Shown here: positions 1 through 13,471 of the stretch, one piece after another | Position numbering within the stretch: position 1 is the stretch's first letter | How the letters are laid out: every line of letters starts with the position of its first letter | Source of the DNA: a virus | Virus genome (UHGV): UHGV-0358078 | Length of the DNA: 13,471 bases | Strand: one strand, 5' to 3' | Notes under the pieces: model-generated | Seen by the model: the letters and a program-made list of their open reading frames with translations, nothing else | What the model was told of the DNA's origin: nothing | Databases searched by the model: none | Translations under genes and position numbers: made by a program

Positions 1-435
1 CTTTTAACGGTGTTAGGTTTGGTTGGCGTTACATTTACATACACCGGTAAAATTCTTTACGCGACCTGGGCTTCATGCGAAAGTGACGCTACCTACGATA
101 AAATTCTCGATGGCATTAAAGACGATTCAGTTTATTGTAATGTTTTCCGTGGCGTTTCGTACATCGTTGGCGATAAGTTAATGGATAAACTGAACGCCAA
201 ATACGGAGACGGTATTATCACCACCGTCTTCTTTGGTGGTGATATGCTAATCGTAACGAAAAAGGAAATTAGTCTGGATCTTCAAAGTGATGTAAACTAC
301 GAACTTCAGATTGGCCCACAATTTAGCTGTAGAATTAATGTTGTTGTCGGTAAAGATGATTTCTACGATGAAGATGAGTCAGTAGAAATTCGGAAAATTG
401 CGAATCGCTACATGGACTCCATTTTCCGTAGTTAA
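1..435 (+). CDS. Hypothetical protein, 5'-truncated at window edge
   Basis: ORF track 10..435 begins at GTG, but the frame is open back to nt 1 (ctt tta acg, no stop), so the gene probably starts upstream of the window. Stop TAA at 433-435. No motif recognised. Confidence 0.6.
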   Translation, partial: LLTVLGLVGVTFTYTGKILYATWASCESDATYDKILDGIKDDSVYCNVFRGVSYIVGDKLMDKLNAKYGDGIITTVFFGGDMLIVTKKEISLDLQSDVNYELQIGPQFSCRINVVVGKDDFYDEDESVEIRKIANRYMDSIFRS

Positions 436-475
436 TAATCAAAAAGGGCTGTAAGTCCCCCACATAGAGTAAATC

Positions 476-491
476 CCTAAAGGAGCATTAA
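476..491 (+). promoter_or_regulatory. Conserved 16-nt translation-initiation block CCTAAAGGAGCATTAA, copy 1
   Basis: Identical 16-mer at 476-491 and 4980-4995, each ending 0-1 nt before an ATG and containing AGGAG. A related TTTTAGGAGCATATACC precedes the ATG at 2686. Confidence 0.45.
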
Positions 492-1007
492 ATGTCTGTA
501 ACAATCAACATGAATCTTTATACCAAACGTGAACGTCAAATCTTGGCTAATCAGCCAGGCGTTACTACTATTGACGGTAAACCTATCGACCCATTAAAAG
601 TCGTTGTCGCACACAACTGTTTCGAGAAAGACTGGGACATCATGTATTTCCGTTGCCGTTCTGTCGCAAACGCACTTACCCAACTCTCGAATTATCATCC
701 TGGCCCAGTATTAAAAGACTGGGTTTGGTTAGTCCCTAAAACACCTTCAGCGATTGAGTATCCGTCGGGTATGGTCTATATTCGTCCTGTCGCTTATCCA
801 GAACGTTTAAAAGAATATCTGGAGGTTATCTGGGACCGACCTCGTAAAGAGCTGGTGACGATTATCCGTTTACTTCAAATATGCGATATCCCCAATGTTT
901 CGAATCTGAAACTTACGTCTCGCGATATTAACCAGGCTTACTGGGAACTAGAGTGGACAGAACCGAAATTCGAAAACACTAACCGTATTTTCTTGCACCG
1001 GGGGTAA
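492..1007 (+). CDS. Hypothetical protein (171 aa)
   Basis: ATG at 492 preceded by AGGAG (482-486) with a 5-nt spacer. Sits inside a 16-nt block (476-491) that is identical upstream of the gene at 4997. No recognisable domain. Confidence 0.75.
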   Translation: MSVTINMNLYTKRERQILANQPGVTTIDGKPIDPLKVVVAHNCFEKDWDIMYFRCRSVANALTQLSNYHPGPVLKDWVWLVPKTPSAIEYPSGMVYIRPVAYPERLKEYLEVIWDRPRKELVTIIRLLQICDIPNVSNLKLTSRDINQAYWELEWTEPKFENTNRIFLHRG

Positions 1008-1009
1008 AA

Positions 1010-1291
1010 ATGTTAGATTGGTTGTTGGGCTTAATTAACTCACGTCAACAGGAGCTTTATAAAGAAAACACGCGGTTACGGCAGCAGCTTAGTAACAATC
1101 GTCAAACCAAACGACAGTTAATTCGGATGGTAAAACAGCAGGCACGCTGTATACGAGATATTGATTATCAGTATCACCGTCTGAATACCTTAGACCCAAC
1201 AACAAAAGCTTTAGGCAGTACGATTGGACACGCACGGAAAGTCAGTCACGACGCGTTAGTTCGAATCGATACAGTAGAAGAGAAACTGTGA
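1010..1291 (+). CDS. Hypothetical protein (93 aa), Q/R-rich, predicted helical/coiled-coil
   Basis: ATG at 1010 two nt after the upstream stop (1005-1007), preceded by GGGGG. Composition rich in Q, R, L, consistent with a helical protein. Followed by a 7-9 bp hairpin at 1298-1320. Confidence 0.65.
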   Translation: MLDWLLGLINSRQQELYKENTRLRQQLSNNRQTKRQLIRMVKQQARCIRDIDYQYHRLNTLDPTTKALGSTIGHARKVSHDALVRIDTVEEKL

Positions 1292-1297
1292 TTAGCT

Positions 1298-1320
1298 CTC
1301 CCTCGGGAATACCGAGGGGG
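1298..1320 (+). other. Stable hairpin without downstream U-tract
   Basis: CCCTCGG (1300-1306) / CCGAGGG (1312-1318), extendable to 9 bp, loop gaata. The sequence after it (ataaggcgatttac) is not T-rich. Lies between genes 1010..1291 and 1335..1724. Confidence 0.5.
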
Positions 1321-1334
1321 ATAAGGCGATTTAC

Positions 1335-1724
1335 ATGATGCGTTTATTTTACTTAAAAAGGCGTTTGTTATTAAAAGCCCAACTGTTTGTTAACGGGAAG
1401 GTTAAAAACTGGCTGTGTGGTAAAAGGGTACAATATGTCGTTAAAGAAGGCGACTGGTATACGGAGGTTGTGACTTCCCCTAACGGTGAACTTATAAACG
1501 TGACTATTCGTGACGTTATGGTTAAGGTTGGCAGGGGAGGCGGTCTGTTGTTTGAATCGGAAACTATAAGAGTCGCTGCTAAACAATTGAAAGAAGGTCG
1601 GGTTATATTCAACGTTACTGCCCAGAAATATTACGACCATTTATTCGAATGTCAACGAGCAATGGACAGAATGACCCGTGAGATGCGAAGAATGCACATC
1701 ACGGAGATAACGATAGAGGTTTAA
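1335..1724 (+). CDS. Hypothetical protein (129 aa), basic N-terminus
   Basis: ATG-ATG at 1335/1338 with AAGG 8 nt upstream. Stop TAA at 1722-1724 overlaps the next start (TAATG). Minus-strand ORFs 1349..1612 and 1371..1640 lie entirely inside it and are treated as shadows. Confidence 0.6.
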   Translation: MMRLFYLKRRLLLKAQLFVNGKVKNWLCGKRVQYVVKEGDWYTEVVTSPNGELINVTIRDVMVKVGRGGGLLFESETIRVAAKQLKEGRVIFNVTAQKYYDHLFECQRAMDRMTREMRRMHITEITIEV

Positions 1725-2035
1725 TGATGGAAAGTAAAATCACAAACACATCGGCACCTGAGAACATTGTCAACTATATTCTCAGTGGCGGGTTGTTAGA
1801 AGACAACAAAGAAACGTGTGATAAACTCGTTTCTCAACTACTGCCGATTCGCTCAGAATATTGCGAAATCGTTATCTTAGGTTCCGAGTATTGCGTACGC
1901 TCTTACTGTCGTCGTTTCGAAGCCTTACGCGTTCCACGTACGTTAGGTGGTGTAATACTCTTAGTCTCTAACTTTCACAGTGCACACGTTCGTGTTGCAA
2001 CCTGGATTGCAAACGGAGGTAACAATGGTTTTTAA
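1724..2035 (+). CDS. Hypothetical protein (103 aa), Cys-rich
   Basis: ATG at 1724 shares one nt with the upstream stop (translational coupling). GAGG lies upstream. Several Cys residues (CxxxxxxC, CxxxC patterns), function unknown. Confidence 0.6.
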   Translation: MMESKITNTSAPENIVNYILSGGLLEDNKETCDKLVSQLLPIRSEYCEIVILGSEYCVRSYCRRFEALRVPRTLGGVILLVSNFHSAHVRVATWIANGGNNGF

Positions 2036-2333
2036 ATTACTAGGTTTCAAATCTTGTAAAGAGTGCGCAAAGCACGAAGAATATATCAAGTTATTAGAAG
2101 AAACAGTTGAAACGCAAAAAGAACTTATCTCTGAATACCGCGCGAAAACCGGTTCAGTAGAATATCTGGCTATCATTGTTTGTTCTATTGCGGAATTGGG
2201 TTGTGAGGGAAAATTACCTAAAGAAGAGATATTAAAACTATTAAAAGAAAAAACAGAGTTCTACCGTAAAGAAATTGATGATTATAAACGTGAAGTTATA
2301 AGAGCGAATTGGGAGGTTATTAATGAAGCGTGA
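2025..2333 (+). CDS. Hypothetical protein (102 aa), N-terminal CxxC
   Basis: ORF track starts at GTG 1980, but an in-frame ATG at 2025 has a strong SD (GGAGG 2015-2019, 5-nt spacer) and reduces the overlap with the upstream gene to 11 nt. N-terminal CKEC motif; K/E-rich helical C-terminus. Confidence 0.65.
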   Translation: MVFKLLGFKSCKECAKHEEYIKLLEETVETQKELISEYRAKTGSVEYLAIIVCSIAELGCEGKLPKEEILKLLKEKTEFYRKEIDDYKREVIRANWEVINEA

Positions 2334-2604
2334 AGCGGTTGTATTTCGTAGTAATGGTGACGTGGTTTTGTATCGTGGTAAGAAACGTATTCGTACGTTA
2401 GAATACCGAGAAGCAAAACGTTTTGTTGAAGAGTGTGCATGGTTAATGCATTACGAAGGGAACTATCGTGCTATCTTAGAAGCTCCGCGTTTAGAACGTG
2501 CGGTTGCACAGATGGCGATAGGTAATCCTAAGAACTGTTACCTGGCACGTAAGCCAAAATACCTACAGCGGCTTTCGTTAGGCAGCTTTATTGCCGGATT
2601 TTAA
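2323..2604 (+). CDS. Hypothetical basic protein (93 aa)
   Basis: ATG at 2323 with GGAGG (2312-2316) and a 6-nt spacer; overlaps the upstream stop by 11 nt. Lys/Arg-rich. Confidence 0.65.
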   Translation: MKREAVVFRSNGDVVLYRGKKRIRTLEYREAKRFVEECAWLMHYEGNYRAILEAPRLERAVAQMAIGNPKNCYLARKPKYLQRLSLGSFIAGF

Positions 2605-2634
2605 TAAAAATAATTTCAGATATATATTACCTAG

Positions 2635-2656
2635 GTGAGAGTTCAGCTACTCTCAC
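2635..2656 (+). other. Hairpin without downstream U-tract, upstream of the SD of gene 2686
   Basis: GTGAGAG (2635-2641) / CTCTCAC (2650-2656), 8-nt loop; followed by ttaaccaaacc, not a T-run. Confidence 0.45.
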
Positions 2657-2685
2657 TTAACCAAACCATTTTAGGAGCATATACC

Positions 2686-3180
2686 ATGAACTTCACTAGA
2701 CTTGATTACACTAACGAATTGGTTGACAAAGAAAAATACAAATTCACTGTTGACTTGGGTTACGGATTACTGGACGTAGAAAAAGATGTTCTGCACAAAG
2801 AATTCCGTGAGCAATTCGGTGCTTTGTTCTGCGCAGGTTTCCGCAGAAACACCATTGATATCGGTTATAGCGCAACAGCGTATACCGATGAAGAAATGTT
2901 TAAGCTGGTAACACAGATTGTCGGAACGCGTGGAGCCAAACGACTCAATTATTCCAACGAACTTGTTTCGAAAGAACATTACAAGTTCACCGTTAGACTA
3001 CCTGTTCGCCTCACAGAAGAAGATAAGAACATCCTCTATAAAGCCCTTCAAACCGAATTCGGTAAAGCGCTCAAAGTAGGGTTCCGTAATCGTAGTATCG
3101 ATATCGGAATTAGTGTGGATGTGTGTAGTGACGATGACCTTTACGAATTAGTTTCGGAAGTTATCGGAAAACATCTCTAA
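2686..3180 (+). CDS. Hypothetical protein (164 aa) built from two tandem ~76-aa repeats
   Basis: ORF track starts at GTG 2635 inside a hairpin; the in-frame ATG at 2686 has AGGAG (2673-2677) with an 8-nt spacer. Residues 5-80 and 86-161 align colinearly (RLDYTNELVDKEKYKFTV... vs RLNYSNELVSKEHYKFTV...; ...NTIDIGYS... vs ...RSIDIGIS...). Confidence 0.75.
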   Translation: MNFTRLDYTNELVDKEKYKFTVDLGYGLLDVEKDVLHKEFREQFGALFCAGFRRNTIDIGYSATAYTDEEMFKLVTQIVGTRGAKRLNYSNELVSKEHYKFTVRLPVRLTEEDKNILYKALQTEFGKALKVGFRNRSIDIGISVDVCSDDDLYELVSEVIGKHL

Positions 3181-3220
3181 ACTTAAATTAACACTTCGAC
3201 TTGTAAATAAGGAATAGAAT

Positions 3221-3694
3221 ATGTTTAGCTTAGAAATCAACAACAACGTTCATGCCGCTTTCCATTCAGTAGAAAAAACCTATAAAATTAAAGATCTGTT
3301 TACTGGCAGAAGCGATGCTTTTTCGCTGATTAAGAATGGATGGAGAAAAAGCAAAGAGCTGAAACGTGATTCAAACCTTTACATTATTGAACGTTTAACT
3401 GTAACCGACAACCTTGTCACTGCACGTTATGACTTTGTTGTAATGGACGCTTTCATCCCGTTAGACAAACTGGTTATCTTGGCTGACAATGGGGAACGCT
3501 ACGAGGCGGGCGAGAACGGTGAACGTTCATTTACTAATGACGGTAAACTAAAAGTTCGCCATTCTGTAATGGCAGTTTGCTACGATGGTGAATGGTTAAG
3601 ATCTCTGAATAAAGGATTGGATTTGATTGACGCCGATGATTTAGAAAATTTCGCCGATGTTTTCTCCAACTATTTGTTTGAATATAAGTGGTGA
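3221..3694 (+). CDS. Hypothetical protein (157 aa)
   Basis: ATG at 3221 with AAGGA 7 nt upstream. Contains a short peptide repeat (DNGERY / ENGERS). No recognised domain. Confidence 0.75.
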   Translation: MFSLEINNNVHAAFHSVEKTYKIKDLFTGRSDAFSLIKNGWRKSKELKRDSNLYIIERLTVTDNLVTARYDFVVMDAFIPLDKLVILADNGERYEAGENGERSFTNDGKLKVRHSVMAVCYDGEWLRSLNKGLDLIDADDLENFADVFSNYLFEYKW

Positions 3695-3699
3695 GTTCG

Positions 3700-4131
3700 A
3701 TGAGAAAAGAACTAAAATCAGAGTTACGTGATTACATTCGTAAATACCCAGCCAGTATTCCGGTACTGGCTTCACTCTCTTTATCGGGTATGGACCTTAA
3801 TACCCTAACGGTAGAAAAATTCCACGAAGTGGTGAAGTCGTCGTATCAAATTGTTACCGATATGTCAGTGCGGAAACGTGCTGACTACCCAGACGGTGAT
3901 TTCGGTACAGAGATGTTCACGGACTACGCAGTTGCGTATCTGATGGGACGTCACTTTATCGATAAACTCAATACGGCTGTAGAAGGAGAAACCGTTACGG
4001 AAATTGTCAATGCTTGGCAACAACGTATTGTGAGTGACGCTTACTGTCGTCAAGCCTTAAAGAAAATGTCGGCGGTAGCATTAACCAATGACCAACGTGC
4101 TTTAGAGTTCCTTAAGCACAACTACGAATAA
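3700..4131 (+). CDS. Hypothetical protein (143 aa), paralog of the gene at 4997..5428
   Basis: ORF track starts at GTG 3688; the in-frame ATG at 3700 has a GGTGAG SD-like sequence upstream. Same length as, and colinear with, the protein at 4997 (LKSELRDYIRKYPASIPVLA vs LKDDIRNYIRNNPIALGVLA; ...ADYPDGDFGTEM vs ...EEYPVGELGDTM; ...LEFLKHNYE vs ...LMYLAHNVR). Confidence 0.75.
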   Translation: MRKELKSELRDYIRKYPASIPVLASLSLSGMDLNTLTVEKFHEVVKSSYQIVTDMSVRKRADYPDGDFGTEMFTDYAVAYLMGRHFIDKLNTAVEGETVTEIVNAWQQRIVSDAYCRQALKKMSAVALTNDQRALEFLKHNYE

Positions 4132-4152
4132 TTTACCAAAAGGAAAAGTACC

Positions 4153-4920
4153 ATGTTTAATATTGAGATTACCCCACTCGTTAAAACTGAAATCCGTCCG
4201 GTTCCTGAAGCACAGTTACTCGATCAACTTTATCGTATATTCCTGGATAAAGGTGTACATTTCCGTGTAGAGCAGGTCAATGATGAAAGCATCGTGTTCT
4301 ACTGGACTCACAGCAACGATTATCTTTGCGATACTATCGCGAAAGAAATTGGTGAGTTGCTCAACCCAGCAGAAGGTACCACGAACGCCTGGGTAGAAAC
4401 GACCGAGACTGAACAACCGAAAGCCGAGGCCGAAAAACAGCAGAAAGACGAACCGCACGTCCTCTGGTACGAAGGTAAGAAGATTAAGGAAATTAAAGAA
4501 GCGTTAGAGACCCTCTATCACGACGATTTAGGCATTTACTGGGATAACAGCAAGCTCGTCGTTCGATTGAAGAAAGACGATCGTAACCTCATGGAAGATA
4601 TTCGTTCTATCGTTAAGCTGATCGATAACGACGCTGTTCGACTTATTTCGATTCATGGTATCGGAAAAGATACCGCTGATGAACTCATGCGTGTGGCTGT
4701 TCACGAACACAAGGAGAAAATTCATCAATCCGTTTACAAAGGTGAAACGCTCACCGTTTTGATCGACAACGATGTTGAGGTTTTCAAATCATTAACGAAC
4801 CTTTTGCGAAATGTTTCAACGGATTCTTATATCGAAAAAACACGTGCCTTGCTTCTCGAAAAGCTTTTTAATATTTACAACAAAGATTGCGATTGTCCTA
4901 ATTGTCAAAAACGTCGTTAA
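4153..4920 (+). CDS. Hypothetical protein (255 aa) with helix-hairpin-helix-like motif and C-terminal Cys cluster
   Basis: ATG at 4153 with AAGGA upstream. Internal LISIHGIGKDTADELM fits the HhH pattern (hxxhxGhGxxxAxxh) of non-specific DNA-binding modules. Acidic, K/E/Q-rich linker. C-terminal CDCPNC. Followed by a 16-bp palindrome and a terminator. Confidence 0.8.
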   Translation: MFNIEITPLVKTEIRPVPEAQLLDQLYRIFLDKGVHFRVEQVNDESIVFYWTHSNDYLCDTIAKEIGELLNPAEGTTNAWVETTETEQPKAEAEKQQKDEPHVLWYEGKKIKEIKEALETLYHDDLGIYWDNSKLVVRLKKDDRNLMEDIRSIVKLIDNDAVRLISIHGIGKDTADELMRVAVHEHKEKIHQSVYKGETLTVLIDNDVEVFKSLTNLLRNVSTDSYIEKTRALLLEKLFNIYNKDCDCPNCQKRR

Positions 4921-4928
4921 TTAACGAC
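4913..4928. repeat. Perfect 16-bp palindrome GTCGTTAATTAACGAC across the stop codon of gene 4153..4920
   Basis: Positions 4913-4928 read identically on both strands. Lies 18 nt upstream of the terminator stem. Confidence 0.8.
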
Positions 4929-4945
4929 ATTCTAAATTCAACCAA

Positions 4946-4978
4946 GGGGTGGTAATCCACCCCTCTATTATTGTATTT
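4946..4978 (+). terminator. Intrinsic terminator candidate
   Basis: Perfect 7-bp GC-rich stem GGGGTGG (4946-4952) / CCACCCC (4957-4963) with loop TAAT, followed by a T-rich tract (tctattattgtattt). Confidence 0.7.
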
Positions 4979-4979
4979 A

Positions 4980-4995
4980 CCTAAAGGAGCATTAA
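4980..4995 (+). promoter_or_regulatory. Conserved 16-nt translation-initiation block CCTAAAGGAGCATTAA, copy 2
   Basis: Identical to 476-491; immediately upstream of the ATG at 4997 and just downstream of the terminator at 4946-4978. Confidence 0.45.
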
Positions 4996-4996
4996 A

Positions 4997-5428
4997 ATGT
5001 TTTTCGTATTAAAAGATGATATCCGTAACTACATTCGTAACAATCCGATTGCGCTGGGCGTTTTAGCAGGTTTCTGTCGTCCAAATACTGACTTCGATTT
5101 AGTTAAGTTAGAAGAATATCAAGAAATTGTGAACACTACCTACATGCACATCTGTAGCTGGGGTAAACGTCCTCGTGAAGAGTACCCTGTGGGTGAGTTA
5201 GGTGACACCATGCACCGTGACCAGAACCTGATGCACGAATTCGTTGAATACACACTGGAAAATCTTAACTATCCGCTCCTGGTCGACACTGTACCAGAAA
5301 TGGTTGACGAATGGTTTAAACGTGTTTATAGCGATCCTACCGCCAACAAGTTACTGAACCAGATGTCACAAACTTCTCGTGACATCGACACTCGTACGCT
5401 GATGTACTTAGCACACAACGTTCGCTAA
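4997..5428 (+). CDS. Hypothetical protein (143 aa), paralog of the gene at 3700..4131
   Basis: ATG at 4997 with AGGAG inside the conserved 16-nt block 4980-4995. Paralogy to 3700..4131 described there. Followed by a strong UUCG-tetraloop terminator. Confidence 0.8.
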   Translation: MFFVLKDDIRNYIRNNPIALGVLAGFCRPNTDFDLVKLEEYQEIVNTTYMHICSWGKRPREEYPVGELGDTMHRDQNLMHEFVEYTLENLNYPLLVDTVPEMVDEWFKRVYSDPTANKLLNQMSQTSRDIDTRTLMYLAHNVR

Positions 5429-5435
5429 CCTCTCT

Positions 5436-5490
5436 CCGCTATAGGCTTCGGTCTATAGCGGAATTAATTTTCTTTCCCTTTTCTTTTTTT
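5436..5490 (+). terminator. Intrinsic terminator, 11-bp stem with UUCG tetraloop
   Basis: ccgctataggc (5436-5446), loop ttcg (5447-5450), gtctatagcgg (5451-5461), one G-U pair. Followed by a long T-rich tract (…ttttctttcccttttctttttttt). Lies 8 nt after the stop of gene 4997..5428. Confidence 0.8.
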
Positions 5491-5597
5491 TGTTATTTTG
5501 ACACCACTTTACTTACACCCTACCCGACTATTCCTATGCTGGCTGAGGGATGTAAAACGACCTCTTAAACCTTTTTTACTTACTGTGAGTTAACGCG

Positions 5598-6446
5598 ATG
5601 TCTCTTACGTCAAAACAGAAACTGCTAAAACTCATCAACACTGAAAACAATATTAGTCCACCGTTGACTTTCAGTGATGTTGATATCGGAGAACCTACTG
5701 GTACTGGGGTTGATACCCAGGTGGTTCTGACCTCTAAACTCAAAGGCGATGAGTCTACTACTTTAACAGTGACTTACCACCGTCGTAACTTACCTGACTA
5801 CCTAACAGGTGAGTTGGTATTCGGTAACGACAATGTGGTAACCGCATCCGATTTGCTTAATGCGATTAACGCAAAATACAACCTAAATATTTTACCCTCG
5901 GATATCGTTGACGCAAAAGTTGAAGGTGAAACCCATCAGCTTACCGCTAACGAGAAATCTTACGAGTGGTGCGGTGTAGTAACACTTACGCTGCGTGATC
6001 CTATTGACCTGACTGAACTGTTACCAGTTACTCAATTAGAGAATCTGGTAGAGTATCCGTCTACTAAGAAAGGTAACGCTGCGGTTTATTCTCACCCGAT
6101 TGATTTCACCGCAGAAAAAGATTACCTTGACCCGATTACTATCAACGACACCGTCGACTTAGTAGAGTTAGCCACTAAACTGGCTAACGTCGTTGATGAG
6201 AAATGGGTAAGTGTACCTAAAAACGCGGCTAACAACCTGTACGGTGCTAAAGTTATTTACGATGGCCCAACCGCAGGTTACGAAGGCGCAAATACGAAGT
6301 TCACTCGTGTGCTGGTACTGACTCTCAGCCCGTTGTGTTCTAACCTGACCGGTAATCTGTTAATCCACTTTAACGGTACCGATCGTCCGAAGTCGAAGAT
6401 TGAATTAGCACAGACTAATCCGGTCTTACCGGGATTCTTAGATTAA
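5598..6446 (+). CDS. Paralog-family protein (282 aa), possible virion/structural protein
   Basis: First ATG after a 169-nt intergenic region; weak SD (GTGAG). N-terminal ~70 aa (…LINTENNISPPLTFSDVDIGEPTG…TQVVLTSKLKGDESTTLTVTYHRRNL) is colinear with the N-termini of the genes at 6460, 9626 and 10234. T/V/N-rich, acidic composition. The structural role is inference only. Confidence 0.8.
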   Translation: MSLTSKQKLLKLINTENNISPPLTFSDVDIGEPTGTGVDTQVVLTSKLKGDESTTLTVTYHRRNLPDYLTGELVFGNDNVVTASDLLNAINAKYNLNILPSDIVDAKVEGETHQLTANEKSYEWCGVVTLTLRDPIDLTELLPVTQLENLVEYPSTKKGNAAVYSHPIDFTAEKDYLDPITINDTVDLVELATKLANVVDEKWVSVPKNAANNLYGAKVIYDGPTAGYEGANTKFTRVLVLTLSPLCSNLTGNLLIHFNGTDRPKSKIELAQTNPVLPGFLD

Positions 6447-6459
6447 GAGGATTACAGTA

Positions 6460-6957
6460 ATGACCAATCAAGAAACTATCTTCGACCTTATTAAAAAGGC
6501 TAACCCAGACGCTGAGTTCGACACCACCAAGGTCACGCTGGGTGACCCGGTCGTAACCACCGGTACGTACAATACCGAAATCACAGTTGCGTCAATTAAG
6601 AATCTCGGTTACACTAACGAACAAACGTTCCAGTATAACCGCATTGACGCAGGTTTGTATTTCCTGAACGTATTACCGAAACTGTTAGTGGAGTCTGCAA
6701 CGACTACCGCTGACTTACTGCCCGTAATTAACGAACAGTACAGCCTAACCCTTACAGAAGACGATGTATGGGTAGAACAGGTCGGTGAATTACCGCTGGA
6801 CGGCAGTGCAATCGAGCACGGCATTTTCTTCCGTCCTGAATGTTTAACCTGGGTAGGCGGTTTTACGGTGCGCGTTGCACGTAAACCTGCTGAAGATGTT
6901 GAACCTGCGCCAAAAGCAGCTAAAGCACGTACAACTCGTGCACGAAAATCCAAGTAA
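6460..6957 (+). CDS. Paralog-family protein (165 aa) with basic, A/K/R-rich C-terminal tail
   Basis: ATG at 6460 with AAGAGGA upstream. N-terminus (…LIKKANPDAEFDTTKVTLGDPVVT…NTEITVASIKNLGYTNEQTFQYNRID) matches the family motif. C-terminal PAPKAAKARTTRARKSK. Followed by a strong terminator. Confidence 0.8.
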   Translation: MTNQETIFDLIKKANPDAEFDTTKVTLGDPVVTTGTYNTEITVASIKNLGYTNEQTFQYNRIDAGLYFLNVLPKLLVESATTTADLLPVINEQYSLTLTEDDVWVEQVGELPLDGSAIEHGIFFRPECLTWVGGFTVRVARKPAEDVEPAPKAAKARTTRARKSK

Positions 6958-6960
6958 GAT

Positions 6961-6998
6961 TTGGGTGGGGTAAAACCCACCCAACGTTTTTCTTTTTT
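6961..6998 (+). terminator. Intrinsic terminator
   Basis: Perfect 9-bp stem ttgggtggg (6961-6969) / cccacccaa (6976-6984), 6-nt loop, then cgtttttcttttttg. Starts 4 nt after the stop of gene 6460..6957. Confidence 0.85.
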
Positions 6999-7021
6999 GT
7001 GTAAAATGGGAGTTAAACAAA

Positions 7022-7612
7022 ATGGCTGAACGTTGGACTAAAGAAGGTATTATTGAAACCAAAACGGATTTAGAAGGCGGGTACGTCAACGACCCTGACG
7101 ACTTAGGTGCAGAAACGAACCACGGTATCACGGTAACGACTGCACGTGAGTACGGTTATAAAGGGAAAATGAAAGACCTTACCCGTGCTCAAGCTTTTGA
7201 CATTTACGATCGTGGTTGGTGGAAGAAACTCAAACTCGATGAGATTTTCGCTATCTCGCCTTTACTGGCTGACCGGATGTTTGATTTCGGAATTAACGCA
7301 GGTCGTGCCAACTGCGTGAAATCGCTACAGCGTATTCTCAACGTGTTGAACAACGAAGGTAAACTCTACGCGGACATCGATGCTGACGGTGGAATGGGGC
7401 CTAAAACGCTGGGTGCGTTGAACGCGTACCTGAAATACCGTAAAGATGAAGGGCTAAGCATTTTAATCTTTGCGTTAATCTCGCACCAAGTAACTTACTA
7501 CACGGAAATCTCCGAGAAACGTAAGCGAAACGAGAAATACACCTACGGCTGGTACGGCCGCGTGTTCAGAGAAATGGCAGATTATGCGGTAAAAGCGGGG
7601 TTAGTAAAATGA
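7022..7612 (+). CDS. Endolysin, GH108-type N-terminal domain plus PG_binding_3-like C-terminal domain
   Basis: ATG at 7022 with GGGAG upstream. N-terminal EGGYVNDPDDLGAETNHGIT matches the GH108 signature (EGGY…DPxD…GGxTxxGIT). Downstream FDFGINAGR…LQRIL…DADGGMGPKTLGAL matches the usual C-terminal peptidoglycan-binding domain of this family. No N-terminal signal or SAR segment. Confidence 0.85.
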   Translation: MAERWTKEGIIETKTDLEGGYVNDPDDLGAETNHGITVTTAREYGYKGKMKDLTRAQAFDIYDRGWWKKLKLDEIFAISPLLADRMFDFGINAGRANCVKSLQRILNVLNNEGKLYADIDADGGMGPKTLGALNAYLKYRKDEGLSILIFALISHQVTYYTEISEKRKRNEKYTYGWYGRVFREMADYAVKAGLVK

Positions 7613-7713
7613 ACTGGTTTGCTAAACTCTTAGCGTTATTGTGGAAAGCGTTAACGTCTGGTCGAAAACGTAAAGACGAAAAACGTGGGCAAGAATTCTT
7701 CTGGTTTTTGTAA
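7609..7713 (+). CDS. Candidate small ORF (34 aa), amphipathic N-terminus and basic centre; not in the ORF track
   Basis: ATG at 7609 overlaps the endolysin stop (ATGA at 7609-7612); GGGG lies 8 nt upstream. Translation MNWFAKLLALLWKALTSGRKRKDEKRGQEFFWFL, stop TAA 7711-7713. Fills the gap between the endolysin and the next gene. Too short for a conventional transmembrane holin. Confidence 0.35.
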   Translation: MNWFAKLLALLWKALTSGRKRKDEKRGQEFFWFL

Positions 7714-7728
7714 GGAAAGGTGTGGGTA

Positions 7729-8394
7729 ATGGAGAAGCTTCAATATAAACGTTTAGATAATAAGTGGTTTGTATTAACGGAGGATTACCATTATCCGTTT
7801 ACGTTACGTGAGATTTATCACGACCACGTACACTTAGACCGTGCGGTTTATTTAACCGGTGTATTACCTGACACGCAACTGTGGTTAACCGCTCCGAAAG
7901 GGTTCGTTACCGATTTAGCGTCAATTCCTGAACACCTCCAGGGAATTTTCCATCCTGACGGACCGTGGGCACCTGCGGCCTGCATTCACGACTTACTCTA
8001 TCAAAAATGTAACACGGAGCGTAGCTATCCCATGACACCGGGTGGTAACGTTTCGCGTATTATCGATAAAGAGTTCTCTGACTTAACATTCCTTCGTATT
8101 ATGCAGTCGTTGGAAATCTCGCCGTATATCTGCCAAACGTTTTATAAAGCCGTGGCGGAGTTCGGTTGGGATGCTTACGTAGACCCTAACGCGAAGCCGT
8201 CTTATACCACTAACGACTACCGTACGTTAGATTACAATCGAAACTATTTGTTCGTTCGCGAGTTTAAGGAACCCGCTATTCCTGACCACGAACGTGTTGA
8301 TATCACCACAGGTTGTCCCGTTAATGTCAAATACCTGAACATCAAACGGGCTTTTCTGTCTGGGAGGGAAGATGTTTCATCCAAATCCGAGTAA
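7729..8394 (+). CDS. DUF1353-like protein (221 aa)
   Basis: ORF track starts at GTG 7720; the in-frame ATG at 7729 follows AAGGAAAGGTG. GFVTDLASIP…ACIHDLLY resembles the (G)xxTDxASIP…HDxxY signature I associate with DUF1353; recalled from memory, not searched. No hydrophobic segment. Confidence 0.7.
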   Translation: MEKLQYKRLDNKWFVLTEDYHYPFTLREIYHDHVHLDRAVYLTGVLPDTQLWLTAPKGFVTDLASIPEHLQGIFHPDGPWAPAACIHDLLYQKCNTERSYPMTPGGNVSRIIDKEFSDLTFLRIMQSLEISPYICQTFYKAVAEFGWDAYVDPNAKPSYTTNDYRTLDYNRNYLFVREFKEPAIPDHERVDITTGCPVNVKYLNIKRAFLSGREDVSSKSE

Positions 8395-8887
8395 CTTTAA
8401 ACTCAAAGAGTTAGTACCACAATCGTACATCGCCAAATACGGTGATTCTGCAATTCGGTTTATGAACCCGTTGTTAATGATTTCGCTACAACAGATTCGT
8501 AACCGTTTCGGCAGAATGGTGATTAACTCCTCTGCTGCGCAACAGCGTGGCCTAAGAACCTTAGACTTTTTCATCAACCAAGAAAAGCCTAAGGGTGGTA
8601 ACTATAAACAACGTGCTTTACAACTCTACTCTGATTCAGGGAGTCAGCACAAGTTCGGTAATGCGTTTGACGCAACGCTTTTAGATTCGACAGTAAAACA
8701 AGTCCACGACTATATCGCCGCTAATCCTGACGAATTTCCGTTCATTCACTTTATCGAATGCGACATCAGTTGGTTACATATCGACGTTCGTAACCAACCG
8801 AATATCACGTTCTGGTCACCGAATCGCGGTACTGTGAAAGTCGTGAAACAAAGCCCTATCGATTGGAGCGCCTTAGTTAAAATCTAA
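8372..8887 (+). CDS. Peptidase M15-like (LAS-type zinc peptidase), putative peptidoglycan peptidase
   Basis: ATG at 8372 directly after GGGAGGG; overlaps the upstream gene by 23 nt. SQHKFGNAFD matches the SxHxxGxAxD zinc-ligand motif of M15/VanY-like peptidases, and WLHIDVR resembles the second His motif (xHVDVR). Followed by a palindrome and a bidirectional terminator. Confidence 0.7.
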   Translation: MFHPNPSNFKLKELVPQSYIAKYGDSAIRFMNPLLMISLQQIRNRFGRMVINSSAAQQRGLRTLDFFINQEKPKGGNYKQRALQLYSDSGSQHKFGNAFDATLLDSTVKQVHDYIAANPDEFPFIHFIECDISWLHIDVRNQPNITFWSPNRGTVKVVKQSPIDWSALVKI

Positions 8888-8939
8888 GCGCATAATCCTT
8901 AACTTAGGGTGATTATACCTTATTTTGTATAAACCGTCT

Positions 8940-8953
8940 TAGAACGCGTTCTA
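8940..8953. repeat. Perfect 14-bp palindrome TAGAACGCGTTCTA in the convergent intergenic region
   Basis: Positions 8940-8953 are self-complementary; followed by gcgcgtttt and then the bidirectional terminator at 8979-9003. Confidence 0.8.
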
Positions 8954-8978
8954 GCGCGTTTTACGGACAAAATAAACC

Positions 8979-9003
8979 TACCCTCCTGCTAAGCAGGAGG
9001 GTA
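8979..9003. terminator. Bidirectional terminator between convergent genes
   Basis: Stem taccctcctgc (8979-8989) / gcaggagggta (8993-9003) with a 3-5 nt loop. A/T-rich on both sides (aaataaacc upstream, tttattatt downstream), so it is followed by a U-tract in either direction. Confidence 0.75.
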
Positions 9004-9007
9004 TTTA

Positions 9008-9487
9008 TTATTCTACCGGGTGCAGCATAGTTCCGGTGTCTGGGATACTGCCTTCGTGACATCTGAAGAACGTTACGCCTTTACCTTCACCCGTTTTGTA
9101 GTTGACGGTGGAATACGCAAACGTTGGGGTTTTCGACAGTAACCCGTTTACACGGTAATAGCGCTCACCGGTAACGACGTTTAAGTTACCGTCCACCTTA
9201 CCTAACAGGTCTTTATAAAGTTGCGGAGATTCAATTTTACCTTCGTCCCATGTAGCGACCCAATTCGCCCCTGTATCCATGACTAACACCGAAAGGGGCA
9301 TCAGTTTTAGGCTAGACGGTACCGGTTTAAAATCAGCGAATTCTTGAGAAGCACCTGTACAGGTGTAAATGACCATATCGTGTTGGTCAACAGGTACGGT
9401 GGAGAACTGACCTTCTGCGTTCGGCTGAATAGCACAACCTGCCAATGTCATTACAAAAGCAACGACCACGAGAATGCGTTTTAGCAT
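9008..9487 (-). CDS. Predicted outer-membrane lipoprotein (159 aa)
   Basis: N-terminus MLKRILVVVAFVMTLAGC has a basic n-region, hydrophobic core and lipobox L-A-G-C, with Ala at +2 (no Asp retention signal). SD-like GGGTGAG upstream on the minus strand. Opposite in orientation to all neighbouring genes and followed by a bidirectional terminator. Confidence 0.8.
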   Translation of the reverse strand: MLKRILVVVAFVMTLAGCAIQPNAEGQFSTVPVDQHDMVIYTCTGASQEFADFKPVPSSLKLMPLSVLVMDTGANWVATWDEGKIESPQLYKDLLGKVDGNLNVVTGERYYRVNGLLSKTPTFAYSTVNYKTGEGKGVTFFRCHEGSIPDTGTMLHPVE

Positions 9488-9625
9488 AATCTCACCCTTA
9501 TTAAAATTAAGAAAAATTATTTTTTCAGGTTAGCGCCTACTGCCAACCGTCATATCTATATTTTAGGAAATGTCTAAAATAACTTTCTTATGCAATCCAC
9601 CCCTACCACTTACGAGGTAAAAAAG
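9488..9625. promoter_or_regulatory. Divergent intergenic region, probable promoter region for the lipoprotein gene (minus) and gene 9626 (plus)
   Basis: 138-nt AT-rich gap between divergently oriented starts. On the minus strand, TTGGCA (plus-strand tgccaa 9541-9546) is followed about 17 nt later by an A-rich -10-like hexamer. This is a weak match, not a confident sigma-70 promoter. Confidence 0.3.
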
Positions 9626-10162
9626 ATGGCTAAAGCCTTCAAACAACAGCTCATCGAAGCTGTAATTGCTAAAAACTCAGACACCGCTTCTAATCTGACG
9701 GTTGGTGATGTCGATTTTGGCGCTGTTGCTGAGTTCAGCGGAGACGCTGGTCGTAACACCAAAATTACGCTGACCGCCAAGGCAGAAAGCCAGAACTTCA
9801 AAGGCGAGAAAGAATTCCATTATATCCGTCTGGCTTCTCAAGACCTGATCGGTGCCAAAGCTTACGAACAAGCCGGTAGCCTCGAACTGGAAAACTCGGT
9901 CATTGTAACCAAACTGAACGAAGAAATGGTTACTAAAGGTTATGTCGATGACGAGTTTGCAGAGAGCGAACTGTCCATTGAGAAAACTGACGGGGATAGT
10001 GGTGCTAAAGTTTACACTGTCAAAGTAAGCGAAGGCCACATCAAATTCCTGGCTGGTACCATTGCCACCTTCACTTATTCCAACCCAGCTCCTGAGAAGG
10101 TAGCTCTGGACGGTCTGGAAGGTGAACTTGATGGCTTTACTGCACCGGGTGTCGGTGGCTAA
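9626..10162 (+). CDS. Paralog-family protein (178 aa), possible virion/structural protein
   Basis: ORF track starts at ATG 9590 with no SD. The in-frame ATG at 9626 has GAGG with an 8-nt spacer and gives an N-terminus colinear with the paralog at 10234 (MAKAFKQQLIEAVIAKN… vs MAATNQMMLVALYNAAN…). Both end in ELDGFTA. Followed by a G12-containing hairpin. Confidence 0.8.
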   Translation: MAKAFKQQLIEAVIAKNSDTASNLTVGDVDFGAVAEFSGDAGRNTKITLTAKAESQNFKGEKEFHYIRLASQDLIGAKAYEQAGSLELENSVIVTKLNEEMVTKGYVDDEFAESELSIEKTDGDSGAKVYTVKVSEGHIKFLAGTIATFTYSNPAPEKVALDGLEGELDGFTAPGVGG

Positions 10163-10171
10163 GTAAATTAA

Positions 10172-10198
10172 ATCGGGGGGGGGGGGACCTCCCCCGAT
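10172..10198 (+). terminator. Terminator-like hairpin containing a G12 homopolymer
   Basis: atcgggggggg (10172-10182) pairs with cctcccccgat (10188-10198), one G-U pair; followed by atttctc…tattttt. Starts 10 nt after the stop of gene 9626..10162. Confidence 0.6.
10175..10186. repeat. G12 homopolymer tract
   Basis: Twelve consecutive G at 10175-10186, inside the hairpin after gene 9626..10162. Confidence 0.9.
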
Positions 10199-10233
10199 AT
10201 TTCTCTAACTCGTATTTTTAAGGACCTAAGATA

Positions 10234-10764
10234 ATGGCCGCTACTAACCAGATGATGTTGGTCGCGCTTTATAATGCTGCTAACACTGAGCTACCACATC
10301 AGATTACTGATAAAGAAGTGTCCTTTGGTCTCCCTACTGCGCTGGAAGGCGAAAGTAAGAATACCAAAGTTACCATGACTGCACTACCGGGTTCTGAGAA
10401 TTTCAAAGGCGAAATCGAACTGCATTACGATCGTCTGGAGCCAGGTGTTGTAGGGCGTATTGAACTAACTGACGATCTGTCTCGTTGGGAAGATCAAAAC
10501 GAATTGCGCGCATGGTTACAATATTACATTAATAAAGTTAAACCGGACGATGCTATTCATCCAGCGGACGTTTCTTATTCTACCGAAGACCAGAAAGACG
10601 AACATGAAAACGTCACTCTGCGTACCGTGACGTGCACCGTTACCGAAAAGAACCTCCGTTATAAACCAGGTGTAATGGCAACTTTCGTAATTACACCGAA
10701 GGTTGTTGATAATCGTATTGACCTGGCCACCACCAACGGTGAGTTGGACGGTTTTACTGCTTAA
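10234..10764 (+). CDS. Paralog-family protein (176 aa), possible virion/structural protein
   Basis: ATG at 10234 with AAGGA 9 nt upstream. Shares the family motifs (…VSFGLPTALEGESKNTKVTMTALPGSENFKGEIELHYDRL…) and the C-terminal GELDGFTA. Followed by an 11-bp bidirectional terminator. Confidence 0.8.
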   Translation: MAATNQMMLVALYNAANTELPHQITDKEVSFGLPTALEGESKNTKVTMTALPGSENFKGEIELHYDRLEPGVVGRIELTDDLSRWEDQNELRAWLQYYINKVKPDDAIHPADVSYSTEDQKDEHENVTLRTVTCTVTEKNLRYKPGVMATFVITPKVVDNRIDLATTNGELDGFTA

Positions 10765-10802
10765 TCGCTAAGTCAACTACTATAACAAAAAAATAATAAA
10801 TT

Positions 10803-10829
10803 TACCTACCTCCTTTACGGAGGTAGGTA
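10803..10829. terminator. Bidirectional terminator between convergent genes
   Basis: Perfect 11-bp stem tacctacctcc (10803-10813) / ggaggtaggta (10819-10829), loop tttac. Flanked by aaaaaaataataaattt upstream and tttttattct downstream. Confidence 0.8.
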
Positions 10830-10833
10830 TTTT

Positions 10834-11508
10834 TTATTCTAATCCCATTTCCAGTGCAAGAGCACGGATAGTGTCGTAGTCACGCTGTTCAGCGTACTGA
10901 CGAATTTCACTTTTCTGGGCAGACATCGCGTTGTGTAGCTGTTGGTCACGTTTCACAATAGCCGCCAGCAACGTTTTACATTGTTCCAGCGTAAACGGTT
11001 CTATACGTGTATTCGACGTGTCCAACCAATAATCCGGTGCAGTTTCAGACTGGATATATTGGCCCAGCATCTGACGAGAGGTTTCGTCAGCTTGGAAATG
11101 ACGACCGTCAACTTCGATATAACCGTGACGCTGGTCTTCGTATCGGTGTTCAATTTCCAACATGATTTTCTGGATATCTAAATAGATATAGCGAGACGTC
11201 GAGCGCATATTCGAACGAATCTCATCCAGATCAATCTCCAGAACGTCAGTAATGAATTCTTTTGCTTTATTCAGTGTAAACTTCGACTCGATAGGAGACA
11301 TTTCGTAAGTTTGCATCTGAGCTAAAGCTTCTTCATCACTCATCCCTTCAATCAACTTATAGTGCAGTAAAGCACAGAACCCCGTACGTCCACGGTCTTC
11401 GTTACCTACACGCTCCATGTAGTTACCGTGACGGTCAATTGGGAGATCGTGAGCGAAATAACGCGCTCGAATCTCTTCTTTCGTTAAGCTTTTGTTAGAA
11501 GCAGACAT
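10834..11508 (-). CDS. Hypothetical protein (224 aa), last gene of the radical SAM operon
   Basis: ATG at 11508 (minus) with GGAG 7 nt upstream; overlaps the upstream gene's stop by 25 nt. Stop sits next to the terminator hairpin at 10803-10829. No motif recognised. Confidence 0.75.
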   Translation of the reverse strand: MSASNKSLTKEEIRARYFAHDLPIDRHGNYMERVGNEDRGRTGFCALLHYKLIEGMSDEEALAQMQTYEMSPIESKFTLNKAKEFITDVLEIDLDEIRSNMRSTSRYIYLDIQKIMLEIEHRYEDQRHGYIEVDGRHFQADETSRQMLGQYIQSETAPDYWLDTSNTRIEPFTLEQCKTLLAAIVKRDQQLHNAMSAQKSEIRQYAEQRDYDTIRALALEMGLE

Positions 11509-12050
11509 TCTTCTTCTCCAACCATACCTAATTCTTGCAGCAAGCCAAAATCAATCAACTGGAAGGTTTCAGAGAGATCGTTTGACCACACCACGTTTGC
11601 AATGTCGCGTTCTTCATCCGTTAACTGTGGTAACACATTTTCGTTGAACGTCTGATGCTCTACGTAATACGCATCGTAGATAGACGTGGAACGTAAGCAA
11701 CGGATCGGCATACGCGGGAAAGACACCGCTAATGCAGCAATAGATGCGCTACTCGGATTCTCCGCAGAATAACGAAGCAATTCGATCTTGTGGCGTGGAT
11801 AGTCCAGTACGCGTTGCTCGAAACCCGGATTACGTTTTTCGATTTCCACAACGGACTCATGGCCTGTTTCTGTACAGTAAACGGGAATCATCACGTTTAG
11901 CCCGTACTTAATTAACAGGGGTTTAATCTCATCTGTAAAGTCTTCGCCGGGGATAATGGCGTGGACGTTATAGAGTTTATGTTTGCGCAGAAAACGCTCA
12001 ACCAGGTGGAGTTTACGCTTCGTAAAATTGTGGATCAGAATTGATTTCAT
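11484..12050 (-). CDS. Hypothetical protein (188 aa), radical SAM operon
   Basis: ORF track begins at ATG 12074 with no SD. The in-frame ATG at 12050 is preceded by GAGG with a 6-nt spacer, which also shortens the overlap with the radical SAM gene to 38 nt. No P-loop or PP-loop motif. Function unknown. Confidence 0.7.
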   Translation of the reverse strand: MKSILIHNFTKRKLHLVERFLRKHKLYNVHAIIPGEDFTDEIKPLLIKYGLNVMIPVYCTETGHESVVEIEKRNPGFEQRVLDYPRHKIELLRYSAENPSSASIAALAVSFPRMPIRCLRSTSIYDAYYVEHQTFNENVLPQLTDEERDIANVVWSNDLSETFQLIDFGLLQELGMVGEEECLLLTKA

Positions 12051-13347
12051 TATTTGCCTCAGTAGGTTGTGCATTTAACGCACGTTTAGCTTGCTCACGC
12101 TCACGCGTACATTTCGGACAGTAACAAACAGACGAATCGTGCAGAGACGATGCGTGGACGGTACCCGTACGTTGACGCCAGTATTCTGCCGCCATCAGTT
12201 TTGCAGTCGTCCAACCACATTGACGTCGTTCAGCGTGGTACGCCTTACGGTCTTCCAGTGTCCCTTCACCGTTTTCGTAGGAAGCGGCTGCACAGCTCCC
12301 ACAACCGTGTTTCATCGGACAGCCTAAGCACGTTTCAGGATAGTTGGTGTATTGCGTCTGAATCTCTTCCAGCAGTTTCCCGCCGTCTAAGCTAACAAAC
12401 TCACGACCGACTAACTCAAACACCGCAGAGCGTGACGTTACCGTTGACATGAATCGGTTACAACCATACACCTTACGGTCAAAACCTAAGCAGGTCATAA
12501 ACGTCAACGTCCCACAGAACGGACGTAAACGTTCAGGGTTATAACGGTGCGTGTCGTCGTACAGCAGTTTATCACGCCAATCTGGGTCCCAAATCTGACG
12601 GAAATCCAGACCTTCAGGAATGATGTGGGACAACACGTTACGTGGATTGGTGTGCAGCCCTTTCTCAATCCAATAATCCATCACCTCGATCATCTGCAAC
12701 GCAATATCCGTTGCCATGCTCCGTGGAAGGATATCTTCGTACGTCACGTTACCTGAAATCGTACCGCCACCGGCAATATCAATTAACGACTTCATACTCG
12801 CCGCGTAATGCGGTAAGGTTTCGGTCGTGAAGGTTGCCTTGATACCCAGTTCGGCAATCCCCACTTCTTTTAAGTAGTTATAGCCACGAACGGCGGCTTC
12901 GTAAGAACCCTGACGCGTCGTTGTAAAAATACGATAGCGGTCATGAACTTCTGGCAACCCGTCGATAGACACACCGATGGAGAGTTTGTCTTTCCAACGC
13001 TCAACAATCTCACGGTTTAACGGACGGTCTAACAACGTCCCGTTCGTGGAGATACTGAACATATACGGACGATTATGCTCCTTACACAGCTGTTCTGCGG
13101 TTTCAAACGCCGCTAACAACAGTTTCGGTTGCATAAAAGGTTCGCCACCGATGATATCAATAATGACGTCGATGTTCGGAATATCTTTATCACGCTCAAA
13201 ACAGGCGTGTAAGAAATCCACGATATCCGCCGCTTTGTTATTACGCGGATACTTACGTTCGTAACAATACTCACAATCTAAGTTACAAGACAGGTTCGTT
13301 ACCACCTGGTAAGTACGTTGTGAACGTGGTGCTTCATTATTGCTCAT
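12013..13347 (-). CDS. Radical SAM enzyme with C-terminal SPASM-type Cys-rich domain (anSME-like architecture)
   Basis: CNLDCEYC (CX3CX2C) at residues 21-28; IGGEPF SAM-binding motif; STNGTLL and SIDG…HDRYR motifs typical of SPASM-family radical SAM enzymes. C-terminal clusters CGTLTFMTC…C and CLGCPMKHGCGSC (CX2CX5CX2C), plus a further CYCPKC. ATG at 13347 with AGGA 9 nt upstream and an in-frame stop three codons upstream. Confidence 0.9.
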   Translation of the reverse strand: MSNNEAPRSQRTYQVVTNLSCNLDCEYCYERKYPRNNKAADIVDFLHACFERDKDIPNIDVIIDIIGGEPFMQPKLLLAAFETAEQLCKEHNRPYMFSISTNGTLLDRPLNREIVERWKDKLSIGVSIDGLPEVHDRYRIFTTTRQGSYEAAVRGYNYLKEVGIAELGIKATFTTETLPHYAASMKSLIDIAGGGTISGNVTYEDILPRSMATDIALQMIEVMDYWIEKGLHTNPRNVLSHIIPEGLDFRQIWDPDWRDKLLYDDTHRYNPERLRPFCGTLTFMTCLGFDRKVYGCNRFMSTVTSRSAVFELVGREFVSLDGGKLLEEIQTQYTNYPETCLGCPMKHGCGSCAAASYENGEGTLEDRKAYHAERRQCGWTTAKLMAAEYWRQRTGTVHASSLHDSSVCYCPKCTREREQAKRALNAQPTEANNEINSDPQFYEA

Positions 13348-13471
13348 CTTTGCTTATCCTTTTACGCTCTGCATAAATCACGCGTTTAATGTACTCGTAA
13401 GCACCTACTCCGATAGAGCAAGCAAGCTGATTGCACCCACCGTTTAAGATAGCCGGTGCATTCTGAAGCTG
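13337..13471 (-). CDS. 3' end of an upstream gene (partial, start beyond window); first gene of the radical SAM operon as seen
   Basis: The only minus-strand frame open from the window edge, 44 codons then TAA (plus-strand tta at 13337-13339); overlaps the radical SAM start by 11 nt. C-terminal translation …QLQNAPAILNGGCNQLACSIGVGAYEYIKRVIYAERKRISKDEQ. Not in the ORF track because it has no start within the window. Confidence 0.45.
   Translation of the reverse strand, partial: QLQNAPAILNGGCNQLACSIGVGAYEYIKRVIYAERKRISKDEQ

Follow-up and report, generated by a model that had tools for sequence, protein, structure and literature searches.

The stretch of viral DNA analysed here (UHGV-0358078; 13,471 nt, hereafter the window) carries two copies of a 16-nt block, CCTAAAGGAGCATTAA, each shortly before the start codon of a gene. 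The copies, the genes that they serve and the neighbouring elements are as follows:

446 to 458, + strand: short hairpin GGGCU/AGUCC between the upstream gene's stop codon and block copy 1
476 to 491, + strand: block copy 1, comprising a CCT flank (476-478), an A (479), the Shine-Dalgarno (SD) core AAGGAG (480-485) and the spacer CATTAA (486-491)
492 to 1007, + strand: gene after copy 1, 171 aa, phrog_8180, no assigned function, ortholog of Asesino gp143
2617 to 2658, + strand: promoter-like motif CAGATATATATTAC (2617-2630), then a 10-bp stem-loop (2633-2658)
2673 to 2685, + strand: weaker relative of the block, AGGAGCATATACC, before ATG 2686 and without the CCT flank
4945 to 4964, + strand: terminator-like G+C-rich hairpin, then a T-rich tail, ending 15 nt before copy 2
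4980 to 4996, + strand: block copy 2, the same 16 bases (SD core 4984-4989) plus an extra A, giving a 7-nt spacer before ATG 4997
4997 to 5428, + strand: gene after copy 2, 143 aa, phrog_8484, no assigned function, homolog of Asesino gp152 and SPN3US gp131

Searching the whole window for CCTAAAGGAGCATTAA returned exact matches at 476-491 and 4980-4995 on the + strand and no others at ≤3 mismatches, with 0.12 such matches expected from dinucleotide shuffles. This confirmed the identical pair reported in the initial annotation, although the exact repeat is really 17 nt long (476-492 and 4980-4996); no other exact direct repeat in the window is as long. The same annotation had placed the end of the block at the ATG of both genes, which is correct for ATG 492, abutting copy 1, and incorrect for ATG 4997, which is separated from copy 2 by one extra A (4996), so that the start codons are offset by one base between the two copies. 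Similarity of the two leaders extends to 21 of 24 positions (469-492 versus 4973-4996), with 4 of 7 bases alike in the upstream part. The G+C content of the block is 44%, centred around a GGAG core.

The downstream genes encode unrelated proteins (BLASTP E = 0.5), as had been claimed, and gene 4997 is a paralog of the gene at 3700-4131 (31% identity), which lacks the block. The related block reported before gene 2686 was likewise found, as AGGAGCAT at 2673-2680, and all three copies of AGGAGCAT on the + strand of the window lie at gene starts. The weak block at 2673, together with CAGATATATATTAC and the stem-loop, forms a stereotyped long leader that is present also in Asesino and SPN3US. Late structural genes in the window have quite different leaders with weak SD sequences. 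A small upstream open reading frame ending at the TAA of the block was ruled out by an in-frame TAG at 465-467, and an Rfam covariance-model search of the whole window for known structured RNA leaders gave no matches at E ≤ 1.

The window belongs to an SPN3US/Asesino-like jumbo phage of the phiKZ type, which has its own RNA polymerases, multisubunit virion and non-virion enzymes being found in phiKZ-type jumbo phages, the same phage family. Phage genomes of this lineage are 240 kb long and poorly annotated, and the nearest complete ones match the window at about 65-75% nucleotide identity, in patches only. The genome-wide statistics given here were taken from two related genera, Asesino and SPN3US, and describe those genera. 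To our knowledge, no transcription map of the lineage has been published, and searching the literature for the motif strings, or for studies of promoters and motifs in SPN3US-like phages, brought up only primer sequences and nothing relevant.

We evaluated the block as a ribosome-binding site. The AAGGAG core pairs with the 16S rRNA tail GAUCACCUCCUUA, the textbook enterobacterial 3' end, over 6 bp at -7.9 kcal/mol, the strongest duplex among the five window gene starts tested. The CCT and CAT flanks stay unpaired against this tail. On the coding strand, the core lies 6 nt before the ATG in copy 1 and 7 nt before it in copy 2, and 21 of 24 Asesino carriers have AAGGA 7-9 nt from the start codon. 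Local RNA folds are weak (-1.3 and -3.5 kcal/mol) and no better than those of shuffled sequences, leaving the site accessible; a mini-hairpin in which CC pairs with the GG of the SD was discarded as too weak, at only -1.3 kcal/mol. The T7 gene 10 leader AAGAAGGAGATATACATATG, a canonical SD site, has the same AAGGAG core and a pairing energy of -8.8 kcal/mol, compared with -7.9 for the block. With canonical enterobacterial and phage SD sites, the block also shares its A/U-rich spacer of 6-7 nt and its position on the coding strand only, immediately 5' of start codons. The flanks differ: in T7, a G or A comes next after 89% of the cores, extending the pairing, whereas the block lineage has a pyrimidine and then AT after the core and CCT before it. 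Unlike the surroundings of a canonical SD, these flanks do not pair with the 16S tail, are kept between orthologs and are restricted to this phage lineage.

The block conforms to a consensus found across the lineage, (C)CTWAAGGAGYAT with an A/T-rich spacer after it. On both strands of the two complete genomes, the core of this consensus, CCTNAAGGAG, is confined to gene starts, lying upstream of a start codon with an open reading frame in 14/14 cases in Asesino and 8/8 in SPN3US, and AAGGAG sites away from gene starts never carry the CCT prefix (0/40 in Asesino and 0/49 in SPN3US). Among 8-mers upstream of Asesino genes, only terminator T-runs are more over-represented than the block-type k-mers CTTAAGGA, CCTTAAGG and CTAAAGGA. 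The CCT prefix accompanies AAGGA at roughly equal rates at junctions of every width (2/8 overlapping, 7/20 at 5-30 nt, 7/23 at 30-80 nt and 8/21 at >80 nt), standing directly after the upstream stop codon at tight junctions. Elsewhere the flanks are rare or missing: T7 has YAT at 0/40 sites and CCT at 1-2, and phiEa21-4, which shares Asesino's host, has no CCT among 40 AAGGA sites and no YAT among 9 AGGAG sites.

Comparison of relatives located the conserved unit more precisely. Among 13 orthologous Asesino/SPN3US leader pairs with the motif, conservation is confined to positions -5 to +7 around the core: identity is 23-46% at -14 to -6, rises to 54% at -5, 92% at -4, 69% at -3 and 54% at -2, reaches 100% from -1 to +3, continues at 77, 62, 85 and 85% from +4 to +7, and then drops to 38%. 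All 16 bases of copy 1 are kept in five related genomes despite differing upstream DNA, and AAGGAGCATTA is kept in the leaders of the gene-492 orthologs in Asesino and SPN3US. Copy 2 is identical in one relative (L066) and has a single C>T in another (L032), and ATTTAACCTAAAGGA is kept in the leader of Asesino gp152, the homolog of gene 4997. Close relatives hold two further copies, one of them exact and located at a gene for an RNA polymerase subunit, the other near-exact, so the block is not limited to two sites, and its consensus occurs throughout the Asesino and SPN3US genomes. Three unrelated contexts precede it: a hairpin plus AT-rich sequence, CCACYATTTA, and ATAGATATTATC-N12. The earlier statement that conservation is wider than SD pairing needs was upheld, because CCT and YAT, which have no pairing partner in the 16S tail, are nevertheless kept in orthologous leaders of this lineage.

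These results point to the block as the translation-initiation region of two mRNAs, acting at the RNA level (probability about 0.8), and it is a strong, stereotyped and mostly ordinary ribosome-binding site in which a few conserved flank bases are lineage-specific. The AAGGAG core pairs with the 3' tail of the host 16S rRNA from a position 6-7 nt before the ATG, in weakly structured A/U-rich surroundings. Purifying selection acting at each gene separately would hold the consensus, which is used mainly for non-structural genes, many of them adjoining putative early promoters. The two copies would be identical because both genes carry a near-perfect version of (C)CTWAAGGAGYAT. We infer that the block binds ribosomes and gives high translation efficiency, to which the non-pairing CCT and YAT flanks may add, for example if they cap the SD helix at 6-7 bp and leave the site in single-stranded form.

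If the columns of the consensus are treated as independent, only 0.05-0.07 identical pairs of 16-mers are expected in a genome, and a 16/16 match arises in 2-5% of column shuffles. Asesino and SPN3US each have one identical pair, and three exact copies occur in a close relative of the window phage. Given this excess, some copying from leader to leader, or a tighter sub-consensus, is likely.

The carriers are not a random set of genes. In Asesino, the motif precedes 0/40 structural or late genes and 35/237 others (p = 0.004), and 0/33 minus-strand genes; of the genes adjoining putative early promoters, 8/16 are carriers, compared with 27/261 others (p = 2e-4). Thus the co-regulated gene set proposed in the initial annotation was borne out to the extent of this bias, while the idea that a promoter marks the set was not. 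The bias is also consistent with a further function of the flanks, in which a factor encoded or modified by the phage would read the conserved bases outside the SD on the mRNA, so that carriers are translated or shut off as a temporal class. Candidate factors would be an RNA-binding repressor or activator, a ribosome-associated protein, or an endoribonuclease acting at GGAG, like RegB of T4. This would add to ribosome binding rather than replace it, and we consider it unlikely, even though flanks that are kept between orthologs, lineage-specific and unexplained by anti-SD pairing speak in its favour. The class bias may reflect only the need of early, short-lived mRNAs for strong initiation, the late structural genes of the window using weak-SD leaders, and the motif is a graded consensus rather than a sharply bounded operator. 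In T4, the GGAG SD sites of early genes are cleaved by the RegB endoribonuclease. Like the block, those sites are an SD variant preferred by one temporal gene class that could mark the class for post-transcriptional control; the conserved unit is a tetranucleotide there and 13 nt here, and the temporal class of block carriers, unlike that of the T4 genes, comes solely from annotation and promoter-like motifs. More specifically, it is distinctly improbable, though conceivable, that CCT/YAT forms a lineage-specific recognition signal on the mRNA, read by a phage-encoded or phage-modified translation component, with which these phages select or later silence non-structural mRNAs as a class. In favour of a further function of the flanks, proteins that bind host ribosomes are reportedly encoded by phiKZ-type phages (PMC11849849).

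Copying could also account for the identity, if a recent duplication or gene conversion had placed the leader of one gene before another, carrying the bases beyond the SD along as passengers. The identity is longer than the independent-position model predicts, and the two leaders as they stand in one related genome (contig 3300045988_078609; L060 and L066) share 23 nt, TATTTACCTAAAGGAGCATTAAA. Moreover, BLAST homology to three relatives starts exactly at 476, placing the block at a mosaic junction. However, each site is separately old, as seen from AAGGAGCATTA and ATTTAACCTAAAGGA in the leaders of the other genera, the upstream flanks differ, the third exact copy stands in yet another upstream context, and the same consensus occurs at dozens of genes in two other genera. 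Local duplication was rejected as the main cause on the grounds of unrelated proteins and independent conservation of each copy, and no recently duplicated segment was found around the copies, their upstream similarity being limited to 4 of 7 bases. We therefore give little credence to copying as the source of the identity.

The initial annotation had suggested that the block may be a phage-specific promoter. Such a DNA-level promoter or initiator for a phage RNA polymerase would resemble the TATG late promoter of phiKZ, which overlaps the transcription start, and would give each carrier its own short-leader transcript. Promoters of the phiKZ non-virion RNA polymerase are indeed tiny elements that overlap the transcription start and rely on the sequence downstream (PMC7598289, PMC12809450). 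In addition, hairpins directly precede both window copies, one of them terminator-like, and many Asesino terminators have the next ATG within 20-35 nt, leaving no room for a classical promoter. About 11 leaders of this type in Asesino and 8 in SPN3US share a conserved TCGACYAT 18-22 nt before the ATG, a place taken by CCACYAT in relatives of site 1. Against this, the block keeps a fixed distance to the start codon, has a canonical SD as its core, turns up roughly as often where genes are tightly joined, right behind the preceding stop codon, and follows three different upstream contexts. In addition, distinct promoter-like motifs, A and B, stand upstream of it at a typical 5' UTR distance, and a transcription start inside the block would put the SD at the extreme 5' end. 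On this evidence a promoter is very improbable.

Comparison with known promoter types led to the same result. In phiKZ-type phages, early operons are preceded by a conserved AT-rich promoter motif, about 10 nt long and centred near -10 of the start site (PMC7598289). The block is not AT-rich, and no separate AT-rich motif of this kind was found near either window copy. In relatives, separate AT-rich motifs occur 12-50 nt upstream of block-type sites, and the conserved AT-rich motifs ATAGATATTATC and CAGATATATATTAC lie 30-65 nt before start codons, as described generally for phiKZ-type phages (PMC7598289); unlike these promoters, the block is inside the presumed 5' UTR, downstream of such motifs, and holds its distance to the ATG instead of to a transcription start. 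No TATG was found in or beside either copy: on the + strand, copy 1 has its nearest ones at 243 and 770, and copy 2 at 3861 and 5535. The conserved leader of gene 5598 had suggested TATGCTG as a late-promoter motif of general use, which was dropped because it is not enriched genome-wide. The T4-type late promoter TATAAATA, already reported as missing, is absent from both strands of the window, and its use would not be expected in this phage type. A sigma-70 scan (-35/-10 hexamers with 16-18 nt spacing) found no site beside either copy; the window as a whole has 18 such sites, compared with 22.9 expected from shuffles. As for the hexamers listed earlier upstream of other starts, GTAAAT at 3203, TTTACC at 4132 and GTATTT at 10212 were found as described, while gene 7022 has GTAAAA instead. 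Their presence there amounts to no more than chance: they are common in the window (15, 20 and 19 copies on both strands across GTAAAT, TTTACC and GTATTT), and neither GTAAAT nor GTATTT is enriched upstream of Asesino genes (0 observed), so a promoter motif built on them was rejected. The intergenic repeats of halovirus HF2 (PMC8707807) resemble the block in being short and repeated upstream of many unrelated genes in one genome; they are promoter-bearing units of 29-58 bp, whereas the block spans 13-16 nt, occurs also directly after upstream stop codons at tight junctions and is explained by translation initiation.

Finally, chance coincidence of two A/T-rich SD regions is scarcely credible given the shuffle expectation, a probability of about 6e-5 per pair for an identical pair under the position model, and the retention of 16/16 bases in five related genomes while the flanks diverge, even though the same 16-mer also precedes genes in unrelated viral contigs. 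An IMG/VR scan for the exact 16-mer returned 76 stretches, only four jumbo contigs among them being informative; the stretches come mostly from phages unrelated to the window phage, where the 16-mer either belongs to coding sequence or forms an unrelated ribosome-binding site.

For phages of this lineage, (C)CTWAAGGAGYAT plus 4-6 nt offers a reliable start-site marker, the 10-nt core CCTNAAGGAG marking a gene start in 22/22 cases in two complete genomes, and the difference between non-structural and structural leaders gives a sequence handle on gene classes. If the flanks have no function of their own, the block is simply an ordinary strong ribosome-binding site; if they have one, it would mean that this group, already noted for supplanting the host's transcription, also exerts a phage-specific control over translation.

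Two exact + strand copies of the 16-base block CCTAAAGGAGCATTAA, at 476-491 and 4980-4995, form the window's longest exact direct repeat, with no further window match at ≤3 mismatches (0.12 expected from dinucleotide shuffles). Counting the additional A that separates copy 2 from ATG 4997, the exact repeat comes to 17 nt, and similarity between the copies reaches 21/24 (469-492 vs 4973-4996). As the initial annotation had claimed, the two genes that follow are unrelated: their proteins gave E = 0.5, and both fall in PHROG families of unknown function. The shorter word AGGAGCAT has three + strand copies (481, 2673 and 4985), all directly upstream of a start. GTAAAT, GTATTT and TTTACC, also proposed as upstream signals, did not hold up, being present but common (15-20 copies each in the window), and GTAAAT and GTATTT were not enriched upstream of genes in the related complete genome of Asesino.

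Features of the window
476-491, + strand: block copy 1, adjoining ATG 492
2617-2658, before gene 2686: CAGATATATATTAC, then a 10-bp stem-loop (AGGTGAGAGT...ACTCTCACTT), followed by TTAACCAAACCATTTT and the Shine-Dalgarno (SD) sequence of gene 2686
3700-4131: paralog of gene 4997 (31% identity, both phrog_8484), without the block
4980-4995, + strand: block copy 2, one extra A from ATG 4997
5429-5597: long leader of gene 5598, conserved by alignment in the window, Asesino, SPN3US and the related stretch L032
8979-9003: bidirectional terminator-like hairpin on the 3' side of the next feature
9008-9487, minus strand: 159-aa ORF opposing its neighbours, N-terminus MLKRILVVVAFVMTLAGC with a lipoprotein-type signal and lipobox cysteine; AT-rich region on its 5' side, facing the next + strand gene
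9792-9833 and 10397-10438: 42-nt stretch common to virion-protein genes 9626 and 10234 (76% identity)
10172-10198: terminator-like hairpin holding a run of 12 G (ATCGGGGGGGGGGGGACCTCCCCCGAT), a homopolymer in which slippage or errors in length are likely

Similarity of the window to SPN3US-like (Seoulvirus) and Asesino-like (Erskinevirus) jumbo phages, whose hosts are Salmonella and Erwinia, is confined to patches (65-78% identity); the gene order is that of Asesino gp142-gp181. Closest to the window (82-94% identity) are uncultivated IMG/VR contigs, 150-225 kb long. SPN3US/Asesino-like phages, which have several genes for beta-type RNA polymerase subunits, are members of the phiKZ-type group; transcription in that group is performed by the phage's own virion and non-virion polymerases (PMC7598289).

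Genome-wide counts in Asesino (246 kb, 277 annotated CDS) and SPN3US placed block-type sequences at gene starts. Each of the 14 Asesino sites of CCTNAAGGAG, counted on both strands, has an annotated start no more than 24 nt downstream, 8/8 SPN3US sites likewise precede a start, and away from gene starts the CCT prefix was found on none of the AAGGAG occurrences (0/40 in Asesino, 0/49 in SPN3US). Ranked by over-representation upstream of Asesino genes, 8-mers from terminator T-runs came first and block-type words next, among them CTTAAGGA, CCTTAAGG and CTAAAGGA; for 10- and 12-mers, words of the block family (CCTTAAGGAG, TAAGGAGTAT, CCTTAAGGAGTA) stood beside promoter-like ATAGATATTATC. Alignment on the core gave the consensus C C T W A-AGGA-G Y A T, with AAGGA 7-9 nt from the start codon in 21 of 24 Asesino carriers. 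The palindrome CCTTAAGG is itself absent or nearly so outside ribosome-binding sites, where chance alone predicts about 4 sites per genome; ribosome-binding sites account for all 13 of its sites in Asesino and 7 of 8 in SPN3US.

Core-aligned consensus (positions numbered relative to the initial A of AAGGAG)
C at -4: Asesino 60%, SPN3US 23%
C at -3: Asesino 57%, SPN3US 56%
T at -2: Asesino 65%, SPN3US 58%
A or T at -1: Asesino 90%, SPN3US 81% (T 58%)
YAT after the core: Asesino 37%, SPN3US 37%

Of five window gene starts tested, the block has the strongest pairing with the 16S tail, a 6-bp duplex (-7.9 kcal/mol) that leaves its CCT and CAT unpaired. RNA around the two starts is weakly folded (-1.3 and -3.5 kcal/mol), no better than shuffles. 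We consider it likely, at a probability of roughly 0.8, that the block is a strong, stereotyped SD-type translation-initiation region of an SPN3US/Asesino-like jumbo phage.

The flanks were evaluated in 13 Asesino genes with CCTNAAGGA whose SPN3US ortholog leader also has an SD. The conserved footprint is about 13 nt, sharply bounded and larger than the pairing region, which bears out the earlier claim of conservation wider than an SD sequence needs.

Leader identity, Asesino vs SPN3US (positions relative to the A of AGGA)
-14 to -6: 23-46%
-5: 54%
-4: 92%
-3: 69%
-2: 54%
-1 to +3: 100%
+4 to +7: 77, 62, 85 and 85%
beyond +7: 38%

In T7, 89% of AGGAG sites continue with G or A, lengthening the pairing, whereas the block continues with pyrimidine-AT; YAT was found at 0/40 T7 sites and CCT at 1-2. 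Phage phiEa21-4, which shares Asesino's host, had CCT at 0/40 AAGGA sites and YAT at 0/9 AGGAG sites, and unrelated viral contigs showed no preference for C or YAT. The absence of the flanks from these controls, the same-host phage included, indicates that the extended consensus belongs to the phage lineage and not to the host. No description of this extended consensus was found in the searchable literature.

The initial annotation had suggested a promoter, leader element or regulator-binding site marking a co-regulated gene set; the recurrence was borne out, together with a gene-class bias, but we reject the promoter part, since the block's distance is fixed to the ATG and not to any upstream element. 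DNA upstream of site 1 (476-491) takes three unrelated forms among related genomes, namely, in the window and L057, a hairpin plus CACATAGAGTAAATC; in L060, L032 and L010, CCACTATTTA or a close variant; and, third, entirely different upstream genes. BLAST homology to L060, L032 and L010 begins exactly at 476, the first base of the block, and window gene 10-435 is swapped for different genes there, so that the block marks a mosaic junction. The CCT prefix is also about equally frequent at tight junctions, where it directly follows the upstream stop codon, and in long intergenic regions (2/8 AAGGA sites at overlapping genes, 7/20 at gaps of 5-30 nt, 7/23 at 30-80 nt and 8/21 at >80 nt). Furthermore, the block lacks TATG, the phiKZ late-promoter core (PMC7598289, PMC12809450).

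In relatives the block sits downstream of two separate AT-rich promoter-like motifs, both consistent with what has been described in general for early promoters of jumbo phages (PMC7598289). The first, ATAGATATTATC, is a candidate virion-RNAP early promoter of the lineage. Most copies precede the ATG by 29-40 nt, the one at gp142 by 65 nt; Asesino has nine exact copies, others occur in relatives (L030 4835-4846, L007 and L072), and the window has none. The second, CAGATATAT(A/T)TTAC followed by a stem-loop, mostly precedes the ATG by 55-67 nt. Its Asesino architecture, 55-67 nt before start codons, runs from the motif through a YTAGGTGAGAG hairpin and TAATCGACYATTA to CTWAAGGAG (nine matches, with SPN3US examples too). 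The window carries this second type before gene 2686, and this CAGATATATATTAC-hairpin arrangement probably combines an early-type promoter with a stem-loop 5' leader.

Some doubt over a promoter role persists because about 11 Asesino and 8 SPN3US block-type leaders share a conserved TCGACYAT that precedes the ATG by a fixed 18-22 nt and sits immediately upstream of the CCT-SD block; possible roles of this element are as an operator, a start-site motif or an RNA element. One such Asesino gene carries the annotation putative transcriptional regulator (HTH DNA-binding protein for its SPN3US counterpart), and CCACYAT occupies this position just upstream of the site-1 block in L060 and L032. The other source of doubt is the many terminator hairpins with the next ATG within 20-35 nt. 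Such G+C-rich terminator-like hairpins are numerous across the Asesino genome, with only a T-run and an SD before the next start codon, which implies either read-through or start sites needing almost no upstream DNA.

Recent local duplication as the main cause of the repeat is rejected, since block-type leaders at both genes across genera show each copy to be old at its own gene. All 16 bases of site 1 are kept in five related genomes, and at site 2 (4980-4995) L066 matches in full, with L032 differing by a single C>T change. Leaders of gene-492 orthologs read CCCTGAAGGAGCATTACCGTG in Asesino and TCCTAAGGAGCATTAAGTG in SPN3US, and the gene-4997 homolog Asesino gp152 is preceded by ATTTAACCTAAAGGAAATTGTACAATG. 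Relatives hold a third exact copy, 12 nt downstream of ATAGATATTATC and preceding the gene for a 746-aa RNA polymerase beta-like subunit orthologous to Asesino gp51 (76.5% identity), and a fourth with 1-2 mismatches, directly after the preceding gene's stop codon and before the Asesino gp48 ortholog.

Strong consensus accounts for most of the identity between the copies. An independent-position model built from each genome predicts 0.05-0.07 identical 16-mer pairs per genome, and 2-5% of column-shuffle trials reached 16/16; Asesino and SPN3US each have one identical pair and ten pairs matching at 15/16. The window's lineage has three exact block copies, and in one related genome the two leaders have 23 nt in common. 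The identity may owe something, too, to a tighter sub-consensus or to occasional conversion between leaders.

Other gene classes carry other leaders. The window's virion-protein paralogs (5598, 6460, 9626 and 10234) and endolysin gene (7022) have different, weaker ones. That of gene 5598, a member of virion structural-protein PHROG families, has a different architecture conserved across three genera, with a pyrimidine tract after a terminator, no good SD, and invariant TATGCTGGC (which includes the phiKZ late-promoter core TATG), GACCTC and GAGTTAACGCGATG. TATGCTG was rejected as a general motif of these genomes. In Asesino, CC-N1-2-AAGGA precedes 0/40 virion, structural or terminase genes vs 35/237 others (p = 0.004) and none of the 33 minus-strand genes, and 8/16 genes adjoining either promoter-like motif carry it vs 27/261 others (p = 2e-4). 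The block belongs to a well-known kind of element, of which it is a variant with conserved non-pairing flanks, and it partly marks a gene set; the class bias of its carriers is real and may reflect only the need of early, non-structural mRNAs for strong initiation.

Follow-up and report, generated by a model that had tools for sequence, protein, structure and literature searches.

Three adjacent genes in a jumbo phage genome, of which the outer two resemble each other and the middle one has no obvious relatives, raise the question of what such an arrangement does, and in particular whether the middle protein is a DNA-binding factor with two paralogous partners, as was originally predicted. The window, i.e. 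the whole stretch of 13,471 nucleotides of the UHGV virus genome UHGV-0358078 analysed here, harbours these genes (hereafter called A, X and B) in its first half. The persistence of SPN3US-like jumbo phages in clinical Salmonella, E. coli and Shigella isolates has been recognised recently, and we know of no genetic basis for it. The core proteins of the window's phage are 77-87% identical to those of SPN3US, and the window matches the 'plasmids' NZ_CP173450.1 and NZ_CP134650.1, which identifies its source as a SPN3US-like (Seoul-like) jumbo phage of ~222 kb. Its relatives are known only as ~220-230-kb contigs from Salmonella, E. coli, Shigella and Enterobacter assemblies and from metagenomes, some of them deposited as circular plasmids; SPN3US-like jumbo phages in enteric bacteria have been described elsewhere (bioRxiv 10.1101/2024.12.31.630880). 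A nucleotide search of the window against 50,697 phage records returned no match, and neither Rfam nor tRNA scans gave a hit in it. The genes between positions 10 and 3694 have no Pfam match or correspond at most to PHROGs of unknown function, and the description of this region as made of otherwise anonymous small genes was right. The neighbourhood of the three genes also includes many structural and lysis genes.

Paralog A (3700-4131, + strand, ATG at 3700) is a soluble, acidic, all-alpha protein of 143 residues with a pI of 6.3. A GTG at position 3688 is a possible alternative start, devoid of a Shine-Dalgarno sequence. Paralog B (4997-5428, + strand) is a soluble and acidic, seven-helix protein of the same length. 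BLASTP aligns the two proteins without gaps, with 42 identities over 137 residues (31%, E=5e-27), and both are full-length matches to the phrog_8484 profile of 140 positions, i.e. the SPN3US gp135 family (residues 5-129, E=8e-15 for A; residues 2-129, E=8.3e-18 for B), which together place their relatedness far beyond chance. The proposal that they are products of an ancient duplication, which hinged on a significant formal alignment, is thus borne out, and the two genes are real, old paralogs. Beyond phrog_8484, neither paralog had a significant match in Pfam, PHROGs, NCBIfam or PADLOC. The family profile also recovers members from SPN3US-like and Erwinia phages, and an alignment of 22 sequences shows ten invariant residues (M1, L5, P17, R60, P64, G69, D75, D113, S124 and R133). 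The AlphaFold2 model is that of a confident seven-helix protein, and Foldseek comparisons with the Erwinia phage members yield TM scores of 0.85-0.87, so that both residues and fold are shared across the family; no relative of this fold was found among solved structures. In a neighbour-joining tree, A and B form sister clades, with the single-copy phage genes as the outgroup. Since the gp135-type gene is single-copy in SPN3US and in Erwinia jumbo phages and present in two copies here, the duplication that gave rise to the A/B pair is specific to this lineage. A literature search on SPN3US gp135 returned no functional or virion data, and the mass-spectrometry tables of the SPN3US virion yielded no row for gp135, the latter being a weak check.

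Gene X (4153-4920, + strand) codes for a protein of 255 residues, 29.8 kDa and pI 5.2. In a set of 1.84 billion representative proteins, its sequences fall into only four clusters at 50% identity. A tblastn search of the 50,697 phage records gave no match, no family was found in PHROGs, NCBIfam or PADLOC, the only Pfam hit was a sub-threshold match to HHH_5, and neither an exhaustive HMMER search nor a module-level profile search revealed relatives outside the clade. The AlphaFold2 model, built on a shallow alignment, is of moderate confidence (pLDDT 72.6, pTM 0.45) and displays the beta-alpha-beta-beta-alpha-beta topology of ferredoxin-like domains. Residues 1-72 (4153-4368, + strand) are predicted to form an N-terminal ferredoxin/ACT-like domain with a beta-alpha-beta-beta-alpha succession (strands 9-15, 37-43 and 46-52, helices 20-33 and 56-70; pLDDT 80-85), which is near-invariant in all architectures of the family (pN/pS 0.24). 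It is followed by the acidic linker noticed initially, confirmed at residues 73-100 (4369-4452, + strand; pI 4.3), which is predicted to be disordered (pLDDT 37-54, mostly below 50) and whose length varies through indels among homologues. Residues 101-243 (4453-4881, + strand) constitute an exchangeable module, called type A, modelled as a second ferredoxin-like domain followed by a helix, a beta-hairpin and a long helix. The relatives harbour a type A module, a type B module, or A plus B, i.e. one or two modules of 135-150 residues each per protein. The protein ends with a basic Cys-triad tail, KDCDCPNCQKRR (residues 244-255, 4882-4917, + strand), described by the family motif C-[DN]-C-[PS]-x-C-Q-K-x-R.

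Several potential origins of X were considered and rejected. Comparisons with SPN3US gp129, gp130 and gp132 and with phiEaH2 neighbours revealed neither hidden paralogs nor relatives of X, and no X module is shared with the 164-residue neighbour. Within X, hhalign detected no significant sequence-level repeats among its three beta-alpha-beta-beta-alpha units. The idea that a two-gene unit was duplicated in tandem, with the upstream gene and A as one copy and X and B as the other, was not retained either, the upstream gene family and the N-domain of X giving a non-significant hhalign E-value of 0.17. In different genomes, that upstream slot is occupied by unrelated alternative genes. X is a clade-restricted orphan with domain shuffling at a recombination hot spot.

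The A-X-B order is kept in 13 of the 13 genomes examined, which answers positively the question of whether the three-gene arrangement is conserved in related phages. The notion that X has two paralogous partners did not hold, as SPN3US and phiEaH2 have one paralog without X and, within the clade, the alleles of each gene are distributed independently of those of the other two. The conserved order could nevertheless reflect a functional link that is invisible to the analysis of allele assortment. Divergence between alleles reaches 44-59% in the cassette, between flanks that are mostly 88-99% identical; for X, the alleles share 44-100% identity, and the adjoining DUF7941 gene is 98-99% identical where X is 52-74% identical. 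All three genes are under purifying selection, with dN/dS ratios of 0.15 for A, 0.37 for X and 0.08 for B, as compared with 0.04-0.12 for neighbouring genes; the ratio is <1 everywhere, with no signature of positive selection.

Regarding expression signals, paralog B is preceded by a 16-nucleotide Shine-Dalgarno block, CCTAAAGGAGCATTAA (4980-4995, + strand), identical to that found at 476-491 upstream of the gene at 492. These two are the only exact copies in the window, and one of them stands one base further from its ATG than the other. Only 0.12 matches would be expected in the window even with three mismatches. The exact repeat that had been pointed out is therefore real, but it does not establish a specific link between these two genes, as in NZ_CP173450.1 it is found in front of an RNA polymerase beta-like gene as well. 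A terminator-like GC hairpin of 8 pairs, 6 of them GC, followed by CTATTATTGT, is found between X and B (4945-4964, + strand), and a strong terminator-like hairpin of 12 pairs with a GCTTCGGT-type loop, followed by ATTAATTTTC, is located 3' of B (5435-5462, + strand). Paralog B thus comes with a strong ribosome-binding site of its own and with a hairpin on either side. A scan for sigma-70 promoters identified sites no more numerous than in shuffled sequence.

What, then, might the cassette do? The products of the three genes are all acidic and lack membrane segments. The A/B family shares ~23% identity with its SPN3US counterpart while core genes are ~80% identical, which, along with the divergence between alleles and the variable upstream slot, points to an accessory, fast-evolving cassette. 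The explanation that we consider best, at a probability of roughly 0.45, is that a jumbo-phage duplication and the orphan X constitute a non-structural accessory cassette, the products of which would have proteins or small ligands, not DNA, as binding partners. X would be a modular adaptor, in which the constant N-domain and tail would carry a fixed function such as docking, oligomerization or metal binding, and the swappable modules would set target specificity. A and B would be independent small binders rather than allele-matched partners of X. Such a cassette could plausibly serve in host takeover, counter-defence or phage-phage exclusion over the course of the long-lived infections that characterise this clade. 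Searches for known defence or counter-defence families among A, X and B gave no match, an absence that is uninformative, and the ferredoxin-like fold is too common to point to a function for X.

A more specific proposal is that the persistent, carrier-state lifestyle of Seoul-like jumbo phages, or their specificity in superinfection or defence, is set by X, alone or together with A and B. As a modular specificity protein, its A and B modules would recognise different host or rival-phage targets, and the invariant N-domain and Cys-triad tail would deliver a constant activity. Members of the X family occur solely in the subclade recorded from bacterial isolates and metagenomes; the 50,697 phage-isolate records contain none. 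We regard this proposal as improbable; if it were true, A and B would make up a novel family of all-alpha folds restricted to jumbo phages.

The original prediction made X a helix-hairpin-helix (HhH) DNA-binding factor in a three-protein complex with A and B. A sequence pattern of this type is indeed present in the segment LISIHGIGKDTADELM (residues 164-179, 4642-4689, + strand), which fits the consensus h-x-x-h-x-G-h-G-x-x-x-A-x-x-h-h and, with its 16-residue L-x-x-I-x-G-I-G-x-x-x-A-x-x-L-M, resembles the HhH motifs of endonuclease III and RuvA domain II. Profile searches give sub-threshold matches to HHH_5 for 18 of the 28 close homologues (best E=1.2e-4) and to HHH_2 for 4 of them, one name given by the JGI pipeline is 'endonuclease III-like', and the invariant gene order would also suit a complex. 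However, the match of X itself to HHH_5 (PF14520; 16.6 bits, E=0.011) is well below the Pfam gathering cut-off of 27 bits, and the hairpin glycines are not conserved, GIG being replaced with TIG, QIG, NIE, DIG or VRK in homologous modules, where it is A175 and D176 that do not vary. The motif is also acidic (GKDTADE or GEEDAD) and stands alone, with no second, partner motif; its Asp and Glu flanks and the low pI of the whole protein argue, indirectly, against binding to the phosphates of a DNA backbone. Structure prediction, which had been named as a test, gives a strand-turn-helix within an alpha/beta domain rather than a two-helix hairpin around G-h-G: residues 162-168 form the fourth strand of the ferredoxin-like domain, followed by a turn and by the helix 172-189 (regional pLDDT ~80). 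The pattern thus stands and the HhH domain does not, and DNA binding by X is unlikely as judged from sequence and model. The existence of A-family genes without X in SPN3US and phiEaH2 and the independent assortment of alleles also go against the complex, which we deem improbable as a whole. The Cys-rich end of X, noted initially as a C-terminal CDCPNC, was confirmed at residues 246-251, and it suggests another possibility, namely that X is a metal-binding, Fe-S or redox-active protein, or the substrate or partner of a radical SAM/SPASM enzyme, through its CxC(P/S)xC tail. The three Cys residues (C246, C248 and C251) are invariant in 28 homologues, as are K253 and R255, and the tail is present in every architecture. 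In the whole 221,873-bp genome of a relative, the only real genes with a CxCxxC motif are those of X and of a radical SAM/SPASM protein (CYCPKCTRER), and a search for CxCPxC tails likewise retrieved these two only. In the window, the radical SAM/SPASM protein is encoded at 12013-13347, on the strand opposite X, and it resembles maturases of Cys-rich peptides, with scores far under the cut-offs of those families. Nevertheless, the two genes are ~7 kb apart and on opposite strands, the Pro of the tail is a Ser in one relative, the tail is modelled with low confidence, and two such short motifs may coincide by chance. X has three Cys residues only, with neither a repeated motif nor a leader-core organisation, and we rejected it as a precursor of a radical SAM/SPASM-modified Cys-rich peptide, given that it is a folded protein of 255 residues with a single Cys triad, encoded at such a distance. 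This metal or radical SAM hypothesis is the most doubtful of those considered.

Of somewhat greater weight, albeit still unlikely, is the possibility that A, X and B are morphogenesis or assembly factors, acting as chaperones or scaffolds. Their clients would be either the DUF7941 head proteins (the 'paralog family B' of SPN3US) or the tail fibres, whose genes lie a few kb upstream of the cassette. The phrog_8484 gene is found upstream of the DUF7941 virion-protein array and on the same strand in SPN3US, phiEaH2, the window and 12 relatives, separated from it by 1-2 genes in the former two phages and adjacent to it in this clade. This position, the abundance of structural and lysis genes in the region and the variable copy number of SPN3US head paralog families (PMC5694885) favour such a role. 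In an hmmsearch against PDB sequences, X positions 83-157 also weakly match the Mu tail fibre assembly protein U (gpU/Tfa; 5yvq_B, E=0.0095 over 75 residues), but this match is marginal, restricted to the beta-hairpin region and devoid of Pfam or PHROG support. Moreover, the X alleles do not track the adjoining DUF7941 gene, SPN3US and Erwinia phages assemble the same virion proteins without X, and no chaperone family was detected for A, X or B.

We therefore retain the accessory cassette as the preferred reading. As SPN3US and Erwinia phages have one gp135-type gene and no X, the A-X-B cassette counts among the few features setting the isolate-borne subclade apart from its lytic relatives. 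If it acts in host interaction, it would provide a handle on persistence or host specificity. At present, it is a well-delimited group of conserved hypothetical proteins that includes one apparently new fold, and the analysis of X corrects an HhH mis-call also made by automated pipelines.

In comparison with known systems, X is predicted to adopt, over residues 9-85 and 103-168, the same topology as ACT and other ferredoxin-like domains, such as those of SerB (tandem ACT), GcvR-like proteins, SpoT and aspartokinase. Unlike ACT domains, X has no ligand-binding signature and no match to ACT family profiles in Pfam or NCBIfam, and it harbours in addition the extension made of a helix, a beta-hairpin and a long helix, and the Cys-triad tail; a fold this widespread does not imply homology. 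The A/B pair recalls the SPN3US virion paralog families A, B and C (PMC5694885), which also result from lineage-specific duplications and vary in copy number between jumbo phages, and the genes of family B, with DUF7941, are located directly downstream of the cassette. However, those families are composed of virion proteins, and the A/B family has two members only. The closest counterparts are SPN3US gp135 (SPN3US_0135/YP_009153429), phiEaH2 AFQ96601 and Stratton STRATTON_153, proteins of 142-148 residues assigned to phrog_8484 by HMM, which share with A and B the invariant residues, the predicted seven-helix fold and a position shortly 5' of the DUF7941 array, immediately before it here. They are only 20-26% identical to A and B, and their genes are single-copy, whereas in the window's phage the gene is duplicated, with the unrelated gene X between the two copies.

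Within a run of ORFs on one strand of the window, two genes for 143-residue proteins, paralog A (ATG at 3700 to stop at 4131, + strand) and paralog B (4997-5428, +), flank the gene for a 255-residue protein, X (4153-4920, +). As originally predicted, A and B are paralogues of equal length: BLASTP aligned them without gaps over 137 residues at 31% identity (E=5e-27), and one PHROG of unknown function, phrog_8484, matches both (E=8e-15 for A and 8e-18 for B). Searched as a profile against 5.8 billion clusters, this family proved narrow, with 31 clusters that all belong to the clade of the window, to SPN3US-like phages or to Erwinia jumbo phages such as phiEaH2, Stratton and Asesino. The gene is present in a single copy in SPN3US (SPN3US_0135) and phiEaH2 (AFQ96601), and the similar-sized neighbours of these two genes gave no alignment with the family gene. 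Because the A and B clades are sisters in a neighbour-joining tree (30-33% identity between them), with the single-copy phage genes as an outgroup (20-26% identity to A or B), the duplication arose inside this lineage and predates the diversification of the clade.

Ten positions are invariant in 22 sequences of the family (M1, L5, P17, R60, P64, G69, D75, D113, S124 and R133), and they take in a loop motif, R-x-x-[YF]-P-x-G-[ED]-x-G. AlphaFold2 yielded a confident seven-helix model of the paralog (pLDDT 92.5, pTM 0.84). The paralog profile had no match among PDB sequences, and all Foldseek matches in BFVD were to uncharacterised proteins of Erwinia jumbo phages (TM 0.85-0.87). A (pI 6.3) and B (pI 5.0) are acidic, soluble proteins. 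The SPN3US virion mass-spectrometry tables that could be searched showed no row for gp135, the SPN3US_0135 product, a weak check.

X is an orphan. PHROG, NCBIfam and PADLOC searches assigned it to no family, and tblastn against the phage isolate collection gave no match. When 1.84 billion representative proteins were scanned exhaustively with HMMER, only four clusters at 50% identity were identified, all from this clade, and a profile of the X repeat module revealed nothing beyond them. Three architectures were found among the homologues, in which an N-domain is followed by module A (251-260 residues, the type present in the window), by module B (247 residues) or by both (366-399 residues); the two modules are 30% identical (E=7e-18). 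All share the tail motif C-[DN]-C-[PS]-x-C-Q-K-x-R. The AlphaFold2 model of X is of moderate confidence (pLDDT 72.6, pTM 0.45, with domain cores at ~80). It comprises two beta-alpha-beta-beta-alpha(-beta) domains (residues 9-85 and 103-168) joined by a disordered linker (74-99), a helix (172-189), a beta-hairpin (190-205), and a long helix (208-243) followed by a low-confidence tail.

X had been proposed to be a helix-hairpin-helix (HhH) DNA-binding factor, and its sequence does contain an HhH-like string, an acidic linker and CDCPNC at the C-terminus. The string LISIHGIGKDTADELM matches the classical HhH pattern and is picked up by sequence models: Pfam HHH_5 scored 16.6 bits on X (E=0.011), 18 of 28 close homologues gave sub-threshold matches (best E=1.2e-4), and one pipeline name is 'endonuclease III-like'. 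Nevertheless, none of these matches reaches the curated threshold of 27 bits. Across homologous modules, the G-h-G of the hairpin is replaced by TIG, QIG, NIE, DIG or VRK, and the truly invariant residues are the Ala-Asp that follow it. Acidic residues flank the motif (GKDTADE, GEEDAD) in a protein of pI 5.2, contrary to the requirements of a phosphate-binding hairpin. Finally, the model places residues 162-168 in a ferredoxin-like sheet as its fourth strand, in agreement with the beta-branched LTITTIG of module B. Because of these sub-threshold scores, lost glycines, acidity and modelled strand, we conclude that the HhH is probably a sequence look-alike, a conclusion that depends on a structure prediction of moderate confidence.

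The A-X-B order is found in 13 of 13 clade genomes retrieved, and the arrangement is therefore conserved. Despite this fixed order, the alleles assort freely. A occurs as ~98% and ~79% types, B as 89-100% and 57-59% types, and X in many forms (44-100%); an X of 95% is paired with a B of 57% in one genome (L006), an X of 44% with a B of 93% in another (L005), and the ~79% type of A with an X of 92% in a third (L015). Outside the clade, the A/B family is present without X, which is thus not its obligatory partner; these observations do not favour the proposal that X acts with two paralogous partners. The slot immediately upstream of A (3221-3694, +) harbours a 157-residue gene or an unrelated 254-263-residue gene, whose alleles are only 24-47% identical among themselves. 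This slot is a site of allelic replacement, and the larger gene overlaps the start of A (L003 6228-6992, L006 3928-4719). The region is a recombination hot spot with flanks mostly 88-99% identical. Of the three genes, B has the lowest dN/dS (NG86; 0.08), followed by A (0.15) and X (0.37), compared with 0.04-0.12 for three neighbouring genes, and the X N-domain alone has a pN/pS of 0.24. All three are real genes under purifying selection, with no signal of positive selection by this measure, and X evolves 3 to 9 times faster than its neighbours.

Terminator-like hairpins lie between X and B (4945-4964, +) and after B (5435-5462, +). The 16-mer CCTAAAGGAGCATTAA, which includes the Shine-Dalgarno AAGGAG, is present in exact copies at 476-491 and 4980-4995, as reported before, for 0.12 matches expected even with three mismatches allowed. 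In relatives, it is conserved before the 171-residue gene that starts at 492 and found before B in some. Because it also precedes a 746-residue RNA polymerase beta-like gene (NZ_CP173450.1, locus L010, 25936-25951, - strand), the block is a strong ribosome-binding element that recurs before at least three unrelated genes and does not specifically tie B to the gene at 492.

A nucleotide search against 50,697 phage records gave no match to the window. It is 96% identical to E. coli p98232-contig_4 (NZ_CP173450.1, 221,873 bp, deposited as a circular 'plasmid') and 93% identical to an Enterobacter ludwigii plasmid (NZ_CP134650.1, 222,441 bp, deposited as circular). These 222-kb RefSeq or PLSDB 'plasmids' are complete SPN3US-like jumbo phage genomes: their core genes, including those for the large terminase, tail sheath, multisubunit RNA polymerase (beta subunits) and prohead protease, are 77-87% identical at the protein level to those of Salmonella phage SPN3US. 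X homologues are found on 220-230-kb contigs of Salmonella, Shigella and E. coli assemblies and in metagenomes. Therefore, the element belongs to the 'Seoul-like' persistent jumbo phages, which were found mostly in Salmonella isolates, with Seoulvirus placed in the nucleus-forming Chimalliviridae (bioRxiv 10.1101/2024.12.31.630880). Other genes of the window agree with this origin, namely those for a GH108 endolysin, DUF1353 and DUF4376 proteins, a radical SAM/SPASM protein and four DUF7941 virion proteins (5598-6446, 6460-6957, 9590-10162 and 10234-10764), the SPN3US head 'paralog family B' (PMC5694885).

Two of the DUF7941 genes reach full or nearly full length, and the others are shorter; the 9590-10162 member varies among relatives (63-88% identity). 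A terminator-like hairpin between two of them (10172-10198) holds a 12-G run (10175-10186), a length at which slippage or sequencing errors can be expected. The sole opposite-strand gene within the + strand block (9008-9487, -; phrog_9559, unknown function) likely codes for a lipoprotein, as its start, MLKRILVVVAFVMTLAGC, resembles a signal peptide with a lipobox. A bidirectional terminator-like hairpin follows its 3' end (hairpins at 8979-9003); this layout is moron-like, and superinfection exclusion could fit. A 34-residue ORF (MNWFAKLLALLWKALTSGRKRKDEKRGQEFFWFL; 7609-7713, +), annotated in several relatives, overlaps the stop codon of the GH108 endolysin gene and, given its hydrophobic N-terminus and basic C-terminus, may encode a lysis accessory peptide. 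The 164-residue protein at 2686-3180 (+) contains an internal tandem duplication (residues 5-80 and 86-161, 43% identical, E=3e-24), with no detectable relation to X. The 444-residue radical SAM/SPASM protein (12013-13347, -; also L008 28603-30724) is similar to maturases of Cys-rich peptides (NCBIfam E ~1e-36), with scores well under the family cut-offs. Its CYCPKCTRER near the C-terminus follows the CxCPxC-[QT]-[KR] pattern of the X tail, and no real gene of the complete 222-kb relative other than these two has CxCxxC. At its 3' end, its gene shares 62 nt with the next one (11484-12074); in the complete relative, it comes after a second radical SAM gene.

The locus thus combines a lineage-specific duplication of an all-alpha jumbo-phage family with an intervening orphan that is modular, ferredoxin/ACT-like and restricted to the clade. 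Our preferred reading, to which we give a probability of about 0.45, is that A, X and B are non-structural accessory proteins. They would act on proteins or ligands rather than on DNA, and X would be a modular adaptor whose N-domain and tail are constant and whose exchangeable modules provide specificity; host takeover, counter-defence or phage-phage exclusion would be the likely arenas. Alternatively, they could be assembly factors for the neighbouring DUF7941 head proteins or for the tail fibres, which we hold to be unlikely. An HhH DNA-binding complex would account for the classical pattern in X and is improbable in view of its scores, acidity and model. The Cys-triad tail, common to all architectures and modelled with low confidence, might suggest a metal, redox or radical-SAM-linked role, which appears more improbable still.

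The main values of this analysis are the corrected HhH call, an apparently new fold and the tie to persistent Seoul-like phages. The A/B family was already known as a PHROG, gene duplication is a known trait of giant phages, and such a cassette is unsurprising for the accessory region of a jumbo phage; the X orphan family, with its domain shuffling, is new.

Follow-up and report, generated by a model that had tools for sequence, protein, structure and literature searches.

Few virion components of nucleus-forming jumbo phages are as abundant, or as poorly understood, as the DUF7941 proteins; the phages themselves are being developed for therapy because they evade many host defences. In SPN3US they form 'paralog family B', which comprises gp83, gp138-154, gp160/161 and gp237 (Thomas 2016, Ali 2017), and gp141 and gp160 are among its most abundant virion proteins (PMC5694885). 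By mass spectrometry, the SPN3US family was detected both in purified heads and in particles that lack tails but are filled with DNA (PMC5105663, PMC5694885, PMC10052503); all members were therefore classed as head proteins ('head ejection?'). For phage Goslar, gp23 and gp22 are estimated at ~2140 and ~580 copies in each virion; gp22 assembles into filaments when purified, head-to-tail docking is predicted by AlphaFold 3 (AF3), and a 'DUF7941 fibre cloud' has been proposed (bioRxiv 10.64898/2026.04.21.720040). This filament model comes from a preprint and is based on one negative-stain experiment, AF3 predictions and a fit into unexplained phiKZ density (bioRxiv 10.64898/2026.04.21.720040). 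In phiKZ itself, gp127 was solved in the outer peripheral baseplate (PDB 9xqd).

We analysed a 13,471-nt stretch of viral DNA (UHGV virus genome UHGV-0358078; hereafter, the window) that carries four related genes, A–D (Table 1). The coordinates and frames given for them hold. For C, a GAGG ribosome-binding site precedes the start at 9626, which is also the one used in gene calls on identical contigs; the upstream ATG at 9590 lacks such a site. Antisense ORFs at 6609-6980 and 9677-10039 were rejected as shadow ORFs, being uncalled in every annotation of identical or near-identical DNA.

The preliminary description of this DNA had proposed that the four proteins are related, and alignment confirmed their homology. 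All four exceed the gathering score of Pfam PF25613 DUF7941 (27 bits), with 178.2, 98.9, 30.5 and 38.7 bits for A, B, C and D, respectively; the same matches are precomputed for these genes in identical contigs. B, C and D span profile positions 7-155 to 7-169 of 276. Pairwise BLASTP relates C to D over the full length (1e-17, 28% identity), A to B (9e-4) and A to D at the N-terminus (1e-3), with no significant match for A-C, B-C and B-D. Profile comparison by hhalign joins the C/D type to the A type (98.4%, E 8e-15), the B type to the A type (99.4%, E 1e-21) and the B type to the C/D type (75.9%, E 2e-5). C and D also match phrog_4862 (4e-41 and 9e-35), and a profile built from all four proteins retrieves 1177 cluster representatives at E<=1e-3. 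AF2 models are confident (for D, pLDDT 94.5 and pTM 0.80), the fold of the phiKZ gp127 N-terminal domain (NTD) is present in the N-terminal globular module, and D has 58 structural matches in BFVD, of which the named ones are all jumbo-phage proteins. The dN/dS ratios lie between 0.04 and 0.26 (B, 0.04; D, 0.08). None of the four proteins matches PF12699, the inner-body or ejection proteins of SPN3US paralog family A, at E<=1. Matches to Spiralin (PF05215; C 16.5 and D 13.0 bits, under the 25-bit gathering threshold) and to BACON families (below threshold) were discarded. A–D are thus members of the known DUF7941 family, which is specific to chimalliviruses and identical with 'paralog family B' of SPN3US; the window holds no new system, the family having been described already. 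It does connect two bodies of work that make no reference to one another on this point, one on SPN3US 'paralog family B' in the head and one on DUF7941 baseplate filaments. Since the two families are identical, the conflict over location can be stated openly and put to the test.

Table 1. Features of the A–D locus (positions in the window)
Feature	Coordinates	Strand	Description
Terminator-like hairpin closing the upstream gene	5435..5462	+	just before the A-B unit; 12-bp stem, then T-rich tail
Gene A, 282 aa	5598..6446	+	full-length DUF7941 protein; SPN3US gp138 ortholog
A linker, aa 137-154	6006..6059	+	DLTELLPVTQLENLVEYP; degenerate copy of the family tail/linker motif
A extra C-terminal tail, aa 268-282	6399..6443	+	IELAQTNPVLPGFLD; resembles D tail IDLATTNGELDGFTA
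Gene B, 165 aa	6460..6957	+	single DUF7941 N-terminal module; Pfam 98.9 bits
B basic C-terminal tail	6880..6954	+	RKPAEDVEPAPKAAKARTTRARKSK; stands in place of the docking-type motif
Terminator-like hairpin after B	6961..6984	+	9-bp GC-rich stem, then CGTTTTTCTTTTTT
Gene C, 178 aa	9626..10162	+	single-module DUF7941 protein, tail motif at end; SPN3US gp160 ortholog
C tail motif, aa 159-173	10100..10144	+	VALDGLEGELDGFTA; nearly invariant across divergent C alleles, NTD variable
G-rich hairpin between C and D	10172..10198	+	G13 run inside; weak T tail
Gene D, 176 aa	10234..10764	+	single-module DUF7941 protein, tail motif at end; divergent older paralog of C/gp160
D tail motif, aa 162-176	10717..10761	+	IDLATTNGELDGFTA; most conserved segment among 17 D alleles
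Bidirectional terminator-like hairpin, D / convergent DUF4376 gene	10803..10829	.	11-bp stem, T runs on both strands

The module common to A–D is a ~135-aa globular N-terminal unit, in which an amphipathic helix precedes a beta-rich domain. The helix had been called hydrophobic, but its mean Kyte-Doolittle hydropathy is only -0.86 to +0.36. The N-terminal motifs listed at the same time do represent the family signature, which reads LxxLINxxN, LTxxxVxFGxP, NTxVTxTA and GxxxxxYNRL in a 53-sequence alignment. Behind the module, most family members carry a short linker or tail peptide (type DLxxxxT.[ED]L[DN]G[FL]), and full-length members add a C-terminal domain (CTD) of ~100 aa. A has this full layout (NTD aa 1-135, linker, CTD aa 161-260, extra C-terminal tail), with pLDDT of ~90, 56-62 and ~93 for NTD, linker and CTD. 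Its linker can be aligned to the linker motif 'T.L.GL.YP' found in full-length members, and hhalign sets the C/D tail on it (C 1-174 = A 1-154). The ELDGFTA peptide was correctly noted as common to C (aa 167-173) and D (aa 170-176), and it belongs to the docking-type tail motif seen throughout the family. Its equivalence to PIDFTA of A (aa 167-172) was ruled out by a 28-sequence alignment and by hhalign, which places it at aa 137-154. Among 28 full-length homologs the extra C-terminal tail occurs only in A and its close orthologs, and the short-module HMM matches an A ortholog again at residues 238-283; A carries a degenerate tail motif in the linker and a good second copy at the C-terminus. 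We also asked whether the CTD repeats, in part, the opening ~65 aa of the NTD; BLAST (E 0.058) and hhalign (P 0.0036) agree in register, but at an hhalign probability of 9% the repeat is not established. B has neither CTD nor tail motif and ends in a Lys/Arg-rich tail, whose basic character is kept in the full-length orthologs inspected (e.g. P0026, P0226).

Hairpins were found after B and after D, as had been described for each pair. Going by these hairpins, two separately expressed units are plausible; a further hairpin also splits C from D. A sigma-70 promoter scan returned 4 sites versus 7.9 in shuffled sequence and is uninformative, because the sites are fewer than in the shuffled sequence. 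These phages use their own RNA polymerases.

A–D are encoded by an uncultured jumbo phage of Enterobacteriaceae that is related to SPN3US and has a genome of ~222 kb; its lineage is probably 'Bapsvirus'. In assemblies of Salmonella, E. coli and Shigella, genomes of this lineage (~220-227 kb) appear as contigs or "plasmids". When the locus was compared by megablast with 50,697 phage records, nothing matched; the lineage came up only in protein searches and among "plasmid" records of bacteria. Synteny of the window with SPN3US (Seoulvirus) and phiEaH2 fits the occurrence of a Chimalliviridae-type jumbo phage. Close to the locus are a gene for a 1541-aa tail fibre and a Gp38_N gene. The family is larger than the four members originally counted. 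A fifth lies ~1.4 kb upstream of the window, and a complete relative (94% identical) has 8 firm members and 1 weak one versus ~20 in SPN3US; only one of this set of 8-9 is full length. In L004 the fifth gene appears split or frameshifted, which is an artefact of scaffold Ns, as an intact 170-aa gene is present in NZ_CP173450.1.

The two pairs had further been read as tandem pairs that arose by repeated duplication. They are not recent tandem duplicates: judged by sequence comparison, the duplications go far back, with A, B and C each nearest to a different SPN3US gene (gp138, gp141 and gp160, respectively) and D a deeper paralog. Set against the 17-gene SPN3US array, the locus is a contracted version and no site of repeated recent duplication. 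C is a local divergence hotspot, with 77% amino acid identity to an E. coli-plasmid relative versus at least 95% for 11 neighbouring genes.

A fibre or host-interaction role is the best current reading of A–D, because the closest homologs, in SPN3US and Goslar, are virion proteins by mass spectrometry, phiKZ gp127 is in the outer baseplate, and family members are fused to receptor-binding domains. The part of the preliminary description that saw surface or host-interaction proteins therefore stands, as a virion structural family, while its picture of repeated duplication needs correction, the duplications being old and the locus contracted. More specifically, and following the Goslar model, we think it rather probable that A–D are DUF7941 subunits of head-to-tail virion filaments that sit at the outer baseplate and serve host recognition. 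By analogy with the homologs, the proteins would be late products, with tens to thousands of copies incorporated in each virion. A subunit would dock through its tail or linker on the N-terminal module of its neighbour, and the resulting head-to-tail filaments, flexible and anchored at the outer baseplate, would enlarge the virion's reach for first host contact. C and D, with one module and one tail as in SPN3US gp160 and Goslar gp23, would be abundant chain-extending subunits, A, with the architecture of phiKZ gp127 and Goslar gp22, would be the full-length unit, and B, which has a module without a donor tail, could serve as an acceptor only and would occupy the end of a chain. Self-polymerising fibres of phages and bacteria (donor-strand, head-to-tail docking) are a functional analogy only, with a shared concept: the globular domain of a subunit is completed or bound by a short donor peptide from its neighbour.

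Several features of the family are consistent with such docking. The tail motif lies after residue 135 in 47 of 71 short members and within the first 135 residues in 4 of 71; against the model, the simple motif is missing in 24 of 71. It is the most conserved segment of both C and D alleles, in which the globular domain varies (among 17 D alleles, conservation of 0.89 for the tail versus 0.59 for aa 23-44). The donor-type tail is present and conserved in C and D, is represented in A by a degenerate linker and a C-terminal copy, and is replaced in B by the basic tail. The D tail has pLDDT ~90 in the monomer model, a value that does not prove inter-subunit docking. Natural family proteins with 2-3 tandem modules (period ~170 aa) exist, up to 4 matched stretches were found in one protein by profile search (P0032), and one metagenomic member has five tandem tail motifs. 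Other members are fused above the Pfam cut-off to GP38 adhesin, Laminin_G_3, DUF5122 propeller and SPRY domains; BNR matches fall under the cut-off, and Ig_2 has no stretch that passes alone.

The virion location of the family is contested between the head (SPN3US work) and baseplate filaments (DUF7941 work). We regard it as possible, at perhaps one chance among several, that A–D are head proteins that lie within the capsid or are bound to it and may be ejected together with the DNA, and that phiKZ gp127 at the baseplate is a minor or special case. Every SPN3US family B member was detected in tailless DNA-filled particles and purified heads, very high copy numbers fit a T=27 head more easily than six baseplate sites, and the Lys/Arg-rich tail of B could bind DNA. 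However, the sole solved homolog is located on the outer baseplate, and micron-long filaments could co-purify with tailless heads. Nor does family B figure among the eight head proteins of SPN3US for which cleavage by the prohead protease is reported, unlike the known ejection proteins gp47, gp53 and gp54; adhesin and lectin domain fusions would be senseless within a capsid, and the Goslar capsid reconstruction has none of these proteins modelled.

If the proteins are external, they might still form single copies or small oligomers (baseplate or collar decorations, tail-fibre adaptors) and no long polymers. The published phiKZ model builds only one gp127 N-terminal domain per site, in vitro filaments are known for Goslar gp22 only and are unseen on virions, and tail-fibre and gp38-like genes adjoin those of A–D. 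Hundreds to thousands of copies per virion in Goslar and SPN3US, the tandem multi-module architectures of natural proteins and the conserved donor-type tail argue against this, and we consider it unlikely. A similarity due to chance or composition, or ORFs that are non-structural or non-coding, would agree with the three of six BLASTP comparisons that are not significant, but is already refuted by Pfam scores that exceed the curated cut-off in each of the four, hhalign E values as low as 1e-21, confident AF2 models, dN/dS of 0.04-0.26 and homologs verified as virion proteins by mass spectrometry; its probability is negligible.

Within the baseplate-filament reading, we tentatively suggest, with considerable doubt, that the short tail of [ED]L[DN]G[FL] type acts by itself as a donor peptide and that its copies per subunit programme the shape of a fibre network, where none (B) would terminate or anchor, one (C, D) would extend, and two or more (A; metagenomic members, up to five) would branch. 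If so, the contracted set of 8-9 genes would be the minimum for a branched mesh that assembles itself and captures hosts, and the variable loop aa 23-44 of C and D its exposed face under diversification. As a reduced natural set of 8-9 members, the family in this lineage is simpler than that of SPN3US (~20) for dissecting subunit roles, and the conserved tail peptide and variable loop are concrete targets for mutagenesis.

Compared with phiKZ, A matches gp127 directly in sequence over the linker and CTD (E 2e-5) and has 'LLIHFN' where gp127 has its C-terminal 'LLIHYN'. The structural alignment gives only 13% identity, gp127 ends at the CTD, without the extra tail of A, and phiKZ has only ~3 members (gp127, gp126 and gp143 named). 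Goslar gp22 and gp23 belong to the same Pfam family as A–D; A shares the gp22 architecture (NTD, disordered linker, CTD) and C and D that of gp23 (NTD and linker; matches of 5e-7 and 2e-9), and a GH108-type endolysin adjoins family genes in both phages. Identity to the Goslar proteins is only ~20-28%, however, and several of the 10 Goslar members have large receptor-binding C-terminal parts, whereas none of the four window proteins has such a domain. Polymerisation is demonstrated only for Goslar gp22. The remaining comparison is with SPN3US. There, a 17-gene tandem array lies between gp138 and the endolysin, of which the window keeps only A and a truncated B; the gp139-155 genes are without counterpart here, gp138 lacks the extra C-terminal tail of A, and one gp160-type gene stands against two in the window. 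On the other hand, A is the gp138 ortholog (46% identity, 3e-74), B matches the N-terminal half of gp141 (37% identity to aa 7-160, E 3e-22), C is the gp160 ortholog (46%, 8e-43; also by neighbour-joining tree) and D a gp160 paralog (36%, 2e-31). Orthology and synteny extend over the gp138, gp141, gp156-160 and radical SAM genes, and the two phages share the gene order endolysin, DUF1353, M15-like, lipoprotein (minus strand), gp160-type gene, DUF4376 and radical SAM.

The four related ORFs of the window, called A, B, C and D here, are securely assigned to DUF7941 (Pfam PF25613), known as paralog family B among the virion proteins of phage SPN3US. All four score above the PF25613 gathering score of 27 bits (A 178.2, B 98.9, C 30.5, D 38.7 bits). 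In pairwise BLASTP, C and D give the only clear match (1e–17, full-length, 28% identity); A with B (9e–4) and A with D at the N-terminus (1e–3) are borderline, and A-C, B-C and B-D show no significant similarity. Yet profile methods settle the relatedness of A-D. With hhalign, the A-type profile is matched by the B-type profile (99.4% probability, E 1e–21) and by the profile of SPN3US gp160-type proteins (98.4%, E 8e–15), and the B-type profile matches the C/D-type one (75.9%, E 2e–5). A profile of A-D alone matched 1177 cluster representatives at E ≤ 1e–3 among 1.84 billion proteins searched. The preliminary description, made by a model from the sequence, had proposed one paralogous family of four proteins in two tandem pairs; the four ORFs are present where it placed them, on the plus strand, and both the PF25613 scores and hhalign support a single family. 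Its shared motifs recur as the consensus when 53 members are aligned (LxxLINxxN, LTxxxVxFGxP, NTxVTxTA and GxxxxxYNRL). The N-terminal helix (residues 5–16 in the AF2 models of both A and D), described there as hydrophobic, is instead amphipathic (mean hydropathy –0.86 to +0.36). Overall, the observation is confirmed and its interpretation as diversification of a surface or host-interaction protein by repeated duplication is partly supported. The family is already known and recently characterised, and A-D are a new set of members from an uncultured lineage.

Features of the window and further family members in the E. coli plasmid record NZ_CP173450.1
Feature	Coordinates	Strand	Length	Remark
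Terminator-like hairpin, T tail	5435-5462			before A
A	5598-6446	+	282 aa	
B	6460-6957	+	165 aa	
Terminator-like hairpin, T tail	6961-6984			after B
GH108/PG_binding_3 endolysin	7022-7612			between pairs A-B and C-D
DUF1353 protein	7720-8394			between pairs A-B and C-D
M15-like or phrog_894 protein	8372-8887			between pairs A-B and C-D
Terminator-like hairpin, T tail	8979-9003			bidirectional
Lipoprotein, LAGC lipobox	9008-9487	-		between pairs A-B and C-D
C	9626-10162	+	178 aa	
G13-containing hairpin, poor T tail	10172-10198			between C and D
D	10234-10764	+	176 aa	
Terminator-like hairpin, T tail	10803-10829			after D, bidirectional
Family member	NZ_CP173450.1 44085-44597			adjoins gp38-like "receptor-recognizing protein" and 1541-aa tail-fibre gene
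Family member	NZ_CP173450.1 54264-54827			adjoins "phage tail protein"
Family member	NZ_CP173450.1 73927-74454			
Family member	NZ_CP173450.1 189719-190282			
Weak family match	NZ_CP173450.1 69060-69698			

A GAGG ribosome-binding site precedes the C start at 9626, while the in-frame upstream ATG at 9590 has none; gene callers also use the 178-aa form in identical metagenome contigs. A terminator-like hairpin does close each pair, as proposed. Sigma-70-like sites are not enriched. Between C and D, the additional hairpin may help to adjust the C:D ratio. Its 5' arm is a G13 homopolymer (10176-10188), and such runs are prone to slippage and sequencing error. "Lysis and lipoprotein block" proved a fair label for the genes between the pairs, which encode the endolysin, DUF1353, M15-like and lipoprotein products. 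The GH108 endolysin and the M15-like protein are two putative peptidoglycan hydrolases with the DUF1353 gene between them, and the M15-like and DUF1353 ORFs overlap by 23 nt. In SPN3US the M15-like protein corresponds to gp158, a virion protein missing in tailless particles, while gp157 is on the list of head proteins. The window holds a second paralog pair (3688-4131 and 4997-5428; 147 and 143 aa, 31% identity, E 6e–27) flanking a 255-aa ORF (4153-4920), as well as an ORF (2635-3180, 181 aa) that is an internal tandem duplication of an ~80-aa unit (43% identity, E 3e–24). On the minus strand, 10834-13347 encodes a DUF4376 protein, a 188/196-aa ORF and a radical SAM (4Fe-4S) protein, genes that are kept directly downstream of gp160-type genes in SPN3US, phiEaH2 and ChrisDB.

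The locus has no nucleotide-level match in a collection of 50,697 phage records (megablast); its nearest proteins, at ~46% identity, are from SPN3US-like and phiEaH2-like jumbo phages. Contigs of ~220–227 kb bearing this DNA are common in assemblies of Salmonella, E. coli and Shigella (S. sonnei) and also come from metagenomes; complete "plasmid" records of E. coli 98232 (NZ_CP173450.1, 221,873 bp) and Enterobacter ludwigii (NZ_CP134650.1) are ~94% identical. The window is part of a ~222 kb SPN3US-related jumbo phage that complete genomes of these two hosts include as a circular "plasmid". The lineage fits "Bapsvirus" (PMC12768965), a proposed genus of chimalliviruses that is known from bacterial assemblies.

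We scanned the complete NZ_CP173450.1 genome with four family HMMs and found eight firm DUF7941 members, including the orthologs of A-D, and a weak one; only A among them has a C-terminal domain. One of them, the fifth DUF7941 gene (~170 aa), is situated ~1.4 kb ahead of the window; scaffold Ns break it in locus L004 (917-1442), and in NZ_CP173450.1 it is intact (44085-44597). Beside it (NZ_CP173450.1 45289-50752) are the genes of a Gp38_N "receptor-recognizing protein" and of the 1541-aa tail fibre. To gauge sensitivity, the HMMs were also run on SPN3US, where they find gp138-145, 148, 151, 154, 155 and gp160. They do not recover gp146, 147, 149, 150, 152 and 153, which have another domain in common with the C-terminal parts of gp145, 148 and 151 and no homolog in the window's lineage. 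SPN3US gp145-153 (121518-131656) resemble a three-gene cassette present three times (470/332/307, 498/329/299 and 480/332/300 aa); in each, only the first gene has the DUF7941 module and an NGELDGF end, and the second and third have another domain in common, with ELVE or ELVLP at their ends. Since only A and a truncated B remain here of the 17-gene SPN3US array, the locus has contracted, contrary to the preliminary picture of repeated duplication. Gp160-type genes follow a reversed lipoprotein gene in SPN3US (one copy), phiEaH2 (two), the window (two) and ChrisDB (three); C clusters with each phage's first copy, and D branches off deeply. All 12 genes compared with the E. coli plasmid relative are under purifying selection (dN/dS 0.01–0.26). 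C (NZ_CP173450.1 32573-33109) is the outlier, with 77% amino acid identity and dS 0.53 versus 95–99.8% identity for its 11 neighbours, and its C-terminal tail is nearly invariant despite this divergence. The dS of B is likewise raised (0.57). Together, these values suggest allele replacement by recombination.

The ELDGFTA tail noted as common to C and D is present in both, but is not private to this pair: of the 71 short single-module members, 47 have the motif [LIVMF][DNPSTA]G[FLY] after residue 135 and only 4 within the first 135 residues, and DLxxxxT usually precedes it. In full-length members it is placed in the linker as "T.L.GL.YP", and hhalign aligns C residues 1–174 to A residues 1–154. 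C and D carry one good C-terminal motif each. The A linker copy is degenerate (DLTELLPVTQLENLVEYP, aa 137–154); A and its close orthologs have an extra C-terminal tail, IELAQTNPVLPGFLD, similar to the D tail IDLATTNGELDGFTA and missing from the other 26 full-length homologs compared. B and its orthologs end in a conserved basic tail without the motif, some other members bear two motifs, and in the metagenomic protein P0142 a single module is followed by five LLPNxDLPGLxY motifs in tandem. Many metagenomic proteins concatenate two or three whole modules, tail region included, with a period of ~170 aa, and up to four stretches were matched in one protein (P0032, profile search). Across the lineage's alleles of C and D, conservation peaks in the tail and variation in the loop at ~aa 23–44. 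These observations fit a donor peptide that would bind the next module. Covalently linked modules (two or three), fusions to GP38 adhesin and lectin domains, or the five motifs are seen in P0142, P0027, P0034, P0056 and P0109.

The AF2 model of D (53-sequence alignment) has mean pLDDT 94.5 and pTM 0.80, with the C-terminal tail at ~90. In the A model (41 sequences), the N-terminal (residues 1–135, pLDDT about 90) and C-terminal (161–260, about 93) domains are confident, and the linker (140–160, pLDDT 56–62) and C-terminal tail are not; the pTM of 0.47 points to two domains that are flexibly arranged. Foldseek found no PDB match for D and 58 predicted viral structures in BFVD at E ≤ 1e–3. The named ones are all from jumbo phages (Erwinia RAY, EarlPhillipIV and PhiEaH1, Klebsiella Eowyn, Pseudomonas PhiPA3 and Phabio, and Serratia Moabite, "tail fiber protein").

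By orthology, A-D are very likely virion proteins: the 20–21 members of SPN3US paralog family B were all seen in virions by mass spectrometry, with gp141 and gp160 among the most abundant virion proteins (PMC5694885, PMC10052503). How they act we infer from homologs. The best-supported model is one in which the outer baseplate would anchor head-to-tail filaments of A-D type subunits that may aid host encounter. It draws on the partly modelled phiKZ gp127 in the outer peripheral baseplate and on Goslar, where gp23 (N-terminal domain and linker) and gp22 (N-terminal domain, linker, C-terminal domain) reach ~2140 and ~580 copies per virion, purified gp22 forms filaments, and AlphaFold 3 predicts that the linker or C-terminal domain of a subunit docks head-to-tail on the next N-terminal domain (bioRxiv 10.64898/2026.04.21.720040). 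The tail-fibre/gp38 neighbourhood and the tail motif point the same way, as do larger family members in which the module is fused to GP38 adhesin, Laminin_G_3, DUF5122 propeller or SPRY domains (an Ig_2 match is weaker, and BNR matches are below threshold). The serious rival is the SPN3US reading of the family as head proteins, based on tailless particles and purified heads; head preparations might, however, carry along very long free filaments. Both the baseplate and the head are candidate locations for A-D.

The Goslar preprint describes DUF7941 as chimallivirus-specific and does not mention SPN3US (bioRxiv 10.64898/2026.04.21.720040), so the equation of DUF7941 with paralog family B is made here, from sequence evidence. 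In the original SPN3US numbering, A is the ortholog of gp138 (3e–74) and C of gp160 (8e–43), D is related to gp160 more distantly (2e–31), and B is nearest to gp141 residues 7–160 (37% identity, 3e–22). In Goslar, gp23 is matched by C (5e–7) and D (2e–9), and A matches gp22, gp33 and gp34, with a predicted architecture like that of gp22. Moreover, the Goslar gene pair adjoins a GH108-type endolysin, as in the window.

What the first reader, a model, noticed from the sequence alone, without database searches (positions are those of the whole stretch)
7022..8887. Lysis-like cluster with two different peptidoglycan hydrolases and no visible holin or spanin
A GH108-type glycosidase endolysin with a peptidoglycan-binding domain is followed by a 34-codon overlapping ORF, a DUF1353-like soluble protein and an M15-like zinc peptidase carrying the SxHxxGxAxD motif. 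None of the four has a transmembrane segment, so the holin and spanins expected for a Gram-negative phage are absent from this cluster. Either the canonical lysis genes are elsewhere, or the peptidase and DUF1353 protein are virion-associated or accessory wall-remodelling proteins, or lysis uses an unconventional trigger. The DUF1353 call is from memory of its signature, not a search.
Basis: partly seen in the sequence, partly recalled or inferred. Interest (0 to 1): 0.6.

Follow-up and report, generated by a model that had tools for sequence, protein, structure and literature searches.

The report
Phage lysis operon with a phospholipase
A four-gene operon of a jumbo phage encodes a cell-wall glycosidase, a tiny cationic membrane-seeking peptide, a phospholipase-A2-type enzyme that databases mislabel as a tail chaperone, and a zinc wall peptidase, so this phage group may attack host membranes enzymatically during lysis, although holin- and spanin-like genes do lie about 45 kb away.

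Summary
ORFs 7022-7612 (GH108 + PG_binding_3), 7609-7713 (34 aa), 7720-8394 (DUF1353) and 8372-8887 (M15/LAS peptidase) exist as described, have no TM segment, and sit between two strong terminators. The window comes from a ~225 kb jumbo phage related to Salmonella phage SPN3US (gp156-158).

Three things change the picture.
1. DUF1353 is the family of TtaP, an experimentally shown phospholipase A2 that sits beside the GH108 muramidase TtsA in the typhoid toxin islet. The phage protein keeps the catalytic H-D…D residues, and its model's best PDB match is a PLA2. In seven further phage lineages (eight with this one) the gene lies beside an endolysin, so the "tail assembly chaperone" label is unfounded.
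2. The 34-codon ORF is a real gene, conserved and under purifying selection. It encodes a +5 amphipathic peptide that meets the published "disruptin" screening criteria.
3. SPN3US virion mass spectrometry lacks gp156 and gp157, which argues against a virion role.

A secreted SLT, a two-TMD protein and a spanin-like pair lie ~45 kb away in the same lineage. There the lipoprotein partner has lost its lipobox.

Best reading: a non-structural envelope-degrading lysis operon. The membrane roles of the PLA2 and the peptide are inferred, not shown.

The parts
6961..6984 (+). Intrinsic-terminator-like hairpin (9 bp stem, 6 GC pairs, T-run) ending the upstream DUF7941 structural gene. It marks the 5' boundary of the cluster's transcription unit.
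   Evidence: 19 terminator-like sites found against 5.7 expected in shuffles; sequence read.
7022..7612 (+). GH108 N-acetylmuramidase with a C-terminal PG_binding_3 domain (196 aa). No signal peptide or SAR segment. Homolog of SPN3US gp156.
   Evidence: Pfam above cut-off; phrog_315 endolysin E 1.5e-42; NCBIfam 'holin-associated N-acetylmuramidase' at 72 bits, below the equivalog cut-off of 240; pN/pS 0.07; absent from the SPN3US virion proteome.
7609..7713 (+). 34-aa cationic (+5) amphipathic peptide, MNWFAKLLALLWKALTSGRKRKDEKRGQEFFWFL. Its start codon overlaps the endolysin stop (ATGA). Disruptin-like candidate.
   Evidence: Positional homologs in SPN3US (unannotated), SPAsTU, phiEaH2 gp076 and Asesino gp172. 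Alignment scores exceed 5000 shuffles (0/5000 for three relatives, 2/5000 for one). 10 synonymous vs 4 non-synonymous changes, pN/pS 0.10. Hydrophobic moment 0.45, reached by 1 of 2000 shuffles. No Pfam, PHROG or NCBIfam hit.
7720..8394 (+). DUF1353 protein (224 aa), a TtaP-class phospholipase A2-like enzyme with invariant H90-D91 and D121. No signal peptide. Homolog of SPN3US gp157. Databases label it 'tail assembly chaperone'.
8372..8887 (+). M15/LAS-fold zinc peptidase-like protein (171 aa). It overlaps the DUF1353 gene by 23 nt. Homolog of SPN3US gp158.
8979..9003 (.). Bidirectional terminator hairpin (11 bp stem, T-runs on both strands) between the M15-like gene and the convergent lipoprotein gene. 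It marks the 3' boundary of the operon.
9008..9487 (-). Convergent gene for a 159-aa predicted outer-membrane lipoprotein (lipobox LAG|C, globular, two conserved Cys). It is a conserved neighbour of the cluster (SPN3US gp159). Its role is unknown and it is not spanin-like.
   Evidence: Strongest hydrophobic window in the window sequence, plus a lipobox; phrog_9559, unknown function, E 3e-71; invariant L15-x-G17-C18, C43 and C143 in five genera or lineages; absent from the SPN3US virion proteome; pN/pS 0.20.

Best explanation
The cluster is a discrete, non-structural (probably late) operon that supplies soluble envelope-degrading lysis factors of a SPN3US-like jumbo phage. The GH108 muramidase cuts glycan strands. 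The M15/LAS zinc peptidase cuts peptide stems or cross-links. The DUF1353 protein is a TtaP-class phospholipase A2 that hydrolyses membrane phospholipid. The 34-aa cationic amphipathic peptide binds and perturbs membranes. None of them carries an export signal, so they should accumulate in the cytoplasm and reach the wall only once the inner membrane is breached. That breach is most likely made by a holin encoded elsewhere (the candidate is a two-TMD protein near an SLT gene about 45 kb away). It is less likely to be made by the peptide or the PLA2 themselves. Once in the periplasm, the two hydrolases dissolve the sacculus, and the PLA2 and peptide weaken the phospholipid leaflet of the outer membrane, adding to or replacing spanin action. 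Shown here: the domain and fold assignments, conservation of catalytic residues, purifying selection, operon boundaries, absence from SPN3US virions, and recurrent linkage of DUF1353 to endolysin genes. Inferred: the enzymatic activities in this phage, the timing of expression, the membrane target, and any role in lysis.
For: HMM and fold evidence for all three enzymes. The catalytic H-D…D of the PLA2 class is invariant in 28 homologs and present in DUF1353 proteins of small phages. TtaP (DUF1353) has demonstrated PLA2 activity, sits in an islet with the GH108 muramidase TtsA, and TtsA-dependent release needs outer-membrane perturbation (PMC11525133). DUF1353 lies within two genes of a peptidoglycan hydrolase in 8 of 13 sampled lineages: between the endolysin and holin in phiRTG5, overlapping the endolysin in Cygsa01, after an M15 peptidase plus an o-spanin-like lipoprotein in DMCA, and overlapping an M15 gene in Phobos. 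The peptide is conserved across genera, under purifying selection, amphipathic and +5, and it meets the published disruptin search criteria of <80 aa and charge of +4 or more. Terminators bracket the four ORFs. gp156 and gp157 are absent from SPN3US particles although the flanking genes encode abundant head proteins.
Confidence: 0.5

Rival explanations
1. Lysis is conventional and is run from a separate region about 45 kb away: a signal-peptide or SAR-type SLT transglycosylase, a two-TMD holin or pinholin, and a two-component spanin. In that case this cluster contributes at most one or two redundant wall hydrolases, and the DUF1353 protein and 34-aa peptide have no membrane-disrupting role (for example a regulatory or metabolic one).
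For: In SPN3US there is an SLT with an N-terminal hydrophobic segment (175058-175780), an 86-aa two-TMD protein (176428-176688), and a TMD protein followed directly by an LTG|C lipoprotein (180017-180976). The pair is conserved across genera with an invariant lipobox Cys and conserved periplasmic cysteines. The same region is present in the window's own lineage. phiKZ is a precedent for a jumbo phage that turned out canonical.
Against: None of these candidates has a functional annotation (PHROGs 'unknown', no Pfam). In the window's lineage the lipoprotein partner has an ordinary signal peptide and no lipobox Cys in any of four contigs, which would disable a true o-spanin. The partner is a 140-aa globular-looking protein, unlike typical short proline-rich o-spanins. 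This rival does not explain why DUF1353 repeatedly sits inside lysis cassettes of unrelated phages, or why the peptide is translationally coupled to the endolysin.
Confidence: 0.25
2. The enzymes act after lysis or outside the cell rather than in rupturing it. Released hydrolases, PLA2 and peptide would degrade envelope debris and outer-membrane vesicles so that progeny virions are not trapped on receptor-bearing fragments, or they would attack neighbouring cells.
For: All four proteins are soluble and lack export signals, so they would be released in bulk at lysis. The GH108 enzyme has a wall-binding domain. The cluster is accessory in composition, with the M15 gene variably present.
Against: There is no direct evidence. 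Intact Gram-negative neighbours are protected from endolysins by the outer membrane. The tight linkage of DUF1353 to holin and endolysin genes in small phages fits an intracellular lysis role better.
Confidence: 0.1
3. The M15 peptidase, the DUF1353 protein, or both are virion-associated entry enzymes (a tail-tip wall hydrolase and a phospholipase that help genome injection).
For: The cluster is embedded among virion structural genes, the DUF7941 paralogs. gp158 gave 2-6 spectra in some SPN3US particle preparations and was absent from tailless heads. The VP2 homolog lies between head and tail genes. DUF1353 often neighbours DUF4376.
Against: SPN3US Table S4 lists gp138-155 and gp160 but not gp156, gp157, gp159 or gp161. 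The authors judged gp158 to be non-specifically associated. Terminators isolate the cluster from the structural genes.
Confidence: 0.08
4. The DUF1353 protein is a tail assembly chaperone, as GenBank, RefSeq and PHROG label it, and the cluster is a mix of tail-assembly and lysis genes.
For: phrog_1158 is annotated 'tail assembly chaperone' (E 3e-59), and many GenBank records carry 'phage tail assembly-like protein'.
Against: I found no experimental basis for the label. The family's only characterised member is an enzyme. The catalytic residues are invariant. The gene is not next to tape-measure or tail-tube genes in any sampled phage and sits in lysis cassettes instead.
Confidence: 0.03

Closest known systems
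Typhoid toxin islet pair TtsA (GH108 muramidase) and TtaP (DUF1353 phospholipase A2) of Salmonella Typhi (PMC11525133)
   Same: It pairs the same two Pfam families, GH108/PG_binding_3 and DUF1353. Both proteins lack signal peptides. The catalytic H-D…D residues are conserved. TtsA-dependent release needs an outer-membrane-perturbing factor, which is the role I propose here for the PLA2 and the peptide.
   Different: The islet is chromosomal, regulated by PhoPQ, and serves toxin export without cell lysis. TtaP is 125 aa, while the phage protein is 224 aa with extra N- and C-terminal regions. The islet has no M15 peptidase or cationic peptide. TtaP's biological role is itself still unknown.
phiKT lysis cassette with the 'disruptin' gp28 (bioRxiv 10.1101/515445)
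   Same: A small cationic amphipathic peptide gene lies immediately after the endolysin gene. It has no TMD and no signal peptide, and its size and charge are in the range of antimicrobial peptides (34 aa, +5 here; 56 aa for gp28; 37 aa, +6 for LL-37).
   Different: No sequence relationship was established, and gp28 is said to have no homologs. phiKT has an adjacent holin and no spanin candidates anywhere, whereas this phage has no adjacent holin and does have remote spanin-like candidates. The activity of the peptide here is untested.
phiKZ lysis cassette gp141/141.1/142/143/144 (PMC12894885)
   Same: It belongs to a jumbo myophage of a Gram-negative host, with a soluble endolysin carrying a wall-binding domain. 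Its history is one of 'no holin visible'.
   Different: phiKZ clusters the i-spanin, o-spanin, class III holin and regulator directly beside a lytic transglycosylase endolysin. Here the endolysin is GH108, its neighbours are a peptide, a PLA2 and an M15 peptidase, and the membrane proteins are not adjacent.
Mycobacteriophage LysA/LysB systems (own knowledge; abstract of PMC8309991 seen)
   Same: A lipid-hydrolysing enzyme is encoded next to the endolysin and deals with the outer lipid barrier after the wall is cut.
   Different: LysB is a serine esterase/cutinase-fold enzyme acting on mycolyl-arabinogalactan, not a His-Asp PLA2 acting on glycerophospholipid. The host envelope is different.
Group XIV secreted PLA2s (Streptomyces violaceoruber 1FAZ/1LWB; Tuber borchii 4AUP)
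   Same: They share the helical catalytic core, the H-D…D catalytic residues and the C-terminal 'AVxxFG' motif.
   Different: The phage protein has no signal peptide, no conserved disulfide cysteines and about 22% identity over 76 residues. It has additional beta-rich N- and C-terminal extensions.
M15 phage endolysins (T5 L-alanyl-D-glutamate peptidase, Listeria Ply500, Bacillus LysB4) and M15A Zn DD-peptidase 1LBU
   Same: The LAS fold, the H-x6-D…H zinc triad and the SxHxxGxAxD motif.
   Different: It scores below the Pfam M15_3 threshold. Its helical N-terminal half has no match. Bond specificity is unknown. It is a second hydrolase beside a muramidase rather than the sole endolysin.

Membership tests
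Glycoside hydrolase family 108 endolysin | Match to the GH108 catalytic-domain profile above the curated threshold | tested here: met
   PF05838 E 8.1e-22, 78 bits vs cut-off 21.2, residues 17-94. The EGGY motif is visible at residues 18-21 (LEGGYVND) in the translation; that this motif is catalytic is my own knowledge.
Glycoside hydrolase family 108 endolysin | C-terminal PG_binding_3 wall-binding domain | tested here: met
   PF09374 E 5.4e-17, 62.2 bits vs cut-off 24.6, residues 98-180.
Glycoside hydrolase family 108 endolysin | Muramidase activity, and a requirement for it in lysis | not testable with these tools
   Needs a zymogram or turbidity assay, and phage genetics.
DUF1353 / TtaP-class phospholipase A2 | Match to Pfam DUF1353 above the curated threshold | tested here: met
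   PF07087 E 8.1e-15, 54.7 bits vs cut-off 22.5. All 45 homologs found carry PF07087.
DUF1353 / TtaP-class phospholipase A2 | Catalytic His/Asp dyad plus the Asp adjacent to the His (TtaP H70, D71, D85) | tested here: met
   H90, D91 and D121 are invariant in 28 sequences. They align with SvPLA2 H64, D65 and D85 by hhalign. The same motif is in four small-phage homologs.
DUF1353 / TtaP-class phospholipase A2 | Structural similarity of the core to group XIV PLA2 | tested here: met
DUF1353 / TtaP-class phospholipase A2 | sn-2 phospholipid hydrolysis | not testable with these tools
   Needs an EnzChek or lipidomic assay like the one used for TtaP.
Group XIV secreted PLA2 (sensu stricto) | Secretion signal and conserved intramolecular disulfides | tested here: not met
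   No N-terminal hydrophobic segment. The conserved cysteines of alignment A4 have no counterparts in A1. It is therefore not a group XIV member but a relative, as was concluded for TtaP.
Peptidase family M15 (LAS metallopeptidases) | Match to a Pfam M15 profile above the curated threshold | tested here: not met
   PF08291 Peptidase_M15_3 scores only 14.8 bits vs cut-off 23.2, and over the N-terminal region only. One homolog, P0047, does carry PF08291.
Peptidase family M15 (LAS metallopeptidases) | Zinc-ligand triad H-x6-D … H, with conserved Arg and acidic catalytic residues | tested here: met
   H93, D100 and H136, plus R62, E129 and D138, are invariant in 16-18 homologs.
Peptidase family M15 (LAS metallopeptidases) | LAS fold | tested here: met
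Holin | At least one transmembrane domain in a small protein of the lysis cassette | tested here: not met
   No ORF in 7022-8887 reaches a KD-19 value of 1.6. The only strongly hydrophobic segment in a credible gene of the whole window is the lipoprotein signal peptide.
Two-component spanin | An adjacent, overlapping or embedded gene pair: an N-terminal-TMD i-spanin plus a small lipobox o-spanin | tested here: not met
   Within the window there is a lone lipoprotein gene on the opposite strand and no TMD partner. Its mature part is about 140 aa, globular and not proline-rich. A candidate pair exists about 45 kb away, but it lacks the lipobox in this lineage.
Disruptin (phiKT gp28-like outer-membrane-disrupting peptide) | Under 80 aa, net charge of +4 or more, predicted amphipathic helix, no TMD or signal peptide, encoded in the lysis cassette | tested here: met
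   34 aa, +5, hydrophobic moment 0.45 (1 of 2000 shuffles), start codon overlapping the endolysin stop. The criteria are taken from 10.1101/515445.
Disruptin (phiKT gp28-like outer-membrane-disrupting peptide) | Complements a spanin defect; associates with membranes; has antimicrobial-peptide activity | not testable with these tools
   Needs a lambda Rz/Rz1am complementation test and MIC assays with synthetic peptide.
Tail assembly chaperone (database label of phrog_1158) | Encoded within the tail module, next to tape-measure or tail-fibre genes, and non-enzymatic | tested here: not met
   In 8 of 13 lineages the neighbours are endolysin, holin or spanin-like genes. The catalytic residues are invariant. 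The label has no traceable experimental source.

The most novel reading that the evidence does not exclude
DUF1353 phospholipase A2, alone or together with the endolysin-coupled cationic peptide, is a previously unrecognised class of phage lysis protein. It would breach a host membrane enzymatically, either the outer membrane in place of spanins or the inner membrane in place of a holin. In this particular lineage it would be the operative outer-membrane disruptor, because the spanin-like lipoprotein partner has lost its lipid anchor. The typhoid toxin TtsA/TtaP pair would then be a domesticated fragment of such a cassette.
Probability: 0.2. Interest if true: 0.8.

Novelty: new variant of a known kind. 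Interest (0 to 1): 0.6.

Why it matters
About 15% of phages of Gram-negative hosts have no recognisable spanin (10.1101/515445), and only one alternative, the disruptin, is known. A phospholipase placed inside lysis cassettes of phages from Enterobacteria, Pseudomonas, Caulobacter and Fusobacterium would be a second, enzymatic way to open a membrane. It is directly testable with existing lambda complementation systems and SPN3US amber genetics. It would also give a rationale for the unexplained fifth gene (ttaP) of the typhoid toxin islet, correct a widely propagated misannotation ('tail assembly chaperone'), and point to a natural three-enzyme-plus-peptide combination of interest for engineering lysins against Gram-negative bacteria.

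Tried and rejected
1. Megablast of 5.3 kb against the phage collection found nothing. Only distant blastn and tblastn located relatives.
2. phmmer and profile searches of the DUF1353 and M15-like proteins against PDB sequences gave no meaningful hits. Structure prediction and profile-profile comparison were needed.
4. Exhaustive phmmer with the 34-aa peptide found only itself. There is no evidence for fusion to an endolysin C-terminus, but a single short query is too weak to exclude one.
5. I considered a frameshift extension of the endolysin into the 34-codon frame. The ATGA overlap with its own ATG, and separate annotated ORFs in relatives, make simple translational coupling the more economical reading. 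This was not tested further.
6. I considered the adjacent lipoprotein as an o-spanin or u-spanin and rejected it: there is no TMD partner and no C-terminal TMD, the protein is globular and not proline-rich, and it is on the opposite strand.
7. The first dN/dS script used wrong frames for two genes and ungapped offsets. It was corrected.
8. The first IMG/VR scan with the lipoprotein profile missed the window's lineage. The TMD-partner profile found it.
9. No sigma-70-like promoter was found upstream of 7022. This was expected, because phages of this group use their own RNA polymerases, so the promoter question stays open.
10. The literature search found no paper linking DUF1353 or a PLA2 to phage lysis.
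Full report
**1. What is in the sequence**

- **Domain searches** confirm Glyco_hydro_108 (E 8e-22) plus PG_binding_3 (E 5e-17) in the first ORF and DUF1353 (E 8e-15) in the third, all above Pfam's curated cut-offs.
- **The fourth ORF** scores below threshold for Peptidase_M15_3 (14.8 vs 23.2 bits). It matches PHROG 894 'endolysin' at E 1.5e-27 and carries the stated SxHxxGxAxD motif.
- **Hydrophobicity.** A scan of every ORF of 25 aa or more on both strands shows that none of the four has a TM-grade segment.
- **Transcription unit.** Terminator-like hairpins are enriched in this region (19 found, 5.7 expected). Strong ones at 6961-6984 and 8979-9003 bracket the four ORFs, so the cluster looks like one transcription unit.

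**2. Where it comes from**

There is no close match in the GenBank phage collection. Distant DNA and protein searches place the window in the SPN3US / phiEaH2 group of ~240 kb jumbo myophages, at about 69% nucleotide and 60-80% protein identity. IMG/VR contigs of ~221-225 kb carry 95-99% identical copies.

Gene order is conserved with SPN3US: gp156 (GH108), gp157 (DUF1353), gp158 (M15-like), gp159 (minus-strand lipoprotein), then DUF4376 and two radical SAM genes. On both sides lie DUF7941 paralogs, which in SPN3US are abundant head proteins.

**3. The virion hypothesis**

SPN3US particles have been analysed by sensitive mass spectrometry. Supplementary Table S4 of PMC5105663 lists gp138-155 and gp160 but has no rows for gp156, gp157, gp159 or gp161. 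gp158 gave 2-3 spectra in that study's Table 5 and only very low amounts in a mutant proteome in the later study, where it was judged non-specifically associated. The cluster is therefore a non-structural island inside a structural region, which disfavours a packaged role for the DUF1353 protein and, less firmly, for the peptidase.

**4. DUF1353 is a phospholipase A2 family**

The only characterised DUF1353 protein is TtaP of the typhoid toxin islet. It is a demonstrated PLA2 with catalytic H70, D71 and D85, and a distant relative of group XIV secreted PLA2s (PMC11525133). The same islet encodes TtsA, a muramidase, and TtsA-dependent toxin release needs an outer-membrane-perturbing agent; that TtsA belongs to the GH108 family is my own knowledge, not something the paper text I read states. 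This is the same pairing as in the window.

For the window protein:
- In an alignment of 28 homologs, H90, D91 and D121 are invariant.
- The AlphaFold model is confident (pLDDT 91.3).
- A profile-profile comparison with verified group XIV PLA2 sequences gives a pairwise E of 2.5e-4. It aligns H90/D91/D121/F124 and the 'AVxxFG' motif with SvPLA2 H64/D65/D85/F88 and its C-terminus.

The protein lacks the signal peptide and disulfide cysteines of group XIV enzymes. Like TtaP, it is a relative of that group and not a member.

**5. DUF1353 tracks with lysis genes, not tail genes**

Databases call this family 'tail assembly chaperone' (phrog_1158). I sampled thirteen lineages. A peptidoglycan hydrolase lies within two genes in eight of them:
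- the window's lineage, Seoulvirus and Erskinevirus (GH108);
- Derbicusvirus (an overlapping M15 gene);
- Fusobacterium phiRTG5 (endolysin, an i-spanin-like TMD protein, DUF1353, holin);
- Caulobacter DMCA (an M15 peptidase, an o-spanin-like proline-rich lipoprotein, DUF1353);
- Pseudomonas Cygsa01 (DUF1353 overlapping the endolysin gene);
- Fusobacterium Fnu1.

In a Campylobacter Mu-like phage the gene overlaps an i-spanin-like gene. The catalytic motif is kept in all of them. I found no paper that connects DUF1353 or a PLA2 with phage lysis.

One caveat is that DUF4376, a domain weakly linked to tail-fibre proteins, is also a frequent neighbour. That may be where the chaperone label came from.

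**6. The 34-codon ORF is a real gene**

- **Conservation of position.** Its ATG overlaps the endolysin stop codon. ORFs at the same position exist in SPN3US (unannotated), SPAsTU, phiEaH2 (gp076) and Asesino (gp172), with the consensus NWFxxL…W/G-[KR]-AL…RRKR.
- **Homology.** Alignment scores against three of these relatives exceed all 5000 shuffles, and all but two for the fourth.
- **Selection.** Against close IMG/VR relatives the frame is intact, with 10 synonymous and 4 non-synonymous changes (pN/pS 0.10). That is comparable to the three enzymes, at 0.04-0.07.
- **Properties.** The peptide has a net charge of +5. Its N-terminal 18 residues form an amphipathic helix with a hydrophobic moment that only 1 of 2000 shuffles reaches.
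- **Comparison.** It meets the criteria proposed for finding further 'disruptins' after phiKT gp28, namely under 80 aa and a charge of +4 or more. gp28 is itself a 56-aa cationic amphipathic peptide encoded right after the endolysin gene, and it replaces spanins.

Seoulviruses have two more conserved micro-ORFs at this spot, one with a TMD. The window lacks both.

**7. The M15-like protein**

The gene overlaps the DUF1353 gene here and in Phobos. It is missing at this locus in Erskineviruses, so it is a variable member of the module. Its bond specificity cannot be inferred.

**8. Are the canonical lysis genes elsewhere?**

SPN3US RefSeq annotates no holin or spanin. My own scan found the following:
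- an SLT transglycosylase with an N-terminal signal- or SAR-like segment at 175.1 kb;
- an 86-aa two-TMD protein at 176.4 kb;
- at 180.0-181.0 kb, a TMD protein followed directly by an LTG|C lipoprotein.

The pair at 180 kb is conserved across genera, with an invariant lipobox Cys and conserved periplasmic cysteines. That fits a separated two-component spanin, but PHROGs and Pfam give it no function.

The window's own lineage has the same region about 45 kb from the cluster. In all four contigs of that lineage, however, the partner protein has an ordinary signal peptide and no lipobox cysteine. A true o-spanin would not tolerate that loss.

phiKZ is a cautionary precedent. It was long suspected of lysing without a holin and turned out to have a fully canonical cassette (PMC12894885).

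**9. Synthesis**

The best-supported reading (confidence about 0.5) is a non-structural operon of soluble envelope-degrading lysis factors: a muramidase, a cationic amphipathic peptide, a PLA2 and a zinc peptidase.

They probably gain access to the wall through an inner-membrane lesion made by a holin encoded elsewhere. The PLA2 and the peptide would then act on membrane lipid, adding to or replacing spanin function.

The fold and family assignments, catalytic-residue conservation, selection, operon structure, absence from SPN3US virions and cassette linkage are shown. The enzymatic activities, expression timing, membrane target and necessity for lysis are inferred.

The main rival (0.25) is that lysis is fully conventional and run from the remote region, with the PLA2 and the peptide playing no membrane role. 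Post-lysis debris clearance (0.1), virion-associated entry enzymes (0.08) and the 'tail chaperone' label (0.03) are less likely.

**10. Novelty and interest**

The gene cluster itself is already present, and partly annotated, in dozens of deposited genomes. What appears to be unrecognised is that these jumbo-phage clusters and several small-phage lysis cassettes include a TtaP-class phospholipase, and that here they also include a conserved disruptin-like peptide. I rate this a new variant of a known kind (a multigene lysis cassette), with interest 0.6.

The most novel reading not excluded is a phospholipase-based membrane-disruption step that substitutes for spanins in this lineage. I give it a probability of about 0.2; it would deserve about 0.8 if true.

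Noticed in passing
window 9008-9487 (minus strand): A conserved 159-aa predicted outer-membrane lipoprotein (invariant L-x-G-C lipobox, Cys43 and Cys143, globular) is encoded convergently right after the cluster in every relative. It evolves faster (pN/pS 0.20) than the enzymes. It could be an inhibitor or immunity factor, or a spackle-like or superinfection-exclusion protein, but nothing identifies it (phrog_9559, unknown function).
   Followed up: partly
L040 6469-6924 (also L041, L042, L047), compared with SPN3US 180497-180976: The lipoprotein partner of the conserved spanin-like gene pair has lost its lipobox cysteine in the window's lineage (…GLVSNGYG… instead of …LLTGC…). Seoulvirus, Erskinevirus and Machinavirus all keep it.
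   Followed up: partly
L001 9576-9683, 9625-9810 and 9774-9866 (SPN3US 136033-136323): The 289-nt 'gap' between SPN3US gp156 and gp157 holds three conserved micro-ORFs that are unannotated in SPN3US: the cationic peptide, a second peptide (…DSGFFKLLRAIFxRRV…), and a 30-aa single-TMD peptide (MQYDNDDWPKGLMPILLGLMVLTMLVRYMT). The last two are absent from the window.
   Followed up: partly
window 10834-11508 (minus strand); L050 2113-2781; L019 2385-3020; L018 2771-3313: DUF4376 proteins recur next to or near DUF1353 genes in very different phages (Ralstonia RSL2, a Campylobacter Mu-like phage, a Helicobacter prophage, phiRTG5, Phobos, and this window). This is an unexplained co-occurrence that may be the source of the 'tail assembly' label.
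   Followed up: partly
window 5598-6446, 6460-6957, 9590-10162, 10234-10764: Four DUF7941 paralogs flank the cluster. They belong to the large paralog family that the SPN3US study assigned to the phage head. The last two are diverged (phrog_4862), and each is followed by its own terminator.
   Followed up: no
SPN3US 175058-176688 (L023 25058-26688); L040 532-2294: An SLT transglycosylase with an N-terminal signal- or SAR-like hydrophobic segment is followed two genes later by a small two-TMD protein (86 aa in SPN3US, 159 aa in the window's lineage). This is a possible SAR-endolysin/pinholin-like pair that is not annotated as such.
   Followed up: partly
SPN3US 165783-167492 and 171400-171997: There are two further clusters of small exported or membrane proteins: four lipoprotein or signal-peptide proteins, and four tiny TM proteins of 43-67 aa. 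All have unknown function.
   Followed up: no
window 10172-10198: A terminator hairpin built on a run of 12 consecutive G residues (ATCGGGGGGGGGGGGACCTCCCCCGAT). The homopolymer could be prone to slippage or sequencing error.
   Followed up: no
window 3688-4131 and 4997-5428; window 2635-3180: Two ORFs (147 and 143 aa) look like paralogs of each other (…DYIRKYPASIPVLA… and …NYIRNNPIALGVLA…). The 181-aa ORF at 2635-3180 contains an internal duplication (…YTNELVDKEKYKFTVDL… and …YSNELVSKEHYKFTVRL…). This was seen only in the translations.
   Followed up: no
window 12013-13347 (minus strand) and beyond the window end: A radical SAM (SPASM-like, Cys-rich C-terminus) protein gene lies here. It is paired with a second radical SAM gene in SPN3US and Phobos and always sits near the DUF4376/DUF1353 region. 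Its substrate is unknown.
   Followed up: no

Follow-up and report, generated by a model that had tools for sequence, protein, structure and literature searches.

A conserved 34-codon micro-gene overlapping the endolysin gene of SPN3US-like giant phages encodes a candidate membrane-active lysis peptide

Results

The DNA analyzed here, hereafter the window, is a stretch of 13,471 nucleotides from the virus genome UHGV-0358078. An intrinsic-terminator-like hairpin with a T-run (6961–6984, plus strand; 9-bp stem, 6 GC pairs, T tail) lies upstream of the endolysin gene and indicates that a separate transcription unit begins here. The endolysin (7022–7612, plus strand, 196 aa) combines Glyco_hydro_108 (GH108) and PG_binding_3 domains (Pfam E values of 8e-22 and 5e-17, respectively), matches PHROG 315 "endolysin," has neither a signal nor a SAR sequence, and belongs to the family of the Salmonella Typhi muramidase TtsA. 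It is 63–67% identical to the enzymes of SPN3US, Asesino, phiEaH2, and Cronobacter CR9. Downstream, beyond the 34-codon open reading frame (ORF) that is the subject of this report, a gene at 7729–8394 (plus strand) encodes a 221-aa protein that is probably similar to phospholipase A2 (PLA2), with the hallmarks of DUF1353/TtaP-type enzymes: a Pfam DUF1353 match, a His-Asp catalytic motif with a distal Asp (invariant H87-D88..Y91 and D118), and a group XIV sPLA2-like helical core. The last gene of the unit (8372–8887, plus strand, 171 aa) encodes a candidate M15-like peptidase with SxHxxGxAxD and HxD motifs, which is a homologue of SPN3US gp158 and matches Pfam M15_3 weakly (E 0.03) and PHROG 894 "endolysin." A bidirectional terminator hairpin (8979–9003; 11-bp stem, 7 GC pairs, T-runs on both strands) closes both this unit and a convergent lipoprotein gene. 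Since the founding member of DUF1353 has been shown experimentally to be a PLA2 (PMC11525133), the operon order reads muramidase, cationic peptide, PLA2-like protein, and M15-like peptidase.

The gap after the endolysin gene is filled by what we call the NWF micro-gene (7609–7713, plus strand), whose 34 codons translate as MNWFAKLLALLWKALTSGRKRKDEKRGQEFFWFL. Its ATG (7609–7611) shares bases with the endolysin TGA (7610–7612) in an ATGA overlap, its stop codon is the TAA at 7711–7713, and it ends 15 nt before the start of the next gene at 7729, without overlap. These coordinates and this translation, including the Trp/Leu-rich N terminus and the basic GRKRKDEKRG center, are exactly those claimed in an earlier note on this DNA. 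Still within the endolysin coding sequence, 8 nt before the ATG, there is a Shine-Dalgarno-like GGGG (7597–7600, plus strand). Every clade in which we found the peptide has a G-rich element (GGGG, GGGA, or AGGAG) 8–10 nt upstream of the start and an [A/G]TGA start/stop overlap with the endolysin gene, which fits the proposal, also made in the earlier note, that the two are translationally coupled.

The same overlap could in principle be read in another way. By −1 slippage at A_AAA_TGA, a tRNA-Lys on AAA can re-pair one base back in the window, after which reading would continue as ATG-AAC-TGG; the relevant product would then be a muramidase with a cationic amphipathic tail, and the free peptide a by-product. 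Cationic amphipathic C-terminal helices are indeed present in many Gram-negative endolysins. However, the four-A run is found only in the window's clade (the others have C_AAA_TGA or T_AAG_TGA), there is no heptameric slippery site or stimulatory RNA structure, none of 5.8 billion proteins is a natural in-frame endolysin-peptide fusion, and it is the start codon and the Shine-Dalgarno-like element that are conserved, all of which makes slippage very improbable.

The length of the frame by itself is weak evidence for a gene, as 7.8% of shuffles of the gap (about 0.08) open at least 34 codons. The ORF stands above chance level because it is conserved, not because it is open. In five close metagenomic relatives from IMG/VR, the ORF is complete at 34 codons and keeps the ATGA overlap. 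Compared with the most diverged of these, the window shows 9 synonymous and 2 nonsynonymous differences in the ORF, giving in the NWF frame a pS of 0.45, a pN of 0.024, and a pN/pS of 0.05 (Fisher p 3e-6), with ratios of ~1 in the two other frames. The pattern recurs between genera: pS is 0.77 and pN 0.09 for Asesino vs STsAS, and SPN3US and SPFM4 differ by 4 synonymous and 0 nonsynonymous changes. Purifying selection is therefore specific to the NWF frame. The earlier note had named an ORF broken or out of frame in closely related genomes as grounds for rejection, but all close relatives, and two additional genera as well, carry it unbroken, and only the NWF frame shows an excess of synonymous changes.

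These data bear directly on the reading in which the peptide sequence is irrelevant, the ORF being either a chance occurrence or translated merely so that ribosomes can pass from the endolysin gene to the DUF1353 gene. Although open frames of this length are found in about 8% of shuffles, the substitution pattern within and between genera largely refutes this reading; the amphipathic pattern of the product is conserved as well, and the ORF stops 15 nt short of the DUF1353 start, with no overlap between the two. We regard it as highly improbable. An explanation of the region by RNA structure was likewise rejected, with no Rfam hit and a fold z-score of 0.42. The 34-codon ORF is thus a genuine, conserved protein-coding micro-gene.

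Peptides of this type, in the equivalent slot and with the [A/G]TGA overlap, are encoded in Erskinevirus (Asesino gp172, phiEaH2 gp076) and Seoulvirus (SPN3US). The window peptide shares the traits of the family: an N-W-F helix start, an L..A....AL pattern, an RRKR/RKRK cluster, a length of 33–39 aa, and the overlap with a GH108 endolysin. In its 90% cluster, all 39 variants are 34 aa long, and the exact peptide occurs on 397 public contigs. The description of the ORF as unannotated holds for the SPN3US RefSeq entry, where it is present in the DNA only; it does not hold for Asesino gp172 (YP_009290790.1), phiEaH2 gp076, and Stratton_173, which are annotated, if only as "hypothetical protein," nor for two NCBI accessions of the identical peptide (DAH66011.1 and DAY64749.1, from metagenome-assembled genomes). 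A profile of the family recovers the window's cluster at E 3.6e-13, and among 5.8 billion proteins it finds only six clusters, all in three clades, and no distant relatives. A search with the single peptide against 1.84 billion representatives returned its own cluster only. There was no significant profile match in Pfam, PHROGs, NCBIfam, PDB, or Rfam, and tblastn against phage genomes gave no match, probably because of the low-complexity filter. No near-identical DNA was found in cultured phages, and the window's lineage is known only from metagenomes. The idea that the endolysin always brings the ORF along was rejected, since in Cronobacter CR9 and CR3 an enzyme 66–67% identical is followed directly by phoH.

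The AlphaFold (AF2) model of the peptide is a single helix spanning residues 4–33, in which three parts can be distinguished. For residues 2–18 (7612–7662, plus strand), NWFAKLLALLWKALTSG, the prediction is an amphipathic helix whose cationic stripe (N2, K6, K13) is narrow and whose hydrophobic face is wide. Residues 19–26 (7663–7686, plus strand) are a polybasic cluster, RKRKDEKR, replaced by RRKR in Erskinevirus and Seoulvirus. Residues 29–34 (7693–7710, plus strand), EFFWFL, make an aromatic hydrophobic tail restricted to the window's lineage; the peptides of the other clades have polar C-terminal tails. The window peptide has a net charge of +5, and those of the other clades +6/+7. Hydrophobic moments over 18 residues range from 0.45 to 0.61 across clades, with the window at 0.45 (shuffle p 0.0002); in the physico-chemical null model the threshold of 0.45 narrowly missed the window peptide because of rounding, and the count is a rough background rate only. 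On the Kyte-Doolittle scale, a simple measure rather than a dedicated predictor, the maximum 18-residue mean is 0.78 in the window and 1.08–1.22 in the other clades, against a transmembrane threshold of 1.6, and the peptide is therefore without a canonical transmembrane segment. It had been described as amphipathic, basic, and too short for a typical holin, and on all three points the description is borne out.

What is conserved in these peptides is a pattern rather than a sequence. No more than six residues (N, W, F, L7, A14, and L15) are the same in every clade, and on a helical wheel the cationic residues stay confined to a 340–40 degree sector even though their positions shift between clades. 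This matters for a reading in which the peptide does no membrane damage and is instead a timing regulator or partner—antiholin, activator, tether, or inhibitor—whose binding target is the endolysin, a holin from another locus, or the PLA2-like enzyme. Conserved co-translation with the endolysin at a fixed ratio would suit such a partner, as would the fact that the peptide is dispensable in lineages with the same enzyme, and in phiKZ a non-membrane lysis regulator, gp143, adjoins the endolysin (PMC12894885). However, what persists is a hydrophobic face, a cationic stripe, and RRKR, not a specific binding surface, and this kind of conservation is seen more in peptides that bind lipids than in those that bind proteins; we consider the regulator reading unlikely.

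The slot between the GH108 and DUF1353 genes is itself informative. In Machinavirus and a fourth lineage, it holds a micro-protein of 37–52 aa with a single transmembrane domain (TMD), with a Kyte-Doolittle maximum 18-residue mean of 1.73–2.27. The NWF peptide occupies it in Seoulvirus and Erskinevirus, accompanied by one or two extra micro-genes, all under purifying selection. At unrelated GH108 loci, the slot is occupied by holin-like proteins or i/o-spanins, likewise with stop/start overlaps. A whole-genome lipobox scan together with a match to the curated CR5 spanin showed that SPN3US, Asesino, and phiEaH2 encode, besides the NWF peptide, a CR5-type i-spanin-like protein and a lipobox-bearing o-spanin-like protein; no holin is annotated in SPN3US. 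The window's lineage also has both spanin genes, with an o-spanin homologue that lacks the lipobox cysteine in 4/4 contigs examined. The NWF peptide itself is no spanin, as it has no cysteine and no signal sequence, and hence no lipobox.

This distribution bears on whether the peptide is a disruptin proper, i.e., a peptide of the type of phage phiKT gp28 (56 aa, +7; Holt et al., bioRxiv 10.1101/515445) whose task, at the final stage of lysis, is to weaken the outer membrane, in place of a spanin or as backup to one. The NWF peptide falls within the published disruptin screening limits (<80 aa, net charge of at least +4, predicted amphipathic helix), and its gene overlaps the end of the endolysin gene as phiKT 28 does. 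In the window's lineage, moreover, the missing lipobox cysteine suggests that the spanin may be crippled, and the peptide carries an extra aromatic tail. However, the proposition that these phages are spaninless, and hence need a disruptin, was rejected for SPN3US and Erskinevirus. The presence of CR5-type pairs in related phages weakens a simple spanin-substitute reading, and the coexistence of the peptide with intact spanins indicates that the family did not arise as such a substitute. In addition, the peptide has no sequence similarity to gp28, and its slot partners in related lineages are integral inner-membrane micro-proteins. A true disruptin is therefore a fairly unlikely identity for the peptide.

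The wider neighborhood raises the question of whether the peptide acts in lysis at all, since a small membrane-targeted protein with another function (superinfection exclusion, host takeover, or tail/baseplate assembly) might merely lie in this operon. The operon is located inside a structural region with DUF7941 virion-protein paralogues on both sides, SPN3US gp158, the homologue of the last gene product, is found in virions in trace amounts (PMC5105663), and the PHROG label of the DUF1353 gene is "tail assembly chaperone." However, PLA2 activity has been demonstrated experimentally for the DUF1353 founder, which is at odds with that label; the texts searched do not list the GH108 protein as part of the SPN3US virion; and the tight overlap with the endolysin gene is kept across genera, so a non-lysis role appears quite unlikely. 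The SPN3US proteomics literature, which does not mention gp156 or the small ORFs, is uninformative either way.

Discussion

Lysis by enterobacterial giant phages is largely unknown, and even the phiKZ lysis cassette was dissected only in 2026 (PMC12894885). Only one disruptin family has been demonstrated so far, and its discoverers predicted that others would be hard to find computationally (10.1101/515445). The NWF family was found through its conservation and its place beside the endolysin gene. This provides a conserved and easily testable micro-gene family in SPN3US, Erskinevirus, and uncultured jumbo phages of the gut, situated between a GH108 muramidase and a DUF1353/PLA2 protein, enzymes that S. 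Typhi has co-opted for typhoid-toxin release.

The earlier note suggested that the peptide could be a lysis regulator or a membrane-active peptide, and the genomic context strengthens this suggestion, because the slot elsewhere holds membrane micro-proteins, holins, or spanins and because the downstream gene belongs to a PLA2 family. That the peptide is translationally coupled, binds membranes, and takes part in lysis is inferred, as is the membrane that it would target. Our preferred reading, to which we give an even chance, is that it is a membrane-perturbing lysis accessory, translationally coupled to the endolysin and holin-like or disruptin-like in action. Ribosomes ending at the endolysin stop codon would probably reinitiate on the overlapping ATG, so that peptide and endolysin would be produced jointly, late in infection. 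The peptide is a predicted single helix, consisting of a hydrophobic amphipathic segment rich in Trp, Phe, and Leu and bearing a thin stripe of Lys/Arg, and then of the RKRK cluster. It would attach to the inner membrane on its anionic cytoplasmic side and perturb the bilayer once enough of it has built up. This would help the signal-less GH108 muramidase and the PLA2-like DUF1353 enzyme to reach and destroy the envelope, the peptide possibly acting as a membrane "primer" for the phospholipase.

A broader model, conceivable but doubtful, is that SPN3US-like giant phages possess a hitherto unrecognized envelope-breaching module composed of a muramidase, a melittin-like micro-protein, and a DUF1353 PLA2, in which a peptide without a true TMD would do the membrane opening of a holin and/or prime the bilayer for PLA2. 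The slot would then be a cassette exchanging amphipathic-cationic and single-TMD micro-proteins, and in the window's lineage, where the o-spanin anchor is lost, the peptide may also disrupt the outer membrane. If the NWF peptide is the phage's own cationic membrane-perturbing agent, this would explain the logic of the ancestral module, point to a phospholipase-assisted route of lysis, and offer a genetically tractable 34-residue membrane-active peptide for the engineering of endolysins against Gram-negative bacteria. If it is only a minor accessory, there would still be an annotation to correct in dozens of Seoulvirus genomes.

Comparison with known systems highlights similarities and differences with each of them. 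Like holins and the small single-TMD lysis proteins exemplified by the phiKZ gp142 cassette (PMC12894885), the NWF peptide is small and endolysin-adjacent, its hydrophobic segment gives way to a strongly charged C-terminal region (RKRKDEKR/RRKR), and it shares its slot with true single-TMD micro-proteins of sister lineages. Unlike in holins, no segment reaches transmembrane hydrophobicity on the simple scale used here, two basic residues lie within the helix, and even the smallest holins studied in detail are twice as large. With disruptin gp28 it shares small size, cationic character (+5 to +7 vs +7), a predicted amphipathic helix, the lack of a signal sequence or lipobox, and a gene directly after that of the endolysin and overlapping its 3' end (by 8 nt for phiKT 28). 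It differs in length (34 vs 56 aa), in sequence (best blastp E 13, over 16 residues), and in its more hydrophobic helix (mean H of 0.39 vs −0.1 for the best gp28 segment); its function is a predicted one, and its hosts are giant myoviruses with a spanin pair, unlike the spaninless phiKT.

A further parallel comes from bee venom, which pairs melittin with PLA2. In melittin, too, a K/R-K-R-K cluster comes after a hydrophobic amphipathic helix of ~18–20 residues that carries hardly any charges, its hydrophobic moment and net charge are comparable, and the NWF gene likewise adjoins a PLA2-like gene. There is no homology, however, the NWF peptide is without the Gly-Pro kink, and, being made inside the cell, it would act from the cytoplasmic face; synergy with a phospholipase is thus only an analogy. 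Finally, the typhoid-toxin islet of S. Typhi, TtsA-TtaP, likewise encodes a GH108/PG_binding_3 muramidase with a DUF1353 protein, which has 125 aa as compared with 221 aa in the phage, and no small ORF has been reported in it (PMC11525133). TtsA, a homologous muramidase, is reported to release its cargo only with the help of added agents that perturb membranes, e.g., cationic antimicrobial peptides (PMC11525133). The perturbing agent is thought to be host-derived in S. Typhi, whereas the phage candidate is encoded between the two genes.

Results

The NWF gene, named for the N-W-F start of the helix it encodes, occupies 7609-7713 on the plus strand, with 34 codons, a TAA stop at 7711-7713 and the translation MNWFAKLLALLWKALTSGRKRKDEKRGQEFFWFL. 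Its ATG straddles the 3' end of the endolysin gene (...GTA AAA TGA), taking its A from the final Lys codon and its TG from the stop, and the next gene starts at 7729. The earlier note had described this ATG, the ATGA overlap and the 34-aa ORF exactly. The endolysin (7022-7612) consists of Glyco_hydro_108 and PG_binding_3 domains (Pfam E 8e-22 and 5e-17) and matches PHROG 315 "endolysin". The length of the ORF is by itself unremarkable: a 34-codon frame stays open in 7.8% of gap shuffles, so the case for a gene hangs wholly on comparative evidence.

Our searches found no cultured phage nearly identical to the window. Five IMG/VR contigs of 107-225 kb encode an endolysin 90-99% identical to that of the window. 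Among giant enterobacterial myoviruses, SPN3US (Seoulvirus) and Asesino/phiEaH2 (Erskinevirus) share the gene order of the window, and their proteins are 60-67% identical to its own. An identical 34-aa peptide occurs on 397 public contigs—NCBI entries DAH66011.1 and DAY64749.1 are titled "MAG TPA: hypothetical protein, Caudoviricetes sp."—and all 39 variants in its 90% cluster have 34 residues. Since the peptide is so common and no near-identical phage is in culture, the window is part of a widespread, uncultured jumbo phage. The family is narrow (six 90% clusters in three clades). NWF-type peptides are encoded at the same position in Asesino (gp172, MKTNWFVTLMRAVGRALLFALRRKRHEKPEGGKA), phiEaH2 (gp076) and Stratton, as well as in SPN3US and its relatives (MKQNWFAALMKAIWRALVFAARRKRNDPPSNSA), where RefSeq has no annotation; in STsAS and pEa_SNUABM_29 the gene starts with GTG. 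The description of the ORF as unannotated is thus only partly right: it stands for the SPN3US RefSeq record, but databases already contain the gene as a "hypothetical protein".

Conservation and substitution patterns bear out the expectation of a conserved coding frame. The ATGA overlap and the unbroken 34-codon frame are present in all five close relatives, and a synonymous excess is seen only in the NWF frame. Against L010, the most diverged relative, there are nine synonymous and two non-synonymous differences (pS 0.45, pN 0.024; Fisher p 3e-6), with ratios of 0.75-1.3 in the two other frames, 0.08 in the endolysin gene and 0.07 in the DUF1353 gene that follows. The signal recurs in Asesino versus STsAS (pS 0.77, pN 0.09) and in SPN3US versus SPFM4 (four synonymous, no non-synonymous differences), and is absent out of frame in both pairs. 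We therefore conclude with high confidence that the ORF is a translated micro-gene, and give next to no credence to a meaningless spacer ORF. The ORF is also the best-conserved nucleotide stretch within the lineage, with 16 differences in 510 bases between the window and its relatives L006-L010, compared with 296/2935 in the endolysin gene and 174/3315 in the DUF1353 gene; in L007 it is identical to that of the window while both flanks are ~8-9% different. This could be due to mosaic recombination with breakpoints near the ORF or to an extra sequence constraint.

In every homologue the start codon overlaps the endolysin stop (ATGA or GTGA), and all clades have a G-rich Shine-Dalgarno-like element 8-10 nt 5' of the start, which supports the earlier proposal of translational coupling to the endolysin, most simply by termination-reinitiation. 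The same junction might instead yield a -1 frameshift extension of the endolysin at its A_AAA_TGA run, a reading that is highly improbable because the run is restricted to the window's clade, there is no stimulatory RNA structure, and a search of 5.8 billion proteins turned up no natural fusion of the two in frame. No Rfam family matches the region, and shuffled sequences fold as stably as its RNA (z 0.42).

The peptide itself is predicted by AlphaFold to be a single helix (residues 4-33, pLDDT 74). Residues 2-18 form an amphipathic helix—as claimed for the N terminus—with a mean hydrophobicity of 0.39 and a hydrophobic moment of 0.45 that only 0.02% of shuffles reach. Polar and cationic residues are confined to a narrow ~60-degree sector, the remainder being Trp, Phe, Leu and Ala. 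The clades differ in where along the sequence the basic residues lie, yet these stay on one helix face (340-40 degrees), a pattern predicted by selection for amphipathicity, and six residues (N, W, F, L, A and L) are invariant. An RKRK or RRKR cluster follows the helix, the net charge is +5 to +7, and an aromatic EFFWFL tail is seen only in the window lineage. As a rough background, about 1.5% of random small ORFs share such bulk properties. No 18-residue segment of the NWF peptides reaches transmembrane-level hydrophobicity: the best scores 0.78 in the window and 1.1-1.2 in other clades, versus 1.73-2.27 for the single-TMD micro-proteins of sister loci. The peptide thus lacks the TMD of a holin, in agreement with the view that it is too short to be a typical one. 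It has no cysteine, hence no lipobox, no signal peptide, and no match in Pfam, PHROG, NCBIfam or PDB families.

Comparing loci of different lineages shows that the slot after the GH108 endolysin gene is, as far as sequence can tell, a site for membrane-acting lysis partners. In Erskinevirus and Seoulvirus, the NWF gene is followed by ORF2 in a different frame (core GFFK[LM]LRAIF.RRV), to which Seoulvirus alone adds ORF3 (29-30 aa, DNDDWP plus TMD), coupled to ORF2 through an ATGA in STsAS and SNUABM_29. ORF2 and ORF3 are under frame-specific purifying selection. The ORF2 core is itself an NWF-like cationic amphipathic helix, a resemblance suggesting that ORF2 may be a tandem duplicate of the NWF gene. 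ORF2 starts within the NWF 3' end in a different frame; ORF2 and ORF3 lie at 2164-2316 and 2274-2366 of locus L002 (SPN3US), 890-985 and 982-1074 of L047 (STsAS), and 906-1001 and 998-1087 of L048. Their annotation is patchy, and Asesino has a further micro-gene (L001:2158-2241). The Machinavirus slot (Caitlin, ChrisDB, Huxley, SNUABM_8/9) has no NWF gene and encodes one protein of 38-52 aa that combines an acidic motif, DDDPPP, with a TMD at its C terminus (loci L023-L025, L028, L051 and L052; for example MQKPVPPVFPEVQVIREDYKFFDDDDPPPIVLWGCMVGMLVLSLIKVLS, the halves of which match the N-terminal part of SPN3US ORF2 and SPN3US ORF3). A fourth jumbo lineage, on a 248-kb contig, has a 37-aa single-TMD protein (MQKTEAAVQEKPAVIQQGLGAVALVLFISRLFGKVKQ, L076:2391-2504) whose stop overlaps the DUF1353 start. 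In distant GH108 loci the slot is taken by holin-like proteins with several TMDs or by an i-spanin/o-spanin pair with a similar stop/start overlap, and in Cronobacter CR9/CR3 (enzyme 66-67% identical) the slot is empty and the spanin is elsewhere in the genome. The NWF peptide is dispensable in some lineages.

Terminator-like hairpins at 6961-6984 and 8979-9003 enclose one unit composed of the endolysin, NWF and DUF1353 (7729-8394) genes and a gene for a 171-aa protein (8372-8887). The latter, whose SxHxxGxAxD and HxD motifs (SQHKFGNAFD, HIDV) are of the M15-peptidase type, would be a second peptidoglycan hydrolase of the operon. Its gene overlaps the DUF1353 gene by 23 nt; the protein matches PHROG 894 "endolysin" and, only at E 0.03, Pfam M15_3, and its SPN3US homologue gp158 is at trace level in virions (PMC5105663). 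From an alignment of 47 sequences, AlphaFold models the DUF1353 protein with confidence (pLDDT 91.7); the model has no Foldseek match in the PDB and weak BFVD matches to a phage "phospholipase A2" and parvovirus VP proteins. H87, D88 and D118 are invariant and Y91 nearly so, which corresponds to the HDxxY-plus-distal-Asp signature of secreted PLA2s. Family assignment is settled by the literature on TtaP, a 125-aa DUF1353 protein encoded alongside the GH108 muramidase TtsA in the typhoid-toxin islet of Salmonella Typhi, which matches 1LWB and 4AUP in HHpred and whose PLA2 activity requires the dyad Asp (PMC11525133). The window protein is probably PLA2-like. Convergent with the unit is a gene for a 159-aa lipoprotein (MLKRILVVVAFVMTLAGC…, 9008-9487, minus strand), a homologue of SPN3US ACQ60_gp107 (PHROG 9559); lacking a C-terminal TMD, it was ruled out as a u-spanin. 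Four paralogues of DUF7941, a virion structural family related to the phiKZ gp131/SPN3US gp168 family, flank the unit on both sides (5598-6957 and 9590-10764), so this lysis-type operon sits inside a structural paralogue array.

Discussion

In the best-supported reading, which we put at about an even chance of being right, the NWF peptide is co-produced with the endolysin and assists lysis by perturbing membranes. Its main rival, an unlikely one, is an outer-membrane role like that of the disruptin phiKT gp28, a 56-aa, +7 amphipathic peptide that stands in for a spanin in a phage without a lipoprotein gene and is encoded by a gene overlapping the endolysin 3' end (10.1101/515445). The NWF peptide resembles gp28 in size, charge, helix and gene position, but has no sequence similarity to it, and the genera that carry it are not spaninless, so that two defining features of disruptins are missing. 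A lipobox scan of all frames of the assembled SPN3US genome revealed ACQ60_gp061, a 159-aa lipoprotein (lipobox LLLTGC). Before it comes gp062, which has a TMD at the N terminus, a coiled coil and a tail rich in Pro. Homologues of the two occur in 73 phages (Asesino, phiEaH2, Caitlin and Cronobacter CR5 among them), and the CR5 matches lie within its curated spanin genes, a separated two-component spanin according to Kongari et al. The idea that NWF-bearing genera are spaninless was therefore rejected, and the family did not originate simply as a spanin replacement. The window lineage keeps both genes, but its o-spanin homologue carries, on each of four contigs, an ordinary signal peptide (…VGLVSNSYG-DE…) where the lipobox cysteine would be, and thus appears to have lost its outer-membrane lipid anchor. 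These homologues, which lie on the IMG/VR contigs of the window's closest relatives (L065, L066, L067 and L072, ~2266-2724 in each), carry MKMLLFIMVVFVGLVSNSYGDEV… or MKSLLFIMILCVGLVSNGYGEPG… and belong to an SPN3US/CR5-type gene pair; L-x-[GA]-C is present in the o-spanins of SPN3US, Asesino, phiEaH2, Caitlin, ChrisDB and Huxley. One may speculate that in the window lineage, to which the EFFWFL tail is unique, the outer-membrane work has shifted to the NWF peptide.

A lysis accessory of this kind might act on the inner membrane from within the cytoplasm, possibly priming the bilayer for the PLA2-like enzyme. This location is favored by the lack of an export signal on the endolysin, by the inner-membrane nature of the sister-slot micro-proteins and by the presence of spanins. 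A regulatory or protein-binding role is slightly less probable than a disruptin-type one; phiKZ, for instance, has a soluble regulator alongside a class III holin (PMC12894885). A role outside lysis is a little less probable again. Caution is also called for because some lineages do without the peptide and because SPN3US has further holin candidates. One is gp066, an 86-aa two-TMD protein with a basic tail, encoded ~3 kb upstream of the spanin pair and beside gp068, a transglycosylase that bears a signal or SAR-like segment at its N terminus (175-177 kb; NC_027402.1 175058-176688). Five tiny TM proteins cluster at 171400-172092, and this set of genes may form a second lysis region of the phiKZ kind.

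The NWF gene is real but unstudied, and is missing from SPN3US-type annotations. Its product would resemble phage membrane-active lysis peptides in mode of action, and is a plausible lysis factor. It also shares with melittin a low-charge hydrophobic helix followed by a K/R tetrad, and scores alike, which is an architectural likeness only. In bee venom, melittin is paired with a PLA2 that it potentiates, which offers for NWF and DUF1353 a functional analogy only and not evidence. TtsA alone is insufficient for toxin release and is reported to need added membrane-perturbing agents such as cationic antimicrobial peptides (PMC11525133). In the phage, the gene for a cationic amphipathic peptide lies exactly between those for the GH108 and DUF1353 enzymes. 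This module of muramidase, cationic micro-protein and DUF1353/PLA2, directly testable by existing lambda complementation assays, ties giant-phage lysis to the typhoid-toxin release system.

What the first reader, a model, noticed from the sequence alone, without database searches (positions are those of the whole stretch)
8940..9625. Oppositely oriented outer-membrane lipoprotein gene: moron-like, candidate superinfection-exclusion or envelope-modifying factor
A single minus-strand gene sits between plus-strand blocks, with a bidirectional terminator at its 3' end and a divergent AT-rich region at its 5' end. It encodes a protein with a classical lipoprotein signal peptide (lipobox LAGC, Ala at +2, so outer-membrane sorting under E. 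coli rules). Phage-encoded outer-membrane lipoproteins such as T5 Llp and the Cor proteins block receptors to exclude superinfecting phage. At 159 aa, not proline-rich and with no C-terminal transmembrane domain, it does not fit o-spanin or u-spanin. A lysozyme-inhibitor-like role is a weaker alternative.
Basis: partly seen in the sequence, partly recalled or inferred. Interest (0 to 1): 0.6.

Follow-up and report, generated by a model that had tools for sequence, protein, structure and literature searches.

The report
Jumbo-phage outer-membrane barrel lipoprotein
The region holds a real, separately transcribed gene for an outer-membrane lipoprotein that is conserved in SPN3US-like giant phages, is not part of the virus particle and belongs to no characterised family, so it is a reasonable but untested candidate for a factor that protects the infected cell's envelope.

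Summary
ORF 9008-9487 (-) encodes a 159-aa protein with a lipoprotein signal peptide (lipobox LAGC, Cys18, Ala at +2). It lies between a bidirectional terminator hairpin (8979-9003) and an AT-rich divergent intergenic region.

It is the orthologue of Salmonella phage SPN3US gp159 and Erwinia phage Asesino gp174 (phrog_9559, function unknown). The lipobox and two further cysteines are kept in all 24 homologues, and dN/dS is about 0.09. The predicted fold is a generic small all-beta barrel.

It is absent from the published SPN3US virion proteome. It is unlikely to be the o-spanin, because these phages carry a separate pair of adjacent genes (membrane-anchored protein plus lipoprotein) elsewhere.

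"Moron" is only partly apt. The gene sits at the same locus in all 56 related phage records, has ordinary GC content, and has a conserved phiKZ-type TATG promoter motif rather than a convincing sigma-70 promoter. In distant relatives it runs in the same direction as the neighbouring head genes. Between close relatives, however, the whole unit is a divergence island (66-73% against 85-97% DNA identity).

No test places it in the Llp, Cor, MliC/PliC or Spackle families. An exclusion or envelope-protection role is the best guess (about 0.3), not a finding.

The parts
9008..9487 (-). Lipoprotein coding sequence, 159 aa including the signal peptide. Orthologue of SPN3US gp159 (SPN3US_0159) and Asesino gp174; PHROG phrog_9559.
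   Evidence: (phrog_9559, E 3e-71). dN/dS is about 0.09.
9434..9487 (-). Signal peptide residues 1-17 plus the lipid-attachment Cys18. The lipobox LAGC is 9445..9434. Ala19 at +2 is 9431-9433.
   Evidence: A lipobox cysteine is kept in 24 of 24 homologues, and +2 is never Asp.
9053..9406 (-). Predicted all-beta barrel domain (residues about 28-145, about 10 strands). The invariant Cys43 (9359-9361) and Cys143 (9059-9061) lie in the second and the last strand. The invariant motif G107-x-R109-x-Y111-R112 is also here.
   Evidence: AlphaFold2 model: mean pLDDT 78.8, most of the core above 85. Alignments A1 and A2.
8979..9003 (.). Bidirectional intrinsic-terminator-like hairpin (11-bp stem, 3-nt loop, T-runs on both strands), 5 nt after the stop codon.
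   Evidence: Equivalent hairpins in relatives.
9549..9555 (-). ATATGAC, containing a phiKZ-type TATG promoter motif (TATG 9554..9551). If it works as in phiKZ, transcription starts at G9551, 64 nt upstream of the ATG.
   Evidence: The same TATGAC motif lies 53-65 nt upstream of the ATG in SPN3US, Asesino, L017 and L018 (ATATGAC in all but L017). TATG defines phiKZ late promoters (PMC4666361). TATGA and TATGAC are enriched in promoter-sense intergenic gaps of SPN3US.
9488..9625 (.). AT-rich (GC 0.33) divergent intergenic region. It carries two back-to-back TATG motifs, one for the lipoprotein gene and one at 9589-9592 (+) for the DUF7941 head-protein gene, whose likely true start is 9626.
   Evidence: SPN3US gp160 is an abundant head protein.
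8940..8953 (.). Perfect 14-bp palindrome TAGAACGCGTTCTA, between the end of the M15-like gene and the terminator. Its role is unknown.
   Evidence: The identical sequence is at the equivalent place in Asesino and L018.
8800..9600 (.). Divergence island covering the whole lipoprotein transcription unit when compared with a close relative (L017).
   Evidence: 66-73% DNA identity here against 85-97% in most of the flanks. Protein identity is 72% against 86-96% for the neighbours.

Best explanation
What it is (shown or strongly inferred):
- A genuine monocistronic gene of an SPN3US-like (Chimalliviridae-type) jumbo phage.
- Its product would be exported by Sec, lipidated at Cys18 and cleaved by signal peptidase II. 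Ala at +2 predicts sorting by Lol to the inner leaflet of the outer membrane.
- A tether of about 10 residues holds a folded all-beta barrel of about 115 residues just beneath the outer membrane. The barrel is probably stapled by a Cys43-Cys143 disulfide.
- The gene is probably transcribed by the phage's own RNA polymerase from a TATG-type promoter (middle or late class) and ends at a bidirectional terminator.
- The protein is not built into virions.

What it most likely does (inferred, not shown):
- It binds a target at the periplasmic face of the outer membrane of the infected cell. The target could be a host envelope protein used for phage entry, or a component of an incoming particle.
- This would block further infection and/or stop released progeny being wasted on cell debris.
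- It would work like T5 Llp or Cor, but with an unrelated fold and family.
For: Lipoprotein identity:
- Lipobox, charge and hydrophobic core are present and conserved in 24 of 24 homologues. All have two further cysteines (three in P0028), and +2 is never Asp.

Real gene: dN/dS is about 0.09.

Folded barrel: AlphaFold2 model with most of the core above pLDDT 85.

Not a virion protein: gp159 is absent from the SPN3US particle mass-spectrometry table, while its neighbour gp160 is abundant (PMC5105663 Table S4).

Not the spanin:
- SPN3US 180017-180487 encodes a protein with an N-terminal transmembrane segment and a Pro-rich tail. The adjacent 180497-180976 encodes a lipoprotein.
- The same pair is Asesino gp223/gp224, and the lipoprotein of the pair is found in 73 phage records.

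Phage-type promoter:
- Conserved TATGAC (ATATGAC in four of five).
- In SPN3US intergenic gaps TATGA occurs at 1.18 per kb in promoter sense, 0.18 per kb in the other orientation and 0.41 per kb in the rest of the genome, P = 1.7e-5.
- TATGAC also precedes the tail-sheath gene.

Role at the host or competitor interface:
- The whole unit is a divergence island between close relatives.
- The short tether places the barrel next to the outer membrane.
- Relatives of this phage occur as circular replicons of about 222 kb in complete E. coli and Enterobacter assemblies and in many Salmonella isolate assemblies. If that reflects persistent carriage, exclusion would pay.
Against: - There is no functional evidence of any kind.
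- No homology to Llp, Cor or any exclusion protein. The PHROG scan hit only phrog_9559; Pfam, NCBIfam and a PDB profile search found nothing.
- Classical exclusion genes of lytic phages (T5 llp, T4 imm and sp) are early genes (my own knowledge). The TATG promoter, and in L013 a gap of only 13 nt after a head-array gene, point to middle or late expression.
- SPN3US is reported to use flagella as its receptor (PMC11428620), so a simple masking of an outer-membrane receptor is not the obvious model.
- At greater distances the protein evolves at the same rate as its neighbours: 55-60% identity against 59-66% for the endolysin and the DUF1353 protein.
Confidence: 0.3

Rival explanations
1. Periplasmic inhibitor of a peptidoglycan hydrolase. 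It would work like the beta-barrel inhibitors MliC/PliC or like T4 Spackle. The barrel would bind the wall-degrading enzyme of an incoming phage tail, or restrain the phage's own hydrolases, protecting the infected cell from lysis from without or from premature lysis.
For: - The gene lies in a cluster with two wall hydrolases: a GH108 muramidase (7022-7612) and an M15-like peptidase (8372-8887).
- In the distant locus L013 it is again next to the M15 gene.
- Foldseek matches an RB49 protein named as LprI-like lysozyme inhibitor.
- The layout is the same as in MliC: lipobox, short tether, a Y-x-C first strand and a cysteine in the last strand.
- Spackle shows that a periplasmic inhibitor of a tail lysozyme can give exclusion (PMC7677548).
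Against: - The Pfam MliC model (PF09864) matches none of 16 members even at E 10.
- hhalign against an MliC alignment gives 41% probability and aligns only the signal peptide and the Y-x-C.
- The MliC loop motifs are not conserved here (my own knowledge of those motifs, read).
- Many unrelated barrels score as well or better.
- The M15 gene and the lipoprotein gene do not share a distribution. Twenty-seven Erwinia phage records have the lipoprotein but only 8 have the M15 gene. CR5, EarlPhillipIV and Phobos have the M15 gene and, as far as the listed rows show, no lipoprotein. Asesino lacks the M15 gene at the locus.
Confidence: 0.15
2. Lysis accessory factor. It would be an outer-membrane lipoprotein that takes part in, or times, the last step of lysis: an atypical o-spanin, a partner of the spanin pair, or a regulator of outer-membrane disruption.
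For: - It sits beside the endolysin gene and a conserved 34-aa cationic amphipathic ORF that overlaps the endolysin stop codon.
- The promoter type suggests middle or late expression.
- It is an outer-membrane lipoprotein with conserved cysteines, as o-spanins are.
- Lysis genes of nucleus-forming jumbo phages are poorly defined. The 2026 review mentions lysis once and spanins not at all.
Against: - It is a well-folded barrel and not Pro-rich (6.4%).
- No i-spanin-like gene is adjacent or overlapping.
- A better spanin-like pair is conserved elsewhere in the same genomes, in 73 records including those that carry this gene.
- In L010 and L014 the gene has no lysis gene within 8 kb.
Confidence: 0.12
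3. A small-ligand-binding or host-physiology-modulating barrel. Examples would be binding a lipid, lipopolysaccharide or peptidoglycan fragment, or interfering with envelope stress signalling, motility or vesicle formation. Entry of other phages would not be the direct target.
For: - The invariant R109, Y111 and R112 in one strand, and the Gly-rich loop G133-x-G135-x-G137, could form a site for an anionic ligand.
- The segment ESPQLYKDLLGK is nearly identical across Salmonella and Erwinia phages, which suggests a highly conserved partner.
Against: - The matches are weak and generic, and no pocket analysis was possible.
- The local divergence island fits a partner that varies between strains better than it fits an invariant small molecule.
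Confidence: 0.2
4. A virion or assembly component, for example one that anchors assembling particles to the envelope.
For: - The gene is embedded in the DUF7941 head-paralogue gene array.
- In distant relatives it runs in the same direction as those genes and is probably co-transcribed with them.
Against: - gp159 is not detected in SPN3US virions, heads or tailless particles.
- A lipidated outer-membrane protein in the periplasm is separated from assembly in the cytoplasm.
Confidence: 0.04

Closest known systems
Salmonella phage SPN3US gp159 (SPN3US_0159 / YP_009153453) and Erwinia phage Asesino gp174; PHROG family phrog_9559, labelled 'Lipoprotein' in UniProt
   Same: True orthologues: 55-60% identity, the same locus and neighbours, the same orientation, the same promoter motif and the same terminator.
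   Different: Nothing material differs. The family has no assigned function. The window's exact protein is in NCBI only as 'hypothetical protein' from Salmonella and E. coli assemblies.
T5 Llp and the Cor proteins of T1, phi80 and N15 (phage outer-membrane lipoproteins that inactivate the FhuA receptor)
   Same: A phage-encoded lipoprotein with outer-membrane sorting, made by a lytic phage and lying in or next to the structural gene region. The mature domain contains cysteines. These are plausible analogues for how it works (my own knowledge of the Llp and Cor literature).
   Different: There is no sequence or profile similarity. The mature part is about twice as long or more (141 aa against about 60-80). 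It is a barrel fold. It is not next to a known receptor-binding gene. SPN3US is reported to use flagella. The promoter is probably not early.
MliC/PliC lysozyme inhibitors (Pfam PF09864), including Brucella PhiA (PDB 7dpy) and Salmonella PliC (PDB 3oe3)
   Different: Not detectable by the Pfam model or by profile-profile comparison. It is longer, with about 10 strands against 8. The inhibitory loop motifs are not conserved. Many unrelated barrels score equally well.
T4 Spackle (gp61.3), a periplasmic inhibitor of the gp5 tail lysozyme
   Same: A possible functional analogue: a periplasmic, disulfide-bonded, phage-encoded protein that acts on incoming phage (PMC7677548).
   Different: Spackle is a soluble 75-residue alpha-helical bundle, is not a lipoprotein and is an early gene. 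The fold is unrelated.
o-spanins (lambda Rz1, T4 PseT.3)
   Same: An outer-membrane lipoprotein of a lytic phage with conserved periplasmic cysteines.
   Different: It is folded, not Pro-rich, and has no partner i-spanin gene nearby. A separate spanin-like pair exists in these genomes.

Membership tests
Bacterial lipoprotein (signal peptidase II substrate) | Positively charged n-region, hydrophobic h-region of 7-22 residues, and a lipobox [LVI][ASTVI][GAS]C with Cys at about position 15-35 | tested here: met
   MLKR / ILVVVAFVMT / LAGC, Cys18. A lipobox cysteine is kept in 24 of 24 homologues.
Bacterial lipoprotein (signal peptidase II substrate) | A dedicated predictor (SignalP or LipoP) calls SPase II; lipidation and globomycin sensitivity are shown | not testable with these tools
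   No such predictor was available, and this needs experiment. Only weak N-terminal matches to lipoprotein models were found (LPAM_1 E 0.11; YgdI/YgdR E 0.05).
Outer-membrane-sorted lipoprotein (Lol rule of Enterobacteriaceae) | No Asp at position +2 after the lipidated Cys | tested here: met
   +2 is Ala here. Across the 24 homologues it is Ala, Val or Ser.
o-spanin (Rz1-like) | Short, Pro-rich periplasmic domain with little secondary structure | tested here: not met
   6.4% Pro. Confident barrel of about 10 strands, most of the core above pLDDT 85.
o-spanin (Rz1-like) | Gene embedded in, overlapping or adjacent to an i-spanin gene (N-terminal transmembrane segment plus coiled coil) on the same strand | tested here: not met
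   Both flanking genes are on the other strand. The adjacent pair, transmembrane protein plus lipoprotein, lies elsewhere in SPN3US and Asesino.
u-spanin (T1 gp11-like) | Lipobox at the N-terminus and a transmembrane segment at the C-terminus | tested here: not met
   The C-terminus EGSIPDTGTMLHPVE is hydrophilic and predicted disordered.
T5 Llp / Cor receptor-blocking lipoproteins | Sequence or profile homology to Llp or Cor | tested here: not met
T5 Llp / Cor receptor-blocking lipoproteins | Binds and inactivates the phage's own outer-membrane receptor | not testable with these tools
   Needs expression and adsorption assays. The reported SPN3US receptor is the flagellum.
MliC/PliC lysozyme inhibitors (PF09864) | Match to the family profile | tested here: not met
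   None of 16 members match PF09864 at E up to 10. hhalign gives 41% probability, over the signal peptide and Y-x-C only.
MliC/PliC lysozyme inhibitors (PF09864) | Eight-stranded beta barrel with a disulfide | tested here: inconclusive
Moron (extra, independently transcribed gene in a phage genome) | Own promoter and terminator, separate from the flanking operons | tested here: met
   Terminator hairpin. Conserved TATG-type motif in the divergent intergenic region.
Moron (extra, independently transcribed gene in a phage genome) | Present in some close relatives and absent from others; atypical base composition; host-type promoter | tested here: not met
   All 56 records with a homologue are SPN3US-like jumbo phages, and the locus is the same in the relatives inspected. 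GC is 0.47 against 0.44 for the window. Sigma-70 matches are at chance level (2 found, 2.8 expected). The unit is, however, a divergence island.
Virion structural protein | Detected in purified particles | tested here: not met
   gp159 is absent from SPN3US Table S4, while gp155 and gp160 are present.

The most novel reading that the evidence does not exclude
The gp159 family would be the founding member of a structurally new class of exclusion factor in nucleus-forming jumbo phages. It would be an outer-membrane-tethered beta barrel that shuts the envelope entry route, for example a flagellum-associated or outer-membrane step, against further phage. This would help the 222-224 kb phage lineage persist as the plasmid-like replicon seen in E. 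coli, Enterobacter and Salmonella isolates.
Probability: 0.15. Interest if true: 0.65.

Novelty: new variant of a known kind. Interest (0 to 1): 0.4.

Why it matters
Almost nothing is known about how nucleus-forming jumbo phages deal with the host envelope. Their lysis genes, spanins and any exclusion systems are undefined; a 2026 review mentions lysis once and exclusion not at all.

This is a small, conserved, non-virion lipoprotein with a confident structural model. It has a clean single-gene transcription unit and orthologues in the genetically tractable phage SPN3US, so it is an easy entry point: one plasmid and one knockout would show whether it excludes phage, inhibits a wall hydrolase or takes part in lysis.

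If it is an exclusion factor, it would matter for designing phage cocktails with SPN3US-like phages. It could also help explain how this phage lineage persists in clinical and food isolates.

Tried and rejected
- A near-identity DNA search of the phage collection found nothing. Relatives were reached only at protein level.
- Sequence searches found no family. This covers Pfam, NCBIfam and a profile search of PDB sequences.
- The exhaustive profile search of 1.84 billion representative proteins found only 14, all of the same small family. Two or three are scrambled assembly artefacts.
- The afdb50 structure library was not available.
- MliC idea. The motif TGERYYR looked like the MliC 'SGARY' loop, but the profile-profile comparison did not support it.
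- M15 peptidase as an obligate partner. Rejected because the two genes have different distributions.
- Co-variation of lipoprotein alleles with the DUF4376 and hyp196 alleles. No consistent pattern in four comparisons.
- An upstream TTTAC-N15-TATG promoter class is clear in SPN3US. The lipoprotein promoters match it only with shifted spacing, so I rely only on the conserved TATGAC.
- Two papers are not held: the SPN3US infection proteomics time course (Weintraub 2019, J Virol) and the phiKZ transcription paper (Ceyssens 2014). Expression timing therefore could not be read from data.
- No literature on this family was found.
Full report
**1. The observation**

The window carries a 159-codon ORF at 9008..9487 on the minus strand. 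Plus-strand genes lie on both sides: the M15-like gene 8372..8887, and a DUF7941 head-protein gene whose likely true start is 9626.

The N-terminus MLKRILVVVAFVMTLAGC|A has charge +2, a 13-residue hydrophobic core, the lipobox LAGC with Cys18, and Ala at +2. A six-frame scan with a PROSITE-like lipobox rule found no other credible lipoprotein ORF in the window.

Five bases after the stop codon there is an 11-bp hairpin (8979-9003) with T-runs on both strands. The 5' intergenic region 9488-9625 has GC 0.33, against 0.47 for the gene and 0.44 for the window. The mature protein is 6.4% proline and ends in a hydrophilic tail.

SignalP and LipoP could not be run.

**2. Where it comes from**

No phage record is close at DNA level. 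The protein has homologues in 56 phage records. All are jumbo phages of about 200-250 kb infecting Salmonella, Escherichia, Proteus and Erwinia, related to SPN3US (Seoulvirus) and Asesino/phiEaH2 (Erskinevirus). It matches PHROG phrog_9559, function unknown, at E 3e-71.

The orthologues are SPN3US gp159 (SPN3US_0159) and Asesino gp174. The neighbourhood is the same in those phages:
- a GH108 endolysin;
- a DUF1353 protein;
- an M15-like peptidase (in SPN3US but not Asesino);
- the lipoprotein gene on the opposite strand;
- DUF7941 head-protein genes;
- a DUF4376 protein and radical-SAM genes on the opposite strand.

The family is very small: 17 clusters among 5.8 billion proteins, and 14 representatives among 1.84 billion.

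The exact protein of the window occurs on contigs of about 220-227 kb from Salmonella and E. coli isolate assemblies. DNA 94-95% identical to the window is deposited as a circular 'plasmid' of about 222 kb in complete genomes of E. coli strain 98232 and Enterobacter ludwigii.

**3. It is a real, constrained protein**

- In a 24-sequence alignment the lipid-attachment Cys, Cys43, Cys143, G73, R109, Y111, R112, S126, G133 and G135 are invariant.
- Every homologue has a lipobox, and all have two further cysteines in the mature part (three in P0028). None has Asp at +2.
- dN/dS is 0.09-0.10 against two closer relatives.
- The AlphaFold2 model built on 16 sequences has mean pLDDT 78.8, with most of the core (residues about 30-145) above 85. 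It shows a signal helix, a disordered tether (residues 14-25) and about ten beta strands. The two conserved cysteines lie in the second strand and the last strand. That is the position expected for a disulfide closing a barrel; this last step is my inference.

**4. What the fold says**

- Foldseek against the PDB finds nothing below E 0.02; the best hits are lipocalins.
- Against predicted viral structures, the model finds its own family and, weakly, other small phage lipoproteins. These are from phages Possum, Joad, PNJ1809-36, DIBBI and CBB, plus an RB49 protein named 'LprI-like lysozyme inhibitor'.
- Pfam, NCBIfam and a profile search of PDB sequences find nothing.
- I tested the MliC lead directly. 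I took E. coli mliC from the K-12 record, collected homologues, aligned them and ran a profile-profile comparison. The result was 41% probability, aligning only the signal peptide and the first Y-x-C.

The protein shares a layout with MliC (lipobox, tether, barrel, cysteine in the first and last strand). It cannot be filed as a member.

**5. Not a virion protein, and unlikely to be the spanin**

The SPN3US particle mass-spectrometry table lists gp155 and gp160 but not gp159, in four preparations (PMC5105663 Table S4).

A lipobox scan of the whole SPN3US genome found three good lipoprotein genes. One, at 180497-180976, directly follows a gene for a protein with an N-terminal transmembrane segment and a Pro-rich tail. 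The same pair is Asesino gp223/gp224. The lipoprotein of the pair is found in 73 phage records, a wider set than the gp159 family.

That adjacent pair is the canonical two-component spanin arrangement. The window's lipoprotein has no such partner, is folded and is not Pro-rich.

**6. Regulation**

The sigma-70 scan gives two weak matches where 2.8 are expected by chance.

Upstream of the gene, TATGAC (containing TATG; ATATGAC in four of the five) is conserved 53-65 nt before the ATG in the window, L018, L017, SPN3US and Asesino. The surrounding sequence has otherwise diverged.

In phiKZ, TATG with transcription starting at the G defines the late promoters used by the non-virion phage RNA polymerase (PMC4666361; PMC7598289).

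- In the window, TATG is rare: 18 per strand where about 53 would be expected from length alone. It occurs upstream of the head-gene array (5598), the head gene at 9626, the radical-SAM operon and the lipoprotein gene.
- In SPN3US intergenic gaps, TATGA occurs at 1.18 per kb in promoter-sense orientation. It occurs at 0.18 per kb in the other orientation and 0.41 per kb in the rest of the genome (P = 1.7e-5).
- TATGAC also precedes the tail-sheath gene.
- In the distant locus L010, the same 'terminator, TATGC, TTTATG' arrangement precedes both the lipoprotein gene and the next DUF7941 gene.
- In L013 the gene starts 13 nt after a gene of the head-array operon.

I infer transcription by the phage polymerase in the middle or late class, not from a host-type moron promoter. 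This is an inference from motifs. The published SPN3US proteome time course could not be read.

**7. Context in distant relatives**

In L010, L013 and L014 the lipoprotein gene runs in the same direction as its neighbours. These are DUF7941 genes in L010 and L013; in L014 the neighbours have no Pfam assignment. In L013 it converges on the M15 and DUF1353 genes. The opposite orientation is therefore a trait of the SPN3US/Asesino lineage and not of the family.

The M15 peptidase is not a constant companion:
- only 8 Erwinia phage records have it, against 27 with the lipoprotein;
- CR5, EarlPhillipIV and Phobos have the M15 gene and, as far as the listed rows show, no lipoprotein;
- Asesino lacks the M15 gene at the locus.

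**8. A divergence island**

Against a close relative (L017), DNA identity is 85-97% over most of 7000-8700 and 9800-10700. It is 66-73% across 8800-9600, which is exactly the terminator, gene and promoter.

Protein identity is 72%, against 96% for M15, 96% for DUF1353, 90% for the endolysin and 86% for the gp160-like protein. Both dN and dS are raised while dN/dS stays near 0.09. This points to exchange of an older allele rather than positive selection.

At greater distances the protein diverges like its neighbours. So the unit behaves as an exchangeable module, although it is never absent. This pattern is common for genes at the phage-host or phage-phage interface.

**9. Mechanism**

The shown and strongly inferred steps are:
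- export, lipidation and outer-membrane sorting;
- a barrel held on a short tether under the outer membrane;
- non-virion status;
- a phage-type promoter.

The function is inferred. My best single guess, at about 0.3, is an exclusion or entry-blocking factor that works like Llp or Cor but belongs to an unrelated family. The rivals and my estimates are:
- hydrolase inhibitor, 0.15;
- lysis accessory, 0.12;
- ligand-binding barrel or modulator of host physiology, 0.2;
- assembly or virion role, 0.04.

Points against the best guess:
- the probable non-early expression;
- the reported flagellar receptor of SPN3US (PMC11428620);
- the complete lack of homology to known exclusion proteins.

**10. 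Verdict**

The gene is an already catalogued but uncharacterised orphan family. It is best described as a structurally distinct variant of the known kind 'phage-encoded outer-membrane lipoprotein'.

Interest is moderate (0.4). It would not surprise a specialist. It is a clean and cheap experimental handle on the almost unexplored envelope biology of nucleus-forming jumbo phages.

Noticed in passing
window 7609-7713 (+): A 34-aa ORF overlaps the GH108 endolysin stop codon (ATGA). Its product is MNWFAKLLALLWKALTSGRKRKDEKRGQEFFWFL, which is amphipathic and strongly cationic. It is called as a gene in L017 and L018 and is conserved as Asesino gp172 (MKTNWFVTLMRAVGRALLFALRRKRHEKPEGGKA). It is a candidate membrane-active lysis peptide (holin-like or disruptin-like).
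   Followed up: partly
whole window; NZ_CP173450.1 (E. coli 98232, 221,873 bp, circular) and NZ_CP134650.1 (Enterobacter ludwigii, 222,441 bp): This SPN3US-related jumbo phage lineage is deposited as a 'plasmid' in complete bacterial genomes (94-95% identity to the window). It also occurs as contigs of about 220-227 kb in many Salmonella and E. coli isolate assemblies; the protein cluster has 308 members. This suggests carrier-state or plasmid-like persistence of a phage from a nucleus-forming family.
   Followed up: partly
window 8940-8953: A perfect 14-bp palindrome, TAGAACGCGTTCTA, lies between the M15-like gene and the lipoprotein terminator. It is identical at the equivalent position in Erwinia phage Asesino and in L018, although the flanks have diverged. 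It may be a second terminator or a protein-binding site.
   Followed up: partly
SPN3US NC_027402.1 180017-180976 (L007 33017-33976); Asesino gp223/gp224 (L019 952-1929): An adjacent pair of genes: a protein with an N-terminal transmembrane segment, a coiled-coil-like stretch and a Pro-rich tail, followed by a lipoprotein of about 157-159 aa. Both are annotated as hypothetical (phrog_8719 and phrog_8165). The lipoprotein is conserved in 73 jumbo-phage records. This is a likely unannotated two-component spanin.
   Followed up: partly
SPN3US genome, intergenic gaps (for example 1158, 64409, 92592, 109944, 168864, 196297): A clear promoter-like class, (A/T)-rich TTTAC, then 15 nt, then TATG, lies upstream of many non-structural genes. 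It resembles the phiKZ middle-promoter motif AAanTTACc at -24 combined with TATG at the start site.
   Followed up: partly
window 10800-11600 (DUF4376 gene 10834-11508 and ORF 11484-12074, both on the minus strand): A second local divergence island against L017: 53-77% DNA identity and 69% and 52% protein identity, where the neighbours are 85-96%. DUF4376 is a domain seen in tail-fibre-like proteins, but SPN3US gp161 and gp162 are not in the virion table.
   Followed up: no
window 9590-9625: The ATG at 9590 that opens the listed 190-aa ORF is part of the TATG promoter-like motif (9589-9592). The likely true start of the head-protein gene is ATG 9626, preceded by GAGG, which gives 178 aa, close to SPN3US gp160.
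   Followed up: yes
window 8372-8887 (+): The gp158-like protein carries the S-x-H-x-x-G-x-A-x-D motif (SQHKFGNAFD) of LAS/M15 peptidases, but Pfam detects it only weakly (Peptidase_M15_3, E 0.03). It has relatives in many Vibrio phages, where it is annotated as an endolysin. These jumbo phages therefore encode two wall hydrolases side by side.
   Followed up: partly
window 10172-10198: A run of 12 G inside a strong terminator-like hairpin (ATCGGGGGGGGGGGGACCTCCCCCGAT) lies between the two DUF7941 genes. Such a homopolymer could be prone to slippage.
   Followed up: no

Follow-up and report, generated by a model that had tools for sequence, protein, structure and literature searches.

A length-variable G run in the predicted stem of a terminator-like hairpin between two DUF7941 paralogs of an SPN3US-like jumbo phage

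Why should a phage genome carry twelve consecutive guanines in the short spacer between two co-oriented, paralogous genes? We examined this question in a stretch of viral DNA of 13,471 nt, hereafter the window, in which an uninterrupted G12 run occupies positions 10175-10186. A preliminary description of the locus read the run as one arm of a terminator hairpin, warned of sequencing or assembly error, and proposed that changes in its length would alter terminator strength and thereby switch expression between the flanking paralogs. The features to which the text below refers are as follows; L048 and L049 denote two assemblies that match the window almost completely.

9626 to 10162, plus strand: upstream paralog, 178 amino acids, DUF7941 (matches to PF25613 and phrog_4862)
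10172 to 10182, plus strand: 5' arm of the hairpin, ATC and the first eight G of the run in the minimum-free-energy fold
10175 to 10186, plus strand: G12 run, which reads G10-T-G in L048 and L049 and G8 to G11 followed by T in other relatives
10183 to 10187, plus strand: loop GGGGA in the predicted register of the fold
10185, plus strand: discordant base, where the window has G and the L048 and L049 assemblies have T
10188 to 10198, plus strand: 3' arm CCTCCCCCGAT, compared across the spacers of relatives
10199 to 10208, plus strand: T-rich tail ATTTCTCTAA, from sequence scan and comparison of relatives
10220 to 10224, plus strand: Shine-Dalgarno-like AAGGA, 9 nt 5' of the ATG of the downstream paralog, read from the sequence
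10234 to 10764, plus strand: downstream diverged paralog, 176 amino acids, DUF7941 by profile match (PF25613)
10803 to 10829, no strand assigned: bidirectional terminator-like hairpin TACCTACCTCC/GGAGGTAGGTA, which closes the two-gene unit and resembles the hairpin after SPN3US gp160

The spacer contains an inverted repeat composed of ATCGGGGGGGG (10172-10182), the GGGGA loop (10183-10187), and CCTCCCCCGAT (10188-10198). The hairpin lies on the sense strand, with 9 nt separating it from the TAA (10160-10162) of gene 9626-10162 and 35 nt from its end to the ATG at 10234. RNA folding predicts an 11-bp stem, including one G.U pair, with a minimum free energy of -23.3 kcal/mol; with G-C pairs at eight of the 11 positions and a loop of 5 nt, this is a GC-rich stem-loop with a short loop. 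A scan for terminator-like sites, run with a lax rule, also accepts the hairpin with its tail ATTTCTCTAA, and fold and scan thus agree with the initial assignment of the G run to one arm of a terminator-like hairpin that follows gene 9626-10162. The run itself is far beyond chance, as base composition predicts 2.4e-4 runs of G12 or C12 in the window, where the second-longest G/C run is 5. The folding energy is no better than that of dinucleotide shuffles (z = -0.69), a score that is uninformative because such shuffles retain the G and C runs. A search of positions 9400-10900 with Rfam covariance models at E of 1 or less gave no meaningful or credible family match.

The proteins and gene order of the window match those of the jumbo phage group that comprises SPN3US, phiEaH2, and Phobos, with a shared order of GH108 endolysin, DUF1353, M15-like peptidase, a small reverse-strand gene, the gp160 homologue, DUF4376, and radical SAM genes. 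Tandem radical SAM genes (12013-13347 on the minus strand, and beyond) adjoin the structural and lysis block, as does SPN3US gp163. The two genes on either side of the hairpin are 28% identical to each other. The upstream copy shares about 46% identity with SPN3US_0160 (gp160), together with the same surrounding gene order, and the downstream copy about 36-38%; on this comparison, gene 9626-10162 is the closest homologue of gp160 in the window. SPN3US gp160 is an abundant head protein, present at more than 300 copies per capsid, and belongs to the large paralog family B (PMC5694885). A single copy of gp160 occupies this locus in SPN3US.

The upstream paralog is a mosaic hot spot, with 30-69% identity in four related genomes (L011, L012, L013, and L035) whose flanking genes exceed 90%, and the downstream paralog (10234-10764) is much more conserved. 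One relative, L015 (IMGVR_UViG_3300014543_000002), encodes three tandem gp160-like paralogs at 1846-3531, of which the third corresponds to gene 10234 as its orthologue; the first of these is followed by another hairpin, AAGGCGGtaaatCCGCCTT, and no hairpin lies between the second and the third. Two further tandem DUF7941 (PF25613) paralogs are found in the window itself at 5598-6446 and 6460-6957, 13 nt apart and with no hairpin between them.

Related contigs were gathered through protein look-ups, pattern scans, and BLAST. The hairpin is found in 41 contigs of this enterobacterial, SPN3US-like jumbo phage, in 13 sequence versions, and every one of the 13 folds into a stem of at least 8 bp with a predicted energy between -18.6 and -26.6 kcal/mol. 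No GenBank phage matched the region by megablast, and a more distant blastn search gave a sole match of 155 nt in Erwinia phage Phobos. An 18-mer scan of genome contigs returned 11 matches, all in unrelated organisms and close to the number expected by chance (estimated at about 17); of the metagenome matches to the 18-mer, most were likewise chance and five were true relatives. The longest G run is distributed among the contigs as follows.

Longest run 6, as G6-A-G3: 2 contigs
Longest run 8: 2 contigs
Longest run 9: about 11 contigs
Longest run 10, the commonest: about 20 contigs
Longest run 11: 6 contigs
Longest run 12: 1 contig, the window

In nearly all of these contigs, TG or TA comes next after the run, with ACCT behind it. 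A subset of 34 contigs was found via protein, and so was not selected on the hairpin, and contains 24 distinct spacers. Across these 24 spacers the 3' arm CCTCCCCCGAT has not a single substitution, with variation confined to the length of its C run (C4, C5, or C6), and the first six bases of the tail, ATTTCT, are invariant; nine of the 13 positions that follow vary. The AAGGA stretch at 10220-10224 is near-invariant among relatives as well. Two genomes have an A within the G run of the 5' arm. In L072, which reads ATCGGGGGGAGG-GTGA-CCTCCCCCCGAT, G6-A-GG stands opposite CC-T-C6 to give a perfect 12-bp stem with a GUGA loop and an energy of -26.6 kcal/mol; in L007 an identical 5' arm faces C5. 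Loop substitutions are confined to bases 2 and 3 (TG, TA, or GG ahead of the final A), and the 4-nt loops predicted for relatives with nine G before the T, and for L031 with G11, are GUGA or GGGA, which fits the GNRA pattern. The invariant arm and tail, the stems of L072 and L007, and the GNRA-type loops together indicate, at the level of sequence comparison, selection on the stem-loop itself. L015, whose downstream protein is 91% identical to that of the window, lacks the element.

The length of 12 is a separate matter from the existence of the hairpin. An exact-protein look-up with the product of gene 9626-10162 found it in just two assemblies.

L048: ENA ERZ28645344, TETT19-3_SAMN11265251_METAG-scaffold_50, 114,762 bp
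L049: ENA ERZ27295778, k119_13626, 13,751 bp

Both match the window at 13,470 of 13,471 positions, and the L049 contig contains the window entirely. The sole mismatch falls at 10185, which is G in the window vs T in both assemblies, so that the site there reads G10-T-G. Among the 41 contigs compared, a run of 12 is unique to the window. The G12 homopolymer is present in the window as first described, but its length is reproduced neither in L048 and L049 nor in other relatives, and the warning of sequencing or assembly error attached to it was apt. By comparison of these genomes the long G run in the hairpin is real and conserved, and its length of 12 hangs on one doubtful base, since two otherwise identical assemblies have T at 10185. 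The window, L048, and L049 may be separate assemblies of the same or very similar reads.

We regard a base-calling or assembly artefact as a somewhat better explanation of the G at 10185 than a real change. Sequence-specific errors of Illumina reads concentrate at inverted repeats and terminators; 49-62% of the miscalls repeat the preceding base, and T-to-G is a favoured conversion (PMC3141275). Position 10185 reproduces this context exactly, as a T that follows a G run within a terminator-like inverted repeat and is read as the preceding G, and it is the only one of 13,471 positions at which two other assemblies disagree with the window. Errors of this kind show at read level as strand bias and a drop in quality; the case here is seen in assembled sequence. 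A plausible though less favoured account is that the window stems from a third phage population, identical but for a real T-to-G mutation that arose, for example, by transient misalignment within the run. The divergent genome L031 (about 88% flank identity) is also uninterrupted at this point, with G11-ACCT, which indicates that T-to-G recurs here and could be real; furthermore, 10185 is the free N, the second position, of a GNRA-type loop, where a change would be neutral. RNA folding returns the same structure and energy with T or G at 10185, and neither reading of the base is predicted to affect the fold.

Tract length does change over evolutionary time. On a neighbour-joining tree of 17 genomes, it has changed at least eight times, and pairs of genomes that differ by about 2% in their flanks usually differ in tract length; in all three comparisons with identical flanks, tract lengths were identical. 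Judged from these comparisons, the tract is an indel hot spot on the evolutionary scale, with no visible instability between identical genomes. At G8 to G11 in relatives and G12 in the window, the homopolymer is long enough to slip (6-7 or more), and the preliminary description was right to call the tract slippage-prone. The further step, that length variation changes terminator strength, fared differently. In the predicted folds of pure length variants from G8 to G12, the stem is 11 bp throughout and the energy lies between -20.1 and -22.6 kcal/mol, with the loop alone varying, from 3 to 6 nt. Stem stability is buffered in these folds because each C or U of the 3' arm accepts any G as its partner, and surplus G slides into the loop.

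These folds bear directly on the proposal that the run is a hypermutable contingency tract, the length of which sets terminator strength, read-through, and hence the ratio of the two paralogs in the virion. Its appeal lies in the G8-G11 differences among relatives and their eight or more changes on the tree, in the persistence of the run in a 222-kb relative where G/C runs of at least 6 are depleted about 8-fold, and in recent descriptions of phage homopolymer contingency loci, of which a few are intergenic (bioRxiv 10.1101/2025.10.21.683753). However, the predicted stem and energy are almost independent of length, genomes with the same flanks have the same lengths, and the tract lies outside both an ORF and a promoter spacer, the two contexts of known switches. 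The comparison of tract lengths among relatives that had been suggested does reveal variation, but L015 dispenses with the element altogether, and the G12 state is not reproduced. The tract is intergenic and its predicted stem and energy are unchanged by length, and computation accordingly gives no indication that a length change alters expression; we find no support in silico for an expression switch between the paralogs and consider such a tract very improbable. Still further from probability is the suggestion that the run forms a G-quadruplex, in RNA or single-stranded DNA, with a regulatory or polymerase-blocking role. A canonical three-tetrad quadruplex takes four runs of at least three G, that is, at least 15 nt. 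Isolated G12 can reach a two-tetrad form at -18.0 kcal/mol (ViennaRNA), but when quadruplexes are allowed in the folding the hairpin at -23.3 kcal/mol remains the best structure, and G10-T-G, the form of two identical assemblies and of most relatives, makes no quadruplex at all.

The reading that we favour, at a probability of roughly 0.55, is that the site is an ordinary intergenic stem-loop of the Rho-independent type that follows the gp160 homologue and acts as a leaky terminator or RNA 3'-end, with the surplus G neutral and the G at 10185 likely an artefact. Most likely, the hairpin would end or stabilise the majority of transcripts of the upstream gene and let a fraction read through, and this fraction would leave the upstream paralog in excess over the downstream one. 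The make-up of the 3' arm, CCUCCCCC, would explain why the 5' arm is a G run. Pairing would need eight G, of which one would face U in a G.U wobble, and some relatives have A at the wobble position, giving a true A-U pair. Slippage during replication would add or remove surplus G, over the range of 8-11 found in nature, and the surplus would go to the loop; stem and stability being buffered, the length polymorphism would be effectively neutral.

The surroundings of the hairpin are in keeping with a terminator. The window contains 29 terminator-like sites, vs 13.1 +/- 3.7 in shuffles. Five other gene-end hairpins on the plus strand pass the same scan (4945-4964, 5435-5462, 6961-6984, 8979-9003, and 10803-10829), and their T-rich tails are similarly interrupted. 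SPN3US, Erwinia phage Phobos, and L015 each place a hairpin of unrelated sequence where this one stands, after the gp160 homologue. The complete relative described below has many hairpins with GGGGG and CCCCC arms, one of which, GGGGGAGGTgctttACCTCCCCC, is the perfect form of the 10172-10198 stem. The conservation of the tail also speaks for a terminator, but as a U-tract AUAUUUCUCU is poor, with never more than three U in a row; ATTTCTCTAA has five T in its first eight bases. SPN3US-like and phiKZ-group phages use their own multisubunit RNA polymerases, and the transcribing polymerase here is probably the phage's own; to our knowledge, the termination signals of the SPN3US-like enzymes are poorly defined. 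No promoter of the sigma-70 type turned up in a scan of the sequence from the hairpin to gene 10234, and we know of no promoter motifs for the polymerase of this group. RNase III processing was judged unlikely on general grounds, as an 11-bp stem is short for the enzyme.

A second site weighs against a terminator assignment. We scanned for homopolymers a complete relative, NZ_CP173450.1, annotated as a 221,873-bp circular plasmid of E. coli 98232. This genome contains six G/C runs of at least 6, vs about 51 expected from composition, and is thus about 8-fold poor in them. The count falls from 87 G/C runs of exactly 5 to four of exactly 6, and A runs reach 10. Just two G/C runs of at least 7 are present in the entire genome, which bears out the original remark on the rarity of long G/C runs. 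The first is orthologous to the site discussed above (G9), and the second is a G10 in another intergenic spacer (44653-44662). The genome from which the window derives has G9 at this second site, at L078 853-861, about 1.7 kb to the left of the window. The second site reads AATC-G9/10-TGAAATGTTTTTAGCCAACATTTTGCGTCTCCCC, with UCUCCCC as the partner arm; the AATC and TGA flanks and a C/U-rich partner are common to both sites. Its G run lies at the base of a long hairpin (z = -3.2) in which five genomes show pair-compatible changes and which ends 8 nt 5' of an AGGAGG and the GTG start of another DUF7941 paralog, without a U-rich tail. Sequence 5' of AATC is wholly different between genomes, where a gp38-like adhesin cassette has been swapped, and from AATC onward it is conserved. 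An apparent frameshift in the DUF7941 gene of this site, at about L078 1090-1100 (scaffold_50, ERZ28645344), proved to be a 10-N scaffold gap that splits the gene into two ORFs.

These observations raise the alternative that the hairpin belongs to the downstream gene, as part of its 5' leader or as a module-boundary cassette (AATC-Gn-TGA...CUCCCC) that recurs before certain DUF7941 paralogs. Such a cassette could act on mRNA stability, processing, or translation, or as a recombination site at which cassettes are swapped in the manner of PeSLs. It is notable on this account that the sole two G/C runs of at least 7 share flanks and partner arm and each lie 20-35 nt before a DUF7941 start codon; we estimate the chance of seven matching flank bases at roughly 1e-4. 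The second hairpin, with its z of -3.2, its pair-compatible changes in five genomes, and conservation that begins at AATC, is suited to the same role. At the first site, the upstream paralog of L011, L012, and L035 has 52-69% identity, whereas the hairpin and the downstream gene have 84-97%, and a hairpin that stays with the downstream gene in three mosaics would suit a 5' leader or a module boundary no less than a terminator. However, there are just two copies per genome, the DUF7941 paralogs at 5598-6446, 6460-6957, and 9626-10162 do without the element, and no promoter-like sequence accompanies it. L015 retains the downstream paralog without the element; there, another paralog lies directly ahead of it with no hairpin between. 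The first site also has a conserved T-rich tail, for which a pure leader has no need. We consider a leader or boundary cassette unlikely on balance. More ambitious, and quite improbable, is a combined reading in which the two AATC-G(9-11)-TGA hairpins constitute a dedicated cassette whose slippage-prone G arm tunes attenuation, mRNA fate, or recombination, and through these the amounts of capsid paralogs.

Returning to the favoured terminator reading, the site resembles intrinsic terminators that serve as operon attenuators in its GC-rich 11-bp stem, short loop, and T-rich tail, and in its position on the sense strand, where a stop codon directly precedes it and the genes on either side are co-oriented. 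It differs from them in that the tail AUAUUUCUCU is interrupted, the polymerase is probably that of the phage, and the 5' arm is an over-long G run of polymorphic length; termination here is a prediction from sequence. Length-variable G runs have been described in several other settings. The contingency loci of T2/T4 (bioRxiv 10.1101/2025.10.21.683753) and the hypermutable polyG tracts of Campylobacter Fletchervirus (Sorensen et al. 2021, as cited in that preprint) are likewise homopolymers that change length between close phage genomes, as the 8-11 G do here. Known phage contingency loci frameshift an ORF, whereas the tract here is intergenic, its length is absorbed by the loop, and no consequence is predicted. 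In the leader of Helicobacter pylori tlpB, an untranslated G repeat of variable length pairs with a C/U-rich sequence of the small RNA RepG (PMC8295292), as the G run here pairs with a C/U-rich arm. That pairing is in trans and its length regulates, in contrast to a cis hairpin of which the length is predicted to be neutral. We know of no small RNA for this phage site. Finally, the PeSL cassettes of T4-type phages (PMC2839356, PMC4122927), composites of promoter and stem-loop, are short conserved motifs that border variable cassettes, and both G-run hairpins lie at mosaic boundaries; unlike PeSLs, they belong to another phage family, number two in 222 kb, and have no sigma-70-like promoter that we could find.

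A terminator-type hairpin with a slippage-prone and structurally buffered G arm is a fresh instance of a familiar type. It provides an example of a homopolymer that is unstable and yet structurally buffered, and because an unstable tract can be buffered in this way, length polymorphism alone is not evidence of a switch. That the 12-G run rests on one base not shared by two otherwise identical assemblies also cautions against building upon its length. The second, similar hairpin before another paralog offers a small lead into how jumbo phages regulate or shuffle their families of head-protein paralogs.

Several minor observations were made along the way. The translations of 3688-4131 (147 amino acids) and 4997-5428 (143 amino acids) are paralog-like, with similar N-terminal halves, and the 181 residues encoded at 2635-3180 include an internal two-fold repeat (LDYTNELVDKEKYKFTV... 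and LNYSNELVSKEHYKFTV...). The spacers at 436-491 and 4921-4996 both end in CCTAAAGGAGCATTAA(A) immediately before an ATG, and the ribosome-binding region appears to have been duplicated. The phage has no close match among GenBank phages. It is present as a circular "plasmid" in two complete bacterial genomes, those of E. coli 98232 (NZ_CP173450.1, 221,873 bp) and Enterobacter ludwigii 51A:C (NZ_CP134650.1, 222,441 bp), and contigs of about 220-226 kb occur in many assemblies of Salmonella enterica, of E. coli, and of gut metagenomes. This pattern suggests that the host carries the jumbo phage as an episome or in a carrier state.

Follow-up and report, generated by a model that had tools for sequence, protein, structure and literature searches.

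Two radical SAM enzymes in a relative of jumbo phage SPN3US and their probable role in the maturation of cysteine-repeat proteins associated with tail fibres

Results

Organisation of the locus

The window, that is, the whole stretch of DNA analysed here (13,471 nt, UHGV virus genome UHGV-0358078), was derived from a relative of the Salmonella jumbo phage SPN3US, with which it shares approximately 73% nucleotide identity. Four genes are located on the minus strand at its right-hand end (Table 1). Re-reading of the minus strand gave the same overlaps between these genes, 11, 38 and 25 nt, as had been reported in the original prediction, and each start was found to be preceded by a Shine-Dalgarno-like sequence (AGGA, GAGG or GGAG) situated within the coding sequence of the preceding gene. 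The earlier proposal that the operon is translationally coupled was supported. The predicted bidirectional terminator was also confirmed; the hairpin scored as a terminator in both orientations and ends both the minus-strand operon and a converging plus-strand DUF7941 gene. The region had been described as more GC-rich than the rest of the window, which was correct for the rSAM1 gene (0.47-0.50, compared to about 0.37-0.48 elsewhere) and incorrect for positions 10834-11500, which were average (0.43-0.44). The operon extends upstream past the edge of the window.

Table 1. Features identified in the analysed part of the window.
Feature	Position	Strand	Basis or description
rSAM2, 3' end (last 44 codons and stop), SPN3US gp164 homologue	13337..13471	-	C-terminus match to L002 ORF
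rSAM1, 444 aa, SPN3US gp163 homologue	12013..13347	-	Pfam Radical_SAM, TIGR04115 and CteB matches; phrog_1802
p188, 188 aa, SPN3US gp162 homologue	11484..12050	-	Orphan; directly downstream of rSAM1
p224, 224 aa, SPN3US gp161 homologue	10834..11508	-	Pfam DUF4376; PHROG tail / tail fibre families
Bidirectional intrinsic terminator	10803..10829	.	11-bp stem, 6 GC pairs, 5-nt loop, T-runs on both strands

The two radical SAM enzymes

All of the radical SAM and SPASM motifs originally claimed for the rSAM1 protein were present, and the protein matched the Pfam Radical_SAM model (PF04055) with 53.3 bits (cut-off 29.5, E = 4.7e-14). The SAM-cluster motif is CNLDCEYC (C21, C25, C28) and is accompanied by GGEP at residues 67-70, STNGT and SIDGLPEVHDRYR; the C-terminal half contains C340-x2-C343-x5-C349-x2-C352, then C408-Y-C410-P-K-C413, a CxCxxC extension that is clade-specific. 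In an alignment of 28 sequences, with identity down to 27%, the GGEP motif and C21, C25 and C28 were unchanged, C296, C340, C343, C349, C352 and C377 were likewise invariant, and C278 was nearly so. The seven-cysteine SPASM motif, which is associated with two auxiliary [4Fe-4S] clusters, has the form CX9-15GX4C - gap - CX2CX5CX3C - gap - C. The cysteines of rSAM1 follow this order (C278, (C286), C296 / C340-x2-C343-x5-C349-x2-C352 / C377), except that the last spacing is CX2C rather than the CX3C that is present in CteB and PapB. The Pfam SPASM model did not match rSAM1 at E <= 1, and the region aligned weakly to the SPASM segment of CteB.

The best NCBIfam match of rSAM1, among 68 families, was TIGR04115 (124.8 bits, E = 5.6e-36); because this score of 125 bits is well below the 350-bit cut-off, rSAM1 is not a TIGR04115 equivalog. 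The second match was PapB (110.8 bits), and the best PDB match was CteB (5wgg, E = 1.3e-12), in which residues 20-178 of the query aligned to residues 106-264. These families are maturases, in agreement with the peptide or protein modification architecture first proposed for rSAM1. In CteB the first residue of the CX3CX2C motif is at about position 106, compared to position 21 in rSAM1, and the CteB alignment indicated that rSAM1 lacks an N-terminal RRE/PqqD-like domain. As judged by its sequence, rSAM1 belongs to the radical SAM superfamily and is a putative SPASM maturase of peptides or proteins. A link to sugar-nucleotide chemistry, based on a cytidylyltransferase fusion (P0131) and weak matches to CTP_transf_3 and GlmU, was rejected since the matches were faint. 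A faint match to a CXXX target was observed in the P0131 neighbourhood.

The stop codon of the partial upstream gene is located at 13337-13339 and its translation, QLQNAPAILNGGCNQLACSIGVGAYEYIKRVIYAERKRISKDEQ, was identical to the C-terminus of a 305-aa ORF in a related contig (L002, 7797-8714). This ORF contains CNLDCSFC and GGEPL and matched Pfam Radical_SAM with 55.9 bits, and the protein is 305 aa long in close relatives. By this homology, the truncated gene encodes a second radical SAM enzyme, designated rSAM2. Its Gly/Cys-containing tail, which had been pointed out previously, is not a substrate-like peptide and was shown to belong to an invariant three-cysteine motif, C-x(1-2)-C...GC, at the C-terminus of 12 homologues; the first cysteine of the tail (GGC) is conserved and the LAC cysteine is not.

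The genes downstream of rSAM1

The start of p188 was assigned to the ATG at 12050 and not to the ATG at 12074 chosen by the ORF finder, since all 20 homologues begin MK(S/P).LI. The p188 gene is always found directly 3' of rSAM1. Its product is predicted to fold as a partial (beta/alpha) barrel that resembles the radical SAM core without the cluster cysteines, and to have a disordered C-terminal tail with a near-invariant cysteine, Cys182. It had been reported that none of the three partner proteins was recognisable; this now holds for p188 only, since the upstream gene is rSAM2 and the last gene encodes a DUF4376 protein.

Residues 121-210 of p224 matched DUF4376 (PF14301) with 41.4 bits (cut-off 25, E = 2.2e-10). 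This domain is conserved among chaperones of tail-fibre assembly, such as Mu U/TfaMu, gp27 of Alteromonas phage V22 and the CJIE1 fibre chaperone from Campylobacter (PMC7882524, PMC10579305). Like these Tfa proteins (Mu U/TfaMu, V22 gp27 / A5 gp9, CJIE1 H-fibre), p224 combines a C-terminal DUF4376 domain with a divergent, variable N-terminal part, and its gene likewise closes a fibre-related operon. Unlike the Tfa genes, it has no classical fibre gene immediately before it; two radical SAM genes and p188 precede it, with overlapping frames. A DUF4376 gene after the radical SAM pair was also found in an unrelated phage contig (L109) and in L196. On the basis of this domain match, p224 is a tail-fibre-assembly-chaperone-like protein, with a predicted chaperone role.

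Cysteine-repeat genes in related phages

Two ORFs encoding proteins of 127-142 aa with 20-23 cysteines were identified upstream on the same strand in 14 of 14 jumbo-phage loci, in SPN3US and in L002. They were also present in three contigs in which the rSAM1 protein is 100% identical to that of the window, and a short third paralogue occurs in these relatives. For the phage studied here they are inferred from contigs with 93-95.5% nucleotide identity; the original prediction missed them because they lie beyond position 13471. Gene callers miss them as well, so that they are invisible in current phage annotation. The genes are situated 0.7-1.6 kb upstream of a gene encoding a 295-aa accessory protein (p295), and about 1.6-2.6 kb upstream of rSAM2.

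Each protein of approximately 130 aa begins with a leader-like N-terminus of about 50 aa and continues as a tandem array of about 20 Cys-Ser-Gly-(Gly/Ser/Thr) units, which ends in a conserved CSG(R/P). The cysteine spacing was four in 167 of 198 intervals, and the number of cysteines is constant while the X residues drift. The proteins belong to phrog_6085, and their match to TIGR04114 fell just under the threshold (17.6 compared to 20 bits; E = 0.004-0.03). In the relatives with identical rSAM1 the gene order is homologues of gp170-167, which in SPN3US are baseplate/tail-fibre candidates, then the CXXX genes, p295, rSAM2, rSAM1, p188, p224 and the terminator. No terminator-like site was found between the CXXX genes and p295. 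In L195 the same parts are permuted (rSAM1, p188, CXXX, CXXX, p295, rSAM2). The fold of p295 matches no known one; a comparison of the jumbo-phage and prophage families by hhalign gave a probability of 98.5% (E = 2.4e-15), and from this homology p295 is a core part of the module.

Among 80 IMG/VR loci with a strong match to the rSAM1 family, 78 carried a same-strand ORF with at least eight repeat cysteines within 3 kb, although this count overstates independence because many of the viral loci are closely related to one another. Both exceptions were at contig ends. In a control set of bacterial loci with generic radical SAM genes, 3 of 67 had a Cys-repeat ORF. Such ORFs were present at 14 of the 21 best-ranked bacterial matches to the rSAM1 family (L028-L048, mostly long or full-length); at lower-ranked bacterial loci two short ORFs (29 and 40 aa) fitted a looser pattern, and both failed the test of at least eight cysteines.

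The Cys-repeat proteins of the jumbo phages stand alone (130 aa), with no fusion to a fibre protein. Among the closest relatives outside the jumbo phages, the Cys repeat forms the C-terminus of tail-fibre proteins. A Campylobacter P2-like prophage encodes a Phage_tail_fib protein (E = 1.8e-40) with a CXXX-repeat end, followed by a p295-like gene, rSAM1, rSAM2, DUF1353 and then the sheath gene. In a Deferribacter lambda-like prophage, gpJ and fibre-like proteins precede a 302-aa protein with a CTGS-repeat end of about 100 aa, after which come a p295-like gene, rSAM2 and rSAM1. The CXXX-bearing proteins of L114 and L116 matched tail-fibre PHROGs with E values of 1e-23 to 1e-40, and that of L117 with 1e-9 to 1e-10; in L108 and L195 the module adjoins Phage_T7_tail and Peptidase_S74 fibre genes. 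Pfam searches with the Cys-repeat proteins of distant loci mostly detected no domain. One of these distant proteins is fused to a GDSL esterase and one to an F5/8-type-C domain, suggestive of receptor-binding proteins.

Relationship to known maturation systems

Such radical SAM maturase/target systems were reportedly defined by Haft and Basu in 2011. The CXXX-repeat TIGR04115/TIGR04114 system (and TIGR04117) is a family defined in silico in NCBIfam/TIGRFAMs, and to our knowledge it has no characterised product. TIGR04115 was the top family for rSAM1, and its neighbouring targets have a cysteine at every fourth residue, as was found here. Association with such Cys-repeat ORFs is near-universal across the rSAM1 family; the adjacent CXXX-repeat gene is present in every relative and lies outside the window itself. 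The phage version differs in having a twitch-like second radical SAM enzyme and a 220-300-aa accessory protein of the p295 type, to which the jumbo phages add p188 and the Tfa-type chaperone. Furthermore, the targets of the TIGR04115 system are short stand-alone peptides, whereas those of the phage version are tail-fibre proteins or are joined to them.

With CteB/SCIFF (5wgg), AlbA and PapB, rSAM1 shares the radical SAM core and the cysteine pattern for two auxiliary clusters, and the substrates, putative ones in the phages, are Cys-rich and repetitive on both sides. In sactipeptide and ranthipeptide pathways the SPASM enzyme installs a thioether between the Cys sulfur and an alpha, beta or gamma carbon of a leader-bearing precursor; the phage proteins have a leader-like N-terminus and a Cys-rich core. 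PapB forms six Cys-X3-Asp thioethers in freyrasin; its acceptors are Asp/Glu, whereas the phage repeat offers Ser/Gly/Thr, and the candidate phage substrate has 130-490 aa and up to 92 cysteines.

HxsB and HxsC provide a further precedent, since they pair a SPASM enzyme with a shorter non-SPASM radical SAM protein beside a repeat-containing target. This likeness is architectural only: rSAM1 scored 74.4 bits against HxsB (E = 7.5e-21, cut-off 370) and rSAM2 46.8 bits against HxsC (E = 1.8e-12, cut-off 267.9), and no HxsA, HxsD or His-Xaa-Ser repeat ORF was found in the loci examined. Identity with anSME was also rejected (56 bits compared to a cut-off of 349); a sulfatase is absent, and the targets lack a C/S-x-P-x-R motif. 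Conversion of 20 sites to formylglycine is conceivable, but nothing points to it.

Discussion

The four genes probably represent the 3' part of a longer late operon whose products mature Cys-repeat proteins associated with tail fibres. The system is best read as a RiPP-like maturation system related to the TIGR04115/TIGR04114 family. The most likely targets of modification by rSAM1, rSAM2 and a tail-fibre chaperone are small proteins that contain about 20 Cys-Ser-Gly-X repeats. In such a pathway rSAM1 would carry out 5'-deoxyadenosyl radical chemistry on the repeated cysteines, probably in a complex with the always-adjacent p188. Based on the analogy with CteB and PapB, the likely product would be one intramolecular or inter-chain S-C cross-link per repeat, and the cross-links are probably thioethers. 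The second enzyme, rSAM2, may introduce a further modification or act on a subset of sites, and p295 may present the substrate in place of the missing RRE domain. The Tfa-like p224 could then mediate trimerisation of the modified protein or its attachment to the fibre, and a rod-like tip or accessory of the fibre, stapled by covalent links, would result.

A wider proposal is put forward more tentatively. The tail fibres, or a fibre accessory, of many tailed phages may be made from a tandem Cys-Ser-Gly-X polypeptide that is cross-linked by phage radical SAM enzymes, with 8 to more than 90 cross-links per chain. These phages would include SPN3US-like jumbo phages, P2-like and lambda-like prophages and numerous gut-metagenome phages. 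A RiPP-style pathway would thereby act on a virion structural or receptor-binding protein, with helpers of its own, namely the p295 fold, the cluster-less radical-SAM-like p188 and the Tfa chaperone.

It is conceivable, though unlikely, that the Cys-repeat proteins are instead precursors of a RiPP-type natural product that loses its leader after maturation and is released rather than built into the virion. The host or competing organisms would then be the targets of the Cys-rich core, with host takeover, metal handling or activity as a bacteriocin as examples of what it might do. The conserved leader of about 50 aa and the repetitive core ending in CSG(R/P) resemble a precursor, and the nearest relatives of the rSAM1 family are RiPP maturases, both in-silico and characterised. 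In some bacteria (Margulisiibacteriota, Firmicutes), at loci surveyed for Cys-repeat ORFs, relatives of rSAM1 also adjoin CXXX proteins. In SPN3US virion proteomics, gp160 and gp167-170 were listed and none of gp161-166 (PMC5694885); this absence is weak evidence because the core offers trypsin hardly any cleavage sites and would carry modifications, and because a related SPN3US study was searched with fixed carbamidomethyl-Cys (PMC10052503). Against this reading, neither a protease nor an exporter is encoded in the cluster as far as was seen, and the cluster lies inside a baseplate/fibre gene block. Moreover, several lineages have the repeat in the same polypeptide chain as a tail-fibre protein, and the enzyme genes show translational coupling to that of a Tfa-type fibre chaperone.

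Modification of another phage protein, such as the gp167-170 homologues, the DUF4376 chaperone or the cysteine of p188, with the Cys-repeat genes as mere neighbours, appears more improbable still. The enzymes are encoded within a structural gene block, p188 has a disordered tail with its near-invariant cysteine, and SPASM enzymes of the anSME type act on folded proteins. However, the Cys-repeat genes accompanied rSAM1 at 78 of the 80 loci in very different phages, most of which lack p188, DUF4376 and the gp167-170 homologues, and the CXXX genes were kept despite the permuted gene order of L195.

A module of the QueE, viperin or NrdG kind, whether for anti-defence or for modifying nucleic acids or nucleotides, is scarcely credible, since the matches of rSAM2 to viperin, QueE, NrdG and MoaA (E = 1e-10 to 1e-13) were weak, partial, confined to the N-terminal cluster-binding region and 5- to 10-fold under the family cut-offs, reflecting the generic radical SAM core only, while rSAM1 has a predicted peptide-maturase SPASM domain and all of the genomic contexts found were tail-fibre modules. 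Identity with QueE, NrdG, viperin or MoaA was rejected: the QueE, NrdG and viperin models gave 15-40 bits (cut-offs 126-260), and the best scores within the group of four were 40-52 bits (cut-offs 131-284), limited to the N-terminal core. Of the two kinds of chemistry offered originally, modification of a protein or peptide is favoured; neither nucleic-acid hypermodification nor the suggested anti-defence role found support. No NrdD, Que or nucleotide-metabolism genes were found within 10 kb, so the cluster is not an ordinary NrdG/NrdD-type nucleotide operon, the outcome that had been named in advance as counting against the prediction.

A literature search yielded no work connecting these genes with CXXX repeats and tail fibres, and no experimental or descriptive account; protein modification by tail-fibre-linked radical SAM enzymes is undescribed in the searchable literature. 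If the maturation of fibre-associated repeat proteins proposed here is correct, it would bring together radical SAM/RiPP enzymology and phage host recognition, two fields that have so far been apart. Phage fibres are known to be stabilised by metal sites, disulfides and chaperones, and a tail-fibre component that is covalently modified by an enzyme would be an example of a new kind. A function would be provided for the "putative radical SAM superfamily proteins 1 and 2" that are annotated without one in SPN3US-type jumbo phages, and the uncharacterised TIGR04115 family would gain a natural and genetically tractable substrate, given that an SPN3US amber-mutant system exists. Fibres that need radical SAM maturation would misfold when receptor-binding proteins are expressed alone, which would matter for engineered pyocins, Innolysins and host-range swapping, and a densely thioether-stapled rod would be of interest to protein engineers.

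Organisation and relatives of the operon

By sequence comparison, the window derives from a relative of the Salmonella jumbo phage SPN3US (Seoulvirus). In a megablast search, positions 10700-13471 matched 23 SPN3US-type genomes at approximately 73% nucleotide identity; for the 444-aa protein (rSAM1, the SPN3US gp163 homologue), identity to its SPN3US-type counterparts was 83%. Nearer matches were contigs from metagenomes and Salmonella assemblies, which shared 93-95.5% nucleotide identity and encoded an identical rSAM1 protein. The overlapping four-gene minus-strand operon and bidirectional terminator of the original prediction were borne out by gene reading and hairpin scoring; the gene overlaps were 11, 38 and 25 nt and a Shine-Dalgarno-like sequence was found at every start. 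The start of the gene encoding p188 (gp162 homologue) was assigned to the ATG at 12050 because all of its homologues start there. The region had also been described as GC-rich, which was correct for the 444-aa gene but not for the remainder, since that gene alone is GC-enriched.

Features of the window and of related loci (L001, SPN3US; L002, a close relative of the window; L191-L193, further related loci)
Feature	Location	Strand	Remarks
rSAM2, last 44 codons	window, ends at 13337	minus	gp164 homologue
rSAM1	window 12013-13347	minus	444 aa
p188	window 11484-12050	minus	188 aa
p224	window 10834-11508	minus	224 aa; gp161 homologue
Terminator	window 10803-10829	both	perfect 11-bp hairpin, scored in either direction
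DUF7941 paralogues (four)	window 5598-6446, 6460-6957, 9590-10162, 10234-10764	plus	E 3e-52 to 2e-7
Endolysin	window 7022-7612	plus	Glyco_hydro_108 + PG_binding_3
DUF1353 protein	window 7720-8394	plus	next after endolysin
Lipoprotein	window 9008-9487	minus	159 aa; lone gene among plus-strand genes; lipoprotein signal MLKRILVVVAFVMTLAGC, lipobox LAGC
First Cys-repeat gene	L001 about 16887-17279	minus	130 aa, 21 Cys
First Cys-repeat gene	L002 5437-5829; L191 2673-3065; L192 2671-3063		
Third short paralogue	L002 6245-6451; L191 3511-3693; L193 3536-3712		

[quoted passage not shown] The 159-aa lipoprotein is the homologue of SPN3US gp159 and had no Pfam match; it may act as a spanin or as a surface/exclusion lipoprotein.

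Two radical SAM enzymes

The rSAM1 protein cleared the Pfam Radical_SAM model. Its top NCBIfam match was TIGR04115 ("radical SAM peptide maturase, CXXX-repeat target family"), which scored 124.8 bits where the cut-off is 350, with PapB, geopeptide, HxsB and further SPASM maturases ranked behind it; the nearest solved structure was that of the thioether-forming enzyme CteB. In an alignment of 28 sequences, extending down to 27% identity, every sequence retained C296, C340, C343, C349, C352, C377 and the cysteines of the SAM cluster, and C278 was nearly invariant, a set that corresponds at the sequence level to the seven-Cys SPASM pattern, although the last spacing is CX2C in rSAM1 rather than the CX3C of SPASM enzymes. 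The C-terminal CYCPKC is a CxCxxC extension limited to the jumbo-phage clade. No N-terminal RRE domain was found in rSAM1, the CX3CX2C motif of which begins at residue 21, aligned to CteB residue 106.

The 44 residues of rSAM2 in the window were the exact C-terminus of a 305-aa ORF from close relatives, which contains CNLDCSFC and GGEPL and clears Pfam Radical_SAM. Its SPN3US equivalent, gp164, is annotated as "putative radical SAM superfamily protein 2" with a start placed 41 codons too far downstream (L001 15187-15309; NC_027402 / JN641803); the CX3CX2C motif is absent from the 264-aa product as annotated, and upstream of it the frame stays open, reading MTDQVESRIS...TSKCNLDCSFCGG. The gp164 homologue is often labelled "hypothetical" in Erwinia phage records. 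A C-terminal C-x(1-2)-C...GC motif was common to 12 diverse rSAM2 homologues, suggesting a single auxiliary, twitch-like site, and the Gly/Cys tail originally noted in the upstream partner proved to include the invariant GC of this motif. The cluster was shown to encode two intact predicted radical SAM enzymes, one of the SPASM type and the other carrying a C-terminal motif of three Cys. An extra rSAM2 copy, with approximately 51% identity to the main copy, was located between both Cys-repeat genes in two jumbo-phage contigs, L006 (4563-5468) and L016 (4564-5469).

Cys-repeat proteins encoded upstream

A six-frame scan revealed two ORFs with cysteine at every fourth residue, on the operon strand upstream of the gene for p295 (295 aa; SPN3US gp165), in SPN3US, in all 14 jumbo-phage loci and in the contigs closest to the window; in the window phage this decisive context falls outside the window. 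These ORFs encode 127-142 aa, comprising a conserved leader-like N-terminus of approximately 50 aa and a core with 20-23 Cys (Ser 30%, Cys 25%, Gly 25%); the repeat unit is Cys-Ser-Gly-(Gly/Ser/Thr) and the Cys spacing was four in 167 of 198 intervals. They belong to phrog_6085, to which no function is assigned, and the TIGR04114 "Cys-rich repeat" target model matched them slightly below threshold. No terminator-like sites were found between these genes and p295, which in jumbo phages comes just before rSAM2.

The first Cys-repeat gene is not annotated in SPN3US. Automatic gene calls missed one or both genes in L002, L191 and L192, and in L193 and L002 the sole call over the second gene was an out-of-frame 92-aa ORF; extreme composition is probably responsible for the missed calls. 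A third, short paralogue (4 Cys in 58-68 aa, C-terminal Gly run), with the type of leader found in the two main proteins (...THYNCNGSCSWACSGSC), is also present in the closest relatives of the window. It seems to be missing from SPN3US, where the corresponding intergenic gap is only 240 nt.

In several records of Salmonella phage SPFM (LR535901-LR535917), all matches to the homologues of p295, rSAM2, rSAM1 and p188 were short, fragmented or frame-shifted (hits H26-H30 and H126-H132; P0023-P0028, P0110-P0112 and P0190-P0194), with annotated proteins of odd length. These look like sequence-quality problems, not biology.

Breadth of the association

IMG/VR loci were surveyed with HMMs built from the alignments of this analysis, together with a regular expression for Cys repeats. 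Of 80 loci with a strong rSAM1-family gene, 78 had an ORF containing 8 or more repeat Cys on the same strand and within 3 kb, many of these loci being mutually related, so that independent lineages are fewer than this count; the two exceptions were both interrupted by contig ends. Repeat Cys per ORF had a median of 34 and a maximum of 92. As a control, bacterial loci matching the generic radical SAM N-terminus only were scanned, and 3 of 67 were positive, two of which were in truth full-length relatives. The association was found in jumbo, P2-like, lambda-like and T4-like (L109) phages and in many gut-metagenome phages. Genes resembling p295 and rSAM2 stood beside rSAM1 only in the jumbo clade and its nearest relatives. 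In L195 the order was fibres, rSAM1, p188, CXXX, CXXX, p295, rSAM2; gene content was kept with a permuted order, which is good evidence of a functional unit.

The module appears much expanded in a 246-kb viral contig (L175, 1973-11278), with four tandem rSAM1-family genes and three Cys-rich proteins, one with CxC/CxxC-type repeats (CQCNCDNCDCDCDRC...) and two with 46 and 73 repeat cysteines. In the small viral contigs L017 (4153-4522) and L018 (7555-7924), short ORFs adjoining a distant rSAM1 relative (26% identity) carried CxxC repeats with bulky residues (CLTCQTCNSCFNCDSCMNCYNCQYC...), a flavour different from the Cys-Ser-Gly type.

Link to tail fibres

Distant rSAM1 homologues (32-40% identity, near full length) were located in prophage tail modules, and a second short radical SAM gene was present beside each one examined. 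In a Campylobacter P2-like prophage, a tail fibre whose N-terminus matches Phage_tail_fib (E 1.8e-40) has the C-terminus ...GCNGCSGSCSGSCSSGCTACSGCSGSCSGKSDGCGC; in a Deferribacter lambda-like prophage, gpJ and fibre-like genes are followed by a 302-aa protein, the last ~100 residues of which are CTGS/CSGT repeats. The next gene in both encodes a 250-aa relative of p295 (profile comparison with jumbo p295: 98.5% probability, E 2.4e-15). In the closest non-jumbo group, Cys repeats form the C-terminus of proteins that otherwise match tail-fibre PHROGs (E 1e-9 to 1e-40), most strongly in L114 and L116 (1e-23 to 1e-40), with 1e-9 to 1e-10 in L117. Elsewhere the module adjoins Phage_T7_tail or Peptidase_S74 fibre genes, and one-off fusions of the repeat to a GDSL esterase and to an F5/8-type-C domain were found. 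Cys-repeat proteins were shown to be constant neighbours of the enzymes and, in related systems, predicted fibre C-termini.

The p224 protein contains DUF4376, above the Pfam cut-off. Tail-fibre assembly chaperones share this domain as a conserved C-terminal part (PMC7882524, PMC10579305); examples are Mu U/TfaMu, the H-fibre chaperone of Campylobacter CJIE1, which is required for receptor-binding-protein function (PMC7882524), and Alteromonas V22 gp27 and A5 gp9 (PMC10579305). A DUF4376 gene also lies 3' of the radical SAM pair in L109 and in a further locus, L196, and a Tfa-type chaperone, as judged by this domain, was shown to belong to the cluster. Among the loci examined, p188 occurred in the jumbo clade and otherwise in only a few divergent phages; its model indicates a barrel protein without a cluster, tied to rSAM1. 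Besides the one next to the window endolysin, a DUF1353 gene follows the DUF4376 gene in L196 and lies directly 3' of the radical SAM pair in the Campylobacter prophage (L024 12068-12433).

In SPN3US the cluster (gp161-166) immediately follows the virion protein gp167 and gp168-170, the last three being baseplate/tail-fibre candidates on the Thomas laboratory list (PMC5694885). The virion tables include gp160 and gp167-170, and gp161-166 are all missing (PMC5694885), which fits enzymes and chaperones that are non-structural. The cores of the Cys-repeat proteins have almost no tryptic sites, and mass spectrometry searches of SPN3US in a related study used fixed carbamidomethyl-Cys (PMC10052503).

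Discussion

The nearest known kind of system is the CXXX-repeat maturase/target pair defined in silico (TIGR04115/TIGR04114). Although rSAM1 falls below the equivalog cut-off, the defining Cys-repeat neighbour is present in its relatives. What sets the phage version apart is the addition of p295, p188, a Tfa chaperone and another radical SAM enzyme, and its putative targets, which are tail-fibre proteins. In the part of the full-text literature covered, no papers were found that tie tail fibres to Cys-X3 repeats and radical SAM enzymes, or that assign a function to SPN3US gp163 or gp164.

Protein modification, one of the roles originally proposed, was supported by these results; the nucleic-acid modification or anti-defence role was not. 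The Cys-repeat proteins are very probably the substrates. There is about an even chance that each repeat receives a thioether-type S-C cross-link, as the analogy to CteB and PapB suggests; the alternatives are formylglycine-type oxidation, epimerisation or a different C-H functionalisation. In a scheme of Cys-repeat maturation, p295 would stand in for the RRE missing from rSAM1, and rSAM2 would carry out a second modification step. On balance, we favour the view that in the window phage, too, the Cys-repeat proteins are fibre tips or fibre accessories.
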